From an uncultured virus (IMG/VR IMGVR_UViG_3300044727_000045) (lineage: Duplodnaviria; Heunggongvirae; Uroviricota; Caudoviricetes): 32,112 nucleotides of DNA. The stretch lies in the IMG/VR virus record IMGVR_UViG_3300044727_000045. One strand, written 5' to 3'. The notes below the pieces were generated by a model. It did not search any database. It was not told the origin of the DNA and worked only from the letters and a program-made list of their open reading frames with translations. Numbering within the stretch: position 1 is the stretch's first letter; every line of letters starts with the position of its first letter. This document shows, one piece after another, positions 1 through 32,112 of the stretch. The translations under genes and the position numbers were made by a program.

Positions 1-177
1 TATGAAAGATGGCTTGAAGTCTATCCTGGTTATGACATGACCCTGCGCGGCGTAGAACACTCCCTGTGTGAGTTTCAGAAGTACGCACGCGCTCGGTACC
101 ATGCTAATCCCGACGGCACGCCTAGTCGTTCGGCTACGCGCAAATACACTCCACAACTACAACCTGCACTCGTGTAA
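1..177 (+). CDS. C-terminal fragment (5' truncated by window) of an aGPT-Pplase1 / amino acid:DNA transferase-like protein
   Basis: Not in the ORF track. Frame 1 reads YERWLEVYPGYDMTLRGVEHSLCEFQKYARARYHANPDGTPSRSATRKYTPQLQPALV*. The ExxLCExxKYxR motif is the C-terminal signature of alpha-glutamyl/putrescinyl thymine pyrophosphorylase clade 1. Confidence 0.75.
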   Translation, partial: YERWLEVYPGYDMTLRGVEHSLCEFQKYARARYHANPDGTPSRSATRKYTPQLQPALV

Positions 178-197
178 ACGATTTGTTACAATAGGGC

Positions 198-584
198 ATG
201 CAGGCTTTGCTAGGCGCGCTGATGGCTCTAGGTGTAGCGACCTCGTCCATGGCAGCCGAACAAGAGACATTGCGTGTCAGGGTTACGTTCTATACCCTTC
301 GCGGCACGATGGCTAGTGGATCCTACACGCATAAAGATGCAGCAGCATGTTCAGATTGGCTACCTATGGGGACGAAGCTGATGTTCCCTGATGGCTGGAT
401 TGTGACGTGTCTAGACCGGGGCATGGGCGACATTATATGGAACGCCCGCCGTACTGGACACGATGCCTGGGTAGACGTTTGGGCACCCTCCTATGCCTGG
501 GGCATAAAGAACGTTGAGAGTGATTACGGGCAGACCACCCAGATGCAGATGGTACGGTGGGGGTGGGGTGATGCCGACTCCTAA
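198..584 (+). CDS. Secreted 3D-domain (MltA/RlpA-like barrel) cell-wall protein
   Basis: Signal peptide, then VTFY..GTMASG..AAC..LPMGTKL..LDRG..VDVW. TGtTACAAT at 184-192 lies just upstream of the ATG (leaderless). Confidence 0.65.
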   Translation: MQALLGALMALGVATSSMAAEQETLRVRVTFYTLRGTMASGSYTHKDAAACSDWLPMGTKLMFPDGWIVTCLDRGMGDIIWNARRTGHDAWVDVWAPSYAWGIKNVESDYGQTTQMQMVRWGWGDADS

Positions 585-783
585 TGGGCTGATCTTGCCC
601 TTTGAGTTCATGGATCAACAACTACAAGCCAAAGGTATAGAAGGATATGTCGACCCCCTTACAGGGCTCTTTGTGGTCCGAGACAACGAACCAGCTAGAC
701 AGCTACTCACTACGCGCCAAGTACACCCCAGGAACTATTCTGGAAGTGCACGCAGACGCCCCACCAGGGAAGATCTGGTGTAA
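571..783 (+). CDS. Hypothetical protein
   Basis: ATG at 571 after GGGGTG; overlaps the next ORF by 137 nt. Confidence 0.4.
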   Translation: MPTPNGLILPFEFMDQQLQAKGIEGYVDPLTGLFVVRDNEPARQLLTTRQVHPRNYSGSARRRPTREDLV

Positions 784-1039
784 GCACTGCGAAACTTACC
801 TGATGATTGGTGCAGAGTCGGTTAGTCACCAGAACATGGTACGCACTTCTCAGTTGTGTACCGCGTGTTCACAGTGGAACTATATCGACGAAGATCTTCG
901 GATTGTGCACTCCCCGTCATGTGCAGTGAAGACCGGAGAAATGGTAAAATTGGCTATGGGCGGATCGCAAGCCAGGGGTACCGTAGTTCCTGATAGAGAT
1001 GCTACGCAAGAAGAAGCTGCTGCGTGGCCGCATGTCTAA
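647..1039 (+). CDS. Hypothetical Zn-binding protein (start uncertain)
   Basis: CKHC, CTAC and HxxxC motifs; stop overlaps the dnaE start. Confidence 0.5.
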   Translation: MSTPLQGSLWSETTNQLDSYSLRAKYTPGTILEVHADAPPGKIWCKHCETYLMIGAESVSHQNMVRTSQLCTACSQWNYIDEDLRIVHSPSCAVKTGEMVKLAMGGSQARGTVVPDRDATQEEAAAWPHV

Positions 1040-4000
1040 ATTCGTTCATCTGCATACCCACACTGAGTATAGCGTGCTAGACGGCTTAGCACGCATACCC
1101 GATCTGGTTGACAAGGCGAAGCGTGATGGGCAACAGGCACTCGCAATTACAGATCATGGACGCATGTCTGGAGTTCCTGAGTTTTACCAGGCATGCCGAA
1201 AGGCTGATGTTCGGCCTATTGTTGGACAGGAATTTTATCTTTGCGATGACTGTTCCGACCGCACCCGGACCATCGACCCAGAGACTGGTAAGAAAGAAGG
1301 CCCTAGGCGGCACCATCTGGTACTCTTGGCTCGAGACAGACGTGGGTATGAGATACTGTGCGAGCTTAGCAGTACCGCGAACGATCCTAGCCACTTTTAT
1401 TACAAGCCTCGTATTGATTACGGTACGCTGGAAGCTCTATCAAGGAAAGATAGACGCCATCTTATTGCCAGCTCAACTTGTCTCAATGGGCCAATACCTC
1501 AGCTCATTCTCGCAAACAAAAATGGCTCAGCGCTCGAACTAGCCCAATACTTCCGAGAGCTTTTCCCGTACTTCTATCTTGAACTACAGCGCCACGACTA
1601 CAACCAGAAGAAACAAGGCGACCGCAGGGCTAACGCGGACCAAGAGAAGGTTAATGACAAGCTCATCAGATGGAGCGAACGATACGGATTCCCATTGGTC
1701 ATCACCAATGATAGCCACTACGTTGAGCCAGCCCATCACTCCGTACATGACATCTGGTTGGCGTGCCAGACAGTATCGTTATGGCGGGATGCGACCCGGT
1801 TTCGCTTTGACGGTTCAGGATATCACCTCAAGACAACTAGGGAAATGCGAACACTCTGGGCGGATAGACCTGAGGTATGGGCAGCTAGCCAGCGAACTAT
1901 CCAGGCTTACACAGCAGATATACAACTCAGTATCCCAGAGTTGGAACAGCGAAGCTGGCACATCCCAGTGGCACCACGAGCAAACACAGAGATATCTTCT
2001 GCTGACTATATGCGCCAGATCTGCGTCAAAAGGCTGCGAGTGCTGGAGAGACGTGGAGGGCTGGCCTCTTCTCCTGATGTATACCGGGATCGCCTCGACT
2101 ACGAACTCGGGGTCATCACAGGCAGTAAATTTGAGGAAGAATTCCTTATTGTCCGTGATTACATCAATTGGGCTAGGGATCATAACATTCGGGTTGGTCC
2201 TGGCCGTGGCAGTATGGCAGGGGTTCTCGCAGCCTATCTTATGGGCATTGTTGACGTGGACCCTGTGCGCTTTGGTCTTATGTTTGAGCGTGCTCTCAAT
2301 CCAGCGCGCCCGTCGCTTCCGGACTTCGACGTAGACTTTCCCAACAGCAGGCGTATGGATGTGGTGAGGTATCTGCTAGACAGATACAATAAGCCACCAT
2401 ATCAAGCACAGCAGGTGGGGACCTTCTCCAGAGGTGGGCCGCGCAGCACTGTTCAGCGTTTGCTTAGTGCACTGGACTTTACCAGGAGTGAACAGTTCTC
2501 GGCAAGTAAGTCTTTGCCAGATGCAGCACTTATTGTCAACCTCAAAGCCAGCGGCGACCTGAAAGACCTGTTGCAAGACGAACATCTGCACCCCGTACTA
2601 AAAGGGGCTATGGTTAGCTACCCCGCGTTTTATGATTGGGCTACGACGTGTCAGGACCTTATCACGGGCGAAGGTAAGCACGCCGCTGGCATAGTAATTG
2701 CCGACGAACACTTCGACCTGCAAAAGCTAGTGCCGACTATGATGGTGGGACGTGGGCAGGGAAGAGGTCAAGCGGCAGTAGTAACTCAGTATGATATGGA
2801 GGGTCTCAAACGCCTGGGTGTGGTGAAGTTTGACATCCTAAGCCTTACTACCTTGGATGTCATACAAGACTGCATCGAGCTTATCGGGGAAGATCCGTTC
2901 GAGGACATGTATGAGTACGAAGACGAAGCGGTTTGGGCCACTCTCAATCGAGGTGCCTGCTCAGGGGTATTCCAAGTTGAAGGTGGTACTTCCCGGCAGG
3001 TTGTTAGAGATCTCCAGCTCCAAAGCTTCGAAGACCTTATTGCTGTCATGGCCCTCGGGCGTGGTGGTGCTAACCAGTTCGTCAGTGCCTACCGGGAAGG
3101 TCGTGACGGCGGTACTGCAGACCTCCGGAGAAAGCTCCCAGACAGAAGGCTACGGCGCATACTTCCCCAAGGCGTTGTCCTTTACCAGGAACAGGTTATG
3201 GAGATTGGACTTCAAATCGGAGGGTTCGACCACCATCTTGTAGACGAACTGAAGGAAGCCATCAAGTATAAGAAGGGGGATATATGGGACGAACTCAAGC
3301 CACTTTTCTTCAATGGGGGCGAACTCTACGACAAGCTCAGTGGCAAATCCAAGGGAGCCGCCCTGGGCGCGCTGAACAACGGGTGCAGCCAGCAGGTAGC
3401 CGACCAGATTTGGGAGATGATTTGGAGCTACCGAGGGTACGGTTTCAACCGGGCACACGCTACCGCGTATGCGATGATAGCGTATCAGACAGCGTGGCTC
3501 AAGACACACTATCCTGCTAACTTCTTCTGCACGCTACTGAGCTACGCTAACAAAGACGATTACCCCGTGTACATTGATGAAGCCAAGCTGTTCTTTGGTC
3601 TGCGCTTCCTACCCCCGGATGTGAATAAGTCAGGTTCAGGATTTGTCGTAGAAGGTAAGCATGGCATACGATACGGCCTGACTGCTATAAAAGGGTTAGG
3701 TATTGCGGCCTGCACGGAACTGGTGGAGAACAGGCCGTTCACCTCGGAGGAACACTTGGTCAAGACAGTAACTAAAAGGAGGTGCAACGTTAGAATCATC
3801 GACCTGCTGCGTCGCGTTGGAGCGATGGAAAGTATTGGCACGCAGGGAGATGAAGACCGTGGTAAGACAGAGCTTGAGCTCTTAGGCACATATGTAACTA
3901 CTCATCCGATTGACCAGTACAGAGCCGCACTGGACAAGAAGATCCGCCGACAACTGAACCTTAAAGCACTTACGTCTTCGCAAGATAAGTGGGTCTGGGT

Positions 4001-4235
4001 TGGCGGGCAGGTAGATCGGGTTAGAGAGATAACCACCAAGAACGGTTACAAGATGGCCTTCGTTCAGGTAAAGTATGAAGGGTTGGGATCTTGGGACGTA
4101 GTTGTGTTTCCCGAACGATGGGAGCAACATGGCCCGCACCTGTTCAAAGGACGCGTCGTCATGGTGTACGGCAAACGGCAAAATGACAGAAACAGCATTG
4201 TCTTTGAAGAGGCGAAATATCCGGTCCCAGCGTGA
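1032..4235 (+). CDS. dnaE: DNA polymerase III alpha subunit (DnaE type) with intact PHP domain; ends after the OB fold
   Basis: FVHLHTHTEYSVLDG, AITDHG, TNDSHY, GPGRGS, PDFDVDF, HAAG, KFDIL, YQEQVM, YGFNRAHATAY, PPDVNKS, C-terminal OB fold (TKNGYKMAFV). No intein visible. Confidence 0.97.
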   Translation: MSKFVHLHTHTEYSVLDGLARIPDLVDKAKRDGQQALAITDHGRMSGVPEFYQACRKADVRPIVGQEFYLCDDCSDRTRTIDPETGKKEGPRRHHLVLLARDRRGYEILCELSSTANDPSHFYYKPRIDYGTLEALSRKDRRHLIASSTCLNGPIPQLILANKNGSALELAQYFRELFPYFYLELQRHDYNQKKQGDRRANADQEKVNDKLIRWSERYGFPLVITNDSHYVEPAHHSVHDIWLACQTVSLWRDATRFRFDGSGYHLKTTREMRTLWADRPEVWAASQRTIQAYTADIQLSIPELEQRSWHIPVAPRANTEISSADYMRQICVKRLRVLERRGGLASSPDVYRDRLDYELGVITGSKFEEEFLIVRDYINWARDHNIRVGPGRGSMAGVLAAYLMGIVDVDPVRFGLMFERALNPARPSLPDFDVDFPNSRRMDVVRYLLDRYNKPPYQAQQVGTFSRGGPRSTVQRLLSALDFTRSEQFSASKSLPDAALIVNLKASGDLKDLLQDEHLHPVLKGAMVSYPAFYDWATTCQDLITGEGKHAAGIVIADEHFDLQKLVPTMMVGRGQGRGQAAVVTQYDMEGLKRLGVVKFDILSLTTLDVIQDCIELIGEDPFEDMYEYEDEAVWATLNRGACSGVFQVEGGTSRQVVRDLQLQSFEDLIAVMALGRGGANQFVSAYREGRDGGTADLRRKLPDRRLRRILPQGVVLYQEQVMEIGLQIGGFDHHLVDELKEAIKYKKGDIWDELKPLFFNGGELYDKLSGKSKGAALGALNNGCSQQVADQIWEMIWSYRGYGFNRAHATAYAMIAYQTAWLKTHYPANFFCTLLSYANKDDYPVYIDEAKLFFGLRFLPPDVNKSGSGFVVEGKHGIRYGLTAIKGLGIAACTELVENRPFTSEEHLVKTVTKRRCNVRIIDLLRRVGAMESIGTQGDEDRGKTELELLGTYVTTHPIDQYRAALDKKIRRQLNLKALTSSQDKWVWVGGQVDRVREITTKNGYKMAFVQVKYEGLGSWDVVVFPERWEQHGPHLFKGRVVMVYGKRQNDRNSIVFEEAKYPVPA

Positions 4236-4250
4236 GAGTTGGAGGTACTA

Positions 4251-4646
4251 ATGCTACTAGATTTTCTCAAGAAAAGGGGCGCTCCGCAACTACATCGATG
4301 CTTCACGTGTCTGGAGCCCCGTACCGAAGAGCAACTACGGAAGGTTGTCTATGAGGTCGAAGTCTGCCACCACTGCACCACCACAACTAACGGAAGTGCA
4401 GACGATTTTGCAGAAGAGATTCGGGAAGGAAGTGCTCTTCCGCGCATCGGACCCGAGGTTCCAGATCCGGAGAATCTCGACCGGGATTTTGACCCTGGAC
4501 TTTTTGTTGGGTGGCGGGATCGCATTGGGGCGTATAACCGAGTTCTACGGCCAGTATGCAGCCCTGAAGAGTCATGCCTTGTACAGGACGATAGCTCTGG
4601 CTCAAGCGGCGGGACTCAACTGCGCCTTGATGGATGCGGAGCATAG
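4251..4646 (+). CDS. Small Zn-finger protein overlapping the recA 5' end
   Basis: Strong SD GGAGGT before ATG 4251; CFTC and CHHC motifs; tail reads in another frame of recA. Confidence 0.5.
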   Translation: MLLDFLKKRGAPQLHRCFTCLEPRTEEQLRKVVYEVEVCHHCTTTTNGSADDFAEEIREGSALPRIGPEVPDPENLDRDFDPGLFVGWRDRIGAYNRVLRPVCSPEESCLVQDDSSGSSGGTQLRLDGCGA

Positions 4647-5388
4647 TTTTGATCCAGTACACGCCACACGTCTTGGAATCAACCTTGCCGACCTCACTAT
4701 GGTTGGCAATCTGGATTCGGGCGAAGAGATTATCGATGTGGGCGAGGCACTGATTCGTTCAGGTAAATTCGATGTGGTGGGCGTTGACAGCATAGCCGCG
4801 CTAGTACCCAAAGACGAGCTAGAGGAAAGCGCAGAAGCTGCCCAAATGGGTAAAATGGGTAAGCTTACTAGCAAAATGGCGCGCAAGTGGAATGCCGTCA
4901 ACAACGGTCAAACCGCTGTTGTCTTGATAAACCAGGTGAGAGAGAATGTAGGCGTCCATTATGGCAACCCCGAGAAACCAGTGGGAGGACGTGCGTTCGG
5001 TTTCTTTGCTAGTCAACGTGTGGATTTCCGTAAGGGTGAGGCAATCAAGGGAAAGACCCGTCGAGTCGAAAATGGCAAAGTCGTTGAAAAGGATGGTACC
5101 GTCGGTCGTGTTGTGCGAGTCCGAGTGGAGAAGGACAAGACTGGAGCAAACGCAGAGCGTGACGGGAGCTTCCGATATCTCTTTGCCGTGCGTGCAGTGG
5201 ATAAACTTAGCGAACTCTTGCAACTAGGTCTGGAAGTAGGGTGCATCGAGCAGTCTGGCCTCCGGTACAGTACCCGCTGGACGGAACCTATGATGCGTAC
5301 TGCTTTCTTGAATGCCCTGGGGCGAGACCCAAAGCTAGCCAGGACACTAGAAGCAGCAGTGAAAGTGAGGGGGAGTAATGCCGATTGA
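4351..5388 (+). CDS. recA: RecA/UvsX-like recombinase
   Basis: ISTGILTLDFLLGGG, GRITEFYG, variant Walker A GQYAALKS, DAEH, VDSIAALVPK, INQVR, GGRA..FFAS.R; SD GGAAGG. Confidence 0.95.
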   Translation: MRSKSATTAPPQLTEVQTILQKRFGKEVLFRASDPRFQIRRISTGILTLDFLLGGGIALGRITEFYGQYAALKSHALYRTIALAQAAGLNCALMDAEHSFDPVHATRLGINLADLTMVGNLDSGEEIIDVGEALIRSGKFDVVGVDSIAALVPKDELEESAEAAQMGKMGKLTSKMARKWNAVNNGQTAVVLINQVRENVGVHYGNPEKPVGGRAFGFFASQRVDFRKGEAIKGKTRRVENGKVVEKDGTVGRVVRVRVEKDKTGANAERDGSFRYLFAVRAVDKLSELLQLGLEVGCIEQSGLRYSTRWTEPMMRTAFLNALGRDPKLARTLEAAVKVRGSNAD

Positions 5389-5692
5389 TGAAGTAGAGGT
5401 GGCGGTAGATCCACTAGCGCAACTGCCACCAATGCCAACGCCTGATCCTGGCATGATGTGGATCAGGCTTACCATGAACACAGCCATCAGTGAAGAGATG
5501 GCTATGGACATGATGCATGACATAGCTGACAATCTGCGGACCGTGACCCATATGGTCAACTATGCAGAGTTTGATGCTAACGTCAACGGCGTTATACTTA
5601 CCTACGAAAAGGAAATACTACCTGCGATAATTGGTGATCTTACACCAACTCCAACGTGGTTGTTATCGGGAGAGCCGACAGTTAATGCCTAG
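5378..5692 (+). CDS. Hypothetical protein
   Basis: SD GGGGAG; coupled to recA. Confidence 0.6.
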   Translation: MPIDEVEVAVDPLAQLPPMPTPDPGMMWIRLTMNTAISEEMAMDMMHDIADNLRTVTHMVNYAEFDANVNGVILTYEKEILPAIIGDLTPTPTWLLSGEPTVNA

Positions 5693-5966
5693 GAAGCCAG
5701 AGGACGAACCAACATCAACAGGGGATGCAGCCGAAGCCTTTCTTCGTAACCTGACATCAACGCATGATACTGACCAGTTGGGACAGGGTCTGGACGAGCT
5801 GGCCCAAATGTTCTACACCTACTTTGAGAAACTTCAAGAAAAGGGATTCCACTACAGCAAGGCGTTTATCCTGACGCGAGATTGGCATGGGTTCTGGTGG
5901 TCAACCAAATTCCAGCACGAGATGATGCATATGCATCCGCCACAGGACGAGGATGACCATTCCTAA
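5685..5966 (+). CDS. Hypothetical protein
   Basis: ATG 5685 (MPRKPEDE...), coupled overlaps at both ends. Confidence 0.6.
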   Translation: MPRKPEDEPTSTGDAAEAFLRNLTSTHDTDQLGQGLDELAQMFYTYFEKLQEKGFHYSKAFILTRDWHGFWWSTKFQHEMMHMHPPQDEDDHS

Positions 5967-6291
5967 ATGGTCAGAAAAGCCAGAGAAGGATAACAAGAAA
6001 CACGAGAAGGCATGGGCAAAGGCACGAGGCGGGCGTGCTCAGCCTTCCTCGGGTAGATTCTGGCATGCCAAGATGGACGTCAAGGACGACGAACTTCTGA
6101 CAGATAACAAGCAAACGAGCAGATTATCTTACACTATCAAGTTGTCCGACTGGCGGCAACTACAGCGGGCTGCTTCTAGGGAAGGATTGGCCCCGTGTTT
6201 GCAGATAACATTCATCACCGAGCAAGGCCCTGTTGATATGGTAGTGCTATCTGCCGACATGATCACTCGCCAGAATCTGGCACATCCATGA
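5953..6291 (+). CDS. Phage Holliday-junction resolvase-like PD-(D/E)XK nuclease
   Basis: HEK..A...GGRAQPSSG....KMDV.....DNKQT pattern. Confidence 0.7.
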   Translation: MTIPKWSEKPEKDNKKHEKAWAKARGGRAQPSSGRFWHAKMDVKDDELLTDNKQTSRLSYTIKLSDWRQLQRAASREGLAPCLQITFITEQGPVDMVVLSADMITRQNLAHP

Positions 6292-6590
6292 GTTACCATG
6301 ATACTTGGCCTTCCTCATCTCCACTGTCAATCTGTCCTAACTGCGAAATCCCTACCTATCTAGGAGATCATAGGACAGACGATGGGTGCTTTGCAGCACT
6401 CAAGCAGTATGTGAAGCTGTGTCAGGATGAGATCGAAAACAGCCGGATGCGAGACTTCCAACACCCTACCCGTGAAGAACTACTTGAGCAGATCGCCTAC
6501 CTGGCTGAGCAGTTCGACAAGTTTGTGATCTACGTGCAGTCTATGCAGAGCCACATTGCAGATGCGTCGCGTGGTAAAATGGTACCGTAA
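6288..6590 (+). CDS. Hypothetical protein (CxxC..H....C, coiled coil)
   Basis: ATGA coupling; CPNC...H....C. Confidence 0.6.
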   Translation: MSYHDTWPSSSPLSICPNCEIPTYLGDHRTDDGCFAALKQYVKLCQDEIENSRMRDFQHPTREELLEQIAYLAEQFDKFVIYVQSMQSHIADASRGKMVP

Positions 6591-6772
6591 TGGCAGGGGC
6601 GCACGTACATAAGAATTTGAGCTGTGTAGAATGTGGCGTAGTGATCTATAAAGAAGCTATGTGCATCTTGTGGCGCGGCGAAGAATACTGCATACTACCT
6701 CAGCTTACTTGGTGTGAGTCTTGCCTGCACAAAGAGAAAACTTTGCATCAAGAAGCGTTGGAAGGTAAATGA
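6590..6772 (+). CDS. Small Zn-finger protein
   Basis: TAATG coupling; CVEC and CESC. Confidence 0.6.
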   Translation: MAGAHVHKNLSCVECGVVIYKEAMCILWRGEEYCILPQLTWCESCLHKEKTLHQEALEGK

Positions 6773-7107
6773 ACGTTAGTTCATTCCAGATTCAAGGCAA
6801 CCCTCAAGATATCACTACCCTGAAGTGGGTGTATGTCATGCCCACCAAGATTTCAGTGGCTACACGCACTGAGACGCGCCGGGCTATGTACGAGACCTTC
6901 TACAGGCTGATGTTTCTGACCAAACGTAAAGTCTGGTTGAAAACAAAGAAGTCGAAGAGGGAGGAACGTGTTATACTTGTTCCAAGCCCGCATGGCTTGA
7001 GCGACTGTGACCGCATGTTTCTCAAGAAAAAAGGCTTCCCTATAAAGACAGAAGGGTGTAGCAGGGATTCCTGCTTTCGATGTAGGAGTAATGGCTTCAG
7101 GCTTTGA
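6769..7107 (+). CDS. Hypothetical basic protein
   Basis: ATGA coupling; Cys-rich C-terminus. Confidence 0.55.
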   Translation: MNVSSFQIQGNPQDITTLKWVYVMPTKISVATRTETRRAMYETFYRLMFLTKRKVWLKTKKSKREERVILVPSPHGLSDCDRMFLKKKGFPIKTEGCSRDSCFRCRSNGFRL

Positions 7108-7909
7108 CATAAAGAAGTACCTCAAGAACAGGCGTGATCCGACGAAGGTACTGACACCACTGGTAGACCAGTACATGATCACGCAGGACTTGGGCGACTT
7201 CACGCCAGCCGAAGCCAAGTTCGCGGCCAAGCTGCTTCTAGCTCGTAAGCAACCTAGACAGCGCACCTACTTCAGCCCCTCTGGGAGCAAGCGTTGCTTA
7301 CGAGAGCAGATGCTAGCTATCAAGGGTATGCCAGGCCGGATAGACGACAACCCCCGTACCAATAGTCTATTTGACGATGGGCACTGGCGACATCTTAGAT
7401 GGCACACTATATTCCTGCGCATGCAGCGGGCAGGCTTACTAACGGTACACGCGCAAGAGGAGCTAATAGAGTATCTACCGTGGTACGTGGCTGGCACACC
7501 CGATGATGTTGTGGAAATTGGGGGCGAGATTTACGTTATTGATGTGAAGGGAGCGAACGACGCGGTCTTCAAGGAGATCGAACGGACGCATAAACTTCCA
7601 GAGCATCTGCAGGGATACAACTGGCAGCTCCACAACTACATGCAGGCGCTCCACATCAACAAGGGCATTCTCTGGTTCGAGAACAAAAACACCCAGGAGT
7701 ACTTCGAGCTTCCGGTTACGCGGGACATGGAGATCATCCGCCAACTACGTGCTCAGTACAAGATCTTGGGACAACACCGTCAGGCTGACACCCTGCCAGA
7801 GCATGGGTGTTCCATGGACTCTAAGGGCCACGTCCAGCCTGGTGATCGTATGTTCTCATACTGCCGTCAAAATCTGAACTGTCTTAGGCTCACGCAGGCT
7901 GGTAGCTAG
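7091..7909 (+). CDS. Cas4-like PD-(D/E)XK exonuclease
   Basis: FSPS....C.R, G..RH, GTPD, IDVK, QLHNYM, plus three C-terminal Cys; SD AGGAG. Confidence 0.85.
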   Translation: MASGFDIKKYLKNRRDPTKVLTPLVDQYMITQDLGDFTPAEAKFAAKLLLARKQPRQRTYFSPSGSKRCLREQMLAIKGMPGRIDDNPRTNSLFDDGHWRHLRWHTIFLRMQRAGLLTVHAQEELIEYLPWYVAGTPDDVVEIGGEIYVIDVKGANDAVFKEIERTHKLPEHLQGYNWQLHNYMQALHINKGILWFENKNTQEYFELPVTRDMEIIRQLRAQYKILGQHRQADTLPEHGCSMDSKGHVQPGDRMFSYCRQNLNCLRLTQAGS

Positions 7910-7929
7910 ACCGTCTGTACAGGTATACT
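7900..7929 (+). promoter_or_regulatory. Repeat-class promoter with AGACCGTCT box
   Basis: AGACCGTCT 7908-7916, TATACT 7924-7929; weak -35. Confidence 0.55.
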
Positions 7930-7939
7930 GTAGGTACCA

Positions 7940-8446
7940 ATGGTACAGCTAGAGGTTTGGCAAAAGAGGTATTGGCTAAAGCTCCACAAAGAGCGTGAGA
8001 AGTGGAAAGCCAAGAACCCTGGGAAGTTCTTCCCAACCAGAGACCCCACACTCACGCAGATAAGTAACTACACCTGTGCGCTCTGCGAGGAGCGTAAGTG
8101 GTACAAGACGTCAGGTAGTGACAAAGATATACCGCAGTACCATAAAGTCGGAAAGCGGACACTGAGACTATGCCACAGTTGTTGGCATCTGAAGGGCATA
8201 TATAAGAAGCATGCCGACCCGAAATCCATGGAGGGGAGTGAAGGATGCAGATACTGCCACCTCAAGGCAGCATCGCGTCTATCTGGTAGAAAACTTGCTC
8301 AACGGCAAGAAGTACGTGGGGATAACAAGAGCGTCTTTGGCGAGACGTTTACAACAACACAGCCAAGCCAACTCTCCTCTAGGAATGGAGCTGCGGGAAC
8401 ACGGAAGACAGGTGTTCGCCGCAAGGGTGCTTTTACTGGCAGATGA
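7940..8446 (+). CDS. Hypothetical Zn-finger protein
   Basis: CALC, CHSC, CRYC; last 236 nt overlap the GIY-YIG ORF. Confidence 0.55.
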   Translation: MVQLEVWQKRYWLKLHKEREKWKAKNPGKFFPTRDPTLTQISNYTCALCEERKWYKTSGSDKDIPQYHKVGKRTLRLCHSCWHLKGIYKKHADPKSMEGSEGCRYCHLKAASRLSGRKLAQRQEVRGDNKSVFGETFTTTQPSQLSSRNGAAGTRKTGVRRKGAFTGR

Positions 8447-8747
8447 CGTTCGTACTGCGGCGTTGGTTGAGGCCAGACTCATCAGACACTATGGAACTGC
8501 CAGACACGGCTACAATGTCAGTCCTGGCAGTGCTGGTAGTCTGAGGTCAAACAATATCTCACAAGAGACTGCACAGGCAATCGTAGACCTACGCAACCGT
8601 GGGTACTCTTGTGCTAAACTTGCTAGGGTGTTTGGGGTGCACAGAGGTACCGTAGACAGAATACTTGCTGATGCCCCAGGCTTTGTGATCAAGCATGTGC
8701 AGAGAGATATTGTGAGGGAGATGCGGTGGCAACCAAACCTGTTCTGA
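8211..8747 (+). CDS. GIY-YIG homing endonuclease with C-terminal HTH
   Basis: VYLVENLLNGKKYVGIT..RLQQH..VEARLIR..GYN; HTH LARVFGVHRGTVDRIL. Confidence 0.85.
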   Translation: MPTRNPWRGVKDADTATSRQHRVYLVENLLNGKKYVGITRASLARRLQQHSQANSPLGMELREHGRQVFAARVLLLADDVRTAALVEARLIRHYGTARHGYNVSPGSAGSLRSNNISQETAQAIVDLRNRGYSCAKLARVFGVHRGTVDRILADAPGFVIKHVQRDIVREMRWQPNLF

Positions 8748-9037
8748 AACCTGCTGTGTACCCGACTGGTGGTTGGACACAGTTGAATCTACAGCTATCT
8801 ACTCGTGGCCTCCATATCAGGGGTGTGAAGAAGGATAGAATTATCCTAACACAGCAGGACAAAGACAGGTTGAACCAGGCTCAAGTGATGGGCAATCGTA
8901 GAGGCTTTGTGGTTGCACTGGTCTGCCCTAGATGTGGTGGCGTAGTGCAGACCCATCGTGGAAATGACCTGCCAGATGGCATGGTGGCGAAGTGCTCCAC
9001 ACCAGATTGTCCTAAGGTCTGGCTTGATGGCAGTTAG
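8726..9037 (+). CDS. Zn-ribbon protein
   Basis: GTG after GAGGGAG; CPRC and CxxxxC. Confidence 0.55.
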   Translation: MATKPVLKPAVYPTGGWTQLNLQLSTRGLHIRGVKKDRIILTQQDKDRLNQAQVMGNRRGFVVALVCPRCGGVVQTHRGNDLPDGMVAKCSTPDCPKVWLDGS

Positions 9038-9593
9038 AACCAAAGACCATACGAATATGGCAGCGGTAGCACCGCTGACACCGCGTATGATCCAAAGCCT
9101 CGAGATGGTGGTGCCCAGGACGGAGCTACTGGAAACGCTCTCGCGCCTGAGTATACCATTTCCTGCGCAGATGCCAGACATTACCAAGGACGATGCATTT
9201 CCTACCGATATCACAATGGTGCAGCCGCGTGAGCTACGTGCACTACAGTCGTATTGGGCGGCACAGTTTGCGCGAGTGAATGCACTCTTAGGCATAACCA
9301 GGGGTGAGAAGAAAGCCCAGGAGCGCAAGCTGGACAGAGCCAAGAAGCGGCTCTTCCGGGTATTTGCCCCTGAGCGCAGTGCCAAGATCTACGTAGATGC
9401 CATACACGGTAAGGTTCAGGCTAGCAAGCGCATTGCCAACATGGAGCGTGAGTTAGATAATCTTATCGTACTGGAAGAAGCGTTGGATGCACTAACGAAA
9501 GATTTCCAGATGTACGTCAATGCGCTGGATCGAGAGAGTATGTGGAGAATGGCGGAAATGCGAATATCCCAGGGGAGAGGCGGGGGTGTATAA
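9027..9593 (+). CDS. Helical protein, possibly a UvsY-like recombination mediator
   Basis: Long amphipathic/coiled helices, PTDIT..EL..L..YW and ALDRE..R..E patterns; lies in a recA/nuclease module. Function is inference. Confidence 0.45.
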   Translation: MAVRTKDHTNMAAVAPLTPRMIQSLEMVVPRTELLETLSRLSIPFPAQMPDITKDDAFPTDITMVQPRELRALQSYWAAQFARVNALLGITRGEKKAQERKLDRAKKRLFRVFAPERSAKIYVDAIHGKVQASKRIANMERELDNLIVLEEALDALTKDFQMYVNALDRESMWRMAEMRISQGRGGGV

Positions 9594-9600
9594 TACCAAC

Positions 9601-9984
9601 GTGGCAAACGAAGAGTTAGAACAAGAAGCGCGTGATTTTATCAACAAGTACCAGTCTGCCAGTGAGGAAGACTTGGCTTATCTGGCAGGTTTGCTAGAGT
9701 CTTCCAAGGGTGACTTTGACAAAGGACATATGGCCGTCATATGGCCTGATGGTCGGACTGATACCGATGTATGGGATTTGATGGAGAATCTGCAGGAAAG
9801 GTTTGGTCCACTCGTCCATACAAGCGGGCCAGATATTTGGTGGTCTCCACTCATAGGTGAAGGCGGAAATGGTGACGGATTGTACCAGCGACTCCTCCCA
9901 TACTTCAAGACCCAAAAGCATCTGGCTTATATACAAGGTGACAAACCTCGTCAACGGAAAAAGGTACGTAGGACAGACCACTAG
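9601..9984 (+). CDS. Degenerate single-motif LAGLIDADG-like protein
   Basis: DLAYLAGLLESSKG.F, LQERFG, LLPYF..K. Confidence 0.55.
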   Translation: MANEELEQEARDFINKYQSASEEDLAYLAGLLESSKGDFDKGHMAVIWPDGRTDTDVWDLMENLQERFGPLVHTSGPDIWWSPLIGEGGNGDGLYQRLLPYFKTQKHLAYIQGDKPRQRKKVRRTDH

Positions 9985-10471
9985 AGTCAAGGTACGTTGG
10001 CGACAGCATTGCCAGTTTGGTACGACTCCTCTAGCTTATGCGATCCGAAAGTACGGTGTTGACAACTTCAGGTTTGAAATTGTCTTGCAGGTAGAGGACC
10101 AACAGTCTGCCAATTTGGTAGAAGCTAGGCTTATTCGTAAGCTAGGCACCATGACACCACATGGATATAACGTCTGCGAAGGTGGGGGTGTGGGAGCGTG
10201 GACCCGAAATGCTCCGCGTGGGGATGACCATTGGACCAGACGTTATCCAGACAGAAGACTGTATGGTACCAAGAATGGATACCATAAACTTACTCCCACA
10301 CAGGTGCGCGTGATACGCTTCTTATATCATACGCGCAACTACGCTGGACTATACTGGTCACAGCCGCGCCTGGCTCGTAGATATAGCGTGCATCAGGCTA
10401 CCATTAGCGATATAGTGCGGGGGAACTCTTGGGAAATGCGGATTGCAAGTGGACGGGGTGGAGGGGTATAG
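9869..10471 (+). CDS. GIY-YIG homing endonuclease with HTH, ending in a copy of the 9027-9593 C-terminus
   Basis: IYKVTNLVNGKRYVGQT..RWRQH..AIRKYG..F..VEARLIR..GYN; HTH LARRYSVHQATISDIVRGNSW; start 9857 or 9869. Confidence 0.9.
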   Translation: MVTDCTSDSSHTSRPKSIWLIYKVTNLVNGKRYVGQTTRVKVRWRQHCQFGTTPLAYAIRKYGVDNFRFEIVLQVEDQQSANLVEARLIRKLGTMTPHGYNVCEGGGVGAWTRNAPRGDDHWTRRYPDRRLYGTKNGYHKLTPTQVRVIRFLYHTRNYAGLYWSQPRLARRYSVHQATISDIVRGNSWEMRIASGRGGGV

Positions 10472-10507
10472 TGGGGTAGGTAGCAATTTAGTACGCTATC
10501 GAACAAT

Positions 10508-11074
10508 GTGAGAGTACTGGTAGCGTGTGAGTACAGCGGCCGTGTTCGAGATGCCTTCGCAAAGCGAGGGCATTTTGCTGTGTCCTGCGATTTGCTAAGG
10601 AGTGAAGCAAAGCCAGGATACCACTACCAGGGGGATGTAAGAGACATACTGTATGATGGGTGGGATCTCATGGTTGCACACCCCCCATGTACGTATCTCG
10701 CGATAGCTGGTGCTATATGGTTTCGTACGCCCGAGCGACAACGAGAACAACGTAAGGCGCTCGACTTCGTTCGATTGCTGCTCGATGCCCCTATACACCG
10801 TATAGCGATAGAGAATCCTGTTGGCGTCATCAGTACACGCATCAGGTTACCTGACCAGATGATTCACCCCTGGCAATATGGGCATACTGAGAAAAAGAAG
10901 ACACACCTTTGGCTCAAGAACCTGCCCCTGTTGAAACCTACCAAGTATATCCCACATAGACTACATACTAGACATTTGGACAATGTGAACAATGTTAATC
11001 GTGGCAAGATACGTAGTCTCACTTTCCAGGGTATAGCGGACGCTATGGCAGAGCAATGGGGCGTGCTGTGGTAA
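10508..11074 (+). CDS. Short phage DNA cytosine-C5 methyltransferase-like protein
   Basis: RVLVACEYSG, SCDL, WDLMVAHPPCTYL (PC motif IV), IENPV, RSLTFQGIADAMAEQWG. Confidence 0.8.
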   Translation: MRVLVACEYSGRVRDAFAKRGHFAVSCDLLRSEAKPGYHYQGDVRDILYDGWDLMVAHPPCTYLAIAGAIWFRTPERQREQRKALDFVRLLLDAPIHRIAIENPVGVISTRIRLPDQMIHPWQYGHTEKKKTHLWLKNLPLLKPTKYIPHRLHTRHLDNVNNVNRGKIRSLTFQGIADAMAEQWGVLW

Positions 11075-11616
11075 GACTAACTGGAGACCAGGGAACCGAT
11101 GAGTACAAGCTGTTAGCTAAATCTGGTTATGTACTGCCGCACGATGGCAATTCCACTACGTGTAAAGTCTGTAGTAGACCGTGCTTCATCCTACTCACAC
11201 ATTATCAGGGTGTCAAGGTTAGGCCCCGCCGATGCCTTGGGTGTGTAATCAAGTTTCCACCGGAAGGGGTGTTTCTTTCTTACAATGACTACACTAAACG
11301 ACGTCCCTGGCTTGCCCGCCGGAAGCGTTACCACCAATGGGGCCTCATGGCCCAAACCGTTAGAGAAGACGTGTGGACCTGCGTGCATTGCAAGTCCACT
11401 CTACATTCTCCTAAACTTGGAATCCCATCGTCCCATGGATGCCCTCAAGGCGTTGCCCAACGTATTAAGAGAGCATTCTGGGCACACAACCGTGTACCTA
11501 GTGTTAAGTGTCCCCTCTGTGATGGAGGAGCGTCTCTTCTTCGAGCTCCACGGGTTTTGGAAGACCGGCCTACTTCAAAGTTCTTTCCATGGACTTGTCG
11601 ATCCTGTTTTGGCTGA
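11056..11616 (+). CDS. Multi-Zn-ribbon protein
   Basis: Five CxxC motifs (CKVC, CLGC, CVHC, CPLC, CRSC). Confidence 0.6.
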   Translation: MGRAVVRLTGDQGTDEYKLLAKSGYVLPHDGNSTTCKVCSRPCFILLTHYQGVKVRPRRCLGCVIKFPPEGVFLSYNDYTKRRPWLARRKRYHQWGLMAQTVREDVWTCVHCKSTLHSPKLGIPSSHGCPQGVAQRIKRAFWAHNRVPSVKCPLCDGGASLLRAPRVLEDRPTSKFFPWTCRSCFG

Positions 11617-11626
11617 GAAGGAAGCC

Positions 11627-11968
11627 ATGGAGAAAGTTGCGCGCTGCGAGACTGCTATTGGCGGTACACAGTGCTATCTGCTCAAGCACGGGGACGACAC
11701 CCCACACCGATCCATTACTTCAGGCGTAGCTTGGACAACGGAAAAGATAGACAAGGTGTTGGACAATGGTATGGGTACGGAAAGGCACGCGCCGGGCGTG
11801 GTCCGCAACAAAAGAAAACGAGCTACGCCGAATAGGCGAAGAGATTCCGTACAAACTGGTAGCGATACGCAGCAGCCAGAGCAGGTCGATTCTGGACAAC
11901 GTGTGGATAGGATCCAAGCTCTACGCATTCCAGGTGAAACGTACAGACTCCCTCACTGGTTTCAGTAG
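11627..11968 (+). CDS. Hypothetical C2H2-type protein (frame is open from 11285)
   Basis: SD GAAGGA before ATG 11627; C-x8-C-x4-H-x5-H..W. Confidence 0.5.
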   Translation: MEKVARCETAIGGTQCYLLKHGDDTPHRSITSGVAWTTEKIDKVLDNGMGTERHAPGVVRNKRKRATPNRRRDSVQTGSDTQQPEQVDSGQRVDRIQALRIPGETYRLPHWFQ

Positions 11969-12155
11969 TGTACGTAGTATACTGCGCGGCATAAAGGATG
12001 TTGTGACGATCTATGACAGCGTCGCAATATGTGCTGTGTACCATAGGCGTACAACAACGGGCCGCAGAGGTAAATATCTCTACTGGCGTATCTTCATGTA
12101 TGAGGAAGATTACCAGAAGTTGAGGCGATGGGCAGGTGTCCTGGCGAATCAGTAG
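11766..12155 (+). CDS. Hjc-like PD-(D/E)XK nuclease/resolvase
   Basis: KENEL...RSSQS...D........QVK pattern; SD AAGGT. Confidence 0.55.
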   Translation: MVWVRKGTRRAWSATKENELRRIGEEIPYKLVAIRSSQSRSILDNVWIGSKLYAFQVKRTDSLTGFSSVRSILRGIKDVVTIYDSVAICAVYHRRTTTGRRGKYLYWRIFMYEEDYQKLRRWAGVLANQ

Positions 12156-12561
12156 CTGCTTCGATTGCAGGTTACTGAGGGAGCGTGCAAGGGGATACTA
12201 CTGCCTCGGTTACAACGTACCGCTGACTTACGACGTTGCCCGCACGGTCAACGACTGCCAACTAAAGATACCGTTTGAGGAGCACAAATCTGGCCGCGAC
12301 AAATCGTTAGATGATTTATACGATAAGTGCTGTCACTACTCATCTCTAGTACTCGGTCCCTTTACCGCGAAGGAATTGGTGTTGGAGACTCAGTTCCAAA
12401 ACAAGAACAGTCTGTGGCAGATGCTAGAGGACCTTGTCAAGCAAGGCAGACTGAGTAAGGGAACGATGCGCGTAGCCAATAGATACGGCCATACTTACCG
12501 TTCCAACGTATACTTCCCGGTTTGGCCTGCAAGACAGTCTGGCTGGTATACTGTGGGGTAA
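12136..12561 (+). CDS. Cys-cluster plus winged-HTH DNA-binding protein
   Basis: CFDC..C..C, then FTAKELV......SLWQMLEDLVKQGRL...VYF. Confidence 0.55.
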   Translation: MSWRISSCFDCRLLRERARGYYCLGYNVPLTYDVARTVNDCQLKIPFEEHKSGRDKSLDDLYDKCCHYSSLVLGPFTAKELVLETQFQNKNSLWQMLEDLVKQGRLSKGTMRVANRYGHTYRSNVYFPVWPARQSGWYTVG

Positions 12562-12572
12562 GGCAAAAGGCT

Positions 12573-13724
12573 ATGACGTTGAGAACTACACCGAAGGTCT
12601 GGCATTTCCCAGCGCAAACGGTGAACGATTACTACGCTGACATCTGTAGAATTCTGATGCAGCAAGGTACCGAGACTTCACCAAGGGGGGAGAAGACCAA
12701 AGAGTTACACCCTACTACGGCTCTTATTGAGGAGCCACGCAAGCGTCTGATGAGCTGCATGGGCAGAGTTCTTAATCTGCCGTTTGCCTTGGCCGAGGCT
12801 ATACACATTATCACAGGCCAGAACGATGCACAGGCTATGGCATACTACAGCAGCAACATCATTGCCATGCAGGGGGATGGACCTCGTGGCATTCCAGGCT
12901 GGGAGAAGAAGGTAGCTACTTTCAATGCTGCGTATGGCGAGAGAATGCGCGGGTTTATGGTTGGCACACAACGTGTTGACCAGCTTGAGCATGTAATCCA
13001 AACCCTGAAACATGACCCTGACAGCAGACAAGCTAGTATAGTCATTAGCCACCCTTACTCGGACAACTTCCGGTTCACGACAAATGACAAGGCTTGCAAC
13101 GTCTACGCGCATGCCATGATTCGGGGTGGCAAGCTAGACTGGATGCAGGTAATTCGTAGCAACGATGCAGTCTGGGGTATTCCGTACAACGTTGTTCAGT
13201 GGTCGCACGTGCAGGAGTGGGTGGCTGCGGCGCTAGGTGTGCCGATGGGCCATATGTTCATCGTACAGGATAGCTTCCATGTGTACGAACGGCATTACCG
13301 GGAGTGTGAAGAAGTAAAGCTGTTCGACCTGTACGAATATCTGGAGCAGCCCCCTATTCCCATGATTGCGAGTGAGGAGATTTCTCACAAGCTAGCTCTG
13401 GCTGAGAGAGACATCAGGCACAACGTTATCTACAACGAAAGAGTGTTAAGAGAGCTGGAAGCAGAAATTGGTCCGTACTGGCGGGCTGTGATTGCTACGT
13501 TGCAGGCGTTTCGGGAATTCAAGTCTGGTGCCGACGACGTAGCCCTTGAGATGTTGCCAGAGTATTCAGAGTTCAGGGCGCCGATGCTGCGTCAGTTCTG
13601 TTACTACCGCTGGAACAAAGACAAGTCGAAGTACGCTAACCAGATCCAGCTGGCATATCTAGAACTGGCATCTTATGGAGTATCTTATGAGGAGGTACGC
13701 AAGTGGCTAGGGAAAGCAGAGTAG
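12573..13724 (+). CDS. Thymidylate synthase-family enzyme, probably dUMP hydroxymethylase, with C-terminal extension
   Basis: SPRG..TKE, AYGERMR, DQL..V...LK.DPDSRQA, DKAC (catalytic Cys), RSND..WG.PYN, SFHVY. Confidence 0.8.
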   Translation: MTLRTTPKVWHFPAQTVNDYYADICRILMQQGTETSPRGEKTKELHPTTALIEEPRKRLMSCMGRVLNLPFALAEAIHIITGQNDAQAMAYYSSNIIAMQGDGPRGIPGWEKKVATFNAAYGERMRGFMVGTQRVDQLEHVIQTLKHDPDSRQASIVISHPYSDNFRFTTNDKACNVYAHAMIRGGKLDWMQVIRSNDAVWGIPYNVVQWSHVQEWVAAALGVPMGHMFIVQDSFHVYERHYRECEEVKLFDLYEYLEQPPIPMIASEEISHKLALAERDIRHNVIYNERVLRELEAEIGPYWRAVIATLQAFREFKSGADDVALEMLPEYSEFRAPMLRQFCYYRWNKDKSKYANQIQLAYLELASYGVSYEEVRKWLGKAE

Positions 13725-13942
13725 CTACCTTTGTAGAATTGCTCAAGCAGGCGTGTGAGAGCAACGATGTGCGGGCAATTATCGAAGCTATGCGCATCTG
13801 TGGTTACATCAACGAAATACAGTATTCGGCACTGAATACTGAATGGAGCCAGAGGCAACCTTCAGGTATGGTGCGTAGTGATGGGGCTGAGACTATTGAA
13901 CTGTCTCGTGACCCAGAAGAGATTCTACCTAGTCAATACTAA
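13703..13942 (+). CDS. Hypothetical protein
   Basis: GTG with SD GAGGAGGT. Confidence 0.55.
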   Translation: MARESRVATFVELLKQACESNDVRAIIEAMRICGYINEIQYSALNTEWSQRQPSGMVRSDGAETIELSRDPEEILPSQY

Positions 13943-13961
13943 TCCATTGCAAACTGCCACC

Positions 13962-14020
13962 TTGCAAATGGGAGCCCCCCTGCCATATACTGCCTTTGTG
14001 CGGCAAAAAAGTGCCGCCGC
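13962..14020 (+). promoter_or_regulatory. Repeat-class promoter plus 5' hairpin
   Basis: TTGCAA-N18-TATACT, then GCGGCA..TGCCGC hairpin. Confidence 0.7.
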
Positions 14021-14032
14021 TAGGGAGTAGAA

Positions 14033-14515
14033 ATGGTAGTCGTTCGCAAGAAGAGGCGCGTCGAGGTAGATGACGAGCCAGAGCAGGCGGAGCCAAGCAA
14101 CGGAAAGATTGTTGTCTTGCGCACCATCCGTCGGGGTGATGTTCCCAAGGGGCGTTATCCAGGCCCGCGCAACCCGGAGTATGACCGTCTGGTGCGCAGG
14201 CTGATTCGGCTTGAGACCATGGACAAGGCAGTGGTCATTCCGGTGGCAAGTAAGACCGAGAAGGTCAAATTGCGCGAGGCCGTGCGCAAGCCGTTGAAGG
14301 TGCGCGGGTATGACCTGACCGCTGTCACCGACTACGATGACGAGGTTGGCGAAGTGCTCATGCTGTTTGCCACCAAGCGCATGGAAGAGGAGCCCCCGGA
14401 GGACGAAGAGGAGCCGGAGGTTGAAGAAGACGAAGAGGTTGAGGCTGATGATGACGAGGAGGAGGAGGAAACTGCTCCCGTTGTGGTGCGCCGGAAGAAG
14501 GTACGTCGTGGCTAG
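14033..14515 (+). CDS. Protein with basic core, acidic tract and VVVR(R/K)K termini
   Basis: SD GGGAG; D/E tract near the C-terminus. Confidence 0.75.
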   Translation: MVVVRKKRRVEVDDEPEQAEPSNGKIVVLRTIRRGDVPKGRYPGPRNPEYDRLVRRLIRLETMDKAVVIPVASKTEKVKLREAVRKPLKVRGYDLTAVTDYDDEVGEVLMLFATKRMEEEPPEDEEEPEVEEDEEVEADDDEEEEETAPVVVRRKKVRRG

Positions 14516-14517
14516 CC

Positions 14518-14865
14518 GTGCTTACGGTAGTCTCAGCAACTCCACATCATCACGATAAGGCGGTACTTGAGGCCTGGCTCAAGGAAGACGTAAGTCTCTA
14601 TCCGCTATCAACCATATCTCGGCGGGCGTTGACCCGTGACTATATACTAGACGTTACCGCCGAGATACGCACCAGTGTGGAACGAATCTGGGCAGGAAGC
14701 CGTGTGTTCTTCCTGGTGACTGGACATGCCTACTTCAACGTGGTGGCTGTTCAGGCATTGCGCCAGAGACTCAACCATCCGTTTGTGATACTCGTGTACA
14801 ACGAGAACGGAGGGTTCGAGCCGTTCCCTACCAACTTCGTGTTTGACGCCCCTCTAAGCGTCTAA
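14518..14865 (+). CDS. Hypothetical alpha/beta protein
   Basis: GTG 2 nt after the upstream stop. Confidence 0.6.
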   Translation: MLTVVSATPHHHDKAVLEAWLKEDVSLYPLSTISRRALTRDYILDVTAEIRTSVERIWAGSRVFFLVTGHAYFNVVAVQALRQRLNHPFVILVYNENGGFEPFPTNFVFDAPLSV

Positions 14866-14870
14866 CGGGG

Positions 14871-14926
14871 TTGCCGCCAGGACAATTTAGCTGGCATACT
14901 GTTTTTGTTGGCCCCAAACGGGGGCC
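14871..14926 (+). promoter_or_regulatory. Repeat-class promoter plus hairpin
   Basis: TTGCCG-N18-CATACT; GGACAATTT box; GGCCCC..GGGGCC hairpin. Confidence 0.7.
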
Positions 14927-14954
14927 GCGTACATGAACAAGAGAATAGGAGAAT

Positions 14955-15257
14955 GTGTTGCAGATAGGTAGCAAACCAGGCCAGAGGGCGTTCCAAGCCA
15001 AGCAGGGAGGGGATACGTACTTAGTGCTGAGCCAGAGCGACCGTATGCTATACTTGTACACAACGGTGGAGACGCTGCTGTGTCCGGGTATTACCGTGTT
15101 CGAAGAGTACGCGGACAGGCCGTATTTCTGGTCCGAAGATAGTGGTATGATGAGCATCCTTTCCGAAGTCTGCCACAGTAGTTTCGAGCACATTAGCGAC
15201 AGGGAGGATGCGGATATGGTGCTCGAGGGTATGGAGGAGTTCCTAGAGAAGTTGTAG
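14955..15257 (+). CDS. Hypothetical protein
   Basis: SD AGGAG. Confidence 0.6.
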   Translation: MLQIGSKPGQRAFQAKQGGDTYLVLSQSDRMLYLYTTVETLLCPGITVFEEYADRPYFWSEDSGMMSILSEVCHSSFEHISDREDADMVLEGMEEFLEKL

Positions 15258-15640
15258 TGTGGGCCGAGGCAGGGATACTGTTACTTATCGCGGTCGTCTG
15301 GTATGTTTCGAATGCTAGACGAACCCCCAAGAACCACGATCTGCCAGTGTGTCGGCGAGTATCATGGGCTCCACGGCCCCTTGCCAAGGGGAAACCCAGG
15401 CTGGTAAACTGTAGTGTGGCAACCAAGCACGTCCCCATGTACAAGCGTAGCGCCGCACTGCGTACAAGAGCGCAGGTATTAGCTACGTCAGTGGCAGAGG
15501 GAAAGAAGGTGATAGCCGCACACACGGAGTTTGAGAAGTTGGGGGCGTGTGCGCTCGACTGCAAGTTACGCACTGTTATCGCTGGTGTGGTGCGTGACCG
15601 CAAAGAGCTGAAAACGTTGGAATATGACCAGCCTTTCTAA
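15257..15640 (+). CDS. Membrane-anchored basic protein
   Basis: N-terminal hydrophobic stretch; TAGTG coupling. Confidence 0.5.
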   Translation: MWAEAGILLLIAVVWYVSNARRTPKNHDLPVCRRVSWAPRPLAKGKPRLVNCSVATKHVPMYKRSAALRTRAQVLATSVAEGKKVIAAHTEFEKLGACALDCKLRTVIAGVVRDRKELKTLEYDQPF

Positions 15641-15657
15641 GGAGAAATAGCGGGCTA

Positions 15658-16656
15658 ATGGCCGAAGCAAAGAGCAAGAGCAAGACAACTGTGGTTTGCA
15701 CGCTGTGTGACAAGCCGATTACGACGGGCAAGCCAGTGATGATTGACGACGACCCCTTCCACAGCGACTGCGCCAAGGCAATGGAGCAGAGCTCGGGTGC
15801 CACCGAGGAGACTGAGGAAGACGAAGAGGAGGATGAGGAGACCGAGGACACCGATGGCGAGGACGAAGGCGACGAAGATGAGGAGGACGAGGAGGAGGAC
15901 GAGGAGCCTGCCCCTGCCCCCAAGGTCGTTGCAAAAGCCCCCGCGAAGGCAGTCAAGCGCGCCCCCGTCGTGATCGAGGACGATGACGAAGACGACGAGG
16001 ACGAGGACGAGGACGACGAGGATGAGGACGACGAGGAAGAGGAAGAGGTTGTCGTCACCCGCCCCGCCGCCAAGAAAGCGCCTGCCAAGGCCGCAGTGAA
16101 GGCCCCTGTCGTTGTGGATGACGACGAGGATGAGGACGACGAGGACGAGGAAGAGGAAGAGGAAGAGGAAGAGGTGGTGGTGCGCAAGCCCGTCGCCAAG
16201 GCCGCTGCCAAGACCAAGGCCACCGTCGCCAAGCGTGCGGCTGCGGACTACGATGAGGAGGACGAGCCAGAGGCGCGCCCAACCAAGGCGAAGGCCAACG
16301 GTGTCGCCAAGAAGCCAGCGGCTCCCAAGGTGGACAACAGTGGATGGGGTAATCCCGCCACCGAGGGCAGCAAGCGGTACTTCACGTATCAGGCCCTGAA
16401 GGAAGTGACCAAGGACGACCTGGCGCAGGCCGATGGTGCGGGTAAGCCCGAGAAGGTGGTTGCTCGTGCGAAGCGGCTGCACCGAGATTGGGCCAAGGCG
16501 ACCAAGACCACGCTGTCGGAGAAGGACCAGAACTACACCAGCATGAATATCGGGTGGATTTACAACCACGCCGACGAGCTGGGTCTGGCGATGCGCCGCA
16601 ATGAGGAGGCGGGAACGTACCGCATTCTCAAGGCCAAGGCCGCCGATAGCGACTAG
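15658..16656 (+). CDS. Zn-finger plus alternating acidic and PAKK-type repeats plus globular C-domain
   Basis: CTLC..HSDC; three long D/E tracts; AKAPAK linkers; SD AAGGAG; GC3-rich codons. Confidence 0.85.
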   Translation: MAEAKSKSKTTVVCTLCDKPITTGKPVMIDDDPFHSDCAKAMEQSSGATEETEEDEEEDEETEDTDGEDEGDEDEEDEEEDEEPAPAPKVVAKAPAKAVKRAPVVIEDDDEDDEDEDEDDEDEDDEEEEEVVVTRPAAKKAPAKAAVKAPVVVDDDEDEDDEDEEEEEEEEEVVVRKPVAKAAAKTKATVAKRAAADYDEEDEPEARPTKAKANGVAKKPAAPKVDNSGWGNPATEGSKRYFTYQALKEVTKDDLAQADGAGKPEKVVARAKRLHRDWAKATKTTLSEKDQNYTSMNIGWIYNHADELGLAMRRNEEAGTYRILKAKAADSD

Positions 16657-16664
16657 GAGGGACG

Positions 16665-16700
16665 GAGGTGGGGGACAGCACCCCCACCTCTACTTCTCTT
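16665..16700 (+). terminator. Probable intrinsic terminator
   Basis: GAGGTGGGG/CCCCACCTC stem followed by a pyrimidine run. Confidence 0.55.
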
Positions 16701-16805
16701 ATGCGGTTGATTATGTGGCTAGTAGCTCTAGCCGTCTTGGTGTGGGCAGCAGTGACTATGTGGCCGACTATAACTATGTTCCTGAATTATTACGTCAGGT
16801 TCTAG
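16701..16805 (+). CDS. 34-aa membrane peptide
   Basis: MRLIMWLVALAVLVWAAVTMWPTITMFLNYYVRF*; below the ORF-track cutoff. Confidence 0.45.
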   Translation: MRLIMWLVALAVLVWAAVTMWPTITMFLNYYVRF

Positions 16806-16812
16806 CTGCTGC

Positions 16813-16842
16813 TTGCACCAAGACGTCTCAGGGGGGTAAACT
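16813..16842 (+). promoter_or_regulatory. Repeat-class promoter
   Basis: TTGCAC-N18-TAAACT with AGACGTCT. Confidence 0.6.
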
Positions 16843-16852
16843 GTTGTACGGC

Positions 16853-17137
16853 ATGTTTACGTACTTAGGCAAGAGTAAAATGATGCTGGCGGAGGGTAGA
16901 GTACAGAAGCCAGTAGATGCCATACTGTGGCAAGATACACCCCGTGGAGGAGGGACCCAGAGACACTTCCTGGTCAGGCCCAAGAGTCCTAAGCAATACC
17001 ACTTGCGCATCATCGTAGGTACCGTAGTCACTACGGACCGCGACAGCGTCGGCAAGGGTGAGGTATTGCGGGCGGCTAAGCTCATGGGCATAGACGTGGC
17101 TGACTCGCATTGGAGTGAAGTAGACGCACTACTGTAA
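16853..17137 (+). CDS. Hypothetical protein
   Basis: ATG 16853 downstream of the promoter. Confidence 0.55.
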   Translation: MFTYLGKSKMMLAEGRVQKPVDAILWQDTPRGGGTQRHFLVRPKSPKQYHLRIIVGTVVTTDRDSVGKGEVLRAAKLMGIDVADSHWSEVDALL

Positions 17138-17145
17138 GAGGGCAT

Positions 17146-17436
17146 ATGATTGTAGACGTACTCTACCGTGCAGACGACGGCAAGCGTCACGGGTGGAGAA
17201 TCATGGTTCGCAGCAATGCGAAACCATATATTATCACGGTGTGGGGTACACCAGAGTTCTTCGGACTCAATAACGAGCGGGCAATAACCGAGGCGCTGTG
17301 CAGGAACAGGCCAACGTGCGCCCGCGTTATAGTGATAATATGGTCCAAGTTTATGAAAGAACGGAGGATACTGGTCGGCGAATGCCAGCACACACAGAAA
17401 CACAAACGTGCTATACTGAACACAGCAGCGGTGTAA
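17146..17436 (+). CDS. Hypothetical protein
   Basis: SD GAGGG; C..C..CQH residues. Confidence 0.55.
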   Translation: MIVDVLYRADDGKRHGWRIMVRSNAKPYIITVWGTPEFFGLNNERAITEALCRNRPTCARVIVIIWSKFMKERRILVGECQHTQKHKRAILNTAAV

Positions 17437-17462
17437 TCTTGCCGACCATCGCTGTATTAGAG

Positions 17463-17505
17463 AAGGTCCGCTCCCTCTATGCCCTCTTGGGAGCGGGCCT
17501 TTTTC
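17463..17505 (+). terminator. Intrinsic terminator
   Basis: AAGGTCCGCTCCC/GGGAGCGGGCCTT stem plus T run. Confidence 0.7.
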
Positions 17506-17506
17506 T

Positions 17507-17746
17507 ATGAAAGCGTTACCTGTCCACGGGCACGTGATCCCCCTGCCTTCCCACGTCATGTTCATCGGGCGCAATACCCGCAGGAAGGAAGTGGTGGTGA
17601 TTTTTCGCGGTGGATATAAGGGGTATGCCTACAGTCTCCACGACAGCTATAGCAAGAGGCTGTGCTGTTTGCTTGCTCAGCATCCACAACCTGGAACGTT
17701 TGTGAGCAAGTACTTGCGCAAATTTCCCACCCAGATACTTGAGTGA
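17507..17746 (+). CDS. KTSC-like domain protein
   Basis: SHV..IG.....EVVVIF.GG..Y.Y.....L......G.FV...LR pattern. Confidence 0.5.
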   Translation: MKALPVHGHVIPLPSHVMFIGRNTRRKEVVVIFRGGYKGYAYSLHDSYSKRLCCLLAQHPQPGTFVSKYLRKFPTQILE

Positions 17747-17927
17747 TGATAATATCAACTGGGAGTATGTGCAATCACTTCTGTTCAGGATGCGGAGTGC
17801 GTATTGTGTCACACCGCATACCTGGCGGACAGATGTGCCGTATCAACAATCCCAACCTCAAGTGCCAACCCTGCCTGAAAAAGGCCCCTTGAAAGAAGTG
17901 TTAGTATGGATCCAGTTCGGATTCTAA
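17739..17927 (+). CDS. Hypothetical protein
   Basis: ORF in a coupled chain. Confidence 0.4.
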   Translation: MSDDNINWEYVQSLLFRMRSAYCVTPHTWRTDVPYQQSQPQVPTLPEKGPLKEVLVWIQFGF

Positions 17928-18076
17928 AAGAAATCATCGAGTACCTGAACGAGCACCCCGTTGCGGGTGAGCATCTGGTCACCTTCGAAGATCCAGAGGG
18001 TACCGAGGGGGATGCCGAAGCCAGGATCAGTTGGGGAGGCAATGACCTGTTCGACATTCGTATCGAGCGGGTCTAG
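17906..18076 (+). CDS. 56-aa hypothetical protein
   Basis: MDPVRILKEIIEYLNEHP...FDIRIERV*; stop immediately before the next promoter. Confidence 0.55.
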   Translation: MDPVRILKEIIEYLNEHPVAGEHLVTFEDPEGTEGDAEARISWGGNDLFDIRIERV

Positions 18077-18083
18077 CCACAGA

Positions 18084-18134
18084 TTGCACCCTGGAAGCTG
18101 CGGGCTGTATGCTTATAGGGTGCAGCAGTGCACC
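18084..18134 (+). promoter_or_regulatory. Repeat-class promoter plus hairpin
   Basis: GATTGCAC-N18-TATGCT; GGTGCA..TGCACC hairpin. Confidence 0.65.
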
Positions 18135-18167
18135 AAGAAATGCGCATAAGCGCAAAGGAGTATAGAC

Positions 18168-18443
18168 GTGGCAGTTAAGACGGCTAAGAAGGCCGCTCCG
18201 CTACCGGAGTGGAAGAGCACTGAGGCGGAGACGCTGATGAAGCGTCGCACCAATGCCTTCATGGCAAAGCATGGCACGAGCGAGGCCTTCGCGGACTTGC
18301 AGGTGCTTCTCACCCTCAGCACCAAGCTGACGGGTTACCGTCGCCCCGCGCAGATGATTTGCGCGTACAAGGCCCCTGAGCCTGAGGCCGAGGAGCCAGA
18401 GGCTGAAGCGGCTGAGGAAGAGGCCGAGGAAGAGGAAGAGTAG
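18168..18443 (+). CDS. Small protein with Glu-rich tail
   Basis: SD AAGGAG; ends EAAEEEAEEEEE. Confidence 0.7.
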   Translation: MAVKTAKKAAPLPEWKSTEAETLMKRRTNAFMAKHGTSEAFADLQVLLTLSTKLTGYRRPAQMICAYKAPEPEAEEPEAEAAEEEAEEEEE

Positions 18444-18445
18444 CA

Positions 18446-18676
18446 TTGCCTACTGCTTTTATCACCTGCCAGATTAAAGACCTGAATGAGGACGAGGAAG
18501 TCTGCCCTAACAAGGCAGACTTGCAGGTCACGTATCCAACGGGTGCCATTGGCGATGAATGGTTCTATCTCTGTCTGGAGCACTTTGTAGAGAGTGTCAA
18601 CACCGACGTCAAGGTTCCAGCTGATAGCTGGCCCATTGATTGGGTCCAGCGGGTGAAGTACCTGAGTGTCTTCTAG
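18446..18676 (+). CDS. Hypothetical Zn-binding protein
   Basis: C..C..CxxH. Confidence 0.55.
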   Translation: MPTAFITCQIKDLNEDEEVCPNKADLQVTYPTGAIGDEWFYLCLEHFVESVNTDVKVPADSWPIDWVQRVKYLSVF

Positions 18677-18696
18677 AAACGTTCTCGTATTCGCGT

Positions 18697-18726
18697 GGGC
18701 TGCCCGCAATGGCAGCCCTTCTTTTT
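18697..18726 (+). terminator. Intrinsic terminator
   Basis: GGGCTGCC/GGCAGCCC plus TTCTTTTT. Confidence 0.75.
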
Positions 18727-18734
18727 GCCCTGGA

Positions 18735-18764
18735 TAGCTTACCAGACGTCTGTACGGCTATACT
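18735..18764 (+). promoter_or_regulatory. Repeat-class promoter
   Basis: AGACGTCT at 18744, TATACT 18759-18764. Confidence 0.55.
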
Positions 18765-18799
18765 GTGCACAGCACACCAAAACGCAAAGGTATTGAGTA

Positions 18800-19144
18800 A
18801 TGACGCAGCCTACTGAGGCCCCCGCACCCCCAACCGTGGACGAGGCTTACGCCCGTCTGCACAAGAGCATCTTGCGCCGTAGGGCGGTGGACCAACTGGT
18901 TGCCGCTATCAAGCGCGACCTGACCAGCCTGCCCAAGACCAGCATCATGGCACGGCGCAGCGTCAAGGTACTGGACTACATGCGCGGCTATATCGCCGCT
19001 GTGGAAGAAGAGCAGGTCCTGGCCGTGGAGGAGTACGAAGCGGCAGTGTATCAGGCCCGCAAGGTGCTGGAGCAGCCAGCCAAGAAAGTGCTGCCAAAGA
19101 AAGGAACCCTTGGCCGTGTCCGAAACGGAACAGCGCCAGCCTGA
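18800..19144 (+). CDS. Hypothetical helical protein
   Basis: GC3-rich ORF downstream of the promoter. Confidence 0.65.
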   Translation: MTQPTEAPAPPTVDEAYARLHKSILRRRAVDQLVAAIKRDLTSLPKTSIMARRSVKVLDYMRGYIAAVEEEQVLAVEEYEAAVYQARKVLEQPAKKVLPKKGTLGRVRNGTAPA

Positions 19145-19334
19145 GCATGGCGGGCCGTGGACGTGCGAAGACGCCACGTTCAGCGGTAAAATTTGCGGGA
19201 TGCCCGCACCCTATCTGGTGTCTTACGGGGGTGGCGACTCGACGCCGATGTGCCTGCCCCATGTCTGCCTCGAGCTAGAGGCAGCCAAGAACGACAGCGT
19301 TCAGCAACAGGAGTGGGTGATTACGTACACATGA
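19110..19334 (+). CDS. Hypothetical Zn-binding protein
   Basis: C..C..CxxH, same pattern as 18446-18676. Confidence 0.55.
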   Translation: MAVSETEQRQPEHGGPWTCEDATFSGKICGMPAPYLVSYGGGDSTPMCLPHVCLELEAAKNDSVQQQEWVITYT

Positions 19335-19384
19335 GTGAAGAACGTTTGGTGATTACATACATGAGTGAAGAACGTATGGTTATT
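19316..19384 (+). repeat. Imperfect ~30-nt tandem duplication at a gene junction
   Basis: GGTGATTAC..ACATGAGTGAAGAACGT occurs twice. Confidence 0.85.
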
Positions 19385-19765
19385 CTGGTTACGGGTGACC
19401 GTAACTGGACCAAGGCACACAGCGACGTTGTGCTGGAAGTCTTACAGGACTTCCAAGATGAGAACCCCATCGTGGTGCATGGGGCTGCTAAAGGGGTGGA
19501 CCTTCTTGCAGCCCGAATCGCAGAGGGGCTTGGCTACGAAGTGCATCCCCACCCTGCCCAATGGGATAAATACCACAAGGCGGCTGGTCCTATCCGCAAT
19601 CGAGAGATGCTGGAAGAGAACCCAAATCTGGTGTTCGCCTTCCACGATGACATAGTCGCCTCCAAGGGAACCAGGAACATGGTGAACCAGGCCGTTGAGG
19701 CTGGCATTCACACAATCCTGGTTACCAGTGATGGCCGACGCAAGCACATCAAGGCAAGATTGTAG
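19331..19765 (+). CDS. YspA/DUF2493-type SLOG protein
   Basis: ILVTGDRNW, VVHGAAKGVD, PAQW..Y.KAAGPIRNREML, AF......GT..M. Confidence 0.85.
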   Translation: MSEERLVITYMSEERMVILVTGDRNWTKAHSDVVLEVLQDFQDENPIVVHGAAKGVDLLAARIAEGLGYEVHPHPAQWDKYHKAAGPIRNREMLEENPNLVFAFHDDIVASKGTRNMVNQAVEAGIHTILVTSDGRRKHIKARL

Positions 19766-19789
19766 CTGGACAGTCGTAAGCCATACACT
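19760..19789 (+). promoter_or_regulatory. Repeat-class promoter driving a leaderless mRNA
   Basis: TTGTAG-N18-TACACT, GGACAGTCG box; ATG 6 nt downstream. Confidence 0.6.
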
Positions 19790-19795
19790 GTAGCC

Positions 19796-20215
19796 ATGCC
19801 AAAACTAGTTACCCTAGATAAGGGCCAGAAGCAAGAGATACTCCAATTGTATCAGCGTGGTGATGCAACGGTAGCCGAGCTGGCCGAGACATACGATGTC
19901 AGCACTACCTGGATTTACCGTCTGTTCAAAGGCAACAGAGTGAGACCGCATCGCGGAGTGCTGGTACAAGGTACCCCTGTGCCAGAAGAGACCGAGGTAC
20001 CGTTGGGCCGCAACAATGGTCAACTGGCAGTGGTTGTGGACAAGCACGATATAGTGCAGGCGACACACGCTGTCAGGCGTGTCGGAGTGACCACCTGGGA
20101 GATTCAGTACACAGGTACTGTCTTCATCGATGCCGTGGACGTGGAAGAAGCCATTACCGAGGCACGAAAGATTGGTGTGGTCAAGCGCATATATAGCGTG
20201 AGGGAGAAACAGTAG
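19796..20215 (+). CDS. HTH DNA-binding protein
   Basis: LYQRGDATVAELAETYDVSTTWIYRLFK. Confidence 0.75.
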   Translation: MPKLVTLDKGQKQEILQLYQRGDATVAELAETYDVSTTWIYRLFKGNRVRPHRGVLVQGTPVPEETEVPLGRNNGQLAVVVDKHDIVQATHAVRRVGVTTWEIQYTGTVFIDAVDVEEAITEARKIGVVKRIYSVREKQ

Positions 20216-20217
20216 GA

Positions 20218-20285
20218 TTGCACGTGGGATGTCGGCCATGCCATACTTTAGGCATGGCGCACCCAGGTAGTGCGCATAGGAGTGT
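20218..20285 (+). promoter_or_regulatory. Repeat-class promoter plus GCGCAC/GTGCGC hairpin plus RBS
   Basis: TTGCAC-N18-CATACT; AGGAGTGTA. Confidence 0.75.
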
Positions 20286-20510
20286 ATGATGGGTTTGACC
20301 CAAGAGCAGCTAAAGCGTCTGGCCTATGGTGCTAGCCATAGCATCATCAATCAGGCATTAGACAATGGTGAACTACCTACCATTGACCTTGACGAGTTCA
20401 TGCCACGGGGCTATGACATGAGTTCTCAGGACTATGATGACCTCCAGGCTACAATGGAAGGTATTGTGTTGAGTGACTTGTGGGAGGAGCAGGCAAAGCG
20501 TGACGTTTAG
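20286..20510 (+). CDS. Hypothetical protein
   Basis: Cassette RBS. Confidence 0.6.
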   Translation: MMGLTQEQLKRLAYGASHSIINQALDNGELPTIDLDEFMPRGYDMSSQDYDDLQATMEGIVLSDLWEEQAKRDV

Positions 20511-20772
20511 AGAATGGATGCTTGAGGCGGACCAGTATCCGCCAGGGCTATGTGTAGACTGTGGCATGTCTGTGCCAGGTGGAGATATCATTTGTGACTT
20601 CTGCAAGGGAGCCTGGCAAACCTACTCCTATACGGCTGGTAGGGACTTACGACAACGAGGATACTCTACTATTCAGCCAGGGGTACAAGAACTTTCGGGA
20701 CAAGACGCCGTGCAACTGGTGTTCCAAGAAGATGCCCCTGATGCACCGCTACGCAATAGCCAAGAAGGGTGA
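20500..20772 (+). CDS. Zn-finger protein
   Basis: GTG after GGAGGAG; CVDC and CDFC. Confidence 0.5.
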   Translation: MTFREWMLEADQYPPGLCVDCGMSVPGGDIICDFCKGAWQTYSYTAGRDLRQRGYSTIQPGVQELSGQDAVQLVFQEDAPDAPLRNSQEG

Positions 20773-20857
20773 ACCCATAGTGTTCGCTGAGGCTGTGTTC
20801 TGTAGCGTAGACTGCTGGCACAAGCGAGACCAAAGCCCTGTCATGCCCCCTCAGTAG
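20561..20857 (+). CDS. MYM/TRASH-like Zn-finger protein (start unclear)
   Basis: CNWC...FCSVDC. Confidence 0.5.
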   Translation: MACLCQVEISFVTSAREPGKPTPIRLVGTYDNEDTLLFSQGYKNFRDKTPCNWCSKKMPLMHRYAIAKKGEPIVFAEAVFCSVDCWHKRDQSPVMPPQ

Positions 20858-20862
20858 GGGGC

Positions 20863-20892
20863 TTGCACCCCAGACCTTCACCCTGCTACACT
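20863..20892 (+). promoter_or_regulatory. Repeat-class promoter upstream of the ORF/tRNA/ncRNA unit
   Basis: TTGCAC-N18-TACACT, AGACCTTCA box. Confidence 0.65.
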
Positions 20893-20944
20893 GTTGGTGG
20901 TTGGGCAGTACGGGCAAGCGTACGACAACTGGAGAGCAGACCAC

Positions 20945-21217
20945 ATGGAGAGGCTCTACCGACATCGCCCATACATGCAAGAGGGCATGTACGTAGTTGG
21001 GGTTAGGCCCAAGTCTTTGGGCGAAGGAGTGGTGGCAGTAGTCTACACGGTAGACTATGCAAAAGCGTGGCAGTTCTGGGATGACAACTTCCAGATGAAT
21101 TACGGTATCTACCAGTGGAGCCGTGGTGGTTTCATATGCGTAGGCCGAAAGATGAAACATAGGTTGGGGCACACCATCTGGGTACCAGTGCCACCAGACC
21201 GCATGAAAACGGCTTAG
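20945..21217 (+). CDS. Hypothetical protein
   Basis: ATG 20945 after GGAGAG. Confidence 0.55.
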   Translation: MERLYRHRPYMQEGMYVVGVRPKSLGEGVVAVVYTVDYAKAWQFWDDNFQMNYGIYQWSRGGFICVGRKMKHRLGHTIWVPVPPDRMKTA

Positions 21218-21498
21218 GAGCAGACATTGTGCAAACAATGCCTAAGTTCTACCATCTGCCCAAGCCACGGGTCGAGCTTCACTCCCTCCCCGTGGTGAGG
21301 TTAGGAGTGTGTATTACGTGGGCATCCCGCTACCAACGGGATGACGCAGCCTGGACCAACGCTGTTGGTAGCAGTTAGTAGTCGGGTTGTAGGGGTCTCG
21401 AGGGCGCGGAACGCTGAGACCTGAAATAAGGTGCGGTGCCGCTTCATGGGGTATCTGGTTACGGGTTTATCCTTTCGCCGTAGTCAGGTACCCCGCCT

Positions 21499-21572
21499 GC
21501 TTCAGTAGCTCAGTTTGGTAGAGCAAACGCCTCTTAAGCGTGAGGTTGTGGGTTCGAATCCCACCTGAAGCA
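21499..21572 (+). tRNA. tRNA-Lys(CTT); CCA not encoded
   Basis: Acceptor GCTTCAG/CTGAAGC, D arm GCTC/GAGC, anticodon loop CTCTTAA, T arm GTGGG-TTCGAAT-CCCAC, discriminator A. Confidence 0.95.
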
Positions 21573-21574
21573 CC

Positions 21575-21776
21575 GGAGAGAATGCAGCTAAAGATGGGAT
21601 ACTGTCACGTAACTACCCATTGCCCTTGGAGGTGGTACCACCAGGGTGACGCAGCCCGTGACGGCATTCTCTCCTTGACTTGGTAGGCATGGTGACCAGG
21701 GAGATCCTGGTACGGAGTTAAATGTGCTCTCATGAAACACCTGCCGAGACTTGGTGGTGCATAGTACCCACCAAGT
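21575..21776 (+). ncRNA. Candidate structured RNA domains in the tRNA trailer
   Basis: Three consecutive closed domains: 21575-21674 (with possible pseudoknot), 21679-21748 (multi-branch) and 21749-21776 (hairpin). Confidence 0.55.
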
Positions 21777-21777
21777 T

Positions 21778-21818
21778 GGACAGGGGGCTGGTGATGCGGC
21801 CCCCTGTCCTTTCTTTTT
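21778..21818 (+). terminator. Intrinsic terminator of the tRNA unit
   Basis: GGACAGGGGGCTG/CGGCCCCCTGTCC plus TTTCTTTTT. Confidence 0.85.
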
Positions 21819-21829
21819 GTCTAAAAACC

Positions 21830-22180
21830 ATGATACCAACACAGCTTCTCTGGGCACTAGGATACAAGGGTGCCGTTATTGTCTTATCCGGTGACTACCG
21901 CAGTAACAGGCACATCATTAAGAAGAGTGGTGTGACACTGTGTGGCATCAAGACCCGTAAGCAGAAAGATATCAGGGTAGACGGTAAGTTCAAAGGATTT
22001 GAGCCAGGGTCTATCGTTGAGGTCTATGGGTTCTATGGTTCTGGCCGCTGCAAAGAGTGCTTGACTACGTACTACAGACGCAGGCTCAGTCCAGATGGGA
22101 ACAAGCTGTACAGGCTGTACCACGCCAGACTCAAGCTGGGATTGCCCCTGCGAACATCTAGGGCTGTACACTGTGCCTAG
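21830..22180 (+). CDS. Hypothetical Zn-binding protein
   Basis: H......TLCG...CKEC. Confidence 0.5.
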   Translation: MIPTQLLWALGYKGAVIVLSGDYRSNRHIIKKSGVTLCGIKTRKQKDIRVDGKFKGFEPGSIVEVYGFYGSGRCKECLTTYYRRRLSPDGNKLYRLYHARLKLGLPLRTSRAVHCA

Positions 22181-22226
22181 CGGCACTAGGTGTGCTGCAT
22201 ACTGAGAAGAAAGGAGGAGAGAGCTT

Positions 22227-22553
22227 ATGAGAAGCCTACGTATTCTGGTAGTTGCAGCGAGTCTTGCCGTTACCGCGCTGATTCCAGCCGCCGTGTCGGC
22301 AGCGGACTGCACCAGTTATCCTGTGGGTAGTGGTGGACGCATGTCGAGCTTGAGCTGTGACAACGGTGTGACGGGTAGCACCTATTGTTACGGTTCGGAC
22401 AATCGCTATTGCAACACGACCTACAGTAATGGAACCAGCGGTTCCACAACGTGGTCCCAGAACGGCAAGTACGGCGATACTACGTATTCCAACGGTAGCA
22501 CGTCTACGACGTACTGCTGGAATCCTAAGTACTGTAGCACCACGTATCCGTGA
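22227..22553 (+). CDS. Secreted small protein with T/S/Y/G beta-hairpin repeats
   Basis: SD AAGGAGG; signal peptide ending VSA; repeated (T)TYSNGxxxxT; six Cys. Confidence 0.75.
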   Translation: MRSLRILVVAASLAVTALIPAAVSAADCTSYPVGSGGRMSSLSCDNGVTGSTYCYGSDNRYCNTTYSNGTSGSTTWSQNGKYGDTTYSNGSTSTTYCWNPKYCSTTYP

Positions 22554-22587
22554 GTAGTGGCGGGCTTTAGCCCGCCTTTCACAAGGA

Positions 22588-22827
22588 GTGAGTGTGATTG
22601 TTGTTCTAGTGCATAAGCCAGATGAGGTGGTAACGCCTGCCTTGTCCCCGTTTGATGGCATTAGTGTCTACGGTATCTACTATGAATCGGAGCATGCTGC
22701 TGTTATCAGCATGGTAGAGACACTGATGCACGAGCACCCAGATTGGGCGTTCGTCACGACCAGCAACCACAAGATTAGTGTGGGTTTCAACGTGGCCCCA
22801 AGGCCGACACCCAAAAAGAGGGACTAA
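22588..22827 (+). CDS. Hypothetical protein
   Basis: SD AAGGAG (start 22588 or 22594). Confidence 0.55.
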   Translation: MSVIVVLVHKPDEVVTPALSPFDGISVYGIYYESEHAAVISMVETLMHEHPDWAFVTTSNHKISVGFNVAPRPTPKKRD

Positions 22828-23099
22828 TGGCATTTCCGACCCAAGAGCAAGAAGAGATGGCCAAGGCTATTTCTCAGTTTGTCAACCGCTACGGCGGCAG
22901 TGCTTCTATCAAAGCATTGGCTGAGGAGCTGGCGAACGACCATCCAACGTTGCAGCAAGGTACCATGCGTCTGTTCGTAGCCTTTGTCAGGGCTATGGCA
23001 GCCAAAGAGTACAGTGATGGACGTAATGAGGCCAGCGTAAATCTGGCCAAGCAATTGGTTGATGAATGGGGCGATGGCCCCTATCTGCCGCTAGTCTAA
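22827..23099 (+). CDS. Phage hypothetical protein (HxTLQQ...DxRNE motif)
   Basis: TAATG coupling; motif recurrent in phage hypotheticals. Confidence 0.65.
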   Translation: MAFPTQEQEEMAKAISQFVNRYGGSASIKALAEELANDHPTLQQGTMRLFVAFVRAMAAKEYSDGRNEASVNLAKQLVDEWGDGPYLPLV

Positions 23100-23251
23100 T
23101 GAAAGCGGGAGCGGTATTATTGGCGACAGGGTTTGTGCTGACGGCAGTAGCCTCTGGGGTTGTGCTGCTCGGCCATATGTGGCCTGAGGGTATCACTGTA
23201 CTCTGGTTCAGTGCTTTCTTCTTTGGGCGTGCTTCGGGATACTATGAATAG
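23099..23251 (+). CDS. Small two-TM membrane protein
   Basis: TAATG coupling; hydrophobic. Confidence 0.55.
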   Translation: MKAGAVLLATGFVLTAVASGVVLLGHMWPEGITVLWFSAFFFGRASGYYE

Positions 23252-23432
23252 GGACAAGAAATTGCGAGACGCAACGCTAATCCAACTGCTGGCTGCACGT
23301 CGGGCTGCCGAGCATCAGGTTGAATCAACGCAGACCGAGACCAGCCGAAAGCTGGTTGTCGTACCGCAGCATGTGTGGGACGGCTTGATGGCCGCTACGC
23401 AGGCTGTTCTAATCGAGGAGATTGAGGGCTAG
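23244..23432 (+). CDS. Hypothetical protein
   Basis: ATG 23244, coupled. Confidence 0.5.
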   Translation: MNRDKKLRDATLIQLLAARRAAEHQVESTQTETSRKLVVVPQHVWDGLMAATQAVLIEEIEG

Positions 23433-23748
23433 GGTGAAAAAGCGGCGCATCACTGATGAGCAGGCCAGACTTCTGGCCATCTCATTCATCAACAGAGTAG
23501 TCTCAACAGAACTCGGGGATGTTCTCAAGAAACCTGTGGCACCATACGAGGGATGGAAGCAAGACCATCTGCGTGATACGCTGCCAGAGAAATGGAATGA
23601 TGGGCAAACTAGCGCGGAAAGTTGGGACCAGATCTGGCAAGAGACACGCTACCAACTAGCCAAGATTATGTTGTGCCTCGCAGAAGAAGGTGAGGCGGTC
23701 GAGAAATCTAACCCTGCCTTCAGGTTCTACGGTACTGAACCTGGCTAG
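23422..23748 (+). CDS. Hypothetical protein
   Basis: ORF ends right before the promoter. Confidence 0.55.
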   Translation: MRARVKKRRITDEQARLLAISFINRVVSTELGDVLKKPVAPYEGWKQDHLRDTLPEKWNDGQTSAESWDQIWQETRYQLAKIMLCLAEEGEAVEKSNPAFRFYGTEPG

Positions 23749-23750
23749 GA

Positions 23751-23808
23751 TTGCACCCTAGACAGTCTATGCCGCATAATGTGCCCAAGCGCAAGTAGGG
23801 CTTGCGCA
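23751..23808 (+). promoter_or_regulatory. Repeat-class promoter with perfect AGACAGTCT box plus hairpin
   Basis: TTGCAC-N18-CATAAT; GCGCAAG..CTTGCGC. Confidence 0.8.
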
Positions 23809-23822
23809 TATGACTGTGAGGA

Positions 23823-25337
23823 GTGAGCAACGTGGCATTTACGCTTAGTCCGCAACAGGTAGAGATAATGAGGGTGTGCCAGCACGAACGCTGCCATCTC
23901 ATTATTGAAGCCCTTGCGGGCACAGGCAAGACCACTACCATTCTGGAGGCCTTGAAGGTACTCCCGCGTGGGTTGAAAGTGGCTTTTGTCTGTTTCAACA
24001 AGACCATTGCAACGGAGTTGCAGGGTCGGGTACCACGCGGTGTGCGAGCGGCGACGCTGCACAGTCTTGGTGGAAATGCAGTAGTAACTCACACCAAGAA
24101 GTCTTGGCGTGAGATAATGGACCAAGACAAGGTGGCTAAGATGCTGCCGCCAATGGCTGCTCCAGCAGTGAGAAGTGCCACACTCAAGCTAGTGTCTCTG
24201 TGCAAGAACACACTGACCGACCCCACCCAAGAAAATCTGGTGGGGCTGGCTGCGAGCTATGGTATCGAACTGGAAGAGAGCGCCAAGGTAATCGGCAATC
24301 TGGTACGAATGTGCCTTGAGAAAAGCAAGTCGGACCTCACAACCATCGACTTCGACGACATGATTTATCTCCCTGTCGCCCTGGGGTTGCCTGTTGAGAA
24401 GTTCGATGTGTTGTTTGTCGATGAGAGCCAGGACCTGAACAGGGCACAGCAAGAGCTTGTTCTCATGTCTGGCGCACGCGTTATCCTCGTTGGTGACAAG
24501 CACCAGGCTATCTACAGGTTCAGGGGTGCGGATGCGCATAGCATGGAGAACATGCGTGCGATGCTAGAGGCAACTGGCCTCGAGACCAAGGTACTGCCCC
24601 TAACTGTCACGCGCCGATGCCCACCTACTGTGGTAGAACTAGCACAGTCAATTGTGCCAGAGTTTGAGTGCGTGCCTGACCTGTGGGCACAGTATCAGGG
24701 CTGGAAAGCCAGTGGTGCTGAGGGCGAGCCACCCCTTGAGTATGGCATGGTCGTACAGAATAGCAGCATGGAGTTTATGCGGTCACACATGGTGTTGTGT
24801 CGTACGAATGCCCCGCTTATCAGCGCGGCCTACGGGTTGATTGCCAACAACATCCCCGTGAAAGTACAGGGCCGAGAGTTTGGCCAGGACTTGGCCAAGC
24901 TCATCAAACGAATGGCTGCACCCCAGGATACCGTGGTTGAGCTGGGAACACGCATGTCGGAATGGCGTGCCAAAGAGACAGCCCGCTTGACTGCTGACCC
25001 AACCAAGGCAATCAGCAACGAGGCCAAGCTTCAGGTACTGGCAGACAAGTGTGATTGCATTGATGCACTGTGCCAGGGTATGACAACAGTGCAGGAAGTG
25101 CTTGACCGCATACAGCTAATCTTTGCTGATGTGCAGGCAGGTACTGACAAAACGAAGTTTGTGCTGCTGTCTAGTGTGCATCGGGCCAAGGGACTAGAGG
25201 CCAACATGGTGCACATTATCAGGCCTGACCTGATGCCACACCCTATGAGCACAACCGATGAAGAGCTTGTACAAGAACGCAATCTCCAGTATGTAGCGTA
25301 CACGAGAGCTATCTCGGAACTGCACATACATCCCTAA
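23823..25337 (+). CDS. UvrD/Rep-like superfamily 1 helicase
   Basis: ALAGTGKTTT, FNK, TLHSLG, DFDDMI, VDESQD, VGDKHQAIYRFRGAD, TRRCP, LCRTNA, SVHRAKGLEA, YVAYTRA. Confidence 0.93.
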   Translation: MSNVAFTLSPQQVEIMRVCQHERCHLIIEALAGTGKTTTILEALKVLPRGLKVAFVCFNKTIATELQGRVPRGVRAATLHSLGGNAVVTHTKKSWREIMDQDKVAKMLPPMAAPAVRSATLKLVSLCKNTLTDPTQENLVGLAASYGIELEESAKVIGNLVRMCLEKSKSDLTTIDFDDMIYLPVALGLPVEKFDVLFVDESQDLNRAQQELVLMSGARVILVGDKHQAIYRFRGADAHSMENMRAMLEATGLETKVLPLTVTRRCPPTVVELAQSIVPEFECVPDLWAQYQGWKASGAEGEPPLEYGMVVQNSSMEFMRSHMVLCRTNAPLISAAYGLIANNIPVKVQGREFGQDLAKLIKRMAAPQDTVVELGTRMSEWRAKETARLTADPTKAISNEAKLQVLADKCDCIDALCQGMTTVQEVLDRIQLIFADVQAGTDKTKFVLLSSVHRAKGLEANMVHIIRPDLMPHPMSTTDEELVQERNLQYVAYTRAISELHIHP

Positions 25338-25360
25338 ACGCCAGTGTGCTACAATGTGGC

Positions 25361-25792
25361 ATGAGCAGGTTCCATGTGTGGCGTTTCTTCTCTAAGGTTA
25401 GCATCCGAGGAGATTGTTGGATTTGGACTGGGCACGTAGTGGATGGATATGGGTACCTGAGAGTGCATGGTAAGAGTATGCGTGCCTCCAGGTATTCATT
25501 TGCTCTCCACTATGGATACCTTCCAAAGGGAAGAAAGATCTGCCACACCTGTGATGTCAGAAGATGTGTTAGACCAGAACATTTGTATGTCGGTACCGAT
25601 GCAACCAATGCCATGGATAGAAATGTTCGCGGTAGGAGTGCATCAGTGTTGACTAGAGAAGTGGTGGATAGACTACCTATAATCAAGCGCCGCACGCGCC
25701 TGACTGATGCTCAGTTGGCAACAATCTATGGTGTCAATCAAAGCACTATATCAAGAGCTATCAATGGCTCTCGTTGGGGATGGAGAACATGA
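25361..25792 (+). CDS. HNH homing endonuclease with C-terminal HTH
   Basis: CWIWTG..DGYG..ICHTCDVRRCVRPEHL..GT...N..D; HTH LATIYGVNQSTISRAI; TACAAT 5 nt before ATG. Confidence 0.9.
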   Translation: MSRFHVWRFFSKVSIRGDCWIWTGHVVDGYGYLRVHGKSMRASRYSFALHYGYLPKGRKICHTCDVRRCVRPEHLYVGTDATNAMDRNVRGRSASVLTREVVDRLPIIKRRTRLTDAQLATIYGVNQSTISRAINGSRWGWRT

Positions 25793-25953
25793 GCGAAAAT
25801 CTAACACCTATGCAGAGAGAATATCTGGATAAAATGATAGCAGAATATGGTGTTGAATACACCAAAGAATTTCTGCGTCGCATGGCCCTGTATCTAGGTA
25901 CAGATGAGGAACGTGCAAGTCTCCGTGGCTTGCCTCCATTGGAGCACCCATGA
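25789..25953 (+). CDS. 54-aa hypothetical protein
   Basis: MSENLTPMQREYLDK...PPLEHP*; ATGA coupling at both ends. Confidence 0.6.
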   Translation: MSENLTPMQREYLDKMIAEYGVEYTKEFLRRMALYLGTDEERASLRGLPPLEHP

Positions 25954-26162
25954 GCCTACCTCCTGATACCAAGTATAAGGTAGCTCACGCTCTAACGGCG
26001 TTGGCTACCGACGGCCTTGAGCGCATGCTTATCAACATGGACATGGATCTACTTGAGCTTGAAGTCAAGAGTGTTGACAGGCTGTACTTCACTATCAGGA
26101 TTAGGCCCAATGGAGGCGGTGCACCAAGGCACATCGCCGTGCGTATCAGTGAACCCTGGTAG
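25950..26162 (+). CDS. Hypothetical protein
   Basis: SD GGAG; ATGA coupling. Confidence 0.6.
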   Translation: MSLPPDTKYKVAHALTALATDGLERMLINMDMDLLELEVKSVDRLYFTIRIRPNGGGAPRHIAVRISEPW

Positions 26163-26163
26163 A

Positions 26164-26230
26164 TTGCCTGCTAGATAGTCTAACTGGCATACTGTGCATG
26201 GCGCACCAAAAGGTGCGCATAGGAGTGTGA
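26164..26230 (+). promoter_or_regulatory. Repeat-class promoter plus hairpin plus RBS
   Basis: TTGCCT-N18-CATACT; AGATAGTCT; GCGCACC..GGTGCGC; AGGAGTGT. Confidence 0.8.
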
Positions 26231-26231
26231 C

Positions 26232-26543
26232 GTGGCAAAGAGAAACATTTACCGTACCGCCGTTGAGATTCAGAACGCCAGTAACCCTAACGGGGTTATC
26301 CACACTCTGCATGAGGAAGTCATGCCAGCAGTGCGAGAAGAGCCTGGTTATCGCGAGCAGGGTACCAAGTATCTGGAGAGCCACCCTGCGCTTGTCTTGT
26401 TCATGTACAAGTTGAGCGAGATGTTTGGCATCCTGTGCCTGAGCAGTGACAGTGTCAACCGCTACGGGGACATGGAGGACGAGTGTCTCAAGCGGGCCAA
26501 GATCGAAGAGGACCTCCAAGCCTTTGTGGATGCCATTCTCTAA
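26232..26543 (+). CDS. Hypothetical protein
   Basis: Cassette RBS. Confidence 0.65.
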   Translation: MAKRNIYRTAVEIQNASNPNGVIHTLHEEVMPAVREEPGYREQGTKYLESHPALVLFMYKLSEMFGILCLSSDSVNRYGDMEDECLKRAKIEEDLQAFVDAIL

Positions 26544-26544
26544 T

Positions 26545-26754
26545 ATGGACAGCCAGACAGAGCAGGATTGTGTCCGAGATGTGCGCCGTGTCGTGCGGCG
26601 CATGCTCGCTTCAGGCATGAACAGCGAAGACGTCAAGATGTGGTTTGTGAACAATCTGCCAGCTACACTGCGTCAAGCGGCTCTACTGCCGCGATTGCCC
26701 CCAAGACAGTCCAAGCGGCATAATGTGCCTGCCACACCCAGGCATGGCACATAA
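26545..26754 (+). CDS. Hypothetical protein; tail reads through the next promoter
   Basis: ATG 26545 just after the upstream stop. Confidence 0.45.
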   Translation: MDSQTEQDCVRDVRRVVRRMLASGMNSEDVKMWFVNNLPATLRQAALLPRLPPRQSKRHNVPATPRHGT

Positions 26755-26768
26755 GAAACAGGAGTGTA
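26695..26768 (+). promoter_or_regulatory. Repeat-class promoter plus hairpin plus RBS
   Basis: TTGCCC-N18-CATAAT; AGACAGTCC; AGGAGTGTA. Confidence 0.75.
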
Positions 26769-26769
26769 T

Positions 26770-26961
26770 ATGGCGGATACAAAGCCTTTCAGCGTTACCC
26801 TGCACCGTTGGCAGGGTCAGCGCACGCTGATTGGCCATTATCACGGTGCACCCATTATCCGGGATGTTACCGTACAGGGTAGCCTCAAGCTAGAGGCTGA
26901 GACACAGGCAGAGCTGGCTAGCATGGTGAGCATTGCCACCATCGATGGTTGGAGCAAGTAA
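26770..26961 (+). CDS. Hypothetical protein
   Basis: Cassette RBS. Confidence 0.6.
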   Translation: MADTKPFSVTLHRWQGQRTLIGHYHGAPIIRDVTVQGSLKLEAETQAELASMVSIATIDGWSK

Positions 26962-27248
26962 TGAACCGCAGAGTGCAAGGGCGGGTCAAGCAGGCCCGCA
27001 AGCGCGCCCAGAAGCGCATCGATATCCGGGCGGGACGGCGCATGAGCATGCAGCAGTTGATGCACAACATGCACACTCACACCGAACACGTTGAAGAGAC
27101 GCCTGTTGTGGTTGAGGGCACCCACGAGCTGGTCAACAAGGAGACGGGCCAGGTGCTCCAGCGCGGCACCGAGAGCCAGATGCGCAAGCAGCGTGCTCAG
27201 CTTGGTGCTGATAGCCACAGCGTGCGCAAGGTGAAGGTGGCCGTATGA
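26961..27248 (+). CDS. Basic hypothetical protein
   Basis: TAATG coupling. Confidence 0.6.
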   Translation: MNRRVQGRVKQARKRAQKRIDIRAGRRMSMQQLMHNMHTHTEHVEETPVVVEGTHELVNKETGQVLQRGTESQMRKQRAQLGADSHSVRKVKVAV

Positions 27249-27661
27249 CGGCCATCATTCCCGCCTCTGGTGACCACCTAGTGTATCGCCTGTACGTGGA
27301 GTACAGGCTGGCGGATGCGGCCCGTGAGCAGGCTTACGATGAGATGCTTACCCGCAGGAGCGACTACATCGAGTTGTACGGGCTGGACATGGATGCTGAC
27401 TACCGCAACCAGAACGATGCCATGTACAACCTGCTGAATGCCATCGACAACACGGACTGGGAGTTTTGGCAGTTTCACAACGCTGTCAACCAGCGATACA
27501 GCAACGCCGCTGAGGCTTTTGGTCGGGCCGTGGCAATTCCTGTTGACCAACTGCATGAGAGGTTTGGTGGTCACAACAAGGACCTGGTGACCATCGATTG
27601 GGCAGCCCACGAGACCGAGGGGCTGTACCAGCCTGAACGCTACACCAGCAAGGAGCAGTAA
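27245..27661 (+). CDS. Hypothetical protein
   Basis: ATGA coupling. Confidence 0.65.
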   Translation: MTAIIPASGDHLVYRLYVEYRLADAAREQAYDEMLTRRSDYIELYGLDMDADYRNQNDAMYNLLNAIDNTDWEFWQFHNAVNQRYSNAAEAFGRAVAIPVDQLHERFGGHNKDLVTIDWAAHETEGLYQPERYTSKEQ

Positions 27662-28122
27662 TGGGGACACGCGCGTTTATCCAGTTTCCAGTGTATACGT
27701 TTGTCGAGTCCAAGCTCGACAACGACGGCGCTTGGGTGCCAGTGTGGGGCGACAAAGAGGGAGACCTCTTTGTCTACACGCAGTACGACGGAGATACACT
27801 GCCCTGCCATCTACAGGTGGTTCTTCAGGAAGAACTCAAGCAGAAGTACCCACATGAGGTGCCTGCTACGGCGGAGCAAAAGCTGCTCCAGCTGGAGCCA
27901 CAGCGTGTTGTGGCACTGCTGGTCGAAGATCTCTATGCGGACAACGTTGCTGAGACCAGCACACGTATCTCACCCACTATGCCTAAGGAGGGCTTTCACC
28001 TTATCTGCGACCTGAAGGCGCAGACCATTACCTATGTGGACCGCGACAGGACTTTCCCACTGTCTCAGTGGGTTGGACGCGACACTGGCATCGTGTTTAC
28101 CTACGAGGAGAAGGAGGGCTAA
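27661..28122 (+). CDS. Phage hypothetical protein (MGTRA...Y..YDG type)
   Basis: SD GGAG; TAATG coupling. Confidence 0.65.
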   Translation: MGTRAFIQFPVYTFVESKLDNDGAWVPVWGDKEGDLFVYTQYDGDTLPCHLQVVLQEELKQKYPHEVPATAEQKLLQLEPQRVVALLVEDLYADNVAETSTRISPTMPKEGFHLICDLKAQTITYVDRDRTFPLSQWVGRDTGIVFTYEEKEG

Positions 28123-28387
28123 CGCTTTCCTTTTTCTTTGCCCATACTGGTCATGAAACATATGTGTTCCCACGAGTGTCGTAGCCTGCCTGTATTTGCG
28201 CATAGCGTTAGGGTGCTTGCGCGCGTACAAATGGGCCTACGAGGGCTAATAGAGCTGTCTTTTGGGCAGGTGCATATTGGGCAAATATGCGCCTTGCGCG
28301 CCAAAATCTGGCCGTCATAATTGATACACGATAAGAGACTATATATCCCTGATCCTTGGTTGTTGGATCTACAGTAGTCTAAGGGGG

Positions 28388-28560
28388 AACCCCTTGGGAC
28401 CATCTGGCTGGTATACTTTGCATGGCGCACCCGGTGCACCATATTAGAGCGTGATGCATCTAAACTGCGTTTGCCGCGCACTCAAGCGAGTGCAGCCTGG
28501 ATTGTCGGGCTGGCATAATGTGCATGGGCAAGCAGTGCCCAGGCAAGTGATAAGGGAGTG
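28388..28560 (+). promoter_or_regulatory. Two tandem repeat-class promoters, each with a hairpin
   Basis: GGACCATCT..TATACT (28412); GTGCAG-N18-CATAAT (28490-28519). Confidence 0.65.
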
Positions 28561-28566
28561 TATCTA

Positions 28567-28698
28567 ATGGGTAATGCGCTGAGTAATGCCAAGCTCAAGG
28601 CTTGGGCGGACGTTCGTGCGTACTGGAAAGCTTGCAAGTGCAAGGGCATCTGCGACGGGCTGCTGGATGCCGAGTACAATGCGGAGAACGTTGACTAG
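28567..28698 (+). CDS. 43-aa hypothetical protein
   Basis: RBS GGGAGTGTA; MGNALSNAKLKAWADV...ENVD*. Confidence 0.55.
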   Translation: MGNALSNAKLKAWADVRAYWKACKCKGICDGLLDAEYNAENVD

Positions 28699-29012
28699 TG
28701 GAGGGTGATACCGCACAGTGTGATATGTGTGGGGCCACGGATACGTCCGTGGTCTACAACAATGACAATGCCTGGCTCCCAGTGCTGGCGTGCAACAGCC
28801 TTCTCAGTCCAGCACTAGCACAGCTTGAATTTGGTGAGCCGCTGGTGCTGTGTGACGGCATCAACCACAGGCTGGACCCGTTCGATGCTCAAAGTGGCAT
28901 GGACTGCTACTGGTGGTATCAGGGTGGATACCCTAATGGCTGGATTTACTGGCAGGGTGACTGGCGCTGCGGTCCATGCGCCGTGGAAAGCATTTTCGGG
29001 GCCAGGGTTTAG
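28698..29012 (+). CDS. Cys/Trp-rich Zn-binding protein
   Basis: CDMC...CGPC. Confidence 0.55.
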   Translation: MEGDTAQCDMCGATDTSVVYNNDNAWLPVLACNSLLSPALAQLEFGEPLVLCDGINHRLDPFDAQSGMDCYWWYQGGYPNGWIYWQGDWRCGPCAVESIFGARV

Positions 29013-29031
29013 GAGAGTAGGTCTGGAGCAA

Positions 29032-29262
29032 ATGCAATTCGCGTACGAGATTGTGGAGTTTGGTACGGGCCGCATCTTAGGAGGCGGCCTTTCGGCACCT
29101 GGAAAATTTGGCACGGCCGAAGAGTTCATGACAAGGGAACGGGCTGAGCTTCAGGATCTACAACTTCAAGGCCAGATGCAGCCTGGTCTCACGTGGACAC
29201 TGCGTGAGATTTCAGTTGAAGCATACAAAGCAGACTGGATGCCTCCAGAGCATCAGCACTAA
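29032..29262 (+). CDS. Hypothetical protein
   Basis: SD GGAG. Confidence 0.55.
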   Translation: MQFAYEIVEFGTGRILGGGLSAPGKFGTAEEFMTRERAELQDLQLQGQMQPGLTWTLREISVEAYKADWMPPEHQH

Positions 29263-29264
29263 GA

Positions 29265-29340
29265 TTGTACCCCAGACTATCGGGCTGGCATACTTTGGGC
29301 AGGCCCACATGGGCCTAGGCTTATATGTCAATGGAGTGTA
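29265..29340 (+). promoter_or_regulatory. Repeat-class promoter plus hairpin plus RBS
   Basis: TTGTAC-N18-CATACT; AGACTATCG; AGGCCCA..TGGGCCT; GGAGTGTA. Confidence 0.75.
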
Positions 29341-29344
29341 TCGT

Positions 29345-29533
29345 ATGCAGTTTGTAGTGCGTCTGCACCTAACGCCCACGTCGCAGGACGTGGCGCAGTG
29401 CCACACCCGCCAAGAGTGGGAGCAGCGTGTGCTGGCGGTGTTGGAGCAGAACCGCCTGTTGTCGGGCTACCTTGAGCCCGAGGTGTGCTTGCTCGCCGAT
29501 ACGGCGTGGGAGGAGAGCCAGGCGGGCCGCTAG
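29345..29533 (+). CDS. Hypothetical protein
   Basis: Cassette RBS. Confidence 0.6.
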   Translation: MQFVVRLHLTPTSQDVAQCHTRQEWEQRVLAVLEQNRLLSGYLEPEVCLLADTAWEESQAGR

Positions 29534-29560
29534 CCCGCCTCTGGGGGGTGTCCCGTGGGA

Positions 29561-29632
29561 TTGCCCCCCAGACTATCTGGCTGGCATAATTTGGGCAGCG
29601 CACCAGGCGCTACGCTAGTGACTACGGGAGTG
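29561..29632 (+). promoter_or_regulatory. Repeat-class promoter plus hairpin plus RBS
   Basis: TTGCCC-N18-CATAAT; AGACTATCT. Confidence 0.75.
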
Positions 29633-29641
29633 AGAGTAACC

Positions 29642-29962
29642 ATGTTCGATGCAAGTGCCCTAGAGGGCTACACGCCAGAGCAGGCCGCGTACATCAAGCG
29701 ATACGCGGGTGGCCTGCTGGTTTCCTGGACCAAAGAGCACATCGACAACCTAATTAGCCCGGACGTGGGTGATGGTTTCCACGCGCCTGAGGGCGTGTTT
29801 ACTTCCGAGGAACAGGAGTGGGCCGCGCACAGTGAAGTGCTCCAGGTGCTGGACACCTGGATGGATGGCCTGCTGGCCTATCTGGGGTTCAACCCGGGGG
29901 ACAATGTCCAATTGGTGGCAGAGAAGTACCCAACTCTGCCCCAAGGAGAATGTGGAGCGTAA
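29642..29962 (+). CDS. Hypothetical protein
   Basis: Cassette RBS. Confidence 0.6.
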   Translation: MFDASALEGYTPEQAAYIKRYAGGLLVSWTKEHIDNLISPDVGDGFHAPEGVFTSEEQEWAAHSEVLQVLDTWMDGLLAYLGFNPGDNVQLVAEKYPTLPQGECGA

Positions 29963-29963
29963 C

Positions 29964-30200
29964 ATGGCGCAACCGTGTCGTATTCTAACCGATGCAGAGG
30001 TGGCCGACGTGGCCACCTTCTCGGGGGTGCCAGCCCAGATTGTGGCTGAGCATTTGCAGGATCCTTACTATTGTGTCTGGCACGAGGAGAACGTGGTCGA
30101 CATGGATGGCCTGAAGGAGAAGGCCACACGGCTGTTCAGTTTCTGCACGTTTGACAGCAGCAAAAGTGAGACGCATTGCGTCCACCATCAGGGGGAGTAA
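29964..30200 (+). CDS. Hypothetical protein
   Basis: SD GGAG. Confidence 0.55.
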   Translation: MAQPCRILTDAEVADVATFSGVPAQIVAEHLQDPYYCVWHEENVVDMDGLKEKATRLFSFCTFDSSKSETHCVHHQGE

Positions 30201-30490
30201 TGGCTGAATGTGAGCGTGGGCACGAACTTATCAGAACTCCCCACGGTACTATGCAATGCGTGGAGTGTTTGACAATGCCTAAGGCTGAGTCTCCGCTTTC
30301 CGAAGCTCTGGCGCAATTGGTGCGCCAGGGTGATATGGGAGAGGTTCGCCGCTTCCTGTACCTGCTGCGTCAGGCCGAGTATATCATGGCGCATGATGTG
30401 CGCCAGTCGGGTGCACATATGGCTCCAGGGTGCCTCACCATGACGTGCGCTGCTTTCCCCACCTTCGAGGAATGGGATAAAGCTGGCTGA
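30200..30490 (+). CDS. Hypothetical Zn-binding protein
   Basis: CxxGH...CxxC; TAATG coupling. Confidence 0.6.
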   Translation: MAECERGHELIRTPHGTMQCVECLTMPKAESPLSEALAQLVRQGDMGEVRRFLYLLRQAEYIMAHDVRQSGAHMAPGCLTMTCAAFPTFEEWDKAG

Positions 30491-30591
30491 TGGACAAACT
30501 GGTTCTCGTCATGCTGCTGGCCGTGCTCGCGGTCGGCGGCCTGTATGGCTTTGACTACCTTGGTCACGTTGTGGCTACATTCCCACGCTGA
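30490..30591 (+). CDS. 33-aa membrane peptide
   Basis: MDKLVLVMLLAVLAVGGLYGFDYLGHVVATFPR*; TGATG coupling. Confidence 0.55.
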   Translation: MDKLVLVMLLAVLAVGGLYGFDYLGHVVATFPR

Positions 30592-30692
30592 AAATCTGGC
30601 GGGACCACAGTCTGCATGAAAGTAGACTTGTGGTCCTGGATCTACCTGTTTCCCGAACGTTGTGTCCGGGACGCAGGCAGCTTCAGAGCCAT

Positions 30693-30885
30693 GTGCACAA
30701 GGGATTATCTAACTGGCATACTTTTGCCATGCAGGGTAGGGTTAAGATAGTCGGGTGCCCCAAACCCTACGTTCGGCCCACATTCGCCACAGATGGCACC
30801 ACAGACAATCTACATGGCATACTTTGGCATGCGCAAGCCAACACCCCAAAGCCCGACAGGGCAACCAGGCGCGCATATGGAGTGC
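30693..30885 (+). promoter_or_regulatory. Two tandem repeat-class promoters 101 nt apart
   Basis: GTGCAC-N18-CATACT (GGATTATCT) and TGGCAC-N18-CATACT (AGACAATCT). Confidence 0.7.
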
Positions 30886-30896
30886 AACACCGTCTA

Positions 30897-31259
30897 ATGC
30901 CGCAATACCACGGCGTCATGTTTCGAATGGCCAGGGGCGACAACCCCTGGCATGCCCCGATGGCCGAGCTATGGACCACCGATATGGTCAAGTACCTGGG
31001 TTGGGTCGACCGTATGGAGAGCCAGGGCTACGTAGAGGCCGCTGAGCACGAGCAACACATTGCCATGCTGCGTGCAATGAGTAAAAAGCGGCAGGCCGAC
31101 CTGAGCAAGCCGTACAACCCCACCCCTGAGCAGGTGGCCGCAGATAGGGCCAATCGCCCAAGCGGCAAGGGCCAGAAGCCCATGCCCAAGCCCACCCGTG
31201 ACTACAGGGGCACGGCGATGCCCAAGGGTGAGTGGCAGCCAGTCCGCACCAAGTGGTGA
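30897..31259 (+). CDS. Hypothetical protein
   Basis: ATG 30897 after GGAGTG. Confidence 0.6.
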   Translation: MPQYHGVMFRMARGDNPWHAPMAELWTTDMVKYLGWVDRMESQGYVEAAEHEQHIAMLRAMSKKRQADLSKPYNPTPEQVAADRANRPSGKGQKPMPKPTRDYRGTAMPKGEWQPVRTKW

Positions 31260-31302
31260 GAAGCGGGGGCCGTCTGGCCCCCATACCCAAAGGAGTGTAA
31301 CT

Positions 31303-31515
31303 ATGGAAAAGTTGGTGGCCGTTCGAGCGTGGACGCCAGGTGCTGACTGGCACCTGGTCCCCGAGCAGTACCGCCTGGACCTGGCCGTGTCCATGTGCGG
31401 CGTCAACAACGGCGAGAGCTGGGACGTGCACAACCCGCAGTACGACGTGCGCGGGGACGGCAGCAAAATCTGCACGCCTTGCCTCAGGGCCGTGCTGGTG
31501 GCGAGGGGAGAGTAG
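31303..31515 (+). CDS. Hypothetical Zn-binding protein (H...CG...CxxC)
   Basis: RBS AAGGAGTGTA. Confidence 0.6.
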   Translation: MEKLVAVRAWTPGADWHLVPEQYRLDLAVSMCGVNNGESWDVHNPQYDVRGDGSKICTPCLRAVLVARGE

Positions 31516-31676
31516 TGGCCGACAAAGAGTGCACCGCGTGTGGTTGGGATGGGACGCTAACGCGTCTCCCCTGCCCCACCTGCGAGATTGAGAACTGGTA
31601 TTGTAGCGATTGCCATGCGGTCGGCAGGGCGTTCAACTGCGGGCCGTGCCATGACCTGGAGGGTATTGAATACTGA
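31515..31676 (+). CDS. Small protein with four CxxC motifs
   Basis: CTAC, CPTC, CSDC, CGPC. Confidence 0.6.
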   Translation: MADKECTACGWDGTLTRLPCPTCEIENWYCSDCHAVGRAFNCGPCHDLEGIEY

Positions 31677-31843
31677 TGCAGCCAAGCGAGTGGGAGCTGC
31701 TGCTTCTCTGGGTTGCGGCCCAGATTTGCAAGCGTTTCGGGCATATGTACCAGCAAGACGTGGAAGTGTTCACCCAGGATACTGGCTACGAAGGGTTCAT
31801 TTGCACGCGCTGCGACCTGGAGTGGGGGAACACGTACTACTGA
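31676..31843 (+). CDS. 55-aa protein with C..FGH...CxRC
   Basis: TGATG coupling at both ends. Confidence 0.55.
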   Translation: MQPSEWELLLLWVAAQICKRFGHMYQQDVEVFTQDTGYEGFICTRCDLEWGNTYY

Positions 31844-32049
31844 TGTTGGTGAAAATTATCGTAGGGGGAGCCATTGTGATTGGCTCCCTAGTACTGTTCG
31901 GGCCAGTGGGACTGGTGTTTGCCGTGATTGGCGCACTGGTCATGGGCTGGTTTTTCAGTGGTGACAACATGACTGCTGAGCAAAAGCAGTCTCACAACAA
32001 CGACGTGAAAGAAGCGTTTTACGATATATTCGGGGCCAACAAAAAGTGA
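31843..32049 (+). CDS. Small membrane protein
   Basis: Two hydrophobic segments. Confidence 0.6.
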   Translation: MLVKIIVGGAIVIGSLVLFGPVGLVFAVIGALVMGWFFSGDNMTAEQKQSHNNDVKEAFYDIFGANKK

Positions 32050-32112
32050 AGTGCATAGTCTGCAAGCAGCCACAATTCGTGGCCCAAACCGAGTTTGACG
32101 TGGTGTGTGGGG
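32046..32112 (+). CDS. Partial CxxC protein running off the window end
   Basis: GTGA coupling; MKCIVCKQPQ... Confidence 0.4.
   Translation, partial: MKCIVCKQPQFVAQTEFDVVCG

Follow-up and report, generated by a model that had tools for sequence, protein, structure and literature searches.

The window analysed here is a 32,112-nt stretch of DNA from an uncultured virus (IMG/VR record IMGVR_UViG_3300044727_000045). It is part of a phage genome and carries genes for DnaE, RecA, thymidylate synthase, UvrD, GIY-YIG and HNH proteins. A non-coding block of about 600 nt runs in the order U, H, tRNA-Lys, B, C, D and terminator (Table 1), and the stop codon of the 90-aa ORF in front of it falls within the first helix of RNA U. 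Element B, to which a sequence-only reading had drawn attention, sits in the variable 3' part of the block, the conserved head of which is U.

Table 1. Features of the non-coding block and its flanks (positions in the window)
Feature	Position	Strand	Remarks
Conserved 90-aa ORF	20945..21217	+	31 protein clusters; no Pfam match; atlas matches <0.9
RNA U	21212..21442	+	four pseudoknots, conserved, no Rfam family
U pk1	21212..21259	+	helices 21212-18/21241-47 and 21220-24/21255-59, inserted hairpin; 2/6 second-helix pairs with two-sided changes
U pk2	21264..21309	+	stem 21264-71/21289-96; 6/8 pairs change on both sides
U pk3	21323..21390	+	hairpin 21323-29/21337-43; loop 21330-36 with 21365-71; outer stem 21346-54/21382-90
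U pk4	21393..21442	+	stem 21393-21400/21415-22; loop pairs with 21433-42
Hairpin H	21448..21494	+	17-bp arms; strain-variable
tRNA-Lys(CTT)	21499..21574	+	discriminator A21572, then CC; no encoded CCA
Element B	21575..21674	+	11-bp closing stem, two-arm interior, two alternative folds (pseudoknotted or nested)
34-codon open frame over B	21582..21686	+	GGAG and ATG within closing stem; probably chance; no Pfam match
21-nt near copy of U pk3	21636..21656	+	18/21 versus 21331-21351
Element C	21679..21748	+	three-way junction, closing helix CTTGGTAGG/CCTGCCGAG
Hairpin D	21749..21776	+	directly 5' of the terminator-like hairpin
Intrinsic terminator-like hairpin and U run	21778..21818	+	terminator scan
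Conserved 116-aa ORF 3' of the RNA block	21830..22180	+	no Pfam match; atlas matches 0.77

DNA nearly identical to the window was present in soil, rhizosphere and freshwater sediment runs. Its UvrD is shared at 76-81% with four viral contigs (L009-L012), two of which are near-complete 90-kb genomes, and the best matches of its RecA among cultured phages stand at 33-40%. No prophage relative was found in the genome contigs searched. A scan of 80 ORFs of at least 130 aa in the complete relative G001 revealed a contractile tail and a 5-hmdU kinase. In G001 (L126 1769-3711), the 5-hmdU DNA kinase adjoins a radical SAM enzyme, a pair that points to hypermodified thymidine. A small ORF at 22227-22553 of the window, also present in L009, has a signal-peptide-like start and a body rich in Gly, Ser, Thr, Cys and Tyr, with no Pfam match.

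RNA U at the head of the block

U is a 231-nt RNA with its four pseudoknots in tandem. All 4 close viral relatives have it, as do all 8 metagenome loci that reach the site; in these counts, L113 and L009 represent one contig, and the locus is alike in L010 and L011. When pk1, pk2 and pk4 were taken together (35 pairs, 7 sequences), 95.9% of the positions were paired and 11 pairs had changed on both sides. The pairing score was equalled by 0 of 500 shuffles and slid controls were 35-48% paired, in a test that is favoured by the structure having been drawn from one member. The invariant loop of pk2, GAGCTTCACTCCCTC, contains CACTCC, which pairs with GGAGTG at 21304-09, and these 6 pseudoknot pairs never vary. 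Since MAFFT misaligns pk3, it was omitted from the covariation test. Among 5 sequences, pk3 occurs with three distinct loop/partner combinations, each loop pairing only with its own partner (-6.3 to -7.6 kcal/mol for own pairs versus -0.5 to +0.7 kcal/mol for cross pairs). These compensatory changes clearly point to U being a conserved structured non-coding RNA.

No Rfam family covers U at the gathering score or at E<=10, and blastn found no match to it in cultured phages. A model of U detected no distant copy in 76 loci of distant UvrD relatives, and 13 of the 17 matches to a U pattern were due to chance. An HDV-like assignment of pk1 was rejected: the helix order is similar, but pk1 has no conserved counterpart of L3, P1.1 or the catalytic C. 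Readings of U as a group I intron, tmRNA or RNase P found no Rfam support and were likewise rejected.

The locus has received insertions in several relatives. In L112 (764-1138), an endonuclease VII ORF lies within U, between pk2 and pk3, with GGAGTGAC on both sides; therefore, U may consist of two domains. In L109 (2591-3004) and a matching stretch of L111, a PD-(D/E)XK (PDDEXK_5) ORF lies between the U trailer and the downstream ORF, an assignment made by scanning the L109 copy and by match for L111. The 3' zone of the block, with hairpins in tandem in L009 and L010 and an inserted endonuclease ORF in each of L109, L111 and L112, appears to turn over fast. Hairpin H resembles two post-U hairpins of L009, and its similarity to the L009 trailer was reached in 4 of 300 shuffles.

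The loops of the post-U hairpins (window 21448-21494; L009 2355-2500; L107) share ATCCT(C/T), which is anti-Shine-Dalgarno-like, and CU-rich sequence recurs in the invariant pk2 loop of U.

Our leading guess is that U may be a nuclease-resistant scaffold that remains once the upstream mRNA has decayed, and that the invariant CU-rich pk2 loop may serve it as a binding surface.

Element B and its neighbours

The sequence-only reading had described B as a pseudoknotted domain starting 2 nt after the tRNA-Lys gene and closed by a perfect 11-bp stem. The start was confirmed, as the discriminator A21572 is followed by CC and then by G21575, and both the sequence and helix enumeration return 11 Watson-Crick pairs between 21575-85 and 21664-74. 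A Watson-Crick helix of at least 11 bp arose in 4 of 3000 dinucleotide shuffles, which places the stem beyond chance; the 32-kb window holds five such 11-bp matches, at four sites. Pair probabilities within the stem were 0.95-1.0. The stem was kept (probability 0.99) when precursors of 322 and 609 nt were folded, in which the tRNA acceptor stem also formed (0.999 and 0.905, respectively). The overall fold of B exceeds chance, with a z score of -3.16 (1/200 shuffles), and its raw MFE ranks 44 of 641 among 100-nt windows. The fold of C and D together is stronger than that of B (z score of -4.16; 0/200 shuffles).

The interior of B is less well defined. The proposed hairpin ATGGG (21594-98)/CCCAT (21616-20) is present. 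The second arm (21620-29/21641-49) exists too, but not with the pairing originally written: A21643 cannot serve both CCA and AGGGTG, and one U is therefore bulged. As for the pseudoknot, TGTCACG (21603-09) and CGTGACG (21657-63) are indeed complementary (6 Watson-Crick pairs and 1 GU pair), but a helix of this size is expected by chance. Shuffling of the 78-nt interior gave a Watson-Crick helix of at least 6 bp in 1230 of 3000 cases and, with GU allowed, one of at least 7 bp in 2276 of 3000. GTCAC has two possible partners (21646-50 and 21658-62), as does ATGGG (21616-20 and 21655-59). The MFE fold (-38.2) is nested and uses the partner set other than that of the sequence-only reading, the nested scaffold of which reaches -32.7, with a further -8.7 for the duplex before any pseudoknot penalty is charged. 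With energies this close, the energy model does not discriminate between a pseudoknotted and a nested interior, and the pseudoknot is no more than a proposal. The centroid structure is nearly open, with no dominant interior fold.

Two further features of this part of the block were observed. The second arm of B contains a perfect 12-nt palindrome, GGTGGTACCACC, at 21631-21642, which could give rise to RNA dimers or form a DNA-binding site. Element C is hammerhead-like in shape but lacks CUGANGA.

Conservation was assessed in metagenome loci reached via the downstream ORF. One of the 9 loci stops short upstream, and 2 of the 8 examined, L106 and L107, carry the tRNA and B. L106 is identical to the window, which probably derives from it, and L107 is about 94% identical locally. 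Relative to L107, differences were found at 0 of 100 positions in B, 1 of 231 in U, 3 of 73 in C and 1 of 82 in D with the terminator, compared with 18 of 56 in H and 23 of 669 in the flanking ORFs. By a by-hand estimate from the flanking-ORF rate, the invariance of B corresponds to a p of about 0.03. In runs X9, X11 and X13, no differences were listed in B, and changes occurred in H, the tRNA and the ORFs. None of the sequencing runs is listed as RNA, and the one that was guessed to be RNA gave no coverage of B. The invariance hints at constraint, in a comparison of few related strains; it could also reflect recent common descent, with U and D plus terminator equally invariant.

Beyond these strains, no counterpart of B was recovered. 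In 9 related contigs, U is followed by one to three hairpins and by neither tRNA nor B, and the complete relatives G001 and G003 lack both throughout (Rfam for the tRNA; B model). The four related records contain no homologue of B, and an exact 19-mer of B had 0 matches in viral contigs. Run over 94 sources (1.59 Mb), the B model picked up B itself, the opposite strand of B and the terminator, and nothing else. Phages and plasmids searched by blastn with B-D gave short chance matches only. Pattern searches were equally unproductive: the shared-motif pattern had 8 matches, 0 of them with a tRNA or B-like context; the 5' pattern of B had 3, all unrelated; the closing-stem pattern had 8, all at AT-rich coding starts with no tRNA and no Rfam family; and the tRNA anticodon-arm patterns had 0 in viral and genome contigs. 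A third occurrence of TGACGCAGCC, at 18801, is an ORF start without structure and was rejected as a related element. The copies of B found are thus confined to near-identical strains, all invariant and with no compensatory change among them, and B alone appears as a single-lineage fold without comparative support.

Against Rfam at the gathering score, the tRNA was found and nothing over B; at E<=10, no family matched B, ribozyme and riboswitch families included. ARAGORN, run at a 75% threshold with introns allowed, found no tRNA-like cloverleaf over B. In the literature, no description of B or U was found, and motif strings led to unrelated papers only. The four supplements of PMC10690425 contained no match to B or U, the alignment files lying outside this comparison; U may be one of the 8495 IMG/VR candidates of that paper. 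The earlier description of B as undescribed therefore stands as far as tested, with Rfam empty over it and homologues only in near-identical strains.

How element B may have arisen and may work

Part of B resembles part of U. Positions 21636-21656 of B and 21331-21351 of U pk3 are identical at 18 of 21 nt. The alignment of B with the U of the window scored 27, reached by 0 of 2000 shuffles, and B showed no match to the U of L108, L009, L010 or L012 (509-2000 of 2000 shuffles). The 21-nt match loses strength when both strands of the whole block are considered (8/2000 shuffles), and a chained B/U alignment was reached in 21 of 2000. TTGGTAG, the pk3 partner, follows both copies on the 3' side, at 21365 and 21680; it occurs at 4 places on the plus strand, one of which is the tRNA D loop. 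Paired with U's partners, the B copy reached -5.2 and -5.3, versus -10.5 and -15.1, respectively, for U's own strand. Local duplication in the tRNA-bearing lineage, followed by refolding, seems the simplest account of the match. The sequence-only reading missed that B belongs to a block headed by U, the apparent source of part of B.

B is best read as a real, separately folding RNA module that is lineage-specific and non-catalytic. We favour, with confidence that is evenly balanced, the view that B is a recently gained, partly duplicated trailer module of tRNA-Lys, without catalytic activity, that would be freed by host 3' processing and shielded by its stem. Directly observed are the location of B, the closing stem, the 18/21 match and the lack of B in relatives that keep U; the remaining steps we infer. 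The block would be read through from upstream genes to the terminator as one transcript; that no sigma-70-type promoter was found in 20500-23000 counts against the model. RNase Z is a 3' endonuclease for CCA-less tRNAs. Excision of the CCA-less tRNA would fall to putative host enzymes, RNase P together with a 3' endonuclease, for instance RNase Z, and would leave a trailer that begins with two unpaired C, followed by the 11-bp helix of B. This stem would hide the new 5' end, prevent pairing of B with the tRNA and insulate the tRNA fold. With the 5' end buried and tRNA pairing blocked, the trailer of about 245 nt (B-C-D-terminator) would survive as a stable small RNA. The putative release during tRNA processing, as proposed in the sequence-only reading, fits the layout of a CCA-less tRNA with B 2 nt behind it and a terminator at 21778-21818, and the released RNA would more likely be B, C, D and terminator together than B alone. 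In Bacillus, a 5' hairpin protects and stabilises RNA (PMC3997798). The 3' half of B would be a local duplicate of U pk3, since refolded, so that any action in trans would most likely consist in binding the protein or RNA partner of U; a partner common to B and U is possible.

Other readings of B were weighed against this trailer module. HDV-like ribozymes have their cleavage site packed against P3 and P1.1. The position of B is that of a theta ribozyme, since G21575 lies 3 nt past the discriminator 21572, and phage RNAs with a G start within 5 nt of a CCA-less tRNA 3' end are described in PMC10879173. That B is a new self-cleaving, theta-like ribozyme trimming the tRNA 3' end is nonetheless most unlikely, and the earlier suggestion of a ribozyme is not favoured by the scans. 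B lacks the nested double pseudoknot of theta and HDV ribozymes (a P1 of 6-7 bp, P2, P3/L3, P1.1 and J4/2) and has no catalytic C; the entire domain is enclosed by its P1, and its phage comes from soil whereas theta comes from gut. A loose HDV/theta descriptor based on the general topology, used with no positive control, produced four matches in one arrangement, all outside B, with a mismatched P1, a GU-rich P2 and no P1.1. The hammerhead motif CUGANGA is absent from both strands of 21200-21830, and core motifs of twister, pistol and hairpin ribozymes were not found within B. Twister, pistol, hatchet, twister-sister and hairpin families gave no Rfam family-threshold score over B, and no Rfam ribozyme appeared at E<=10; B fits none of the known cores. 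The geometry also argues against cleavage at the tRNA junction, which is found where the 11-bp helix opens: G21575 is paired with the final base of B, and the interior is 11 bp away. A two-state switch, in which pseudoknot and nested rod would control tRNA release or terminator read-through, could draw on the mutually exclusive partner sets of ATGGG and GTCAC, with their close energies, and on weak complementarity of B to D and to the terminator loop. It is very unlikely, given that no riboswitch family matched at E<=10 and that both computed folds keep the closing stem, so that neither would alter the tRNA junction or the terminator. Scarcely credible is a folded mini-gene, with the GGAG and ATG of the 34-codon ORF masked by the closing stem: 8 unrelated phage loci do have a ribosome site and ATG concealed by a stem of this 11-bp sequence, but here the GGAG-ATG spacing is only 3 nt, 34 open codons are common by chance, Pfam gives no match and the copies of B show no synonymous changes.

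Two readings accept the fold and dispute its role. B may be a neutral relic, a recent duplication or a spacer captured together with the tRNA, which folds, does nothing and is degraded with the trailer; we consider this unlikely, though not greatly so. Its confinement to one lineage, the relatives that manage without it, the fast turnover of the 3' zone, the lack of a dominant interior fold and a pseudoknot at chance level all suit a relic, whereas a perfect 11-bp stem that begins exactly at the tRNA end, and 0/100 changes relative to L107 beside 18/56 in the adjoining H, do not. It is improbable that B, gained with tRNA-Lys, acts in trans as a decoy or counter-defence RNA on a target of its own (e.g., by titrating an anticodon nuclease or a defence protein that binds RNA). 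The lone tRNA-Lys was acquired together with B, the shape of B is compact with protected ends, and the neutralisation of PARIS that a phage tRNA is reported to achieve (PMC11464382) counts in favour; even at the lowered ARAGORN threshold, however, B shows no cloverleaf, TROVE/Ro60 is absent from the four related records, and the genes that Pfam names in the window and in G001 show no defence link.

A bolder combination, rather improbable in our view, is that U founds a new class of phage RNA with four tandem pseudoknots, that a copy of its pk3 was refolded into B behind a captured tRNA, and that tRNA maturation releases a U-mimicking decoy, switch or ribozyme. If true, the locus would capture the birth of a new functional RNA by duplication.

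Relation to known RNAs

T4 RNAC and RNAD lie in a tRNA cluster. They are late small RNAs without a known role (PMC9697503). Like B, they are small phage non-coding RNAs with ties to tRNA genes, whereas B is a predicted transcript, and neither B nor U has blastn similarity to cultured phages. ROOL and GOLLD are multi-pseudoknot phage RNAs often found near tRNAs, and the GOLLD linker sometimes holds a tRNA (bioRxiv 10.1101/2024.12.08.627333). The U-tRNA-B-C-D block of about 600 nt shares with them the tRNA neighbourhood and multiple pseudoknots, but there is no Rfam or covariance-model match here, and the conserved part, U, is only 231-239 nt (about 235 nt) versus a criterion of >500 nt and usually has no adjoining tRNA. 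Bacterial Y RNAs (YrlA, RF02553) likewise have a long closing stem, a phage context and a tRNA neighbour; B has no RF02553 match, the one match of 16.7 bits being the tRNA D-arm, and its relatives lack a TROVE protein (0/4 related records carry a TROVE/Ro60 gene). In type III toxin-antitoxin arrays, tandem pseudoknots are followed by a terminator and a small ORF. The layout of the block is alike, but the U pseudoknots are not repeats of one unit and Pfam matches no toxin to the ORF downstream. Phage RNAs that are structured, lie near tRNAs and have no assigned function are a known kind, and B and U, as compared here, match none of T4 RNAC/RNAD, ROOL and GOLLD.

The stronger result is U, upstream of B, and the significance of the locus comes mostly from it. 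U, which comes from soil myoviruses of an uncultured 90-kb clade, is a compact RNA with several pseudoknots and covariation behind them; its size puts it within reach of probing and cryo-EM, and it tolerates an endonuclease gene between its halves. B offers an example of how modules may be added beside a captured tRNA.

A separate observation was made in L133-L140, eight unrelated AT-rich phage loci. At 601-710, a conserved gene has its ribosome site and ATG in an 11-16 bp pairing with codons about 30 further downstream that read E-H-S-L, possibly a conserved translation-control hairpin.
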